A DNA stretch of 63,296 nucleotides, the filler included, from Asterionella formosa (Eukaryota): assembly GCA_002256025.1 (NCBI GenBank). It is 26 parts of 26 records of this genome, joined end to end, with 100 filler letters (N's around TTAATTAATTAA, not from the genome) between each part and the next. Parts side by side here need not be neighbours in the genome. Positions count along the whole stretch, not along the records: positions 44,612 to 46,077 come from NKIB01002313.1; 25 more parts are not named here. One strand, given 5' to 3'. Below, piece after piece: positions 1 through 63,296 of this stretch. The position numbers and the translations under genes are program-made. Below the pieces are notes generated by a model. It had not been told where the DNA came from. It worked only from the letters and a program-made list of their open reading frames with translations, and did no database searches. Position 1 is the first letter of the stretch; each line of letters opens with the position of its first letter.

Positions 1-584
1 GGATGGCATCTGAGAATAGTAGTTTGGCCGGGAACATTACTTTCAATTTTAACATGATAATAAAAGTCAATCCTTACAATGGAAACAGGCCCAACACCAT
101 CTTCAAGACTTTTTATTCTTGCTATTTCTATTGCTGAATTCGCAATGCTCTTTACGTAGTTGGCCCCCTTTGGTAAATCAGGATGAACCAATTGAGACAA
201 GGGTGCATCCTTACTCCGTGATACATGCCCAATCTTATTAGGGACACCTGCTATAGTCCATAGACCATTTGACGATGAAGCAGAGAATTGATTTTTAACA
301 GGAAGGGATGGTGAATGGATCTAGGTAGGCGATATTCCCAAATTATCAGGCGACATGCTAGGCAACATCCTTGTATCCGGAATCATTCCTTCGAAATCAA
401 TTTCTGTTGAAATACCCTCAGTTACATTGATGGTATTTTCTCTACTCATCTTCTTTTGTTTGTTTTCTGTATGTAATGTATCACTTGCAAAAACAATTTT
501 TATCGTGCCAAGGAAAACTGCCTTGTTTCATATGACCTTGTTAAAATGTCATGCTTTAATCGATGCAATTGTCCATTGACACGC

Positions 585-1471
585 TTACTGGGTCACTCGT
601 TTCAATTTGTCTTTCAAAAAAGACTCCAAATTTCCACCAAAGAAATTAAGTGGAGATCCGAACTTCCTAATCAGATGAGGGTAACAATGTTTCATTCCAT
701 GAAATTTTGCCATTCGTAAGCCAATTTGAGATATCATTTCCCGTTGTGGACCAAACGTAATCTTAGTAACTGACATAAATCTCTTAACCCTTTCCTCTAA
801 AATGTCAATACATGTTGATGTATACTGCGGTATGAATAAAGTGTCATTGATAGAAATACATAACCATAACAGCAATGTGAAATATTTTTCTAGCTAGGTG
901 CATGTTCTCTGAACCCATCATTCTACCCATTGAAGAAATAGTTAACAGACTTAATCCGGGAATTTCTTGCCCTGACATTTTTGACAAAGCTGTCATGATC
1001 CCAGATCTGTATGACAATTTTGGAATATTTCGATCGCTTTGCCTTTCCAAATGACTATTGATATATCTAGCACTTTGTTCGAAGTATAGTTTCGAAAATA
1101 CATGCACTTTTGGTGCTGGTACAAGTGTTGGGTCTTGATTTTTGCCAATGTAGATATTTTTGATAACTGGTGCGTGTGTCCTTTTTGGTCTTTGCCCGTT
1201 TCTTCGGTTGCTCTTGATCAAGAAAAGCAGATTCTGTTGTTTAAGTGATACGTTTCTGATCAGAGATGTTCTCTGGAATATCTGGAGATTTTCTTTCTTT
1301 AAAAAACATGTCCATTCTTCAGGGATAGTCCGATAATTGTACAATGATTCCAAAATGTACTTAAATATTCCAAGTAGTAATTGATGAAGAACCTCAAATG
1401 GAGTTGCACCAAATAATACTTCTAAGTCACCACCAAAAAAATGATTTATTAGTGCAGGCATAATAGGATTA
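585..1471 (-). pseudogene. Plavaka-like DNA transposase fragment, frameshifted (central/C-terminal part)
   Basis: Motifs FGATPFEVLHQLLLGIFKY, RQSDRNIP, KFHGMKH..HLIRKFGSPLNFFGG..ESFLK split over two frames (844-1461, 585-875). Confidence 0.6.
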
Positions 1472-1571
1472 NNNNNNNNNNNNNNNNNNNNNNNNNNNNN
1501 NNNNNNNNNNNNNNNTTAATTAATTAANNNNNNNNNNNNNNNNNNNNNNNNNNNNNNNNNNNNNNNNNNNN
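1472..1571. other. Artificial contig-joining spacer (N44-TTAATTAATTAA-N44), first of 25 such spacers
   Basis: Identical 100-nt N/TTAATTAATTAA/N block recurs between all contigs and gives stops in all six frames; contig lengths fall from about 1471 to 1464 bp. Confidence 0.98.
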
Positions 1572-1572
1572 C

Positions 1573-3042
1573 ATCAGCGGACCCTACGCGAAATCCGCTG
1601 TTGGCAATCAGTACTGGGTCATGGCAGTGGACGACTACACAAGAAAGCGCTGGAGCTATTTCATTAAAAAGAAGAGCGATATCGGAACAGTCATTGAAAT
1701 TTTACTATCAAGTTTAGCCGGAGCCGGTCACAAGACAAAGTATGTCCGTTGCGATGACGCAGGCGAGAATACTAAACAATTGAGAAAGGTATGTGAAAAT
1801 CGCGGTATAAAAATGGAATTCACTGCCCCGCACACTCCACAACACAATGGTGTAGTGGAACGCGGTTTTGTCATTGTGCGACAGAGGGCACTAGCAATGA
1901 TGCTAAGTGCGAAACTAACAGATGAGTACCAAGGGCTATTATGGGCAGAGGCGGTACATACAGCTACACGTTTAACAAATAGTACAGTTAACTCAGTAAC
2001 TAAAAGAAGTCCCGACGACATGTTCTACGGCGAAATGAATCCAAGAAGGCCCTACAAGTTATACAAGCAATTTGGGCGCGTAGGATGGGTTACTGCAAGA
2101 CACAGCATTAAGAAATTAGACGCACGTTCTTTCAAGTGTGTCTTTTTGGGTTATTCGGAGGACCACTCCCTAGATACGTATCGTATGTTTAATCATGAGA
2201 CTAACACTGTAATCAATACACGCAATGTTAAGTGGAGTGAGTGGCATGGAACAAACGCACCTATGGACGGACTAGGAAAAATCTACAAGGACAATGCTAA
2301 AGAGAAAGTAACAGTTCAACCAGAAGCTGAAGTCAATAATGATGGATTAGATGATGATTTCTACAATGAAGATTTACTACCAGAAGTTTCAGACAACAAG
2401 GAAGATGACGACGACAACGATAAATCAACCGCAGACACTGAAAAAGGAAAATCTACCTCAAGGAGTGATGAAATTTCTGACCTAGAAAAGAGAAATGTTT
2501 TGAAGCAACAGGCAAAGTTGGAACGAGAAATGAAGAAGTTGGACTCATCGTACAATCCAACTAAAAATGTTAAATTTCCTCCAGACACTTCACTACCAAA
2601 TGTGATTGAGGAGGAAGCTTCTTTGAATAAGGAAACTGAAGTAAATTTCGTATTCAATGCAAGTCTTGCATCGGACCCAGGTTTACCAAATAGTTATGAT
2701 GAGGCAATGGTAAGACCTGATCGCAAAGAGTGGATGAAAGCTATAAAGAAAGAATTTGAAAACTTCAAAGCAAGAGGAGTATGGAAAATAGTTAAGAGAA
2801 ACAATGACGTGAACAAGAGAGCTCTTAAGACAAGATGGGTCTTCTGTATTAAGGAGGACGTGATAACTGGAAAGACAGTATACAAGGCACGGTTGGTTGT
2901 AAAGGGATATGAACAGATCCCGGGAGTTGATTTTACTGAAACATTCGCTCCTGTTGCAAGTGATGCTACAATAAAAACTGTTCTGGCTGTTACTTTGTAC
3001 TACGGTTGGATAGCGGAAGCAATTGACGTTGAAGCAGCGTTT
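1573..3042 (+). mobile_element. Ty1/Copia pol fragment: integrase core followed by RT N-terminus, open across the contig
   Basis: AVDDYTR / VRCDDAGEN / TPQHNGVVER (D,D,E); KCVFLGYS; KARLVVKGYEQIPGVDFTETFAPVA; IN-before-RT order. Confidence 0.95.
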
Positions 3043-3203
3043 NNNNNNNNNNNNNNNNNNNNNNNNNNNNNNNNNNNNNNNNNNNNTTAATTAATTAANN
3101 NNNNNNNNNNNNNNNNNNNNNNNNNNNNNNNNNNNNNNNNNNGAACCGTTGAATACATTGCCATGTTCGTTTTGTTCTAATTCGACTCTTTTTGAATTCA
3201 AAG

Positions 3204-3398
3204 TGATGTATCTAACTAGAAGTAGTAGTATTTGTTGAATATATGAGCTTATTTATTAATCCTTATGTACAACTCATTTCCTGAAGTGACATCAAAGTAT
3301 AGAATGGGTGTTAGTCGAGTTCTCTCATTATTGAATTCCGATATATTTGACATAACCCTAACTCTATATATATCTGTATCGATGTGTAGGATTGCTCA
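3204..3398 (-). mobile_element. 5' LTR (195 bp, TG...CA) of the Gypsy family seen at 58703-59950
   Basis: Reverse complement matches 59755-59950 with 6 substitutions and 1 indel; followed on the minus strand by a putative PBS and an ATG at 3164. Confidence 0.9.
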
Positions 3399-3539
3399 CC
3401 AGGTACCCGGTACCTGGTACCTGCAAGTTGGGGTCATTTTGCCGAAAATGGAAGTTGGCGCCGGCAAGCACTTATACTCGACTCGCCGCTATTATTACTT
3501 AGACATTTAGAAATCTTTAACGGTTTCGCGCTAAATTAC

Positions 3540-3680
3540 ATTATTATCAAAAAAATTTTAATGAATAATTTTCTGAAGAAACTAGTTTCCGATCCTTGCT
3601 ACAATTAGGGGGTTTTGGATTGGGGGGTTTTCCCCCCAATCGCAATTTTGAGTTTCAAGACTCTTTATTCCAGAAATCTC
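3540..3680 (+). repeat. Dispersed repeat with GC hairpin, second diverged copy at about 56875-57005 (minus)
   Basis: GATTGGGGGG-TTTT-CCCCCCAATC (3618-3641) plus flank ..TTATTCCAGAAAT is homologous to the reverse complement of the 56875-56940 region. Confidence 0.7.
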
Positions 3681-4713
3681 GGTCTGAATGTACAGAATAG
3701 CAAACAGTGGGCGGTTGTGGTAAATATGGGTATGCATCATACACCACAGGAGGACGACATAGTAGACTACATCCATCTTGCATCCATGCATGCATACCGG
3801 TATCAAATAACAATTCATAATTGTATCAGCCTACCGGGTACCACCTTGGTACAATTGACTTCATGTCAGTATATGTTTGTTAGTAAATAGCTACCGTGGA
3901 CAAGCATGTATGTTCTTGGAACATGATCTTTGCCGGTTTGGTACCGGTAACATGATGACAATGATGATACGCCTATTGTAAACAGATAAATCACGAATTA
4001 TAAACCAATTGTTGTTTTCAGCTTCTAATATTATAGAATATATCTACTTGATGTACAACGGTCATGTGCGAACTACTCAGAAATCATGGAGATATTGTCG
4101 TTGCAGTTGAACGCCATGTTGCTTCCGCCGATTTTCAATTTTAGCTATTTTACAATGAATATCAAAGCTACGTGTTCGTTTCTTTCACTACCTGCTAGCG
4201 ACACGTGTATTCATCTAAGAAACTAATAATAACGCGAAAATTTATAATCATTTAATCATGGTAATGGAAAATTTCTCATGTTCGTTCGATTCATGAGCGA
4301 TTGTATAATTCTTATACCTGGTATGTACCGGTAGTCAGAGAGCATAAATGCCGGTATTATACATATAACCGAATGTGCATGTACCGCTATATGTTTTCCC
4401 AGACAAGTGCACTCATTGGTGTCTGTGAATAAATTTTCCATTAGATCTAACGTTTTACTAAGAATTTTGATATATCAACCGCCGCGTCTGTATGATCAAT
4501 CAAATTTGTACGTGAGGTTACTAGCATGCACATGTTAGGGTATGCATAAATAATATCTCTTATTTATCAGTTACCAAATCTAATCGGTTAATCAAAATTG
4601 TTGATAGTTGATNNNNNNNNNNNNNNNNNNNNNNNNNNNNNNNNNNNNNNNNNNNNTTAATTAATTAANNNNNNNNNNNNNNNNNNNNNNNNNNNNNNNN
4701 NNNNNNNNNNNNA

Positions 4714-5919
4714 ACTATACAGACACTTCCCACCTGTCGATCCTTAATGAATGCACCTAATTCTCCAGTAGCTGACGGATCGTTCTTGACAAATAGAGAT
4801 TCTACTCCAAATGTGTGGACCCTTCGAGCAGATGGCTCAAGGCAATTAAGTCTACCCTTTACATGTCATTTACATCGATATACGGCGTCAGAAGCACGCC
4901 AGTGTTTGTCCAAGAAACATGTATCCTTCATTGGAGATTCATTGACTAGATATCAATTCATCAGTTTGGCATATTTCATTGAAAAAGGAAAATATCCACC
5001 AAGATTTGGGAAAGAAAAAAATTGTACTCATTTCTATGAACAAGGGGAAGCTACATGTTCTCCAACTACAGAACCGAATGTGTGTATGGAAGGAGATTGG
5101 AAAGATTTTCAAGTATACCATCGTGATTTGGGTGGTGGTATTGATGGTGGAACATTTAATGGCAGGTTTCAATGTTTATGTGCCAGAAAGGAAGACGACC
5201 CAACCGTAGATCCTGTTTATGTCCCTGTTGAGAATTTTTTGTATGTATCGGATGATGCTGGTGTTCCTGACGGAGGAAAAGTCATATTGAGTTTTATTTC
5301 TGAACGTGGATGGGGATCAAATCCCTATCCTGTTCGGGGATGGAATTTTACTGATTGTGCATATAAAGGGACATGTCGAATGACCGAGGAGGATAATGAG
5401 CATCTCATTGTCCGTCAGCGTGCTGAAGACTTAGATTGGAGTGCACCATTGTATCAGGCATTGAATGAAAACAGTTCTGCTAGTTCGCTACACCATATTC
5501 TTCCAGACGTGGACATAGTCATGTACAATCGAGGCCTGTGGGGCATGTTGACTGAAGACCAAGTCGACACTATCATGCCGCTTTTGCATCACTTTGCAGG
5601 TGGTGAACGTGGACGTTGTTTCTTCAAAACTACTAAAGCCAGCCCTCATGGTAAACGAGATTTCGGGGAGGAGGAGTTGAAAACGATTAGGGATGCAACC
5701 ATCAAGTTGGGGTGTGGAATCTTTGATGCATCACATCTGACCATGGCATTCTATGGTCTTCCTCAAATGCATCCTCAACCACCAAAGCAGGAAAATGGCA
5801 AACTGTGGAATTATCGAGAATGGAGTAGTGTCTTTTGGGATGCTAAGCATTTCACTCCATGGGTTTATGAGGAATTGAACAATATGTTTTTGAATGTTTT
5901 GTGCAATGCTAAGAACTAG
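4714..5919 (+). CDS. SGNH/TBL (PC-esterase)-like acyl-esterase/acyltransferase domain protein, 5'-partial
   Basis: CLSKKHVSFIGDSLTRYQF (GDS motif) and C-terminal WDAKHF (DxxH); frame open from the contig start. Confidence 0.65.
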   Translation, partial: TIQTLPTCRSLMNAPNSPVADGSFLTNRDSTPNVWTLRADGSRQLSLPFTCHLHRYTASEARQCLSKKHVSFIGDSLTRYQFISLAYFIEKGKYPPRFGKEKNCTHFYEQGEATCSPTTEPNVCMEGDWKDFQVYHRDLGGGIDGGTFNGRFQCLCARKEDDPTVDPVYVPVENFLYVSDDAGVPDGGKVILSFISERGWGSNPYPVRGWNFTDCAYKGTCRMTEEDNEHLIVRQRAEDLDWSAPLYQALNENSSASSLHHILPDVDIVMYNRGLWGMLTEDQVDTIMPLLHHFAGGERGRCFFKTTKASPHGKRDFGEEELKTIRDATIKLGCGIFDASHLTMAFYGLPQMHPQPPKQENGKLWNYREWSSVFWDAKHFTPWVYEELNNMFLNVLCNAKN

Positions 5920-6282
5920 TACTATTATAACTAACATGGTGTGCAAGTGTGGTTCAATGTCCTCTAGTTAAAGAATCCATTCGTTGCGTCATCGGCACAA
6001 AGCATTTGGTTCTAAAAACTATTTGCATTTTAATGCACAGTAAATTCTTGGATCATAGTTTTGATGACATTAGTATCTGCCTCAGTTAGCTCAAGTGATG
6101 TGTTTGTGGTATGCCCCATATGTTGAACAACATCCCAAACATCTCTCCTCCATCCATCAAGTTGTACTTCATCATTTTCTTGNNNNNNNNNNNNNNNNNN
6201 NNNNNNNNNNNNNNNNNNNNNNNNNNTTAATTAATTAANNNNNNNNNNNNNNNNNNNNNNNNNNNNNNNNNNNNNNNNNNNN

Positions 6283-7494
6283 GATGAGTTTCAATCACTC
6301 CACTAGTTGTCAGCTTACTAGGAATGTGCCAAAATGTTTGCTCTTTGTCAAACTGATGAGCTTCGACACTAATTACAGTGGGTTCGCCTAACCACGGAGC
6401 TGCTTGGCTGATGTGGGCAATAGAAATAACTGAACCACGTGGTATGTTTCGATTAAAAGTGAGAGGAAGGTCAGGATAGCGACGAAGATATTTGGCAATT
6501 GGAAGGAGTCCCTCAAAGTGTAACATGCCAGGAGCATTTTGATATTGAGCAAGATGTTGAACTGCAGTTTGAATATCCAATCTAGTCCATTGACAGAGAT
6601 GTTGAAGCTGCCCCAACAGTGTGCGATATTCAGATCCATATCTTTTGATGGCTGTTTTCATCTCGAAGCTGGAATATGGTACACAACTTGCCAAGGCTTC
6701 CTCGTGCTGTATTCCAGCAAGCATAGGGACTATATTTGCAATGGAGAATGCTTCCTTATTCCATGTGGTACCGTAGACATATGTTAATATCTCTGAAACC
6801 ATATGGGTTTGATCAATAGTCATACAATTGGGGCTAAAGAGGAACCGAAGGCCAAAAAATGTGAGACAATTCCCAAGTTATGAACCTTCCAGTGAGATTC
6901 TAAGGTGGCAACAATGTGCTTGTACGTAGTGACAGAATGTGTTCCAATGAGGATATCATCAGTAGCTCTGGCTATAATGACATGGTGAGTATTAATAATT
7001 CCTTGATAAATGCATTGATCTGCTCGATTCATTACTAGTCCAAGTTCCCCACATATGACTTTGTCAATATGGTCTCCCCATTCACGGGATGCATCTTTGC
7101 GACCTTGAACATGTGCAAACATTTCGACTCCAAGAGTTTTCCATGGATATTTGTTACTATCCGGGAGTGTTTTAGTCATTGACGCATATTCAGTAGGGAA
7201 TCTAGTTTAAAACCATAGGATGTACTCAGGAAACATTCTGAGCCAAATGCGATTGCCAGCTTCATTGGGAGGTGCTGGGGTATTTTTAAATGAATTGCTA
7301 ATATCAAGATGGTAGAAATCATAATGCAGATATATAACAATGGCGAGAAAAACTTTGATAGACATAGCCAAGATGGTTGGTGCAAAAGATTCAGTGTAAT
7401 CTACTCCTTTGATTTGGAAACTGCCATTCACGCAGAGGCGAACTTTGCGATCATTGATTTGTTTTGCAGTATTAAGGACATGTTTGAGGACCAC
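6283..7494 (-). pseudogene. Degenerate Ty1/Copia reverse transcriptase, frameshifted
   Basis: RKVRLCVNGSFQIKGVDYTESFAP, HLDISNSF, ATDDILIG, YRTLLGQLQHL..WTRLDI in three frames. Confidence 0.85.
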
Positions 7495-7752
7495 ATCAAA
7501 GCCGTGTATTACGTGAACTGACCATCACATAAATAAGACTAGTTGATTTTGAATGCATCACATATTTTAGTTGAATACATCAAAATACGTAGTTGAAAAT
7601 ATCTATATATTATCTGAATACATCACGTTAAATATTTGATCAAAGTATCATGCATGCATTCCTGATCATCACTATATTATGTGATCACCTTCACATAATT
7701 ATTTGAAATACTTCACATAATTATTTGAAATACTTCACATAATTATTTGAAA
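7493..7752 (+). mobile_element. End of an unclassified AT-rich element with a 22-bp subterminal tandem array, abutting Copia RT
   Basis: Homologous to the reverse complement of 61833-62178; unit TACTTCACATAATTATTTGAAA about 3 copies. Confidence 0.75.
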
Positions 7753-7854
7753 NNNNNNNNNNNNNNNNNNNNNNNNNNNNNNNNNNNNNNNNNNNNTTAA
7801 TTAATTAANNNNNNNNNNNNNNNNNNNNNNNNNNNNNNNNNNNNNNNNNNNNAA

Positions 7855-8733
7855 GACGACGAGAATGAAGATGACACTGGTGCTGATGAGTTTGCCAGTG
7901 ACGATGAGGACAGTAGGATGGGTGTCTCAGGTGTTTCTCAGATTGGTGTTTCTGGAGTTACTCAGTCCCCATCAAGGAACAACAACGATTTTTCACGTGC
8001 TCCTACTAGTTCAGTTGCAAGAACGGCAACTGCCAGGCGACCACCAACATTTCCAAGAGCTCGCCAAAGCATGCAGAGTCGGGGTCAACAGTTCAGGATC
8101 AATGAGATTCTCTCATTGCTGGAAACCATTTCTACTCACCTGCCAATTGGGTCCCATGAATGGGAAGTTGTTGCATCACAGCACAACGAGAATTTCCCAG
8201 ACAAAGAACAGACAGGACCTTCACTTCGCCGAAAGTTTTCACAACTGCACAAAGTTAAGAAACCAACTGGGGACCCAAAATGCCCTGCTGAGGTGAGATA
8301 TGCCAAACAAATTTTTCGAAGAATCGAGCAACGAGCAGATGCAAGTGCTGAGATTGAATCCACTGATCTTGGAATAGAGAGAGAGAGCCCAGCCAATGAG
8401 CCCAATATTGATGAGCCAAATGGTGTTGATGATGATTTTATAGCGATTTCTGGGGAGAGTGAAGACAATGGTGGAGCAACATCTGCCGCTTATGCAAATT
8501 TTTCTGGTTCAAGATTTCCTCGACCTATGGTGTCCCCTCGATTTAGAGATAAGGCAGTGTCAAGCAATACTGGGCCTGTTGAAAAAGTTCTTTCTCTTCT
8601 TTCTACACAGTTGCTGCACAAGGCTACTCGAACTGATACTGATAACCTGCAGCAGCAGCAACAACTGCAGCAACAGAACATGATGAACATGATGATGATG
8701 TCAATCATGGCATCATTGTTGAATCAGCATGGG
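7855..8733 (+). mobile_element. PIF/Harbinger ORF1 (Myb/SANT-like DNA-binding protein), truncated
   Basis: LPIGSHEWEVVASQHNENFP..SLRRKFSQLHKVKKPTGDPKCPAEVRYAK; convergent with a DDE transposase. Confidence 0.75.
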
Positions 8734-9322
8734 GTATCATTTGGAGAATTAATTTTCTCTCACCTTTTTCTTCATAACGAAATTTGTCTTTGATTCTCGG
8801 AAATGATCCCTGAAGGCATCGCATTCCCCATTCCGACAGCTGTTGGATGGAGGTGGCTTGGCGATTCATACCAAATCTTTGTCGAGGATTACCATTTGCA
8901 TCAACATTAGTTTGATGCGATTTCAACATTGCATTTGATTTTTTAGATACAAATGCTGAATCCACAACTACTTTTTTGCCTGTATCCCTGTAAACTGTTT
9001 CAATCTGATCATAGATCGATGACCAAATTGCCATGGTGGAGTCATGTAGAACACCAGGTGCATTGAAATATGAGCAGCGAATTTTTCCATCAGGCGAAAA
9101 AAGAAACAAGTTTGTCACACTGTGTTCATGGGTCCATCCATTGTAGAAGTTGTTCTGCTGTGTTTCATTTCCAGCCCGTTGCAGGGTCACTTTCAGACCA
9201 TCCATTGCTCCCCAACAATTTGTTATAAGTGGGTATTTCTGATTGATCATGGTTGCAAACAAGGTGGCTTCGTCTGCAGTAGGCAGTCTCACAACGGCAT
9301 CTTCATGTGTCAGCAGTACTTT
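8730..9322 (-). mobile_element. PIF/Harbinger DDE transposase (DDE_Tnp_4-like), partial
   Basis: WGAMDGLK, YNGWTHEH, APGVLHDS, VVVDSAF, QQLSEWGMRCLQGSFPRIK. Confidence 0.9.
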
Positions 9323-9807
9323 NNNNNNNNNNNNNNNNNNNNNNNNNNNNNNNNNNNNNNNNNNNNTTAATTAATTAANNNNNNNNNNNNNNNNNNNNNN
9401 NNNNNNNNNNNNNNNNNNNNNNAGATAAAATGGGAGCAAACTAACAGAATTAATGGTAGTCAGAGTGAAGAATATTTGTGAACGGAAATGTTGCGAATTG
9501 TCGAGAAAAGTACCGTATTATAGAGATTATTACTGAACAAATTTTTCTTCGTGTCGCCAGAAAATATTGTCAGTTGGCCCCAAAAATTATGTGGGTTTCT
9601 AAAATAATTATGGAAGTTGTCGAAACTATTTAAGTTCACTCCGTCCATATATATTGTATGATGCATCATATTTTTTTGTGATGTCATACCCTTAAATTAT
9701 GTACGTAGCTAAATTCGTCATATTGGGCCACCCAAATAATTAATTTGGGTGATCATATTTGACTAGCGTTTTTTTTGTGGCGGCTGTACCAGTAATCGGC
9801 GTTGTAG

Positions 9808-10533
9808 ATGTATAATGATGATGAGGATGACGACTGCATCATTCTAGCATTTCCCGAAGATGAATACTGGGACCAAGTTGGAATTGATGCTGAATACGCA
9901 AAAAAATATGATGTCCTCACTTCCAAAGACTTTTCATTGGTAATGGGATACATTAATCATCATTATCAAGTTGCCTATCGAAAAAACAAACAATCAGGCA
10001 ATCATGATGATTTTGTCAAATTTGTTGGGTTACGTCATTTCCTATATTACTACCATCTTTGGTTGTGTCAAGTTCCACATCTATTGAATTTTGCTGTACC
10101 ACTGTTACCAAAATATGCCTTCCGTGAGAGTATAGACATTGACAATACTGCCACCACATTGTCATCAAAATCAAAATCTTCAAGCAATTTCAGTGTTAGA
10201 AAGAAGGGAAGACATGCAATCTTGACGCAAAAACCTACATCATCTTCTCAAAATCTTGCAATTGCATTGGAATCATTTGAGAAGTCAAATGTTGCAAAAC
10301 TCAGACTGCTAGAGTCTACAACTGCACCACGCAGAGAAAATGATCTACTGGATGTCTTGGATAAGTATAAGGTCCGACTAAGAGTTGCGCGGGAGGAACT
10401 GGAAGAACTCGAAAATAAAGATTATGACTCTTCAAGTTCTGACATTGTCCAAGCTCGTTTAGAAATTGCATTGTGTAAAAGAAAGCGTGATCAGGTCTTT
10501 AATCTCTTTTCTCAAGGTGACACATTGAAATGA
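9808..10533 (+). CDS. Probable Harbinger-associated accessory protein
   Basis: 241-aa ORF (QSGNHDDFVKF..YYYHLW, coiled-coil tail) convergent with a transposase remnant. Confidence 0.45.
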   Translation: MYNDDEDDDCIILAFPEDEYWDQVGIDAEYAKKYDVLTSKDFSLVMGYINHHYQVAYRKNKQSGNHDDFVKFVGLRHFLYYYHLWLCQVPHLLNFAVPLLPKYAFRESIDIDNTATTLSSKSKSSSNFSVRKKGRHAILTQKPTSSSQNLAIALESFEKSNVAKLRLLESTTAPRRENDLLDVLDKYKVRLRVAREELEELENKDYDSSSSDIVQARLEIALCKRKRDQVFNLFSQGDTLK

Positions 10534-10559
10534 TTATTTTTTTTCAACAATCAATTATA

Positions 10560-10890
10560 ATCTACATTAAATTTAATTCATGTAATTCCAACCTTTTTCT
10601 TTCAATATTACCTGGAGGTCTTTGCAAACCCATGTTAGCAATTCTTTCAGAAGTACCAGGCATTACATCCAATTTCTCAACGCTCGAAGGGACATTCTAT
10701 AAGTCTTTTCAAATGCGTCCTCATGACACAGCTTCTTGACATGAGAATGCCATGACATTCTCTCATGCTCCCATTTCGCCTTCCTCTTTTTAACTTTCGT
10801 TTCAGCCTCCAGAGCCAGATGACAAAGGATAAAGAATTGATCATGGTCATCGTAATCAAAGAATTGATGGTTGTTTTCATTATCAAAAAA
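10560..10890 (-). pseudogene. Internally deleted Harbinger-type transposase remnant
   Basis: Manual translation KWEHERMSWHSHVKKLCHEDAFEKTYRMS (N-terminal-like) joined almost directly to IANMGLQRPPGN (C-terminal-like). Confidence 0.5.
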
Positions 10891-10992
10891 TTNNNNNNNN
10901 NNNNNNNNNNNNNNNNNNNNNNNNNNNNNNNNNNNNTTAATTAATTAANNNNNNNNNNNNNNNNNNNNNNNNNNNNNNNNNNNNNNNNNNNN

Positions 10993-11630
10993 TGCATTTT
11001 TGTCAAGAAACTTGTTTAAAAACATTTTAACATCTGACACTTTACGACGTTCACATCCAATATCAGGATTATCAGCATCCTCAGTTGAAACCAGGCAATC
11101 ATGACAAACATATCTTCGATATAATCCATTACCACCCCTGAAGCCACAAATTTTATTGTGTTCTTCTGTATCACCAATGATCATTCCAACTTGGAAATAA
11201 ACTTTTGTCATACCAAGACCATGAACCCAAATATCGTATGACTTGTTTGGATCTTCGAAAGGCGACAATAGAAATCCTGTAACAGAATGATATAATTTGA
11301 GTCTACATAAGGACAAGTCGTCACCAGATAACTTATTATTCATTTGTTTTTCCTAGATCACTGACTTCAATGTCTGGCAAAAAAGATACTAATTGCCATC
11401 CATCAACTTTTTTTCTTCCTTCTAACGTTAAGTTTAACATTGTCAGCAAAAACGGATGCTCGGAATGTTTCATTTATTTATCAATAGGTGAACCATCCCA
11501 TCACTGAAAACTGCTAGGGCAACAAATAAACACCCTGTCTTCAACACTCCATTTTCTGATGCAGGAGAATTGTTGAATGCATTTTCAAACCAAGTCGCAG
11601 AAGTACAGCAAACATATTTGATAAGAATAT
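10993..11630 (-). pseudogene. Plavaka-like transposase fragment (N-terminal catalytic part), disrupted
   Basis: ALAVFSDG/SPIDK*..SEHPFLLTMLNL..GWQLVSFLPD; LYHSVTGFLLSP; MIIGDTEEHNKICG..CHDC; frameshifts and a stop. Confidence 0.6.
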
Positions 11631-11738
11631 AATCCCCGACTCAAAACATCATGCTTTCGGAGCATCTCCCTGCAAGAACTTACCTAAGATTCCTTTAAAT
11701 TGATTATTCAATACATTCTGAAATTTTCTCAACTTCAT

Positions 11739-12415
11739 TCACATGCCACCAAATGTTGATTTGATGTAATCTAAACGTGCCTTGGTGGTACGTTCAATGG
11801 TCTGATTCATTGGAAGTAGTGTATCAGAACCATTCCATATGAAATCGGTAAGCTCTGGGTCACTCTCCACTTCTTTGCCTAACTCCGGTTTCACTGTGTA
11901 TAGCCGAGTTAGGCAACATTCGGCAAACCAATCCTGTTTGTGATTGGAAATGCCTTTCATACTACTTGGACCAGATAGGGCGGGATGTTTGATTCTCTTT
12001 TGGGAACAGAAAAAAGCACATTTGATTGATATTCTGTTTTACAGTACCTGCAATTCACAAACTATAACATCAAACTTACATGTTCACAGCAAAACTTCTT
12101 GGTCTTGAATATAAAACTCACAACCTTTGTGACAATTGATGGTTCAATTTTAGCTAAGCGATAACGACGTTCTGATAAGGCTGCTGAAATTGAAGAGTCT
12201 TGATAACCTCGTATGGACGAGTTTTGAACCGAATTACGACCTTTGTAGTGATTGAGTTCATTGACCAATTGATAATATCCTTTGGCAAGTACAAAATGTT
12301 TTTCCCTCAGGTTGTCATGTACTTGTTGGTCCGTGCGATTAGAAAATTTATGATATGGTACCATGTCGTCCATCTGCATCCGGGAGTTATTAATGTCATC
12401 ATCGACAGGAGCCAT
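11739..12415 (-). pseudogene. Split ORF upstream of the Plavaka-like transposase (probable TE accessory gene)
   Basis: Two co-oriented ORFs (12062-12415, 11739-11960); no recognised domain. Confidence 0.3.
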
Positions 12416-12873
12416 TTTTCTTGTATCAACAACTGAAGTAGAAACGTCATCATTGCTGTCANNNNNNNNNNNNNNNNNNNNNNNNNNNNNNNNNNNNNNN
12501 NNNNNTTAATTAATTAANNNNNNNNNNNNNNNNNNNNNNNNNNNNNNNNNNNNNNNNNNNNTGACAAGAACTGACCTGACACTTCTGTCCGACTTGGTCG
12601 ATGGATGTCTCCCGCCTATTTGTGACTTCCTGCGCAACACAACAAAACTTGCCACAACGACGAATCAAACGGGTTTCGAATATGAGGAGTGGTTGGAACG
12701 AAGAGACTTGTCATAAACATGACACTTCTGTCCGACTCGGTCGATGGAGCAAAAGAAACGACACCAGCGTCCGGTTATTTGCAAATGGCTGTACTTGATT
12801 AAAAACAAATAACCATTTTGTTAGTAACTATTAATGAGTAAATAAAAATTCTTACTTCCATCTTTCCCCATAG

Positions 12874-13095
12874 GAATCAAGCAAAAACGAAAGTAGTCCT
12901 GACAAGGAATACTGTGTCGTCGATCCGGAAAGTGGGGAACTCATTCGTCTCACAGTAGCCGAAAAGGAGCGTATCTTTCTGGACGCGCTTCAGTCCTACG
13001 ATGCCGCTGGAAGGCAAATGCTCAAGGATGACGAGTTTGACCTATTGAAGGAAGATTTGCAATGGAAGAACGGATCTGAGCATATATATAGCTAA
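12874..13095 (+). pseudogene. PGRL1: Isolated PGRL1 (PGR5-like 1) exon fragment
   Basis: After the acceptor ..TTTCCCCATAG it reads EYCVVDPESGELIRLTVAEKERIFLDALQSYDAAGRQMLKDDEFDLLKEDLQWKNGS, then an early stop; resembles the PGRL1 motif FL.ALQS(F/Y)Y..G......EFD.LKE.L.W.GS. Confidence 0.75.
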
Positions 13096-13479
13096 AACAA
13101 GGAAAGACGACACAACAATGAACGTGATGGCTGGTTGTTGAGGATACCCGTATGTGATATGCATCAATCCATCATGTCACAAATCATATTATAGTGATGC
13201 ACATATCAACGCATCCGTATACTTAGATCCTATCCACTGTATAATACTATCATATTAAGTGTTGACTTTAAGTGTATACATTAAACGACAAACACATATA
13301 ATAATTAACATACTTTATGATTGCTTGATTTATTTTTTATGATGTCTTGGTAACACTTGCGTACATATTTTATCGTATTTTATTGTCATGGTACTATTTT
13401 TACATGATCATATTTTGATCAAAATTATATCATAAAAATTTGATAAAATCATCATATTTTTATGATCAATTGTATCATA

Positions 13480-14030
13480 GCTATGTGATGTACTTTATTC
13501 AATATTACGTGTCATACTTTGGTGATGTATGCATCGATGTAACCCTATCATGATATCACAGTATCATCTTATCAATCATGATGAGATGATTGGGAAGCAA
13601 ATGTATTCTGCGATGTGCTACAGGGTATATTATTATATCACGCAATTTAGTAGCGAAGTCACTCCGCCTGTAATGTACTAAAGTCGACAGTGCACATACC
13701 GGTACTCAGACGCTAATCAGGTTTGAGGCAACGGACAGCGGTTCCAACGAGCGAATGATGATACCACGGGTACCAATTTTTCCAACGAAAGAACTTGTCT
13801 CTCTATTGATGAGGATGACACGGACACGGACACCGACATTTTCAGGAGCAAACAACAATGAAGAGACCCACTTCGTCTGCGTCGCTCTATTGATGGTAAC
13901 AAAGATGCGGACAAGTTCAACAGTGAATACAAGAACAACATACCATTGAAAACCAGTCGACAGTGTCTGCACGCACACGCCAAGCAAGTTTGAGGCAACG
14001 GACAATTTCAACAAGCAAATGACGATACAG
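13480..14030 (-). repeat. Interspersed repeat family A (copy 1)
   Basis: Shares GAACTTGTCCGCATCTTTGTTACCATCAATA, CCGTTGCCTCAAAC and a downstream AT-rich block with 43045-43877 and 46178-46722. Confidence 0.85.
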
Positions 14031-14375
14031 NNNNNNNNNNNNNNNNNNNNNNNNNNNNNNNNNNNNNNNNNNNNTTAATTAATTAANNNNNNNNNNNNNN
14101 NNNNNNNNNNNNNNNNNNNNNNNNNNNNNNGAACATTAAGCATAAATACGACCGGTAAATTTGTTTTCTTACAGGAACATGATATAAAATCGTTTAATTA
14201 ATTGAATGTATACCACCAGTATATTTGTAGACCATCAACCACCGTCATCAACCCTAAATATTTTAATATATAAATATATATTTGAGAAGAAGAAGCAAAC
14301 AAAAAATGATGGAACCGACGGACAAGTGGTGTACTCCGGAGTAATACTTGACTAAATTCAGATTGAACCTTCCTC

Positions 14376-15262
<887 letters not shown>

Positions 15263-15426
15263 AAAATCTCCCACGCTATGAAATAGGTGGACTTGCAACA
15301 GTTTTTTAGAACTCTTATTGCAGCAGTTTCATTGTTTACATCGAGAATACAGTACAGTAAAACTGCCTTGTGTAGTTGTGGTAGCGGGGTGATGAGGGTT
15401 CAGAAAACACAACTCATTCGTACTTT

Positions 15427-16023
15427 TTATCGAATCGACTTTCTTGCAGCTGTATATTTCTTTCGATGTTTTCCACCTACGGATTGCTGTTGTTCCTTTT
15501 TTCGTATCTTTGTTTGTTCCAATCGTGCGGCTGTGGCCTTATTCCGTTGCATGGCTTCTTGTTCTAAAATTTGTTTTTGTGGAAACAAGGTATTCTTCAA
15601 ATGTTCTTGAATGGTGGCAAATGGATTGGCTTGAAACGCAGGATGCTCCAAGACTAGTTCCAAATGATTAACTTCGCGCGCCGTTAGTTCTCGTTTCGAT
15701 TTGTTCTTGCCCAACAAGGAATGAGACGATAGTTCTGTGGTGCTCACCGCGGTAGTCTTCGTTGCGTTGGTCTGCATCAAGGCTTCTTTCAAGGCGTCAA
15801 GACCATCAATACGAGTTTTTTGATCTTCGGTTTGTTTCAATTGAAGAGCCGACAAGACGAGATTTTGTCGTTTGAGGTATTGATCTCGCTTGGCTTGACG
15901 TTTGCGCTGACCGCGACTCGCTTGGTCACTGGCGCTCATGGTGGGCGTTTTTGGTTGGAGTGCGCTGCTTTGTTCGGCTGCTGCCGTTTTACGGAACTGG
16001 CCAACTTTGGATACTTTCGGCAT
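15427..16023 (-). CDS. SLX9: Ribosome biogenesis factor SLX9/FAM207A-like
   Basis: VLEHPAFQANPFATIQEHLKNTL motif; small basic protein. Confidence 0.75.
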   Translation of the reverse strand: MPKVSKVGQFRKTAAAEQSSALQPKTPTMSASDQASRGQRKRQAKRDQYLKRQNLVLSALQLKQTEDQKTRIDGLDALKEALMQTNATKTTAVSTTELSSHSLLGKNKSKRELTAREVNHLELVLEHPAFQANPFATIQEHLKNTLFPQKQILEQEAMQRNKATAARLEQTKIRKKEQQQSVGGKHRKKYTAARKSIR

Positions 16024-16920
16024 GATGCTGATCCTTGGAGGATATTACCTATGGCTGTATTTGCTGGAGATGATTTGTAACCAGTTCGAAGAGGATGAGT
16101 AGAGAATGATGCAACAACAACATATTCTCAATTATTAGTTAATCATACTGTTGGGTATTGACGTTACTTTTTGGTTAAGCATATATAGAATGTCGGGGCT
16201 ATTGGTAGACGACTTAAATACTGATATAAATGCCGGTACATGCCGGAAATTACGTAGTCTAGATATAGATACCAGTACAACATGAACAAATTTATGTTTA
16301 TACAGGTACCAGGTACCAGGTACTACATTTCGAGACGATAAACGTTCATACTGGTGCTAGACTGTTACCCGTATTGAGGTACAAGGGTACCTCGTACACT
16401 CCGTACTATACACCGGTATGCTTACTACCAAACGAATGACTACATACATACCGGTAGTTAGACAAAATATCAGGGACCAGAAGTAAGTATATGATACTGG
16501 TCCTGTATAAAAGACATGTATACAGAATACATAGTAAATTGGGCTGTTGCCGCACATAGTGTTCTTGTTCGCCGTGTTGGAGCCGTGATGGATGGAGGTG
16601 AACCTACCACGTCTGGCTGGCGCATCCAATCAGAGCTCCGTTCGACTCCCTGGACAAGTCCGAATCTACACTTTTCAATCGGAAGGAGAAATGGTTGACG
16701 TCACAGAGCATCGCAAAGGAGCAACCACAAGATTCCCCCGCAATGCGATCCAGATTCCTTGGCTTCATATCCCAATGGAATCGGCCACAGAAAATTGCCA
16801 TGGCTGCTTTTTTGGATGGTTGGAGCTGATGCATCATGTACTGGTAAATGCGTCAAAGGGGCACCAGACAGCAGTTGCACACAAATTTTTTACTGAACGG
16901 TCAATAACTACAGCTTAAAC

Positions 16921-18627
16921 ATGGGAAAGGAAAAGGTATGTTCATCAATCGAACGCGGGTGGCATGTGTGAATGTCGATTAGAGCGACAATGGCACAGAA
17001 TGTTGCAGGAAACGACAGCGGCCGCCTAGTTTGTGGAATAACCGTGCCAAATGACGCGTGACTCATGCCTCTGTGCGTTTTTATACATCCTTTTTTATAG
17101 GTCCACATTTCGTAAGTAGATCTGCGCTTTGCAAAGCCTCCAAGCCCCTCCCACAATATAGGACACCACCCAGCGATTTCCAGTCTGCTGCTTTTGATGC
17201 ACTCGATACCTGCTTCGATTCGGTTTTGAGTTTATTGTATGCAAACCTGCCAGTCCTTCTGCCCAGCACACGACTGATGGTCCGTCTTGCTAACATTGTC
17301 CGGTGCTTTTCCATTTCCTTAATTTGTGCACAGGTTGGTCGTCATCGGTCACGTCGATGCCGGAAAGTCCACCACCACTGGTCACTTGATCTACAAGTGC
17401 GGAGGTATCGATAAGCGTACCATTGAAAAGTTCGAGAAGGAAGCTGCCGAACTCGGAAAGTCTTCCTTCAAGTATGCCTGGGTTTTGGATAACCTCAAGG
17501 CTGAACGCGAGCGTGGTATTACTATTGACATTGCTCTCTGGAAGTTCGAGTCCCCAAAGTACTCTTTCACCGTCATTGATGCCCCAGGACACCGTGATTT
17601 CATCAAGAACATGATCACCGGAACTTCCCAGGCTGATGTCGCTGTTCTTGTCATTGACTCCTCTCAGGGAGGTTTCGAGGCTGGAATTTCCAAGGATGGA
17701 CAGACCCGTGAGCACGCCCTTCTTGCTTACACGCTTGGAGTCAAGCAAATGATTGTCGCCCTCAACAAGATGGACGACAAGACTGTCAAGTACGAGCAAG
17801 CCCGTTACGAGGAAATCAAGGCTGAAGTTGGATCCTACCTCAAGAAGGTTGGCTACAAGCCTATGAAGATCCCGTTCGTCCCTATCTCTGGATGGGAAGG
17901 TGATAACATGATTGAAAAGTCCACTAACATGCCTTGGTACAAGGGACCTTACCTGCTCGAGGCCCTCGATACGTGCACTCCTCCTAAGCGTCCTACCGAG
18001 AAGCCACTTCGCCTTCCTCTTCAGGATGTTTACAAGATTGGTGGTATCGGAACTGTACCTGTCGGACGTGTGGAAACTGGTGTCATTAAGCCTGGTATCC
18101 ATGCCATGTTTGCCCCTACTGGACTCGTTGCTGAAATCAAGTCCGTTGAGATGCACCACGAATCCCTCCCCGAGGCCGTCCCTGGTGACAATGTTGGTTT
18201 CAACGTCAAGAACGTTGCCGTCAAGGATCTTCGCCGTGGATTCGTCGCTTCCGATTCCAAGGCATCCCCTGCCTCCGGAGTTAGCTCCTTCGAGGCACAG
18301 GTCATTGTCATGAACCACCCCGGACAAATCTCCAACGGATACTCCCCTGTCCTCGATTGTCACACTGCCCACGTTGCATGCAAATTTGCTCTCATTAAGG
18401 AGAAGATGGACCGTCGTTCTGGAAAAGTTTTGGAAGAAAACCCAAAGTTTGTCAAGACTGGAGATGCATGCATTGTCGACCTTGAGCCCACTAAGCCACT
18501 TTGCGTCGAATCTTTCACTGACTTTCCTCCTCTTGGACGATTTGCTGTCCGTGATATGCGTCAAACTGTTGCTGTCGGAGTCATTAAAGGTATCACCAAA
18601 GATGAAGGCAAGGGCAAGAAGAAGTAA
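16921..18627 (+). CDS. EF1A: Elongation factor 1-alpha (439 aa); exons 16921-16935, 17101-17111, 17334-18627
   Basis: [55 protein letters not shown]; canonical GT-AG introns. Confidence 0.98.
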
Positions 18628-19734
18628 ATTCTTAAGTTTGTCAGCTAGTCGAAAAGAAAAAAGGGCCATTACATACGCTGACATTGGTGCCATTTTGAGG
18701 AATAGCATGCATCGTAAACGCCAGAAAATAAAAAAGGAATAAAGGTGTGTTGGTAATTTAATAGTTTTTACCATCTATAATTTGTTGTGACTTTACCATT
18801 TTTGTCCTACTGTGGGGACATAGCATCTTACTTGTAACTGGATCGGAAAGGAACAATTGCGGACATAAGCATTGTTAGTGTTTTATTCCCTGCCAACAAA
18901 GTATGCTGGGGTAGGATGTATCCCACAGAACAAAGGCAACCACAGTAAGGCAAAACTTCTACAAGAATGTTGAAAAAGTCTACACTTCAGGTGGAAATTG
19001 AGGTTGTGCCAGAGAAGGAGAGAACGGAAAGTCCAAATAACGCATATGGTGTTTCAATTTCAGCTTGGGATGGTGCATGGAAATAGTACATACTACTTCA
19101 AGGGTTTGCAATGCGTCAGATCATACCGGATGATGCTATCCCAGAGGTCGATACTTTCATACGAACTGTAAAATGTGGAAGACAGGTATTAAGCTGAGGA
19201 GGATCAGAAGAAACAGGATGGCGAAAAAATGCTTAAGTATATGGGTCAGTTTCGTTTGGCTGGTGTAGCAGATACATTCTCAATCCCTATCAGCGACCTA
19301 ACCATTATGCACAAGCACAATAGCCAGCACCAGGTATTGTGGAAGGAGATACAGGAGACCCAAGTCAAAAGATCCTATCATATATATAAATAATTTACAC
19401 ATTGTAGTAAACCAATCAAAACAAATTATGTGACGCTCGGCGTGGATTGATCCCATTGAACCGTTGCTCCAATCCTTTCTAGTGGATTGTTAGTTCGAAA
19501 AGCATCAACTCGTCTCTCCACTCTCGAATGCTTTAGCTAGCGAGCTACTCCGGAAATCTAATTCTTAGCAGTATTATCATTATGTGTGCATATGTACAGT
19601 AGCAAGCAATTTATGTGCAGCGCACTTGCTGCTACATTGGCACTCCTTTACTGAGCCAGGCCTCATGGAGATATGGAACCATCACCATGAAGTCTACGTA
19701 ACGTCCTTCCATAACCTCTCGTCACTGTTGAACA

Positions 19735-20760
19735 CTAAGTAATTGTGTGACGACGCAACCGACGGAAAGGTTGATCGTCGGTGGGCACAAACCCGGCATC
19801 AGGGTCGTTGACGTCAGGCATACCCTCCGTCGTCAAATCTACAGTCGGCAAATTTCTCTTCACAAAGCGTCCCTTGATACGAAGTCGACGGTCAGCCAAG
19901 TTCTTGCGGCAATTGTAGCGAATCTTCTTGTTCCAGACCCTTCGGGATCGCTTGGAATGGAATCGAGCAATAATAGCACCACGTTCCGCAGGAGTGTAAA
20001 TCCCGATGCGACCATTTTTGTTGTACACCTACAGTAGGTAGAGTTGTAAGATTCGTGAGAAAAGATGATAAATGGAACCTGTTGCAACATATAGGTATAA
20101 AAATCGACAACTCGAATCAAAACAAATAAATGAACGCACCTCTTTGTATTTAGATAGAGAATGCGGCAGAGTCAAGACTCCTTTTTCGTTGTTCAAGCTT
20201 GCATCCGACAAATCCTCCAGTAGTCTTGACCTCGCTCTATTCAACAACTCTTGCTGAGTCATTTCCTTCTCTTTGACGTCACTTTCGTCAAGCAAGGAAT
20301 CTGGGCTCGTACGCTCTAAATCTTGGTCTCTTAACTCCATACACGCCTTCGCTTCGGCCAATTCTTCTTCAATGATGCTCTGCGGCAAAACAAAGTGCTG
20401 CCGGTTGTGACGAAGCGAATCCCACTTTTCCATTCCCTCTGGATTGGAGGCCGCACGCATTCGACGGCGAGGGGGAGGAGGTGGCATGGACTCATATTCT
20501 TCATCGCTGCTACTGGAATAGCAGCCTGGCGCGATAATCGGTTGAGGCATGCTGGCAGTGGCGAGAGCAGCTAATGCGTCGAGACCGTTGGAATAGCGGA
20601 AATGCTGCTTCTGCATGGAATCAGGCATCATGGAATAAATGCCAGCAACCGTTGCTGGGGACACTCCGAGGAGACCATGAGCAGCGTCCAAACGATCTTG
20701 ATTCATCGCACTCATAGCATTGTTGTGCGGGATGGCAGTAGCTGTAGAAATAGCAGCCAT
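19735..20760 (-). CDS. CCT-motif transcriptional regulator; exons 20760-20140 and 20028-19735
   Basis: RIGIYTPAERGAIIARFHSKRSRRVWNKKIRYNCRKNLADRRLRIKGRFVK; in-frame GT-AG intron 20139-20029. Confidence 0.88.
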
Positions 20761-22041
20761 TATGGAGAGTGTTGTCGTTCTTGCTTGTTGCTGACACTGA
20801 GGGAGACTTTATTCTATGAATGTAATCCTGTGTGAATGAGAAAGTCGCAGTACACTTTAGAAACGACGTAACAAGAAAAAAAGGGTGAAGGGAATCTTGA
20901 CTTTGAATCCTCAACAAACGAGCCAACGAGATGCTGTAGATAAGATGCAGCCATTTTAGTCACCGGAATCATGGATGCTGAATGACCGCTAGGTTCGCGC
21001 CAAAACGAACGAAGAAACATTTAAAATACGTCATCAGAACACCGTTGCAGGTTGTGTGCTGGTGGTGACGACATCACAACTAAGATTCTCCTCCAATGAC
21101 ACAACGGGAAATTCCGTTCCAGAACCTCGCGCGTACGACTCCCATCATGTGGAACATGATGCTTTTCGCAAAAGCAAGCAAGTAACGACAAAGAAAACTG
21201 CTCAACTCGTACCTTAAAAGATGAAGTGGATGCTAGAAGCAATGTGGAAAGGAGAGCTCAATGATGAATTGACTTTTGATCGTAAATGACGTTATGAGCA
21301 GCGAAGGTTTTGAATTGGTTGTTCCTGTTCTTGTGCGGCGGTGGGGAAAGGAGAAACCAAGATTGCGCGAGCCCACTCGACACGTCCGGGTTAGTTGATG
21401 AGTGTTCTCATCCACACAAGCAATCACGAGCTTAGAACGCACACCCTCCCATCATCAACTTCGACTTCAACGCAGAGAAGATTGGCCGTCAAAAGAATGG
21501 CAACCAATAAGAATCCATTTAAAAAAAATTGTTGTCAGAATTTTCGGAAAGAATATTTACTTCACTTGTAGGAGTACCCAGAGACTACTTTATACGTATA
21601 TTCCTGGAACACAACGGTCTGTGGGGGTTTAGAGTTCGTCGTCAGACGTGCAGCCAAGAAGCGCCGATGGGAAAGTATACCGGTAGCTGGGCATGACTGA
21701 TTTCGTTACGACGTACTATTGCTTTCATACATTACAAATAGCAGCATAAATGCTCACGTTTCATTTTTCGTTCACACCGGAATTTCAGTCCGAAGTGTTG
21801 TGCGATCACGACACAGCCCGAACACATACCTTGTGACTCCTGTGGTAGATACAGCAAATCTGCAGAAGGCGGTAATGGTATCATCTCAAAGAATCATTTG
21901 CGGACGAAGTGATTTCCGCATGTAATAATGCACTGTGTCTGTCACAAATTTCCGTTAGTGAAACAACGAGAAATGCACAACAAAGGAATTCCAAATCAAA
22001 CCGATGGCAAGAGAAATGAGCAGTTCACATACTGGCTCTGG

Positions 22042-22629
22042 TCATTCCTCCTGTTTCAACGTTTCCAAAACCTTTCTGGCGCGTTTGTACTCTTTCCTCT
22101 TAGAATGATCATCTAATTTCTTCCAACGCGTTTCATCGTCTTCATCAGTTATTGTAGGTTTCTTTTTTGTTTGCTTTGTGTCGTCCTTATTTGGTGTAAT
22201 CTCGCTTTGTGATTGTTGCACAACGAGTTTGTACCGTCTCGCTTTTTCTTTGGCATCTTCCACAACCCTCATTTTGGTCCCCTCCCCGACGCCACCCAAA
22301 TACTCCAGACACAATTCAAACACTGGCTTTGTCAATTTTTCTGCTTCGTACATGTGCCGTACAATCCATGATTGGGTATTCTTATTAAATTTCCAATTGG
22401 TCCCTGACGCCCGGTGTTTCCAGGCTGACAAGTACTGTGCAACTTGTGTCGGATCCTTGGTGTGCTTTTTGGATGACTTCTTTCTGGGTTGTTTTTTGGG
22501 TGGGGCTGTGGGCAATTCGACGCCTTTCAATTCGTCTGGTATGGCGGCGGGAGGTGGTACAGCTGTTTGCATGTGCTTACTGATGCGCTTCTTCTTGCGA
22601 GCCTGTTTTTGTTTGGTGGAGACAGCCAT
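22042..22629 (-). CDS. WKF-domain protein (C7orf50/Rbp95-like)
   Basis: YLSAWK..NWKFNKNTQSWI..LEYL; C-terminal RARKV. Confidence 0.8.
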   Translation of the reverse strand: MAVSTKQKQARKKKRISKHMQTAVPPPAAIPDELKGVELPTAPPKKQPRKKSSKKHTKDPTQVAQYLSAWKHRASGTNWKFNKNTQSWIVRHMYEAEKLTKPVFELCLEYLGGVGEGTKMRVVEDAKEKARRYKLVVQQSQSEITPNKDDTKQTKKKPTITDEDDETRWKKLDDHSKRKEYKRARKVLETLKQEE

Positions 22630-23358
22630 GATGCGATACCAGGATAAAGGATTGCAAGGAGATTCTTAAATGTATTATTGACAACGTTTACTAGCAGTTG
22701 TTGCGTGAAATGAGAATCATGATTTGGTTTTGCAATTATTTTTGTTTCTATTCAGCCATCACTGGTTCAAGGTGACTACCCCTCATGACCTAATGCAAAA
22801 GTATCTGACTTTTATGTGGAAGTAGTGAGCACGTTAGAATCCGTTGGAATTCATGATTTTGTACTATGGGGGAACAGAACTACATTTATCGCACCTGCAC
22901 TCAAAATTGAGATTTTCTGTGTGTCGCACACGTATTTTCTATACATAGAGCTTACGGGATATCCCGGTGCCGGTGGTACATACCATACTCTCAGCTTTTT
23001 CTTTGAGAACAGTCGTGGAGACTACCAGGTACCAGGTACCGGGTACCAGGCAGTATTGTAGATACCGGTAGGTGAAATTATTAGATTCGTCGTCCAATGA
23101 TAGCATAAACTCTGCGATGGCGGCAGGGCGAGAGAACAAGGTGAGTACCCGGTATAATTTATAATTTTTCGGAACGGTCATTTTGCCGTGTTTGCGACTC
23201 CTTCTTAGCTTCATCAAATACACAGTAAACAAGAATACCGGTACTTCTTCTGAAGCGGTCGAGTGCTTTATCAATCGATATATCTGATCATCACGAACTT
23301 ATCAGGCACAGCTTCCACCAAGGAACCTTACACACAGTTGTGGCACACATGTGGGTGA

Positions 23359-24559
23359 AATGAAAAGACCACTCCCGGTGTTTGCTTCGCCTCGCATCAC
23401 GCACGACGATGAAATTTGCCCCACTGATCTTCGAGAACACGAGGAGCGATGGTCGCACATGTCCCGCCTCGCTGGATCTCACAAACAAGACGACACCGTC
23501 TTGCGACTACACAGACACAACATGTCGCCTCTCTCGCTGCAATCGGGGATTCCACCCCAGCTTGCGTCCCGTATCATCGAACTGCATCTAGGAGACGCCA
23601 ACAACCTTCCCGAATGGCTCGACGTTATTTCCACAAAGTTTTTCAATTTGCAGCATTTGTACATTGACAAAGACGACACCACCGAAGCAGGACGCATACG
23701 AAGACTCTACATTCTGTATCGAATCCCCCATTTGCTGACGATGAATGGTAGATCGGTAACGGAACTGGAGAGATCCTTGGCAAGGCCGAATTCTCCCAAC
23801 GGAATGATCGTAGGCCGTTATGATTGGATTCCAGAGGAAACGCAGGTGAAACATGGGGATGCCGTGCAGGTGTCGCTCCATGGAGTTGTCAAGAGAGTAC
23901 CGGCAGACATGCCGGAGGAGACAGGATCACATTCCCAAGAAACGAATACGATTGTGCGTTCTCGTGCTTTGATTCAATATTCAAGATCATTGGAGTCGGC
24001 TTATCGGATTATGAAGGTGCCGTCGCCTTCCCTGTTGATGACGGAAGACGATGAGCAAAGCATGTCGACCACAGCCTTTGCTGCAGGTTTGGTAATTTGC
24101 TCCAGGAACCCAAAGTATGTAGCCATGGGAGAAGAAACCAGTGCCTTTCGGTTCCATAAAATCCGGTCCAAAAACCTCGACATTGACAGCACCCCACATG
24201 ATGAACGAAAACCCTTGGAACAAACCACGGAACAAATACAATTGTCGGACGACACCAACGACACAACTCCACCAAGTTCGCGTCCGTCCACTCCGGAAAC
24301 TCCATTACTGCCTCGCATGTCACCTGCACAAGCACTTTCGCCATTTCCGAGGACGTTTCGATCGCATTCAAATGACGTGGCCAAGGACCTACCCTCACCG
24401 ATAGCCCCGAGGCATAGACCACCGCCTGTACCAGGACGACCAGTAACTAAGAAACTTCAGACAAACCGAGTCACTGAACGATGGAAAGGGAAAAAGCTGA
24501 TTGCGCGAGCAGCACCCTCCATCCTGGACGAGGACTCCACGTCGGAGGAAGGTGAATGA
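23359..24559 (+). CDS. Hypothetical protein with an LRR/LRRcap-like N-terminus and disordered Pro-rich tail
   Basis: FNLQHLYI..RRLYILYRIPHLLTMNGRSVTELER; 400-aa ORF. Confidence 0.55.
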
Positions 24560-24909
24560 TCGTATGCTTTTGTAGGTTTAGGTGGGCTATGGCCATACAC
24601 ATTGTCATGGTAAACATCGTCGAACGAATTTACAGCTGGAAATTAGGTATGTAGAAGTGGCCATGGGCGGCTCAAGCAGTCTGCTATTAACCAGGTTATT
24701 CAGTGTATTCAAACTATTAGCTTGCTAGTGACCAACTCAAAAACTCTGTCATTTAACGCAATCTCAGCAGTGGTTATAGCAAGAAAAGTACCGTCACATA
24801 CAGCAACTGCTATCAAGTGTATAGAATTGATCCTCAATTTACATTCTTGACAACCGAGATGCAAACCAGAAACGAGTAATGATACCAACCTCTGTCGCCA
24901 ACTTAAACA

Positions 24910-26541
24910 TTATGTGAACTCAATAACCTCATAACGAGGTGCTATTGTAGGCTCCAAGTCGGTTCCGTCCTGTCTTGTTCGCTTCCACAACCACATGCTC
25001 CGTAACGCACTATCAATTTCTTCCACATTCATCCCACTAGTCTCTGGAACTGCCAAAAAGGCAAACACGACGCCGAATGCCGTCACTAATCCATACAGGA
25101 CAAAGACAGCACAAGAACCCAATATGGATTGCATGGAAAGGAACGTGGAGGTTACCAAGGTAGCTACAAGATATGTCACAACTGTGGCGGACCCGAGGGT
25201 GCGACCTCGAATGTTGGTCGGAACGAGTTCCGAAGTTAGTAACCAGGTCAATGGTCCAAATGAGAAGGAGTATCCTATGACGACACATAATACACCAATC
25301 ATTGCCCAAGGTATGCTGTCATAAGAAGTGACCAAGCCTTGTCGAAAGGCAATAGCAACAAGGAATTGACCAACGGCCAAAACTGACATTCCAATCAGAA
25401 GAAGTAGCCTGCGACCGACGTATTCTATCCTCCATATGACCAGAACTGTCACCGAAAGTTTAACAACGCCGATATATACCATCACCAAGGTGTTTTCCTT
25501 CTCCAAGGATGAAAAGATACTAGGTGTAAAGTTCAAGACTGACGCTTGTCCCGAAAGTTGTTGAAAGACTGCCAAGAAGAGTGCTATGCTAATTTGTTTG
25601 TGATAAAGCGAAATTGTTTCATAAAGTTTTCGATGCCGTCCTGATGAAGGCGATAATATCACCGTACTGGATAGAGTATCGCACTGGTCATCTGTGTTGG
25701 GCGAAGGTTGACCTCGTGCTGGGATGTCTAGTTGGTCGTTGGCTTCGGTTCCTCCTTCCTCATCAGTTGGAAGTTGTTCTTCACCTCCGTGAATCATTCT
25801 AAGAGCTGCATTGTGTTCCTCAATTCTTCCTTGCTCTTTCAACCATAGTGGGCTCTCTGGCAGGGTCCACATGCCAACCAGTTGCAACAGCGCTATGATC
25901 CCGCTAATGCCAAACATATAGCGCCACCCACTGGCACGTTCGTTCAGAAGAAAGCCAGCTAAAAAAGCAAAGAGAAACCCCAGAGAGATACAGCCTTCAT
26001 TGACACTTACCAATGAGCCTCTCCAGTCTACAGGAGCCATTTCATGTAGGTAGGCCACATCAGCAATCCCCGAAACAGAAATACCAAAGCCAACAACGAT
26101 CCGACCTAGATAGAGAACATGCACTGACGTCGCCAAGAACAATATGGCTGCACCTGCTATAAAAATCCCGTCGGTAATTAAAATGCCCGTCTTGCGTCCC
26201 AGTCTATCGCAGATAATCCCACCAAAGCACGCACCCAAGCCAGCACCTAAATAGAGAAGCCCTACGACGCCTTCTTGCTGTCGCTCAGATAGATGGAAAT
26301 CCTCCTTGAGTTGCGGCAGAGCACCAGCAACAACCCCCATATCATACCCAAATAGAATTCCACCAAGGGATGCCATGCATGTTGCTTTCACGACAAAGGG
26401 CGGAATCGACATGAGGGGGCCTTCTCGCTTTGCGGTCATGGTGGAAGTGACGACAGCTAATGTCAATGGAGTCAAGGGTGATTGTGGACTTGCTTCATCC
26501 AGTGCAGAAGCCCCTCTTCGTCGACGAGATGTCCAAGCCAT
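24910..26541 (-). CDS. MFS sugar porter (GLUT10/12-like)
   Basis: GGILFGYDMGV, DRLGRK, YLHEMAP..RG, PESPLWL, QQLSGQ, VGRRLLL, PETSG. Confidence 0.93.
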   Translation of the reverse strand: MAWTSRRRRGASALDEASPQSPLTPLTLAVVTSTMTAKREGPLMSIPPFVVKATCMASLGGILFGYDMGVVAGALPQLKEDFHLSERQQEGVVGLLYLGAGLGACFGGIICDRLGRKTGILITDGIFIAGAAILFLATSVHVLYLGRIVVGFGISVSGIADVAYLHEMAPVDWRGSLVSVNEGCISLGFLFAFLAGFLLNERASGWRYMFGISGIIALLQLVGMWTLPESPLWLKEQGRIEEHNAALRMIHGGEEQLPTDEEGGTEANDQLDIPARGQPSPNTDDQCDTLSSTVILSPSSGRHRKLYETISLYHKQISIALFLAVFQQLSGQASVLNFTPSIFSSLEKENTLVMVYIGVVKLSVTVLVIWRIEYVGRRLLLLIGMSVLAVGQFLVAIAFRQGLVTSYDSIPWAMIGVLCVVIGYSFSFGPLTWLLTSELVPTNIRGRTLGSATVVTYLVATLVTSTFLSMQSILGSCAVFVLYGLVTAFGVVFAFLAVPETSGMNVEEIDSALRSMWLWKRTRQDGTDLEPTIAPRYEVIEFT

Positions 26542-27417
26542 TGCAACATGGCCTTAGGAAATGCGCAGTGGCTGTGTTCGACTTTTATCGCAAGAAGCAT
26601 AGGTACATAGATCAAATCCATACCAGTATTTGCTTCGATCATTCGCTCTGTTTCATGCGTAAAAGAGAGCAACAATGTCAAATTCATAAATACTGGTATC
26701 ATACCGGTATATAAGCATGATCATAAAAGAACGCCATACATCATCACAGGCAGCCAGCCGCACGAAGATATTTTCAAATCATACGGCGGTACGACCAGGT
26801 AGGCAGGCGATCAACCCTCTACGCGCTATATGCAGCGCCTGTTAAGGTACCGGTGCCCTAATCGAGATATTTAGCTGAATTTTTGTCTAAGTCCCAAACG
26901 TGTTTACCGGGCCTTCCTGAACAGAGTATCAGGTATTCCTGGTACCAGGTGCCAGGTACAGCAGGAAGGGATGTACGGTAATATACGAGGAGATTCGAAT
27001 CACACGTGATCACAGGACAACAAGAGGTCGTATTTCATACCTAGTCTATATGACAAAAAATTGCATCGGATCGTCCTGCCTCCTCCTCATGCTAGAAATT
27101 ACAGATGTAACTATTAGCTCCCCCAATGTCCTCAAAAAGTTTGATAAATGAATACACTTCGTAAAAATTCACGAGTCTACAGGTAGGCTATTGTTACTTT
27201 GAAATGAAGAACCAGAGACCAGATACCTTCATGTTTCAGGCATATTTCTATTCTATTGAGGGACCTGTCAAAACACGCAGTATCATAACCAAAAGGTTCC
27301 CAATGGTGGGAGCCAAAAATTACTCGATTTCATCTAAAACTATATATTTTGGCAGACAGCAGAGTTGTACAGCTGTGTTCTTCGCGCAAAAGAATGTGAA
27401 CCAGCAGGATACAGAAC

Positions 27418-28785
27418 TTACTCGACTTCTTTGACAACCGCCTTGGCTCGATGAGATTCGTGCTTATAAGTACCAGGTTTTGAATGTTTGATACGGTTCG
27501 ATTGCTTTCGGTCTGTCTTTTCTTTTTGAATTTGCGTTTGAGCAATTTGCTTCTTGATGACTTTTGGTACCTTTCGTGATTTTGAAATTTTGGCCACTTC
27601 CGGCATGTGTTGAAATCGTTTGACAAGGGCCTGTCGATACTCTACAGCTGCCTGTTCTCGGGCTGTTCGCTGCCCCAGCTGCTCACTCGCAGTAGCCTTC
27701 CATAATCTAAGATTTGTGTCATCCGAACCAGAGACAATGTACTTATTGTCAAGTGTGTAGTGAACTGTAAAGACTCGCTGCATTCGCTTTGCATGATAAA
27801 TATCTCGCGACGTTCCTCCCTTTTGCGGAAAGATTCGAAGTGTCCTATCGTATGATCCCGTGACAAATTCCCTACCTGCAGGAGACCAGGAAACACTCAT
27901 AATGGCACTTGTATGTCCGCGAAAGATGCGTGTTGGAGCCTTTAGGTTTCGCATGTCAAACGTATATGCACAATGATCTTCATTACCGACGACAAAATTC
28001 ATGGGTTCCATGGGATTCCATTCCAGGCAGTTGGATCTCATTTGCAGGATAGTTTTCTTGAGAGCTGACCCTGCACGGGTATCGTGGAGACCAATACCTC
28101 GATCCGCAGAGCAATGTGCTAGCAAACATCTTTCTGCAGGATTGTAGCGCACCACGTTGACTGTATCGGCAGAGCCCCACAGATCTGAGTGTCTCTGGAT
28201 AGGAGCAGACCGTTCTGGCGACCATATGCTGACGGCGTCGTCCGAAGCAGTGGCAAATTCACTGTCGAACCAGTGATGGTCGATTGACTTGAAGGATCCA
28301 TTTGTTCTCCACGTCTCAAGCGGGTCGTGCGTCATTTCACCAGTTTCCTCGTTTCTTGAGCCAGAGATGGACCAACACCGAACCAAACCATCATCTCCGC
28401 ACGAATAAAAGCGCTGTCCATCCAGTCCAAAAACTAATCCTGTTACTACTCTTGAGTGTCCCCCAGACAGGACGGCCACCTCCGTTCGACTCGTCAAATC
28501 CCATAATTTAACTTCCCCGTCCGCCGACCCACTCACAAAGGGTACTAACGCTCTTCTCGACGTGGCTGACGCCGTCACGGCATCGGTATGTCCATTTCCG
28601 AGGTTTCCAATCAAAGGCTTGGCAAACATGCGATCGATTTTGGCCGATGTGACTGCTCGGGTGTATTCGCGAGCTCGCTGAAACGGGTGGTTTGCAGGAT
28701 CCAAGTTACGATGATGCATGCGAAGATCACCTGAACATTCTCTTGATGTCGCAGCATGGGAACGGGAGAGCGCCTTGACCTTCAT
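27418..28785 (-). CDS. SOF1: SSU processome WD40 protein Sof1/DCAF13
   Basis: MKVKALSR, HPFQRAREYTRA, WNPMEPMNF, SRDIYHAKRMQRVF, SGSDDTNLRLWKA. Confidence 0.96.
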   Translation of the reverse strand: MKVKALSRSHAATSRECSGDLRMHHRNLDPANHPFQRAREYTRAVTSAKIDRMFAKPLIGNLGNGHTDAVTASATSRRALVPFVSGSADGEVKLWDLTSRTEVAVLSGGHSRVVTGLVFGLDGQRFYSCGDDGLVRCWSISGSRNEETGEMTHDPLETWRTNGSFKSIDHHWFDSEFATASDDAVSIWSPERSAPIQRHSDLWGSADTVNVVRYNPAERCLLAHCSADRGIGLHDTRAGSALKKTILQMRSNCLEWNPMEPMNFVVGNEDHCAYTFDMRNLKAPTRIFRGHTSAIMSVSWSPAGREFVTGSYDRTLRIFPQKGGTSRDIYHAKRMQRVFTVHYTLDNKYIVSGSDDTNLRLWKATASEQLGQRTAREQAAVEYRQALVKRFQHMPEVAKISKSRKVPKVIKKQIAQTQIQKEKTDRKQSNRIKHSKPGTYKHESHRAKAVVKEVE

Positions 28786-29347
28786 GGGGAAATTTGAGCT
28801 CCTCCACTGACATGAAATGAACAAATTTGTCAACACAAAAATATCAAATATGGTTTTATATTTTATATGTACGAGCCATTCTTCAACGGTATTTCACATC
28901 AATCAGGTGGCTCGTACAAGGTACCAGGTACCAGGTACAAGGAAACTACTGAAGGCCTGGTACTACGTCAGGCCTAACAGTCGTATCTGTCATATTTTCA
29001 TTTACCCTACCTACCGGTACCGGCACAGGTAGTTCAGCCATGAATAGTAAACCGCCATTTCTTTTGCTTATGATTTTATCATAAAGTCATATTGAGGGAA
29101 TGGGTGGCCAGCATGCATTCCTGTGTACAATACTCCTTGCTTAAAGGAATTACTAGTGAGAATCTCTGTTTTTATGTATAGGTGGCGATTTAATCGCTGA
29201 ATCATGCTATGAATTGAAGACGTTCTCTACTTAAGATGAAATTAGCACCTGACCGGACACACGTTCACGGTTCAGGAAAATGACCGCAACTTGCTGCTCC
29301 ATACAAATGCTTTTCTCCAGCTTGCAAATGGAAGAGTTGATTCAGAT

Positions 29348-30373
29348 ATGATGGTACGGATGAGCCCCCAAATGGCATCAGACCAAAGGAAAAAGGCGCA
29401 ACTTTCGCGCCGTTGTACTATTATTGTTGGTAGCTTGATTGTTGCTATCGCTGCTTTCAAAAGCTTGATTAAAATCCTGCGACGAGCGGAGCCACAATCA
29501 ACTTTGTCCATCAAACCGTTTCGTGGAAATGATGACCCAATTTTCCCGAAACCATGGGCCGAGGATGAACTTGACTGGTGGGCTCTTCATCGGGCCCGGT
29601 TAGAGAAGATCAACGATTCAGATGCGCTACCGACTATTGGTGACACTAATTCAACAATAAAACTGTGGCCACAGCTCTTGTTCTATGGCGACAGCATCAC
29701 GGAGGGATGGGAGGGAACTAACCTGGGCAATGTACCCCGATCAAATAGAATGTGGGTAAAGGGTGAAGACCAGTCTATGCGTGATGTTTTTCATGCGTAC
29801 TTCGGAACAATCCCCGCGGTAAAACCTCCGTTGACTCTAGGGGCCAGTGGTGATCAGACGCAACATTTGCTCTGGAGGCTACAAAATGGCGAGCTGCCAT
29901 CCTCGAAGAATGGTGCTATCCCAATGATAGCCATTGTCATGATTGGAACCAACAATCTTGGTGCAGGAATGTTTCCGAACTCCACCCTCCTAGGAATTGC
30001 TGCTGTCTGTCGGTATCTGCTACAAAATGGAGGCAGCAAGATGGATTTATTAATAAGTGAACTGTTTCCTCGCCATGATAGTTTCCGCCTCCAAAAGCTG
30101 TGTCCACCTCGTTGCAATCCAAGCACTGGAAAATCCTTTGAGTCGTTTGTACCGGCCATTCGCAAAGTCAATGCCGGCTTAGCAGGCTTGGTAGAGGAAC
30201 TCAAACTCGAGTTTTCGGGTAGACGTATTGCTATTTCTTATTGTGGAGGAATCTTCACGAATGATGACGAAGAAATCATGCCAGATCATTTGCATCCCAA
30301 CTCCAAAGGTCAGGACCTGTGGGCAAAGTGCCTGCTAAAGGATCTTTTCAATCTCACAGCAAACGGCAAATAG
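29348..30373 (+). CDS. SGNH/GDSL hydrolase, PAF-acetylhydrolase Ib-like, with an N-terminal membrane anchor
   Basis: FYGDSITEGW, GASGDQTQHLLWRL, MIGTNN, MPDHLHPN. Confidence 0.88.
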   Translation: MMVRMSPQMASDQRKKAQLSRRCTIIVGSLIVAIAAFKSLIKILRRAEPQSTLSIKPFRGNDDPIFPKPWAEDELDWWALHRARLEKINDSDALPTIGDTNSTIKLWPQLLFYGDSITEGWEGTNLGNVPRSNRMWVKGEDQSMRDVFHAYFGTIPAVKPPLTLGASGDQTQHLLWRLQNGELPSSKNGAIPMIAIVMIGTNNLGAGMFPNSTLLGIAAVCRYLLQNGGSKMDLLISELFPRHDSFRLQKLCPPRCNPSTGKSFESFVPAIRKVNAGLAGLVEELKLEFSGRRIAISYCGGIFTNDDEEIMPDHLHPNSKGQDLWAKCLLKDLFNLTANGK

Positions 30374-30913
30374 CGACGAGATGGCAAACTGCACCATCTC
30401 AAAACTCTATTTTCTATAACATGGGATCAAAGTATAGTCATAGAAACGGTCCATGCCGTGGTTTTGTTGAATTTGTTACATTCTAGGCCTGTCGGTACAA
30501 CATGGCAGTACTCAATACCACCTGGTACTGTACTATTGCTATCTTACAAGAGTAATCATTCATCGTTTTGCCGCGGTATTTGTAACGTACTACGTGTTGA
30601 CGGGTCAAGGTATGATAATCCTCACGAATCATACGATACTCACCTGCGATACCGGTACACGCGCGCGAATTTTTCTTTTTTCCATCAAGTCGATTGATTG
30701 CAGCTTCTTCTTTTCCAGGAGATCATATTTATTATATTCATACGCGTATATTATATAAGAGGGAGCAATTCGTTTCATCTCATTATCTACCGTGAACACC
30801 CCTAATACCGGTTTGCATTATTTAGCCAGTAACCTCCATCACACAGCAGCAAGAAAAACGGTTGCGAGCAATGTCATCTAACAAATGAATACGTGAGCTG
30901 TGAATCGACCGCC

Positions 30914-32671
30914 ATGACGAATTCCAACGGCAGCACCTACAACTTCGCTGGCAACTACAATGAAGACTTTTCCCAAGGACCTACGCTTGCTCCTTTGCAG
31001 CATCACGACACGCAACCGCCACAACCTCCCAAGAAAGCCAAACACCGTCGCAAACGACATGTTCCTCCAGGCCCAGCAGGGCTCTGGTATCAATCGCAAC
31101 TCCACAAGTCTAGCGCACCGCGTAACAGTGTGCAGCAAGACTCGGAACAAGACGGCACAGCCACCGCTGACGTCTCCAGCTGCCCCGCGTGGATGTGTAT
31201 GCAGCTATCGGCCGATCTCTTGACTCCATTTTTGCCGCCGTACTTTACGGCCAAGCAGCGATACAATGTTTTGAGGAAGATAGTTCCGAACGAGTACACC
31301 TTTTTAGAGGAGATTCAGAGACCCGAACACGAGTTGAACATTTCCAGAAAACTCATTGTGTTGGTGCACGCCATTCAATGTCATTCATACTGCGACTGGA
31401 CCGTGGACCTACGAGATGAGTGTGGATCCCACATCAAGGCATGGTGTAGTCCGACGCTAGTTACGAGAGAGCAAGAACAACCGAAGTTATTACGGCCAGC
31501 CGTTGTTTGGTGCTTGCAAAATGTAACGATTCTACCGTCATTTGAAGGAGAGTTGTGGTTGCTACTAAACGAGGAGTCCTTTCAGAGTATTTGGGCTGCA
31601 GAGACTGTATCTGACGAGGCCTATTTGGAATGGATGGGAAAGCGCGAAAAAATACAGTTTGAACAAAAGGATTTAGATCCAGAGCAAGACGAAGATTTTA
31701 GTAAGGCCGAGTCAAGTCGACAGGATTCCAGTCAATCTGAAGGGGAAGATAACGATTATCTTGGTATAGCCCAACAGCAAAACCTCGCGATGAATGCCAG
31801 TACAGAACCTCCCACTGAAATCGGACTTCCAATAATTGATGTGAACGCAACATCCTTTATGCCAAGTCAAGCTCAAAGAAATCCGATTGACGATATCTTT
31901 CCGTGCAGTGCAGTTGCTGAACTTGATTCACATGTTCCATGTCAAGACCATGCCGCTAGCGACGACATGAGTCGCTTGCCTATTCTAAAGCCTATGCGAC
32001 AACAGAAACCGCCACTTCCGACCCCGTATCAAGCTCAGCAACCGCCAGTTCTGTTGCAACGAAATAAGTCACCGCCGTTCGTCAACCAGACAGTGTCACC
32101 TGCCAACTTGCAAGCTTCACTATCATGTTCAAGTCCAAATGATTTGTCCTTGCCTCAAAATGCAATTCCAGGTTCAGAGGCTGCTCCACAGAAAAATTTT
32201 GTGGAATTCAAACACACCTCGGGATCAGTCGATCATCAAACGCAACATAATAGCTGTCCTCGAAAAGAAACATCAAAAAGCAAGGAACGAAAAGTAGATC
32301 TTGGTGCCTTTACAGCTAGGTCACTGTCACTTAAGCCAATGAGGAGCACCAATTCGATGACCCCTCAAAAAGAAAAGGTCGGCGCCAACACGAAGAAAGC
32401 TCAAAAGTCTTCAAAGCTTTGGGAGGCTGCAATTGATGATGACATGATAGGCATCTTCGATGAGGAGAACGAATCAATTGCAATGGTTGTCGAAACAACG
32501 ATAGAGAAGTGTGCGCCAATAGTGTGGAATCATCAGCAAATTGAAGAAAGCAAAGATTCGAAAGGACCCAAGAGCCTAGAAGAACGAATGGGACAAGGAA
32601 ACTTTGTTTCAATGTTTGATGAAAGCAACTTTGGTGGCATGGACATGGATGATCTTTTCGCGGACGATTAA
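30914..32671 (+). CDS. HROB/MCM8IP-like (DUF4539) OB-fold protein
   Basis: PPGPAGLW motif, then VDLRDECGSHIKAW..LRPAVVWCLQNVTIL..LLLNEESF; long disordered tail. Confidence 0.65.
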   Translation: MTNSNGSTYNFAGNYNEDFSQGPTLAPLQHHDTQPPQPPKKAKHRRKRHVPPGPAGLWYQSQLHKSSAPRNSVQQDSEQDGTATADVSSCPAWMCMQLSADLLTPFLPPYFTAKQRYNVLRKIVPNEYTFLEEIQRPEHELNISRKLIVLVHAIQCHSYCDWTVDLRDECGSHIKAWCSPTLVTREQEQPKLLRPAVVWCLQNVTILPSFEGELWLLLNEESFQSIWAAETVSDEAYLEWMGKREKIQFEQKDLDPEQDEDFSKAESSRQDSSQSEGEDNDYLGIAQQQNLAMNASTEPPTEIGLPIIDVNATSFMPSQAQRNPIDDIFPCSAVAELDSHVPCQDHAASDDMSRLPILKPMRQQKPPLPTPYQAQQPPVLLQRNKSPPFVNQTVSPANLQASLSCSSPNDLSLPQNAIPGSEAAPQKNFVEFKHTSGSVDHQTQHNSCPRKETSKSKERKVDLGAFTARSLSLKPMRSTNSMTPQKEKVGANTKKAQKSSKLWEAAIDDDMIGIFDEENESIAMVVETTIEKCAPIVWNHQQIEESKDSKGPKSLEERMGQGNFVSMFDESNFGGMDMDDLFADD

Positions 32672-34263
32672 AATCGCTGTAGAACATAGAGACCATAGTA
32701 CAAAAAGCATTCGATCTTGGTGCGAAATGATGGTTGTCTCCGCTTGTCATTATCAGCAGTTGACATCAACTCTAGCGGATTTTTATCGTCTTTCAATATA
32801 ACTCGGACTGCACTTTCCTGCATTTCGTTCCCAGCATAATTAATATTTAGTAGCCAGTACTTGTCATACGTCTCATTATTGGGGCTGTAATAATTTCTGA
32901 CTTGATCAATGGAAACGACGTGAGCCAATGGATTTCGGATGTAGTCAGAGGCTGGATCCCAAGACAGCGACCACCCTTCTGGACGTTCAAATGACAAGAC
33001 ATGAACAACTTGACAGCCAAACATTTCCGATAACTTTTTGTCTATTTCGTTTCCTTCATCATTCATCCCTAATTCATCATCGTCTTGGTAATCTTGTGGT
33101 TCCTCGTCGCATTCGTTTTGTTCGTCATCTTCGTCGATGTCATTCCACTCTCCATTCCCGTCCTCCTTGGAAAGATCCAATCTTGGTGGAAACCTCACGA
33201 CAGGAGGAAGGATGGCCTCGGCTCCGTTTTGTTTGATAAATCCTTCTATTTTTTCAGGCAAATCATTCAACAGCTTCTCCAAATGTTCTAATGCTGTGTC
33301 TCGCGCACTGGTCGGTCCACTTACGATTGTTTCTCTCCAGGCATCATCTTGCAACAAGAAATGCTGAATAGCCTGTGCAGTGACAGCGGCGTAGTTTGTT
33401 GCCATCAGGCTGACATTGATACTTACACCTGGTTCCAATGTTTCTACCTTATGCCACATTCCAGCTGGGAAGTAAAGCATATCACCAGGTGTAAGAGTGA
33501 CAGATTGTGTCTTTCCTACCGAATTAGTAGCGTTGTCGGGTGGCCCGAAGGTAAAGGTGTCGTGCGACAAATGAGCCGCCTTGAGTTGGGATTCGACGGT
33601 ATCGGGGGAAGCATAGTGGGGCGTACATCCACGAAGCGGATACTTGATGGTAGATGACTGTAAGTTCCATCTCTTGCTTCCCGATAGTTGGATGGTAAAA
33701 TTTTCTTGAAAATCATAATGCCAATCCGTCGTGTGGCCGGTCGTTCCGAAGAACACTTCAACTTCGCCACGGCCAAGAGATGTGCTGGATTGTCCCGTCG
33801 GATCAAACCCTCCACATCCTAATCCAGTCCCTCGTAGCAGATGATATACCATGGGTTGCTCGACAGTGGGTGGCGCGCGACAATATGTGGCATGGCCTGC
33901 CCTGTGAAGCGCAATGGCGTGTTCCACGTCCTGCAGTTCGAGCGATGAAATCTTCCCGTCCGGCTGTGTCAGCCAGAGAAAGACGTGTTCTGATGACGTT
34001 TCCCTAAAGATAGACTCCGCTTCCAAGTCGTACATGTTTGTTGCGATGAGTTCGGTTACTCTGGACGCGTCATTGTGCACATATAGTGCCTTGCTTCGAA
34101 AGATTCGGGTCAAGAAGTCGTTCGAGGAAAATGGCGCAATCATTTGCTCCAACAGATCTGAGTCATGAATATCAAAGGGACGTGCGCCTTGGCATCCATG
34201 TGCGACAATCACAGGATCGTTTTCATCGCTCCGCCGTTGTTTTTTTGTTCCAGCTTCCATCAT
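32668..34263 (-). CDS. JmjC/cupin 2-oxoglutarate-Fe(II) oxygenase (RIOX/NO66-like)
   Basis: WHYDFQENFTIQLSGSKRW (HxD) and PGDMLYFPAGMWHKV (distal H). Confidence 0.85.
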   Translation of the reverse strand: MMEAGTKKQRRSDENDPVIVAHGCQGARPFDIHDSDLLEQMIAPFSSNDFLTRIFRSKALYVHNDASRVTELIATNMYDLEAESIFRETSSEHVFLWLTQPDGKISSLELQDVEHAIALHRAGHATYCRAPPTVEQPMVYHLLRGTGLGCGGFDPTGQSSTSLGRGEVEVFFGTTGHTTDWHYDFQENFTIQLSGSKRWNLQSSTIKYPLRGCTPHYASPDTVESQLKAAHLSHDTFTFGPPDNATNSVGKTQSVTLTPGDMLYFPAGMWHKVETLEPGVSINVSLMATNYAAVTAQAIQHFLLQDDAWRETIVSGPTSARDTALEHLEKLLNDLPEKIEGFIKQNGAEAILPPVVRFPPRLDLSKEDGNGEWNDIDEDDEQNECDEEPQDYQDDDELGMNDEGNEIDKKLSEMFGCQVVHVLSFERPEGWSLSWDPASDYIRNPLAHVVSIDQVRNYYSPNNETYDKYWLLNINYAGNEMQESAVRVILKDDKNPLELMSTADNDKRRQPSFRTKIECFLYYGLYVLQRF

Positions 34264-34679
34264 GGGGACGATGAGATGAATCTAAAATCTATCATCTTTT
34301 TATGTAATAAATAAAAATAATGTAGAGGATGTCTATGAGCGAATGATAAAATGGATGGTTCTGATTTTTCGACACGACGAGATCGTGCTTGTTTCTTGAT
34401 GATCTCACGGTGATGTGTACATGTGTCGTAAGTATGGTACTGGTACCAGGTACCAGGTCCAATATACAGTTTCTGTACAGTGGTTATATTCAATATATGT
34501 ATATGAATATTCATATGATGCGAATATGGTGATGTACCAGCAGGGTAGACTACCGGTACCTGGGGTACCAGGAACTTGGTACTGGTACCGTGGTTAATGA
34601 TGTCTGCATCAGCTTTGCCATGACCAACATAAACTATCACTGCCCAATCTTTCACTCATGATTGGCTGACTTCGTCGAC

Positions 34680-37244
34680 ATGGCCAGTATCTCTCTTGTT
34701 CACCATGGTGCAGCGGCCTCGTCGTCGTCGTTTGTATGGATTCAGAACCCTGACGGCTCTTCATCTGTAGTTTATGCGTCACATCGAATAATCAACATCT
34801 GCGCCAAGACAACGTGCACGCTAACCAACGAGCCGCTGTGGACGGTACGCCAAACGCTGCGAACAAGCCTAGCAGCACCAGCTTCCAGCACCCGTATTTC
34901 CTGTATCGTCGCAGTTGCGACTCGTGGGCCTTTGGTGTGTGGGTTCTCGGATGGGGCCGTCATTTTGTGGTCGCGTCAAGAAAGCACCGACTGGACGGAG
35001 CGCATCATTGTGGAGCCATCTGGCACGGCGCCACAACCTGCCATTGCCGCTATTGACGGTCTACTCTTGGACAGCGACGAACTGATAATTGTTACTTGCA
35101 GTCATGCTGGAGTTAATTTAGTGAAGGATGGTTCTATAACGACGTTAGCCACCTATGCTGCTAATTCAGTTCACATTAAGTACTTTGCCGACATTCCCCT
35201 GATTATACTCCTCGTCGGTACAGCTGCTCCTCGATATAACAAAATTCACGTCTATACCACTGTTCCAGGAGAAAATTTCAAGCATTCTGGAACACTACTG
35301 GGCCATGAAGATTGGATAACGGGATTTTCTTGGGATGGCACACTATTGGCGTCAGCGTCACAGGATTGCAAGATTCGATTATGGAACTTTTCGACAGTTT
35401 TTGGCGAAGTTACTGTTGATTATGACAATACTACTTCTAACACGAACTCAGATGATATTATTGAAGACAATATTGATGAAGAGATAGAACCAGAAGAAGA
35501 CGGCGAAGCACGGTTGGAGATTCATCACAGCACTGGCGTCACGCGCGTGACTCTGGAGGCACTCCTGTACGGGCACGAGGAAGGCGTCACGTCTGTCGCG
35601 TGGCATCCAAACCCTTCTTTGTATCATCAAGATCACATCTTGGTTAGTAGTAGTATGGATCGGACCCTGTTGCTGTGGTCCTGTCATGATGTAATTTGGG
35701 CGCCTTTGGCACGCGTTGGCGGGGCAGGAGGGATTTTAGGTGGTTCCCGGGGATCCACATTACTAGGATTTATACATGCGGCCGTGGAGCCAACGACGGG
35801 TATGTCTGTGATCGGACAAGCTCATGGAGGTGCCCTTCACGTGTGGACATTGGAATTTGGAGACAAGGTCGTCACAAACCATGAATCGACGACGGTTGAA
35901 CTGGCACTACGCAACAAGTGGTGTGCGACACCTTGTGTGACAGGGCATTTTGAAGGTGTGACAGATTTGGCATGGGAGACCTCAAATGGAGATTATCTAT
36001 TGACTGTCAGTGGCGATCAAACGTGCCGATTGTGGGCTCCGATAGACACATCGCTTTCCTCCAGTCACGACAACACAAGCACATGGGTAGAACTAGCAAG
36101 GCCTCAAGTCCACGGATACGATCTGACGACAATTACTTCCATTTCAACACCAGAGCATCGACACTTGGTTGTAACTGGCGCAGATGAAAAAGAGGCAAGG
36201 GCCTTTGATGCTCCTTTAATGACCACCAAGCTCCTTCGAGCTCTGGTTTGTAGTAGCGATTACATGAACGATGGATTGCAACGAGTTGAACGTGCTTATA
36301 TTCCTTCTCTTGGGTTGAGCAATAAGGCATCTGCTGATGATGGGGCCGAGGAGGATTTGGGTGATTGTGACGAGATTAATTCTGCTGACACAGAAAAAAT
36401 TAAGTTACCGCTAGAGCGAGACCTTGGAGCTGTTTCCCTGTGGCCAGAGGTTCGCAAGCTTTATGGTCACAATTCTGAACTGTTTTGTTTAACTTCAACC
36501 TTGACTGCTCAATCATCGACCGAGATTGATATTGCCTATAAGGAAGTATTAGTCGCCTCATCCGCAAAAGCGCGCGACGTGCAAGGTGCGTCCATCCGAA
36601 TTTGGGACGTTGAAAAAGGAAAATGCATTCAAATTCTTGCTGGTGGTCATAAATCCACTGTAGCCACCTTGGCCTTCTCTCCCGACGGAAGATATCTGGC
36701 ATCATCAGGTAAAGATCGGCGTTTGTGTATTTGGAAGCGACAAAGTGGTTCCGACGAGGTCACCTTTAACTTGTCAACAGCAGTTGACTCCGCTCACAAA
36801 CGAATTGTATGGAGTGTCCATTTTTGCCCGAGTAATCCAACCTTGCTGGTATCAGGATCTCGAGATGGGGCAATCAAAATTTGGCGGCTTTTCGAGACGG
36901 AAGGAGGTAGCGAAATACAACAGCTTGCAGTATTTGAGGCATCTTGTTTGCGCAATTCAAAAGCAGAATCAGTTACTGCCTTGGCTTTTTGTCCAGTGCA
37001 AAACTTAAATGGTGACTATATTCTTGCAGTTGGTTTGGAATGTGGGCTTCTCGAGCTTTGGAGAATTTCCCGATCAGGGAAAGATTGTGAATTAATGGAA
37101 GCTTTCAACTCACAACTTTGCCATATTTCTACCATTACTAAACTGGCTTGGAAGCCCAAGTCTGTAGGACGACAGATCTTGTCGAGCTGTTCATCTGATC
37201 ACGGATGTCGAATCTTTGATATTGATATTCACCAGAACACGTGA
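34680..37244 (+). CDS. ELP2: Elongator complex subunit 2 (double WD40)
   Basis: LLGHEDWI, LEALLYGHE, WVELARPQVHGYDL, PSLGLSNKA, LWPEVRKLYGH, AHKRIVW. Confidence 0.95.
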   Translation: MASISLVHHGAAASSSSFVWIQNPDGSSSVVYASHRIINICAKTTCTLTNEPLWTVRQTLRTSLAAPASSTRISCIVAVATRGPLVCGFSDGAVILWSRQESTDWTERIIVEPSGTAPQPAIAAIDGLLLDSDELIIVTCSHAGVNLVKDGSITTLATYAANSVHIKYFADIPLIILLVGTAAPRYNKIHVYTTVPGENFKHSGTLLGHEDWITGFSWDGTLLASASQDCKIRLWNFSTVFGEVTVDYDNTTSNTNSDDIIEDNIDEEIEPEEDGEARLEIHHSTGVTRVTLEALLYGHEEGVTSVAWHPNPSLYHQDHILVSSSMDRTLLLWSCHDVIWAPLARVGGAGGILGGSRGSTLLGFIHAAVEPTTGMSVIGQAHGGALHVWTLEFGDKVVTNHESTTVELALRNKWCATPCVTGHFEGVTDLAWETSNGDYLLTVSGDQTCRLWAPIDTSLSSSHDNTSTWVELARPQVHGYDLTTITSISTPEHRHLVVTGADEKEARAFDAPLMTTKLLRALVCSSDYMNDGLQRVERAYIPSLGLSNKASADDGAEEDLGDCDEINSADTEKIKLPLERDLGAVSLWPEVRKLYGHNSELFCLTSTLTAQSSTEIDIAYKEVLVASSAKARDVQGASIRIWDVEKGKCIQILAGGHKSTVATLAFSPDGRYLASSGKDRRLCIWKRQSGSDEVTFNLSTAVDSAHKRIVWSVHFCPSNPTLLVSGSRDGAIKIWRLFETEGGSEIQQLAVFEASCLRNSKAESVTALAFCPVQNLNGDYILAVGLECGLLELWRISRSGKDCELMEAFNSQLCHISTITKLAWKPKSVGRQILSSCSSDHGCRIFDIDIHQNT

Positions 37245-37949
37245 GTACTGCACTGAGACTTGAGTACCAGCCTGTGGAAAAAGGTCGAGGAAAGGTGGTA
37301 ACTGATAGTTAAGCATTCGGTTGAAATCCTAGAAAATCGTATGAATGAACCTACAAACGCCATTCCTACTGTTTCGAAATGGATAAGGCAAAGTACTATT
37401 AGATGTGTAGTACATACACGTGACAGTGTTGGCCTTGTGGCAATTCAATTTGAATGGAGCCAAAAACGTGCAGCAGCGAAAAGGTTCACAATAGATATTC
37501 ATCGTGGCCAATTCTCCCTTCAACTATTCATTTGAAATTCTTGATGAGATGTAGTTGTAATGCTTTCTCGATAAGCAAAATAGTTATCATCTATGATTAA
37601 AGTATATATGGTTGACGACTACTCGTACTCATGTTACCAAAACTGATGACGACAACATGGGCAGGTCGTATGCTTTTCACACCACTGCTGCATAGCTGCA
37701 AACATTTTGGGGAAAACATGGGCACATGCATGGTTCGATGACAGATTTGGGCACTTCAATTGATACTTGATTATTTCTACTACTAGCTCAACCCTCAGAG
37801 CCCCTTTGGCAGAGAATTAGGGGAGTGAATGAGGGCTAATAATGGATAAGTTAATATGTTTGTCGAACTTACCCTGGTACCAGGTACCGGTTGTCTATAG
37901 TCAACCTAGACCTGTGCCATCGCACAAGTTGGATGAGGGGCAAAACATG

Positions 37950-38243
37950 TGTTGAAATATATGGCGCTACTCTAGCGCGCTCCAGTACTGCCCTGGAATG
38001 ACCGGTCAAGATCTTTCTCACGCCGCTCGTCTGCAGATTCTTCTGCTATATAAATCCTGTCTATTTCCGTTTAGACATTCCTCAGACTACCTAGTCTTCG
38101 GACACCTGTCGACATCAACAGCCTAACAGACACACTCTGACACCCTCCGTTGATGCTCGACATACCACATCATCCTAATGTGTATGCTCGACACATCCTT
38201 TCCTACAGGAATTCTCATAGTGCCTTCTCGTTTTCTACGTCTC
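37950..38243 (+). repeat. Possible LTR start at the end of the long contig
   Basis: Begins TGTTG, has a TATATAAA box near 38047 and internal TGCTCGACA repeats; contig breaks here. Confidence 0.3.
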
Positions 38244-38343
38244 NNNNNNNNNNNNNNNNNNNNNNNNNNNNNNNNNNNNNNNNNNNNTTAATTAATTAAN
38301 NNNNNNNNNNNNNNNNNNNNNNNNNNNNNNNNNNNNNNNNNNN

Positions 38344-39065
38344 AGCGCTATCAAGAACAATATTTGAAAGCCAAGAAACGCGACAAGCCATCAGTTGCAG
38401 ACAAGCTTATTGATATAGTTCGGGAGCGTGGAGGACGATTCTTGAAACGTGCGGAAAGCCAGCAATATGGCGAGATACTCTGGGTTGATATTGGCGATGA
38501 ACGTGCTCGAGAGAAAACTTGTCAGGCACTAAGAGAGGGTGCTCCCGAGCTTCGGCGCCGCAAGGGGAAGGGTAGGGGGAAGGCTTTGGACGACGATGAA
38601 ACCACAGGCGATGATTCACATGACGACGACACATTGAGCAATGGTCTAGTGAACACGGAGTTGGTGAACAATCAGCGCTATATTCTTGGGTCTGGACTTA
38701 CTGAGCGTTTTGGATATGCCTGTACCTCTGACAGGAGAAACGCGGAAGCAATCAATAAAGCTGATGCCAGAGACGACGAGGGATCACAACAAATGGAAAC
38801 CTCCAATTTTGGAAAAGGACCAATAATGATCCAACCATACAAGCGACTTACACGTCGCAAAATGGAAGAGATATCTGTCGAAGGCTTGACGCAACATGAG
38901 CGTGAGCTCTACCTGGGTGCCTTTCTTCCACCCCACCCGCCACTTAACAGCGGCACAAGAAGAAAGCGAAAGATTATTATTGCTCGATCTCCTTCTGCTT
39001 TTGAAGAAACGGCAACGGATTCTGACGATGATTATTACGAGAACAGGGACATTGCAGAGGTTTGA
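38344..39065 (+). CDS. DUF6824-domain protein (diatom-expanded family), 5'-partial
   Basis: YLKAKKRDK..IVRERGGRFLK..WVDIGDERAREKTCQALRE. Confidence 0.85.
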
Positions 39066-39138
39066 AGTTTCATGATATGACTGCCTTGTCATCTCATTTG
39101 GGGGCCATTCTTTAATCAAATACGTTAGTGTGATCAAC

Positions 39139-39811
39139 TTATCGTTCCTTCAACCAATTTAGCCTAGTAACGTCAATGTGTGAACCCCAACTGGGCAGCG
39201 CAATAGATAACTGCAAGTGTGCAATGTTATCAGGTCCCACCTCGCAACCTTTAAGTTTCCTCTTTCGCGGTATAGCAATTTCGTACTTTAAAGCGTGTAG
39301 CGAAATTGAATGTCCAGAATCAAGCAGCTGAGATTTCGTAAATGATTCGGTCACACCTAATTCTCCTTGTTTGCAGCATCGACATATATCTATAGCGAAT
39401 GACGCTTCGGTGGGTGAGACTAAATCTGACGACACCGTCCCCTTGCTCTTTATTGACACCGGTTTGCACATTAGTTCAAGCGATCTTTTCATATTGCTGG
39501 TGGATTCCGAAAATCCTCCATACTGAACATCATCAACAATGGGATAACCAAGGAACTGGAGGTGCAGTCTCAACTGATGACCACGACCTGTCATTGGATA
39601 GCACAAGATCAAGCTCGTATTCGATTTATGATCGTAATCCAAAAAGCGAAATCGACTTTTGCTTGGCTTTCCAATTTTCGAAACGATTCTGATCCCAGTT
39701 GATGGATCATTTGTTAAGACCGGAGCATTAATTTCTAAGCAGTCTTCCAAGAAGTCGATGCTTGCAAGCTTGTGAAATTCAATATTTTTGAACCCAATAC
39801 ATTCTGCTGTG
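39139..39811 (-). CDS. RluA-family pseudouridine synthase, C-terminal part
   Basis: GKPSKSRF, PMTGRGHQLRLHLQFLGYPIVDDVQYG, ISLHA. Confidence 0.85.
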
Positions 39812-39911
39812 NNNNNNNNNNNNNNNNNNNNNNNNNNNNNNNNNNNNNNNNNNNNTTAATTAATTAANNNNNNNNNNNNNNNNNNNNNNNNNNNNNNNNN
39901 NNNNNNNNNNN

Positions 39912-41377
39912 CCACCACCAGCATCCATTCCTATTTTTCCACCAGAAAAGCCTCCATCTCCTGAAATTGCAATTTTCCCTCCAAACATCCCTTCTCCCCG
40001 CCGCAGTACTCGTTCTACACGCGGAATCGGGCCCACTCGTTTTGTACCAGGAGGATACCTTTCCAATGCATTCTTTGCTGGTCTTGTTGAATGTTCTGAA
40101 GTCAGTGCGTCTGATTCTGCAATGGCCTATATGTGTGCTGTAATGACCGACCCTGTCACTGGACTTCTTGAGTGTTCTGATCCTCTTATCTACGCCGCCA
40201 TGGCACGTAAAATGGACCCTGATAATCCTCGCTATCACGAGGCTATGTCTGGGCCTGATTCCGAATTGTTTCGTGAAGCTATGGTCACTGAAGTCACTGC
40301 TTTAACCAAAAAGAATACTTGGACGCTTGTGCCCCGTTCATCGGTTATTAACCATAAGGTTCTACCAGGCACGTGGGCCTTCAAGCGCAAGCTCTTTCCA
40401 GATGGTCGTGTTCGCAAATGCAAAGCACGGTTTTGTGTACGCGGGGATCTACAGAAGGAAGGTATTGACTATTTTGAAACCTATGCCCCTGTGGTCCAGT
40501 GGTCTACTGTCCGTGCGCTTTTGGTCATGTCCGTGGTTCTGGGCCTTGAGACACAACAAATTGATTTTTCGAATGCATTTTGTCAGGCCGACATTACAGA
40601 AGAACTCTATGTTGAGACGCCCAAAGACTTCGGTGACCTTCAAGGTCGTGACATGGTCATGAAGCTGAATAAATCTCTCTATGGTACAAAACAGGCCCCG
40701 CGTACCTGGTTTCTTAAACTTAAAGAGTGTCTTGAACATCGCGGGTTCCGCCAATCTGAGCTTGACCCCTGCTTTTTATCCATGCTGATATGGTATACCT
40801 TAACTATGTCGATGAATCCATTCTCATCGGTCGGGACAAGTCCCTTATTGATGCCATGATTACCAATTTGTCCCTCGAGCTTGAACTTACTCGTGAGGGC
40901 GACCTTGCCTCGTTTTTGGGCATCCAAATTGACAGGTCATCGCTTACTGCTCCCCTCAAGTTAGCACAACTGGGACTTATCACACGGATCTTAGAAACTA
41001 CTGGTCTTGTTCACGGGTCTTCCTCCCCTACTCCTGCAACACGAGAACCTTTAGGTACTGATTCTACAAAGCTCGCCCAGACATTGCCTTCGCTGTGCAC
41101 CAGTGTGCTCGATTTTCACACTGTCTGCGTGCCTCACATGAAGTGGCTCTTAAGAAAATTTGCCGTTATTTGTGTGGTACTCTAAACGAGGGTGTCATTT
41201 TTACACCTATATCGGAGTTTATATTCGACTGTTTTGTTGATAGTAACTTGGCTGGTCTTCTTGGAAGAACCGAAAACTCGAATTATCCCGTTTGCGCCAA
41301 ATCCCGCACTGGTTATGTCCTTACTCTTGCTGACTGTGCCCTTTTATGGGTTTCTTAACTAAACTACAAACCACTTT
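39912..41377 (+). pseudogene. Ty1/Copia RT-RNaseH fragment with frameshifts and an internal deletion
   Basis: KARFCVRGDLQ..ETYAPVVQWSTVR, QIDFSNAF, KSLYGTKQAPRTW, YVDE (for YVDD), KSRTGYV. Confidence 0.92.
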
Positions 41378-41477
41378 NNNNNNNNNNNNNNNNNNNNNNN
41401 NNNNNNNNNNNNNNNNNNNNNTTAATTAATTAANNNNNNNNNNNNNNNNNNNNNNNNNNNNNNNNNNNNNNNNNNNN

Positions 41478-42119
41478 TAGCTTTGTCTACTCTTATTAGG
41501 CAATTTCTACTAGTCTAGTACAAATTACCGTACTGCTCTATACTTTTGTCCCGCGTGTACAAGCGTGAGGATTGAAGACAATGCATGTGAATTCCCATGA
41601 ATTCTCGATTGCGAGACGACCAATTCGAACCAACTGTACTACAGGTGTACGAACATACTTCTGTAAGTCGACCGAATGTCCGGAGTCGTGATCGAGCATT
41701 GCTGCAGCAATAGCTCAGGTCGGCTTCTTAAGCCGAAGACGCCAGTCGAAATTATGCACATCCAGTGCCCACTTTCTTGTCATACGCTCGCGAATTTATG
41801 GTCATCAGGTCGCAATGATCCCATTGCGGTCCTGACGTTTCTTTGTGGTTCCTCAAACTCGTTTCTTTCTTTTCCATCCCACCCTCCCTGCAAGTCCGAG
41901 TTTTCGAGCCTCAAAGGCGCGACTAGAAATTTAGCCTGCCTTTGATACTGGCGAGTACTAAGCTAAAGCTTCGTTTCTCCCATACTCAGATATAGCTTTG
42001 TCTACTCTTATTAGGCAATTTCTACTAGTCTAGTACAAATTACCGTACTGCTCTATACTTTTGTCCCGCGTGTACAAGCGTGAGGATTGAAGACAATGCA
42101 TGTGAATTCCCATGAATTC
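41478..42119 (+). repeat. Direct repeat of about 128 bp (41478-41604 and 41992-42119) bracketing a hairpin-rich segment; period 514 bp
   Basis: TAGCTTTGTCTACTC...CCCATGAATTC occurs twice, apparently identical. Confidence 0.9.
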
Positions 42120-43044
42120 ATTCCTCAAAGAACAAAATACCGTACATATGACAACTACCCTCTTGTCTACCCTAGCAGTATACGGGGACCGGTATTCCTC
42201 CGTATGATCTATGTATGATGGGCCGCGTTAATATTTATCATACCTGGTACCAAACCCGATAATTATACGACAACGGCATACTTGACCTACGGTATATTCA
42301 TAACCCTAACAGCCAGATTTGAGTCCTGGAGACAAAACATAAAGATACCCGCAACGGTTATAGGAAAACACTTCGTGAATCTACATACATACTATTTCAT
42401 TTGAGGACATGAACTTGATGAGTGTCATATATAAAAATAAAGGTCTAAAGTGATGTACACACTAATGTGAGCAACTTATTGTGTTGTGAGATATTGACAA
42501 GATATTGCCACATTGGATATTCTGACCCGGAAGCCACCCACGCTTGTTCCGCCTTAGGTCCCCAAAACCAATGTAAAATCAACACCATCTGAAACAGTTC
42601 TTCATTGCACAGAGCATAGCAAAATGAGCTTCATCAAAGTTGGTATTGTACCCCCATTTACCAAGCCAAACTTCCACTCAAACTTGCTTCTTCCAACTCT
42701 GTAATGGCATCCGATAAGCTAATGGCGTCTGACAAGCTAACATCATCCAACAACCTCGCATCTGATTCTTCTTTATCGTCATCATCTGAGTGCTCCTCTT
42801 CACTTTGCAGTAGCTCTTCTTGTTGTCGCAGTGCCGACTCATGACTCATCGACGACAATATTTGTTCCGCAGTGAGCAATGTTGACATGCAAGTACTTAC
42901 ACCCGAGGAATGCACAGAAACTATGTATGACTGCGTGAGGGCGGNNNNNNNNNNNNNNNNNNNNNNNNNNNNNNNNNNNNNNNNNNNNTTAATTAATTAA
43001 NNNNNNNNNNNNNNNNNNNNNNNNNNNNNNNNNNNNNNNNNNNN

Positions 43045-43877
43045 CATAGAATACGAAAATGTAAACAGACTGCTATTATCATACATACGTTATAGTTATA
43101 GATGATTCTGATTACAATTTCTTTTTCATATTGCTTGTTTCCGCATTTGGGATGCTGTTCTTGTAATGTATGACACCTGAACTTGTCCGCATCTTTGTTA
43201 CCATCAATAAAGTGACAAGTGGCTCTCATCATTGTTGTTTGCTCATGGAAAACTCGCCGGGTATCCTATCATCAACAATAGAGGGACGAATCTCCTTCAT
43301 CAATAATATAATTGTGGTTTGCCACAGGAAAAGTTTGATATCCGTATTGTCATTTGCTTGTTGGAACTGTCCGTTGCCTCAAACCTGCTTAGCGTGTGTG
43401 TGTACACGCACACTGTCAACTTGTTTTCATTGGTATGTTATTCACTGTATTCACTGTGTTGAACTTGTCCGCATCTTTGTTACCATCAATAAAGCGAAAA
43501 GTGGCTCTCGTCTTTGTTGTTCATGCTCCTGAAAAAGCCGGTGTCCGTCGTCATCATCAATGGAGGGACAAACAAGTGTCCTTCATCATCATGGTTTGCC
43601 GCTGGGAAAATTGGTATCTGTATCGTCATTCGCTTGTTGGAACTGTCCGTTGCCTCACCTGCTTTGTGTGTACATTGCAGTGACTTACCAGACTACTAAA
43701 GTGCGTTTTATAATATCATACTCCGTAGTAGCTACCATGCTGAATACAGTTCCCCATCAACATTGAATGATTGATAAGATGATAATGTGATATCACAATA
43801 AGGGGTTACTTCGATGCGTATGTCACCAAAATATGATACTTAATATTGAATGATGTTTACCACACCGCTATGATAGG
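43045..43877 (+). repeat. Interspersed repeat family A (copy 2) with an internal ~280-bp duplication
   Basis: GAACTTGTCCGCATC at 43179 and 43461; homology ends at the Copia LTR. Confidence 0.85.
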
Positions 43878-44511
43878 TGTTAAATTGTCTAGTTGAAATA
43901 TCACAGATCTTACTTTTAAGATCTCTAAAGCTGAAAACGTATTTTCACTTTACACTTTGTTAATATTGTGAGCTTTCTGTTAATAGTCTATCTAGTCTTG
44001 TTCTTGCCTGATTACTCATGTAATCCCGAACAAGACTTCTCACACTTTCCTTGATCCCGTCAAAATGATCTTGCTTACTTTGACAATAAGTAAGCATATT
44101 CATTTGACAATAAGTGAGCAGCACTTATTCTTTTGACAATAAGTGAGCATCTGATTCACTTGTCAATAAGTAACATCTCCAGTCATTTGTCAATAAGTAA
44201 ACATCTCCAATCCAGTCATTTGTCAATAAGTAAACATCTCCAGTCATTTGTCAATAAATGACGAGATGTTTTTGGGTCTTGGTTTCTAATCACTACTAAG
44301 AATATTGATTCTCGATTCGTTGGATTCCATATATTTTATCACCCTCCCTGATCTCGAAACCAACAATCCATGGTCCCATTCATAATGTGGGTTGCATGAG
44401 TGTCATGAATTTTCTGAGTGACATTCTTTGAAAGTAGGTCTGCAGGATTCTTTAAAGTATTCACATAGTCAACTCTAATATCCCCAGCCTTCACCTTTTC
44501 TCGAATGAAAT
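43878..44511 (-). mobile_element. Copia 3' end: RNase H C-terminus, PPT and 464-bp 3' LTR (44341-43878)
   Basis: Manual translation FIREKVKAGDIRVDYVNTLKNPADLLSK..DQGG*; PPT AGGGAGGG directly before TG; LTR TGATAAAAT...AATTTAACA with internal tandem repeats at 44080-44260. Confidence 0.88.
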
Positions 44512-44611
44512 NNNNNNNNNNNNNNNNNNNNNNNNNNNNNNNNNNNNNNNNNNNNTTAATTAATTAANNNNNNNNNNNNNNNNNNNNNNNNNNNNNNNNN
44601 NNNNNNNNNNN

Positions 44612-45728
44612 TATATAGGGGGTAGGGAATCCAGAGATGAATATCATGACTCCATTCCGATAGTATTGAGTACTTTCGACAATTGTAACATCATTAACTC
44701 GAGTTGGATTAAGGTTGAATTCTAGTGGATATCGAGCCGTTGAAGTCAGAACGAGGCCATCATAGAGGTCATCAGCGGACAAAACAATGCCTTCAATTGT
44801 GAAACTTAGCAAAAAGTCGAGCTTTGTTGTTTGTACAAAAGGAGAGTGAGGGAGGATGGTGGCAAGCATAATTCATTATTTCGCTTTCTTTTATATTACT
44901 TACTGAGTGGCCGTTCCAGAGGGTTGTCACGAATTTAGTGATGGTGGAAATGTCAACATTATCAATCTTGCCTATTTCAAATGTAAAAACTGTGAGATTG
45001 ACATTGGTTCGATTCGTTATTTCGATGAAAAGCTCTGGATCTGGAATAATACCCAGGACATGGTAATCTCCAGGAGCTATTAAAGAAAGTTGTTTCCCGA
45101 TTGTCCAATTAAGGTTCCCTGGGTAAGGAGGATCTTTGGATGGAGCTAATGTCGGAGTGTGTGATAGTGCGTTTGTGCTATCACTACCTCTTTTTAGTAG
45201 AGGGGGCAAAGTTCCCGCAATCACTCCGGCAAGAACAAGGACGAATAGTGCTATCCAAATCACTGGATATTTTGAGCGTTCCTTCGCTGTCGTTCCTTCG
45301 ATGACAAGCACTGGCGCTCTCACTATACTATATATGCCCACGACGCTTTCAACCGATGCATTAATAGGAGGATTCAAACCTGAAGTGGAATTGGAAGCAC
45401 CTTCCTGTTGTGGCATTTCAACATGATGATTTTCAATGTTGTATTCTCTGGGCAACGAGGCTCCAGCGTCATGATCATCTTGCGACCCAGTATTGTCGAT
45501 AAGGCTTTGTTGTTCGGTTGCCGCTTCGTTTATCCCGACAAGCGTTGTTGCTTTTTCTTGATGCTCAATCAACCAATTCTCGACATTTGCATCGTTCAAG
45601 TCTCTGTCCCTTGTGTGTTGCTTGATCTCCTCGTCTTCCTGACTACCGGTAGACGCCATGGTCTCAACACTAACATATTCCTTTACTTCGGACATCTCAC
45701 CGCGAACTCTGAAAACATTGCTATCCAT
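44612..45728 (-). CDS. Single-pass membrane protein with a possible fasciclin-like domain; intron 44903-44822; 3'-partial
   Basis: TM segment VIWIALFVLVLAGVIAGTL; NLTVFTF, LWNGHS|LDFLL, RNGVMIFISG. Confidence 0.6.
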
Positions 45729-45895
45729 TTGTTTCTAATTCAGATTCGACACAGCAGATTCATAGTAACTTCAGCTGATAGAATATATCATTTTCCGTAT
45801 TGTATACCAGTATTATATGTATATAGCAAAAAGGGTTACCGGTACCCGGTACATATTTGTCTTCAACATTTGCTCGTCGTGGATACATGCTGAAG

Positions 45896-46077
45896 GCAAT
45901 ACACGCCCGAGGTGGTCTCTTGCCTGCGAGTATACATGTGTTCGAGGCTGGGTGGCGCGAGTAGGTTGACCGTACGAGTGGCGCCCCCGGCGCTGCGAGA
46001 AGGTCACCCTACGAGTGCCATCCCAGTCGAGTACACATGTATACGAGAAGGCAAGTAGCCGCCGAGAAGGGTATTGT
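45896..46077 (+). other. Rod-like fold-back element with five in-register CGAG/CGAG motifs (structured RNA or ssDNA)
   Basis: Arms pair stem by stem around a CCC loop at about 45986-45988; wobbles are G-T on the + strand. Confidence 0.8.
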
Positions 46078-46177
46078 NNNNNNNNNNNNNNNNNNNNNNN
46101 NNNNNNNNNNNNNNNNNNNNNTTAATTAATTAANNNNNNNNNNNNNNNNNNNNNNNNNNNNNNNNNNNNNNNNNNNN

Positions 46178-46722
46178 CACATAGCTATAGTTATAGAATG
46201 ATTCTGATTAGAATTTCATTTTCATATCGCTCGCTCGTTTCTGCATTTGGCATACTGAACTTGAATTAACTATTGAACTCGTCCGCATCTTTGATACCAT
46301 CAAGAGAGCGAAAGCAAGTGGCTCTTTTCATTGTTGTTTGCTTGTAGAAAGAATTTGATATCCGTATCATCATTTGCTTGTTGGAATTGTCCGTTGCCTC
46401 AAACCTGCTTGGCGTGTGCGTACACACACTGTCGACTTGTTTTCATTGGTATGTTGTTCTTGTATTGTATTCACTGTTGAACTTGTCCGCATCTTTGTTA
46501 ACATCAATAGAGCGACAAGTGGGTTTCTTCATTGTTATTTGCTCCTGGAAAAGTCGGTGTCCGTGTCATCCTCATCAATAGAGAGACAAGTTCTTTCGCT
46601 GGAAAAATTGGTACTCATGGTATCATCATTCGCTCGTTCGAACCATTGTCCGTTGCCTCAAACCTGATTAGCGTGTGAGTACCGGCATGTGCACTGTCGA
46701 CTTTAGTACATTACAGGTAGAG
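46178..46722 (+). repeat. Interspersed repeat family A (copy 3)
   Basis: Close match to the reverse complement of 13665-14030 up to ..TTACAGGTAGAG. Confidence 0.85.
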
Positions 46723-59754: not shown

Positions 59755-59950
59755 TGAGCAATCCTGCACATCGATACAGATATATATAGAGTTGGGGTTA
59801 TGTCAAATATATCGGAATTCAATAATGAGAGAACTCGACTAACACCCATTCTATACTTTTGATGTCAGTTCAGGAAATGAGTTATACATAAGGATTAATT
59901 AATAAGCTCATATATTCAACAAATACTACTACTTCTAGTTAGATACTTCA
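59755..59950 (+). mobile_element. Gypsy 3' LTR (196 bp), preceded by the PPT GGGAGAG
   Basis: TGAGCA...CTTCA; TATATATA at 59781; homologous to 3204-3398. Confidence 0.92.
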
Positions 59951-60021
59951 CCTGGTACCAGGTACCATACTTAAAATGAAACATTACCAGGTACCTCAGG
60001 TGGTCTACTGTACTCCGACTA

Positions 60022-60167
60022 CCGTATACTTCATTGTCCTGGACCCCCCCTATGGTTGCTGGACCCCCCTGTACATTTTTCTCGAGGTGGAACCAAACAC
60101 CCAATAATTTTCTTGTCATAGACAAAGTAACGTGCTATAATTCTTTTTGTCCTCGTAGGCACTAGTA
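60022..60167 (+). mobile_element. Left end of a second MITE copy
   Basis: TA followed by CCGTATACTTCATTGTCCTGGACCCCCCC..., near-identical to 54535-54681. Confidence 0.9.
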
Positions 60168-60528
60168 NNNNNNNNNNNNNNNNNNNNNNNNNNNNNNNNN
60201 NNNNNNNNNNNTTAATTAATTAANNNNNNNNNNNNNNNNNNNNNNNNNNNNNNNNNNNNNNNNNNNNAAAACACTTTGGAACGATTACAATCGATCACGG
60301 AGACATCGTTGTTATATCTACAGCCTATTTGGTCCCTGACGTGTCCTTACAGGATACAAGAAAGCATAGAGTGCTTCGGGACGCAATTTCAACAGTTTTA
60401 ATAGAATTAGCCGGCCAGGAAGAGCCGTGATATCACAATCAACAACAGGTTGGACCGTTGAGAGTCCGGAGACAAGATCTGAGGGTACCAGACCATACAG
60501 AGTCTGAAGAAGTCGCACAAGGCGCATC

Positions 60529-61732
60529 ATGAGTGGCAAAGGAAAGTTTACCAAGAAGGCTCAAGCCAAGGGCAAGTTTCAAGCCAAGGGAGGGAGCAAT
60601 ATTGCTTCTCAATCAATCAAGAAGTCAGTCAATGACTATAACTACTACCTCGGATCATCGAAGCAGGCATCTGACTATGAGACTACTACTGAGTACCTCA
60701 TCAATCATATCAAGAAAGTGTTCGACTATGGCAACGACATAGGAACCGCGCTCGAGTTATTAGAACCAATGAGCACATTGGCATGGAAGCCAAGAATGCA
60801 AGTGAGCATTGCAACAACAGAAGAAGATCGCGCTGCAGAGAATCGACAATATGAGATTGAGTTCAAGGCTGACTATGACACCTACAGTAAAAGGGTACAG
60901 GCCTACGAAAATAATAATACCAAGGCATATGCGTTGCTCTGGGAAAGATGCAACAAAGCCATGAAGAACAAGATTGAAGCAAGATCCGATTACAATAGGA
61001 TCAAAAATAACCCAATAATCTTGCTTATGGCAATTAAAGAACACGCACTAAATTTTCAAGAAAATCGATATTCTATGTCGATCATTTTAGATGCGATGAA
61101 AACGCTTTTATTTACAAAGCAGAAAGAAGGAGAAAGTCTACAAGACTACACCAAGAGATTTCGTGTGGCACGTGATGTGCTCAAGTCACACATGGGAGGA
61201 CCCATTATCCTCACCAAGTTCGTTGAAGCCATGGAAGGATACAATGAGAACGACATCAAGCAACGAGATAAATTTCGCGAACAAGCTTTCAGTCAATTTA
61301 TGGCATATTTATATCTCGATAATGCCGATAAAGCTAAATACGGTTCAATTATGACCGGGCTGAACACTCAACAATCACTCGGCAACGATCAATACCCGAA
61401 GACCATCACCGAATCAAATAATGTTCTCAGCAACCATCGGTTTGACGTAACAAATAAATCTGCCTACAAGAAACCAGGAGATAATGATAAAGAGAGGAAA
61501 CAAAAGGATGCAGGCAAGGAAGACGAAGATGTGAACTTATCGTTTGCACAGTTAGAAGGAAAATGTTACTGCTGCGGAAAAGCAGGTCACAAATCTCCTT
61601 CGTGTCGAGACAAGAATAAACCCAAAGAGGAATGGGCTATCAACAAGGCTCAAAGCCATGCACAGGCACAGGCTACTAATACATCCGACACGAGTACAGT
61701 TACCTCTGTTAATTCCAACAACCCGCCGTCAT
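60529..61732 (+). mobile_element. LTR retrotransposon Gag with CCHC zinc knuckle (probably Copia-type), 3'-partial
   Basis: KQKEGESLQDYTKRF, YPKTI, CYCCGKAGHKSPSC (CX2CX4HX4C). Confidence 0.85.
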
Positions 61733-61832
61733 NNNNNNNNNNNNNNNNNNNNNNNNNNNNNNNNNNNNNNNNNNNNTTAATTAATTAANNNNNNNNNNNN
61801 NNNNNNNNNNNNNNNNNNNNNNNNNNNNNNNN

Positions 61833-62178
61833 TCTAGAATTATGTGAACGAAATTACAGAATTACGTGAAGTATTTCAAATAATTATGTGAAGTATTTTC
61901 AAATAATTATGTGAAGTATTTCAAATAATTATGTGAAGTATTTCAAATAATTATGTGAAGTATTTCAAATAATTATGTGAACGTGATCACATAAAATAGT
62001 GATGATCAGGAATGCATGCATGATACTTTGATCAAATATTTAACGTGATGTATTCAGATAATATATAGATATATTCAACTACGTATTTTGATGTATTCAA
62101 CTAATTCATGTGATGCATTCAAAATCAACTAGGCTTATTTATGTGATGGTCACTTCACGTAATACGCGGCTTAGATGT
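61833..62178 (-). mobile_element. Second copy of the AT-rich element end with the 22-bp tandem array
   Basis: GTGAAGTATTTCAAATAATTAT about 5 copies; homologous to 7493-7752. Confidence 0.75.
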
Positions 62179-63127
62179 TAGATGCAAAGAAGCTCGAGAT
62201 TAATGTAATGCATCAGAAGAATTCTCCAACGATGATGCTGCCCTGCAAAAGTGTAAAACGTAAAGTAATAAGAAAATAATTTTTGTAGTATTAACGGAGT
62301 AAAAATAAACACGGTTTGGGGGGAAATATATACATGTACAGATAGAAAAATATGCACTGTAAGCCACCGCTATGCAATAATCTTAGTGACTTTGGAAAAA
62401 TTATTCCTTCATGGCTAGATACACTGAATCAAAACTGATTCCTTAATAGTATAGCAGAGAGCATTGTCTAACATAAGCTTTGTACTTGCGTCAAGTTTTG
62501 ATCGTTGAATTACATAAATATTTTTAGTCGAAAGATAGAGTAAAATAGCGGTGGCTTACAGTTTTTAAGTGGTACCTGGTACCAGGTACCAGAAACAATG
62601 GCGCGCCAAAAAATTCCCTTGACGACGAAGCACAAAAATGAATAATGTACGGTAGGAGTACAGTGGTAACAGGTACAGTACCTGGTACCAGTACCTCTAG
62701 CTACTTGCACATAGGTCCATCATGTTTCTCTGGTGCCAGGTACCTGGTACCACATAGTACCTGGTACCTGGTACCAGGTACCATCGACCAGTAGTCGAGA
62801 ACACATTTCTGAACATTCGACCAGCACAGCACAACAATGCCTCGTGAGTTATCAGGAGTACGGTACCAGGTACCAGGTAGGAGTACCAGGGTACGTAGAT
62901 CAACACCACTATACGTTTACTACTATTTTATGCATTACTGGTACTCACTATTCTACAAATAGAATTCCTAATCATTTCTGTTATTCAAACCGTGCTTGTC
63001 ATTTTGTTGGCCTTCAACAAAATAACCGTGGTATTATTAGCTTACCGGTAATTCTCCCTTCCCTTTCTTGAAACTTACCAACCGATACTACTTACAGCAC
63101 CTCAATCAATATTGATTGTGCACCACC

Positions 63128-63296
63128 ATGCCAGTCGATTTCTCCCAGTTCAAAGCCGAACCTGCCACTAAGACCATTACTGGTTGGCTTTCTGTCAAGA
63201 AGCGAGGCAGGGATGATTTGCAGATTGAAAAGGCCAAGAAACAAGCGGAACTTGACCGCAAACGACGCAAGGCCAAAGGAAAAATGGTTGTGACAG
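63128..63296 (+). CDS. 5' end of an unknown basic protein (MPVDFSQFKAEP..KKRGR..)
   Basis: CACCACCATG start context; frame open to the window end; GGTACC clusters 250-550 bp upstream. Confidence 0.45.
   Translation, partial: MPVDFSQFKAEPATKTITGWLSVKKRGRDDLQIEKAKKQAELDRKRRKAKGKMVVT

Follow-up and report, generated by a model that had tools for sequence, protein, structure and literature searches.

A CGAG-punctuated fold-back repeat, abundant and probably mobile, in an assembly of the alga Asterionella formosa

Miniature inverted-repeat transposable elements (MITEs) are non-autonomous transposable elements of eukaryotes that carry terminal inverted repeats (TIRs). Foldback (FB-type) elements are known from Drosophila, and their arms are arrays of tandem subrepeats. 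Long hairpins are also found in viruses; those at the genome ends of parvoviruses and poxviruses are imperfect and come in two forms, flip and flop. At the scale of single motifs, tandem sheared G.A pairs occur in the context 5'-YGAR-3'. We know of no described family in which five or six tandem G.A loops recur periodically within one rod. Here we describe a repeat from the assembly GCA_002256025.1 that folds back on itself over nearly its whole length and whose two arms are interrupted by the word CGAG at regular steps. With a probability of about three in four, we regard it as an abundant fold-back, probably mobile, non-coding repeat of a eukaryotic alga. It is most likely a recently amplified, non-autonomous mobile element of the MITE or fold-back kind, which supports the mobile or repetitive context that had been proposed from the sequence. 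An empty site was not found, and mobility is inferred from the way the copies are dispersed. Neither an autonomous partner nor a transposase, Rep protein, recombinase or reverse transcriptase was seen among the sequences covered.

The window, that is, the whole stretch of DNA analysed (63,296 nucleotides, referred to as 63 kb), is a chain of 26 contigs, of which 25 have 1464-1471 bases and one has 24,113; the same linker separates all of them (Table 1). The last 182 bases of the contig at 44612-46077 are the hairpin (45896-46077). On the minus strand of this contig an ORF, 45728..44793, starts 160 nt to the left of the repeat and shares 92% identity with the N-terminal part of fasciclin-domain proteins of 493 residues. 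The genes of the 24-kb contig are eukaryotic and include Sof1/DCAF13, a JmjC protein, a sugar transporter and WD40 proteins. An E-value scan of 44000-48000 and of L001, a metagenome contig described below, gave a 5S rRNA on the contig after the hairpin contig as its sole Rfam match; the element itself had none, in line with the earlier remark that it was not recognised as a described family. ARAGORN returned 0 tRNA genes. The core of the repeat is without coding capacity, and the ORFs that cross it are short, spurious and without family matches. Within the 63-kb window, further copies of the hairpin numbered 0, element A (a second repeat, see below) was absent, and an inverted-repeat scan returned the palindromes of the N linkers alone.

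The sequence-only reading had reported ten CGAG words that face each other in register as five CGAG/CGAG loops, and both the sequence and the minimum free energy (MFE) fold confirm this arrangement. Folded as RNA, the plus strand forms a single rod with one apical loop, and every CGAG of the 5' arm opposes a CGAG of the 3' arm with the pairs C-G, G.A, A.G and G-C. The steps from one CGAG to the next are 19, 16, 15, 17, 21 (over the apical loop), 16, 16, 16 and 19 nt, and the mean spacing of the loops is ~16.5 nt, or ~1.5 helical turns. CTCG does not occur within 45896-46077; the nearest lies at 45873. From the window's own frequency, 0.46 occurrences of CGAG are expected in place of the ten found (Poisson 7e-11). 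Among 63,114 sliding windows of 182 nt, 158 hold at least six CGAG, a count compatible with sliding over the hairpin locus alone. An origin of the ten-CGAG array by chance is excluded. The units between the CGAG words are unrelated to one another, as had been noted from their different sequences: TRF returned 0 rows for tandem arrays in the arms, and a lone 24-nt direct pair at 75% was found. In the alignment of the two arms the mismatches are six G.T or T.G and two C.A, both of the latter in the poorly aligned basal segment. Ten CGAG on the same strand are part of the consensus of the family, so that on the plus strand every mismatch between the arms is a symmetric tandem G.A.

The plus strand of 45896-46077 folds as RNA at -108.4 kcal/mol (z -10.1), with 68 pairs comprising 61 Watson-Crick and seven G-U, and 0 of 200 shuffled controls are as stable. 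The minus strand reaches -85.2 kcal/mol (z -6.3), so the plus strand folds better, as had been supposed. Five loops provide 10.5 of the 23.2 kcal/mol that separate the strands in the RNA model (2.1 kcal/mol each). Per loop, this model gives -27.7 for CGAG/CGAG, -25.6 for CUCG/CUCG and -33.9 for a fully paired stem; of the 16 C-NN-G loops that can oppose themselves, none is cheaper than CGAG/CGAG, and CAGG/CAGG equals it. On the minus strand the counterpart of each CGAG mismatch is a pyrimidine-pyrimidine loop. With DNA parameters the fold of 45888-46077 has an energy of -50.8 on the plus strand and -44.2 on the minus strand, and the advantage per loop is small (-15.4 vs -15.0).

The limits of the repeat were obtained from further copies. 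An exact-pattern scan of metagenomes gave at least one contig, L001 (1185 nt), whose copy is identical to 45888-46077 at 189 of 190 bases. Its core continues past the equivalent of 46077 and runs on to ...GTATTGTTGAGGCA, for a total of ~197 nt. The window contig therefore stops inside the element, as had been stated, and it breaks at 46077 because the sequence there belongs to a high-copy repeat family. The left limit comes from contigs of four public runs (X1, X6, X12 and X15), which lose their match at 45886-45890; the left flanks beyond are unrelated and all different. The repeat therefore starts at about T45888 (TGCTGAAGG...), eight bases ahead of the start first reported. Between the limits TGCTGAAGGCAATAC...GTATTGTTGAGGCA the core is nearly all stem, with a 3-nt loop. 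Exact-pattern scans gave 0 matches in viral contigs (four patterns) and 0 matches in the genomes of 185,579 prokaryotic species (two patterns).

Table 1. Features of the repeat copy in the window and of the adjoining linker (positions count along the whole window).
Feature	Position	Strand	Basis or remark
Fold-back repeat core, 190 of ~197 nt; last 7 nt lost at contig end	45888..46077	+	189/190 to L001; match limits; word depth
TGCTGAAG leader, part of the repeat, outside the hairpin as first delimited	45888..45895	+	Run contigs, L001
Hairpin 5' arm, CGAG at 45908, 45927, 45943, 45958, 45975	45896..45985	+	Sequence, MFE fold
Stem unit 2 (TATACATGTGTT), pairs with 46032-46043, nearly self-palindromic	45931..45942	+	Fold, run contigs
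CCC apical loop	45986..45988	+	MFE structure
Hairpin 3' arm, CGAG at 45996, 46012, 46028, 46044, 46063; the contig's final base is its end	45989..46077	+	
Stem unit 2' (TACACATGTATA), partner of 45931-45942	46032..46043	+	Fold, run contigs
Assembly linker N44-TTAATTAATTAA-N44	46078..46177	.	Between unrelated contigs; not biological sequence

In L001 the leader opposes TGAGGCA, and the TGAAG/TGAG junction forms a sixth, degenerate, purine-rich loop. The core is flanked there by an extra 32-nt inverted pair at 84%, which extends the palindrome to 255 nt; this folds at -159.7 kcal/mol (z -13.3), and the other strand at -134.3. To the right, the continuation consists of GAGGCA, ATT, six variable bases and CTAGCTATCGTC, and it is seen in L001 and in loose ends of X1 (8 contigs) and X6. 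L001 is the only copy with both flanks as DNA (...GGGAAT, core, ATTCCC...), and a 2-bp AT duplication is indistinguishable there from a palindromic target. The flanks of another copy, P0003, read through codons, have no obvious target-site repeat.

Copy number was estimated from public sequencing runs, which were searched with a 478-base query; the four runs named above were mapped on 45300-46077. The full query was found in one run, X1, with a share of 0.83. Another 19 rows held about one third of the sampled query words, which corresponds in size to the hairpin; 15 studies are represented in all, and six of the rows are RNA libraries. Runs with shares of ~0.3-0.47 are of marine, lake, sediment, subsurface and industrial-waste origin, and X12 and X15 are the two of them that were mapped. 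Presence in unrelated metagenomes could be carry-over of a very high-copy sequence and not wide distribution, and for this reason no ecological conclusion is drawn. Word depth in X1 is 690 (45482-45689) and 556 (45846-45871) in the flank and 1.09-2.36 million in the hairpin (45898-46077), a ratio of ~1,600-3,400. The hairpin stretch is matched by 8098 X1 contigs, with 2620 at >=99% identity, 3811 at 95-99% and 1667 at 90-95%. The genome copy number of the fold-back core is about 10^3. The multiple copies that had been suspected from the broken contig are thus of the order of a thousand, and a discrete, single-copy ncRNA gene is not borne out. A 126-nt X1 contig (record 4) bridges the left junction with 0 differences and at flank-like depth, so this junction is real in the X1 data; X1 may be the assembly's own source.

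Few sites vary in at least ~10% of the depth. The change CGAG>CAAG (CpG to CpA) at 45928, 45959 and 45997 accounts for 9-13% of the depth, and CGAG decays like any CpG. At 46027 a T>C change, found in 32% of the depth in X1 and 83% in X6, turns a G-T wobble into G-C. The sequence-only reading had counted about seven wobbles that work on the plus strand only. Their number agrees with the seven G-U pairs of the fold, but at two positions at least, 46027 and 46077, other copies have G-C; these wobbles look like C>T changes of a sub-lineage, not a fixed design. Joints that skip 91-109 nt between 45931-45942 and 46032-46043 give rise to a short form of ~90 nt. The deletion joints include 45926>46028, 45928>46030 and 45933>46033, and loose ends lie at 46028 in X1 and 45946 in X6. 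Stem unit 2 is the site of these slip deletions of ~100 nt and also of a compensated variant: in X12 record 13 it is altered at three adjacent bases on both arms, which still pair (TATTCTTGTGTT / TACACAAGAATA), and CGAG is intact on either side. In the RNA library X15 a 383-nt contig covers 45901-46077 with 0 differences at a depth of 28.4, and the flank is absent.

More copies were read at the protein level, as spurious ORFs predicted across them in other assemblies. The ORF over the L001 core has eight true relatives (P0001-3, P0005-8 and P0010) with unrelated or shared flanks; the core of P0003 and P0006 lies in unrelated ones. P0004 (2840 aa) and P0009 (an RHS-repeat protein) were rejected as chance matches of repetitive proteins. 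The ORF over the left flank of L001 (flank A) has 49 related clusters at 60-100% identity, on contigs of up to 23 kb. The outer-arm motif (...GGGAATTGC) is present in 37 of the 49 flank-A clusters, and 33 of these 37 have a tail of at least eight residues after it. Twenty-five tails are unrelated and copy-specific, three are weak and five are the hairpin core; the tails of P0017, P0023 and P0025 (E 0.005-0.03) were counted as chance and not as core matches. Because the tails differ between copies, the outer arm of L001 is the end of another repeat, likewise abundant and non-coding, here called element A. The core abuts the A motif once in plus orientation (L001 itself) and four times in minus orientation, and P0001 and P0007, which the motif pattern had not picked up, add two minus cases. 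About one fifth of the A termini seen abut the hairpin core, at the same junction.

L001 itself is laid out as A terminus, core and A-type terminus, and GGCAAT/ATTGCC occurs in it 12 times vs 0.6 expected, a 20-fold enrichment. The right end of the core repeatedly abuts an element A terminus. Since most right junctions seen run into such a terminus, the right boundary of the core is uncertain, and the moving unit could exceed the core. The core ends GCAATAC...GTATTGT (GTATTGC in X6) share the ends GCAAT...ATTGC with element A. In ungapped comparison the hairpin arm agrees with A's two termini at 18/32 and 16/32 positions; of 156 GCAAT-anchored controls, none reach 18, three reach 17 and ten reach 16. 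Homology of the hairpin arm with the element A terminus would be suggestive at best; it is not significant and is not claimed.

Orientation and REARRANGEMENT were determined for copies mapped on L001. In P0001, P0002 and P0007, flank A and the core are read from opposite strands, and P0005 is colinear with L001 and holds ~1.6 cores. In P0010 the outer two units are in plus sense and the inner part is in minus sense; X12 record 13 is the converse. Internal deletions are found in P0003, P0008, P0036 and P0043. The family thus occurs in either orientation beside the same neighbour and is prone to inversion, slip deletion and duplication, as a long palindrome should be. In some copies the hairpin is turned round, in part or as a whole, and the same-strand rule is therefore not absolute. 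The extra copies all come from short-read assemblies, and single rearranged ones need caution because palindromic repeats can be mis-joined in such assemblies.

The CGAG array truly belongs to the master sequence and is not random, and five double substitutions to the same word cannot come from the decay of a palindrome. Selection on the single-stranded fold is plausible, though on thin evidence. In its favour are the energy of the CGAG loops, the plus-strand G-U wobbles and the one compensated copy; against it count the CpG-like decay of CGAG, the wobbles that other copies replace by G-C, and the small differences between strands and between loops under DNA parameters. Among the three diverged copies with both unit-2 arms readable, X12 record 13 is compensated; the unit-2 changes of P0001 and P0003, at codon-level reading, are uncompensated. 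Compensated arms could also stem from arm-to-arm conversion or inversion. The sequence-only reading had asked whether CGAG is kept while the stems covary. The consensus and X12 record 13 agree with this, but CAAG at 9-13% and the two uncompensated copies do not.

Master copies might have been selected to fold as a single strand, either as a plus-strand transcript or as single-stranded DNA (ssDNA), though we consider this less likely than not and treat it as a tentative proposal. The CGAG loops, ~16.5 nt apart, would then act as periodic marks or contact points, and they would also interrupt what would otherwise be a long, perfect palindrome or a long, perfect dsRNA. One may go further and suppose that the family propagates via a strand-specific single-stranded hairpin, be it ssDNA or RNA and perhaps hairpin-primed, on which the evenly spaced G.A loops form a contact array for a dedicated protein. 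This is an unlikely extension, yet it would account for the flip/flop forms and for the missing target-site duplication. If true, such a mode of propagation or recognition through a hairpin intermediate would be undescribed for nuclear repeats of algae.

Several explanations compete with a dispersed mobile repeat. The copies may belong to a multi-copy hairpin-RNA gene family, in which the rod is transcribed and works as RNA, for example as a protein scaffold or as the precursor of small RNAs, with dispersal a secondary matter. The RNA model favours the plus strand by 23 kcal/mol and makes CGAG/CGAG the cheapest symmetric loop, which is hardly distinct as DNA; the mean spacing corresponds to 1.5 A-form turns; about one third of the sampled words is present in six RNA-library rows; and the flank-free X15 contig comes from such a library. 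RNA libraries, however, can contain DNA, and their contigs show neither strand nor ends. The lack of an Rfam match, the copies in both orientations or partly inverted, and the tolerance of CpG decay and deletions speak against a family of RNA genes, and no promoter or defined transcript ends were seen, which makes this explanation improbable. A hairpin-primed replicon end of the rolling-hairpin or hairpin-telomere type, relic or working, would by its nature exist in flip/flop forms. The core does occur in both orientations beside the same flanking terminus, its inner part alone is inverted in P0010 and X12 record 13, a sharp boundary on one side meets many different flanks, and orientation is marked at no positions other than the mismatches. 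However, flip/flop arises more simply via inversion between the arms or insertion in either orientation, and the copies are chromosomal and dispersed; the window copy lies 160 nt from the start of a fasciclin-type gene, on its upstream side. The copies have no linked gene, Rep/NS1-like or other, and the four viral-contig scans gave 0 matches. We consider a replicon end decidedly improbable.

Still less probable is a structural chromosomal repeat, such as one that forms cruciforms at centromeres, origins or boundaries and has spread by recombination, not transposition. It would fit the very high copy number, the strong dyad symmetry and the fact that a target-site duplication was not found, but the copies are not tandem, they lie in many unrelated single-copy-like flanks, including the upstream region of a gene, and they are regularly associated with another transposon-like terminus, that of element A. 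The position at a contig end, and hairpin words in many unrelated metagenomes, some at 100% identity, might raise the suspicion of an adapter, a spike-in or a fold-back made by the assembler. This is hardly credible: diverged variants that bear CpG-type decay and slip deletions number in the thousands, junctions lead to many natural flanks and include the bridging contig at flank depth, and copies in independent assemblies adjoin another natural repeat. Moreover, the hairpin is imperfect, whereas assembler fold-backs are perfect palindromes.

Seen as a repeat family, the element is ordinary genome furniture. Its design is unusual, in that a 90-bp inverted repeat is broken at steps of 15-19 nt, always by one tetranucleotide and always on one strand. 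In the energy model no symmetric mismatch costs less than CGAG, and this holds for a single strand; random decay of a palindrome does not lead to such a choice. If master copies were selected for the CGAG design, the family would represent a natural mobile element tuned to fold as one particular strand, and structural studies would find in it a ready-made series of tandem G.A motifs. In practical terms, the sequence leaks into many metagenomes as a high-copy marker and causes breaks and inversions in assemblies.

The listings of full-text literature searched returned nothing that describes an element of this kind; Repbase and Dfam were outside the scope of the search. MITE-Hunter has been applied to a diatom genome (PMC7466962); the words hairpin and palindrom are absent from the parts of that article covered here, and its supplementary repeat library could hold related families. 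Among described motifs, tandem G.A pairs are the nearest to the loops of this rod, as CGAG opposite CGAG is predicted from the energy model to form C-G, G.A, A.G and G-C. Unlike K-turn or loop-E motifs, five or six loops are predicted to recur periodically in one rod. An L7Ae-type K-turn was rejected because the loops are symmetric (2x2), with no 3-nt bulge in the MFE fold. The attC site of integrons, or another prokaryotic ssDNA recombination hairpin, had been named as a candidate; it was rejected because the host is a eukaryote, with eukaryotic genes on the host contigs, and two patterns gave no match in the genomes of 185,579 prokaryotic species, nor is a recombinase linked. A SINE was rejected as well, as Rfam and ARAGORN gave no tRNA-, 7SL- or 5S-derived head. 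The terminal hairpins of parvoviruses and poxviruses resemble the element in being long and imperfect, in having mismatches that mark orientation and in existing in both orientations. In contrast to them, the element is dispersed in a nuclear genome at ~10^3 copies, without a linked replication gene or a match among viral contigs.

Small, dispersed, non-coding hairpin repeats with periodic features are also represented by REP/BIME, Correia and RPE. Unlike these bacterial repeats, the element has a eukaryotic host, and only a 4-nt punctuation recurs between unrelated stem units. As in Foldback elements, the inverted arms are long with hardly any middle between them, and copies are often inverted, deleted or rearranged; the units between the CGAG words of the element are unrelated, however, and it is much shorter. 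An FB-type element was rejected because the arms are without tandem subrepeats (TRF 0 rows). The likeness to MITEs goes further. The element is short, non-coding and dispersed at high copy number in unrelated flanks, and it is inverted as a whole, with the ends TGC...GCA and GCAATAC...GTATTGT as terminal inverted repeats. The descriptive traits of a MITE are thus present; of the mechanistic ones, neither a target-site duplication nor an autonomous partner was found among the copies covered here. MITEs share with it a length of ~200 nt, the lack of coding sequence, ~10^3 copies, a frequent position near genes, a hairpin form and nests with similar elements. Unlike MITEs, the element is all stem with a 3-nt loop, and its arms differ at five regular tetranucleotides, always the same word on the same strand, a pattern that ordinary decay of an inverted repeat does not give.

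The window (1-63296) chains 26 separate contigs, 25 of which are 1464-1471 bases long and stand in length order; the remaining one has 24,113 bases and lies at 14131-38243. Successive contigs are separated by a linker of the form N44-TTAATTAATTAA-N44. Because the window is a chain of linker-joined separate contigs, the adjacency of contigs within it carries no meaning. The contig with a complete 5S rRNA gene comes directly after the hairpin contig. About 89% complementarity over about 18 bases is seen between 10875-10892 and 10993-11010, a contig end and the start of the next contig across the linker, and is possibly due to chance.

The ORF that adjoins the hairpin, a roughly 180-nt fold-back with periodic CGAG, has 493-aa homologues that contain PF02469 and are 92% identical. 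Its gene is incomplete and extends past the contig start. The reading frame shifts near 44793-44869, which reflects either an intron or a frameshift. The 24,113-base contig carries long eukaryotic ORFs that are apparently intron-poor. Four are listed in the table, and a Pfam match was absent for three ORFs of 400-590 aa in this contig.

Features located in the window and in L001 (1-1185), a metagenome contig with a hairpin copy
Feature	Position	Strand	Remarks
Complete 5S rRNA gene	47863-47981	-	98.8 bits, E 1.5e-21
N-terminal part of fasciclin-domain protein	44564-45728	-	ORF adjoining hairpin; homologues 493 aa, 92% identical
MFS sugar transporter	24910-26541	-	ORF in long contig
Sof1/DCAF13	27418-28836	-	ORF in long contig
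JmjC protein	32668-34263	-	ORF in long contig
WD40 protein, 860 aa	34662-37244	+	ORF in long contig
Element A	L001 1-433 and 625-about 848		Reverse-complement coordinates

Element A is a second abundant repeat family, non-coding, with the ends GCAAT...ATTGC and direct repeats (D1-D3) spaced 68 nt; 49 ORF clusters were recorded for it at 60-100% identity. GGCAAT/ATTGCC motifs occur 12 times in L001 against 0.6 expected. L001 also holds a second A-like terminus (repeat D7), which suggests a derivative of about 224 nt to the right of the hairpin.

Words sampled from the hairpin region recur in public sequencing runs (X8-X20) that comprise six RNA libraries as well as metagenomes from marine, lake, sediment, subsurface and industrial-waste sources. 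Two of these runs, X12 and X15, were aligned to the hairpin, and some of their contigs match it at 100% identity. Such recurrence suggests that the host is cosmopolitan or, alternatively, that a very high-copy sequence was carried over from one library to another.

Follow-up and report, generated by a model that had tools for sequence, protein, structure and literature searches.

Most LTR retrotransposons and retroviruses find their integration sites through chromatin or host tethers and show weak sequence bias; integration directed by DNA sequence is rarely seen in LTR retrotransposons. Within the Ty3/Gypsy type, Ty3 of yeast and Tf1 of fission yeast land precisely upstream of genes, with coding sequence spared: Ty3 is targeted via TFIIIB at Pol III start sites, and Tf1 via Sap1 at Pol II promoters. 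Chromoviruses, the chromodomain-bearing Ty3/Gypsy elements, are targeted to heterochromatin via their C-terminal chromodomain. The excerpted text of a 2017 review (PMC5408687), which also mentions tethering of Ty3/Tf1-type integration, describes strong sequence-specific integration as exclusive to the errantivirus group, in which Drosophila errantiviruses and their derivatives (gypsy, ZAM, and Idefix subgroups) (the derivatives having two ORFs) use the palindromic targets TATA, CGCG, and ATAT, and ZAM-type elements favor GC-rich repeats. For HIV-1, the same excerpts give a weak palindromic consensus, GT(A/T)AC. Diatoms carry the GyDi elements of Thalassiosira and Pseudo-nitzschia, Ty3/Gypsy elements with the order PR-RT-RH-IN (excerpts of PMC2806351), and Gypsy target choice is not addressed in the excerpted part of a 2025 preprint on diatom transposons. 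Here we describe a diatom Gypsy family that prefers the site GGTA-CCWGG-TACC, with both LTR edges associated to the base with half-sites of that word.

The window, by which we mean the whole 63,296-nucleotide stretch of DNA analyzed, is made up of 26 contigs, with runs of N plus TTAATTAATTAA between them. Twenty-five of them are 1,464-1,471 bp long, and one (contig 10, 14131-38243) has 24,113 bp. Genes are densely packed on the 24-kb contig, as long ORFs with few introns, and include a sugar transporter, Sof1, a GDSL lipase, a JmjC protein, and WD40 proteins. Since the best named matches of Sof1 are all diatoms (Mayamaea, Nitzschia, Fistulifera, Trieres, Chaetoceros, and Cylindrotheca, at 62-68% identity), we take the host to be a diatom, represented by a fragmentary assembly; metagenome proteins without a name reach 90% identity. 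Many mobile elements lie on the small contigs (Copia-type RT, Mutator, and a Harbinger-type DDE transposase), among them the following.

Contigs 2, 5, and 12 (1572-3042, 6283-7752, and 39912-41377): Copia-type integrase/RT.
Contig 18 (49311-50776): Mutator-like transposase.
Contig 6 (7853-9322): DDE_Tnp_4 transposase and a DUF6818 protein.

Several contigs are related to one another. Contigs 17 (47745-49210) and 19 (50877-52342), which carry a peptidase M3 gene fragment, are mutual reverse complements with 3 differences in 1,466 bp (99.8%) and may be two haplotypes or one contig filed twice. The ends of contigs 26 (61833-63296) and 5 have 260 bp in common at 96%. A repeat family with internal tandem structure occupies contigs 9, 14, and 16 (12562-14030, 43045-44511, and 46178-47644; 72-89% identity) and recurs in a metagenome contig (L020, oriented positions 1-870) at about 77-81%.

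Two of the small contigs, 24 and 3, carry opposite ends of a Gypsy-type element, each with its LTR running directly into a host GGTACC array.

58703-60167: contig 24.
58703..59725, + strand: C-terminal 341 codons of pol (integrase), open up to the contig start.
59729..59754, + strand: spacer and polypurine tract, ending GGGAGAG, immediately 5' of the 3' LTR.
59755..59950, + strand: 3' LTR, 196 bp, TG...CA (TGAG...TTCA).
59951..59955: CCTGG, candidate 5-bp target-site duplication at the 3' junction.
59951..59966: host GGTACC array CCTGGTACCAGGTACC, abutting the 3' LTR.
59990-59995: third GGTACC beside this LTR.
60022..60167, + strand: end of a MITE (TA-flanked inverted-repeat element), 71 bp from the LTR.
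3143-4612: contig 3.
3143..3203, - strand: element leader directly after the 5' LTR, CTTTGAATTCAAAAAGAG...
3204..3398, - strand: 5' LTR, 195 bp, 96.4% identical to the 3' LTR of contig 24.
3399..3403: CCAGG on the + strand, CCTGG in element orientation, candidate target-site duplication at the 5' junction.
3399..3421: host GGTACC array of three units, abutting the 5' LTR.

The integrase frame on contig 24 closes with a TAA stop at 59726-59728 and holds a zinc-binding H2C2 domain (Pfam Integrase_H2C2, E 1.9e-10), a catalytic core, and a GPY-containing C terminus. On contig 3, the reverse complement of 3399-3421, GGTACCAGGTACCGGGTACCTGG, stands immediately before TGAG. Alignment of the two LTRs gives 6 mismatches and 1 gap over 196 columns. 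The LTR ends, both junctions with CCTGG, the six substitutions and one indel, and the open integrase frame had all been claimed in the earlier note, and each was confirmed in the sequence. The MITE end beside the contig 24 element is 98.7% identical to a complete 649-bp copy on contig 21 (54535-55183), whose terminal inverted repeats start CCGTATACTTCATTGTCCTGGACCCCCC with TA on either side and which looks like a Stowaway-type MITE.

The exact edge of the LTR can be read in two ways. The base just outside it (G before TG, C after CA) is identical in host flanks and at element-internal junctions, so that GTG...CAC ends with a 3-bp duplication (CTG) can also be read; this reading and TG...CA with the 5-bp CCTGG both rebuild the target GGTACCTGGTACC. 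The second base out is A or T at internal junctions versus G or C at host junctions; the LTR is therefore no longer than that. No contig in the window or among the metagenome loci described below carries both ends of one copy, and the overlap of left and right half-sites suggests a target-site duplication of 5 bp, CCWGG, or possibly of 3 bp.

The window copy shows the integrase part alone, and the rest of the element is seen in a metagenome contig (L002) with a complete interior and a single 1194-aa pol. The domains of this pol follow the Ty3/Gypsy order of protease, RT, RNase H, and integrase (RVP 148-240, RVT_1 394-551, RNase H 614-735, and Integrase_H2C2 860-915). Direct TG...CA LTRs, with a polypurine tract before the 3' LTR, are present; the LTR recurs on contig 3 and in 19 metagenome loci, the spacer and polypurine stretch of contig 24 precedes it in 10 loci, and the leader of the contig 3 copy follows it in 15. 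Pfam searches with an E cutoff of 0.01 found no chromodomain in either the window integrase or the L002 pol, and at this level the earlier description of the integrase as chromodomain-less holds for both proteins. L002 has no ORF between pol and LTR that could be env, and pol stops just before the polypurine tract. The window element is thus a Ty3/Gypsy-type LTR retrotransposon without a chromodomain.

Hundreds of metagenome proteins are related to the window integrase, and the best named relative is from Nitzschia inconspicua (52% identity); a 489-aa protein 99% identical to it heads a cluster of 189 sequences. In the genome_contigs and viral_contigs collections, no confirmed relative of the integrase was found. 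Matches in the PDB include lentiviral and foamy-virus integrases.

The leader that immediately follows the 5' LTR opens with C TTTGAATTCAAAAAGAG and has no TGG-type tRNA primer site; leaders without a TGG-type start were also observed in L003, L013, L019, and others. Self-priming by pairing of leader TTGAATTC with LTR GAATTCAA was considered and rejected: subfamily B of the element has GAACTC at this LTR position with the leader unchanged, and the 8-base match between leader and LTR is not kept in this subfamily. Eight metagenome contigs (L002, L003, L006, L008, L010, L011, L013, and L016) run from the integrase end through the polypurine tract and one LTR into the leader. These one-LTR joints are most simply an assembly collapse of two LTRs; tandem copies or one-LTR circles would have the same appearance.

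If contigs 3 and 24 held the two ends of one insertion, CCTGG would be merely its duplication, and the decisive evidence must therefore come from other copies. We searched metagenome contigs with a 19-base word from the conserved LTR end, which returned 20 loci; the same word had no match in genome_contigs or viral_contigs. One locus (L015) is a chance match, and the other 19 belong to the LTR family, either with LTRs 79-98.5% identical to the window copy or as terminal pieces. Twelve of the 19 are without host flank (the eight one-LTR joints, one ending right after the LTR, and three starting inside it), which leaves seven with a host junction. These are given here with their scores against the word GGTACCWGG.

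L018, 5' junction: GGTA-CAAGG, 8/9.
L017, 5' junction: GGTA-CCAGG, 9/9.
L005, 5' junction: TCAA-CTTGG, 5/9.
L012, 5' junction: GTTA-CCTGG, 8/9.
L001, 3' junction: CCTGG-TAGG, 7/9.
L020, 3' junction: CCAGG-TACT, 8/9.
L004, 3' junction: CCAAG-TAAC, 7/9.

The flanks of the seven junctions have nothing in common except GGTACC-type words, which the flanks of these copies carry as the window flanks do. LTR identity to the window copy spans 98.5% to below 80%, and several subfamilies thus behave alike. The one exception is that the L020 flank runs into the L005 flank through a 55-base contig overlap, which places two elements about 4.5 kb apart. One further junction is a misfit: the sequence before a 5' LTR fragment in L020, TTGCAGACG, scores 2/9. 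Neither L020 nor L004 has pol nearby, and their LTR pieces lie inside a rearranged repeat, so the three junctions of these two loci are possibly secondary.

The structure of these two loci can be described further. L020 (oriented 1175-2613) and L004 (1169-1698) hold a common repeat in opposite orientation, 83-94% identical, that contains the LTR pieces. In L020, 1.15 kb of unrelated sequence separates an LTR start from an LTR end, and the two lack a matching duplication. Both loci were also examined as possible solo LTRs, and neither has an upstream copy of the candidate duplication at the LTR start.

We asked how strongly the seven junctions depart from chance. The motif GGTACCWGG was fixed from the two window junctions, which were left out of scoring, and the 9 bases abutting the LTR were scored in the metagenome junctions, with the right side reverse-complemented. 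The sample is small, with nine assembled junctions, seven of them independent of the hypothesis. Matches were found at 52 of 63 positions (exact P = 4.6e-15), against a background mean of 2.43/9 over all window positions, 0.34% of which reach 7. The result is similar for the five junctions that have a complete LTR next to element interior (37/45, P = 4.3e-11) and when the misfit L020 junction is included (54/72, P = 1.1e-13). Exact GGTACCWGG 9-mers make up 0.06% of window positions, and two independent perfect matches in the window would be very unlikely to arise by chance. The earlier note had claimed sequence-targeted integration, and this claim is supported by seven independent junctions with unrelated flanks, small as the sample is. 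It had also proposed an examination of LTR flanks in further copies, with unrelated junctions as the outcome that would count against it; on the small scale achieved here, the junction sequences were alike.

An artefact could in principle produce the same pattern, if assembly chimeras joined LTRs to the motif or if misplaced LTR ends made the flank motif part of the element. The base that host and internal junctions share on each side (one base per side may belong to the LTR) would be in keeping with misplaced ends. However, host and internal junctions disagree at the second base out, and a test of 8-mers without the ambiguous base next to the LTR still gives 45/56 matches (P = 2.4e-13). Furthermore, several independent assemblies, and Logan contigs of public runs as well, supply the junctions, and we find an artefact hardly credible.

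In every one of the nine half-sites the positions A, C, W, G, and G are the same, and T occurs in eight. The two bases at each LTR edge are invariant, and their partners across the duplication vary (3/5 and 3/4, numbers too small to carry meaning). This register bears on the possibility that there is no integration preference at all, with either random insertion followed by survival in promoter arrays or open chromatin alone accounting for the pattern. The arrays are intergenic and 5' of genes, where insertions may be tolerated, as such an account would have it. However, they cover less than 1% of the window, and five positions at constant distances from the LTR edge in 9/9 half-sites are a register to the base beyond what selection or chromatin would give; we regard this explanation as very improbable.

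Public sequencing runs bear on the same junctions outside the statistics. Contig 24 was matched in algae, freshwater, and riverine metagenomes and in organism A (18 rows from 10 studies). In Logan contigs of four runs, a branch from LTR end to leader was present in all four, and contigs also continue from the LTR end through CCTGGTAC and then diverge. Run X1 has at least 22 and at least 20 such contigs, with consensus agreement of 0.49 and 0.47, and its mixed continuations begin with further GGTACC units. Runs X2 and X3 have at least 1 and at least 2 contigs, respectively, that pass the LTR end through CCTGGTAC. In X9, among the matches listed, a contig leads into the LTR start from GGAGTACATGC, for a score of 6/9 if the displayed letters are adjacent. 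On the assumption that each contains the LTR, we treat public-run contigs that pass the LTR end as supporting evidence.

The reading in which contigs 3 and 24 are ends of one insertion, with CCTGG as its duplication and by itself no sign of targeting, can draw on several observations. The 5-mer is identical on both sides, the joined flanks would make a plausible five-unit array, and the contigs come from the same assembly. However, 2 of the 7 independent junctions also have CCTGG as their 5-mer, so that chance identity is not rare, and one insertion leaves those seven junctions unexplained. Many diverged copies exist, with 62,576 run X1 contigs on the 1,465 bases, versus 23 to 69 in three other runs. 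The LTRs of a single insertion begin identical and then gain private mutations only, whereas 3 or 4 of the 7 differences here (at 59794, 59884, and 59900, and the indel at 59857) are variants common to other copies: L018 agrees with contig 24, and L003, L013, or subfamily B agrees with contig 3. Both states at 59884 and 59857 were also seen in run X1. The two LTRs thus probably descend from different source copies. Short-read assembly of a multi-copy family may yield mosaic contigs, which weakens the argument from LTR differences. Among the public-run matches listed, no empty-site contig joins the flanks of contigs 3 and 24; the host flank at 59977-60025 has little depth in X2, X9, and X3, and a stretch lacking cover counts neither for nor against either reading.

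On this evidence we consider a single insertion improbable and two separate insertions likely, as judged from the LTR sequences. The independence of the two insertions, toward which the earlier note leaned, is accordingly favored by the shared variants but falls short of proof. The combined reading, that the contigs are ends of a diatom Gypsy family (PR-RT-RH-IN, no chromodomain or env, LTRs of ~196 bp) preferring GGTA-CCWGG-TACC and represent two insertions, is in our judgment a good deal more probable than its negation.

The preferred word is itself conspicuous in the host genome. The window has 72 GGTACC sites versus 10.4 predicted from composition, about 7-fold over expectation, and 16 of 24 pairs of adjacent units are spaced by A or T. 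The arrays thus have a 7-bp period (GGTACC plus A/T), and they lie almost exclusively in intergenic stretches 5' of genes, often between divergent ones; contig 26 is dense in them, with 11 units. Full 13-mers number 16 in 60.8 kb, and 16 of 136 CCWGG sites lie inside one. On the 24-kb contig, 18 of 19 GGTACC sites are outside long ORFs, and 16 of 19 lie 5' of the nearest long ORF, at a distance of no more than about 400 bp. The GGTACC array is probably a lineage-specific promoter element. In the main text of openly accessible articles, we found no report of the GGTACC motif or of a diatom Gypsy target preference; papers retrieved for GGTACC with diatom promoters concerned cloning-site uses only, and none was found to contain the 13-mer GGTACCAGGTACC.

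The earlier note had the element targeting upstream-associated GGTACC arrays. The 5' position of the arrays holds, but arrays as such are not the target: L005, L004, and L012 sit in single or degenerate words, and the element therefore follows the word. Since this word occurs in 7-bp-period arrays upstream of genes, many copies would land in arrays. GGTACC sites may serve the element as a safe harbor, as the earlier note supposed.

We envision the following mechanism. A two-fold symmetric integrase complex would cut each strand between A and C, with a stagger of 5 bp, and repair of the gaps would duplicate CCWGG. The element would then have GGTA-CCWGG as its left flank and CCWGG-TACC as its right flank.

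Whether the integrase itself reads the site or a host tether places it is close to an even call. In the tethering account, a host DNA-binding protein on GGTACC promoter arrays tethers or positions the integrase, which leaves the bases unread. The 5' location of most GGTACC sites on the 24-kb contig is consistent with this account, and their 7-fold excess suggests a bound factor; moreover, base-pair-precise tethered integration is known for Ty3. However, insertions also occur at degenerate half-sites without GGTACC (TCAA-CTTGG in L005 and CCAAG-TAAC in L004), where only the core beside the cut is kept. The preference mirrors itself about the duplication, which direct contact by a two-fold complex would predict, and no candidate factor is known. 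We therefore think tethering by a host protein unlikely, if not strongly so, and favor direct reading by the integrase because of the symmetry about the duplication and the degenerate half-sites that keep the core beside the cut.

A fuller version of direct reading is that the integrase reads the 13-bp palindrome GGTACCWGGTACC, which is also the host promoter-array motif, so that the element would have a DNA-guided safe harbor at promoters without a tethering domain. We put this forward tentatively, as a proposal with somewhat less than an even chance of being right. If it is, no LTR retrotransposon known outside insects would have a longer or stricter sequence specificity, and site-directed integration in algae would have a natural template. 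A diatom family with five invariant positions in each half-site would carry sequence-directed integration into a distant eukaryote lineage and would tie a mobile element to a conspicuous promoter-array motif without earlier description. How an intasome reads target DNA could be tested with the integrase and a 13-bp oligonucleotide, and directed insertion in diatoms is a possible use.

Compared with known systems, the diatom family resembles more than one of them. Like Ty3 and Tf1, it is of the Ty3/Gypsy type, but in those elements host proteins set the site and there is no conserved DNA word at the cut, whereas the diatom family has one. With chromoviruses it has superfamily and directed integration in common, but it is without their chromodomain. 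Homologs of the window integrase include those of lentiviruses and foamy viruses, and HIV-1, as described in the excerpts of PMC5408687, likewise has a 5-bp duplication and a palindromic preference centered on W, which fits a symmetric intasome. The retroviral consensus is weak, however, whereas five positions of the diatom site are invariant in 9/9 half-sites. GyDi elements, compared here by description, have the domain order of the window family, and target-site preference is unmentioned in the excerpts of PMC2806351. Errantiviruses, again as excerpted in PMC5408687, are like the diatom family Ty3/Gypsy-type elements with short palindromic targets, and a palindromic preferred target at the cut sites is present in both; this is a likeness of behavior, not of membership. 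Errantiviruses use a 4-bp target and duplication and frequently have env, whereas the diatom family has a duplication of probably 5 bp and no env was found in it. With no env, this probable duplication length, and a diatom instead of Drosophila as host, the element is not an errantivirus, and its conserved word, GGTA-CCWGG-TACC, is about 9 to 13 bp long.
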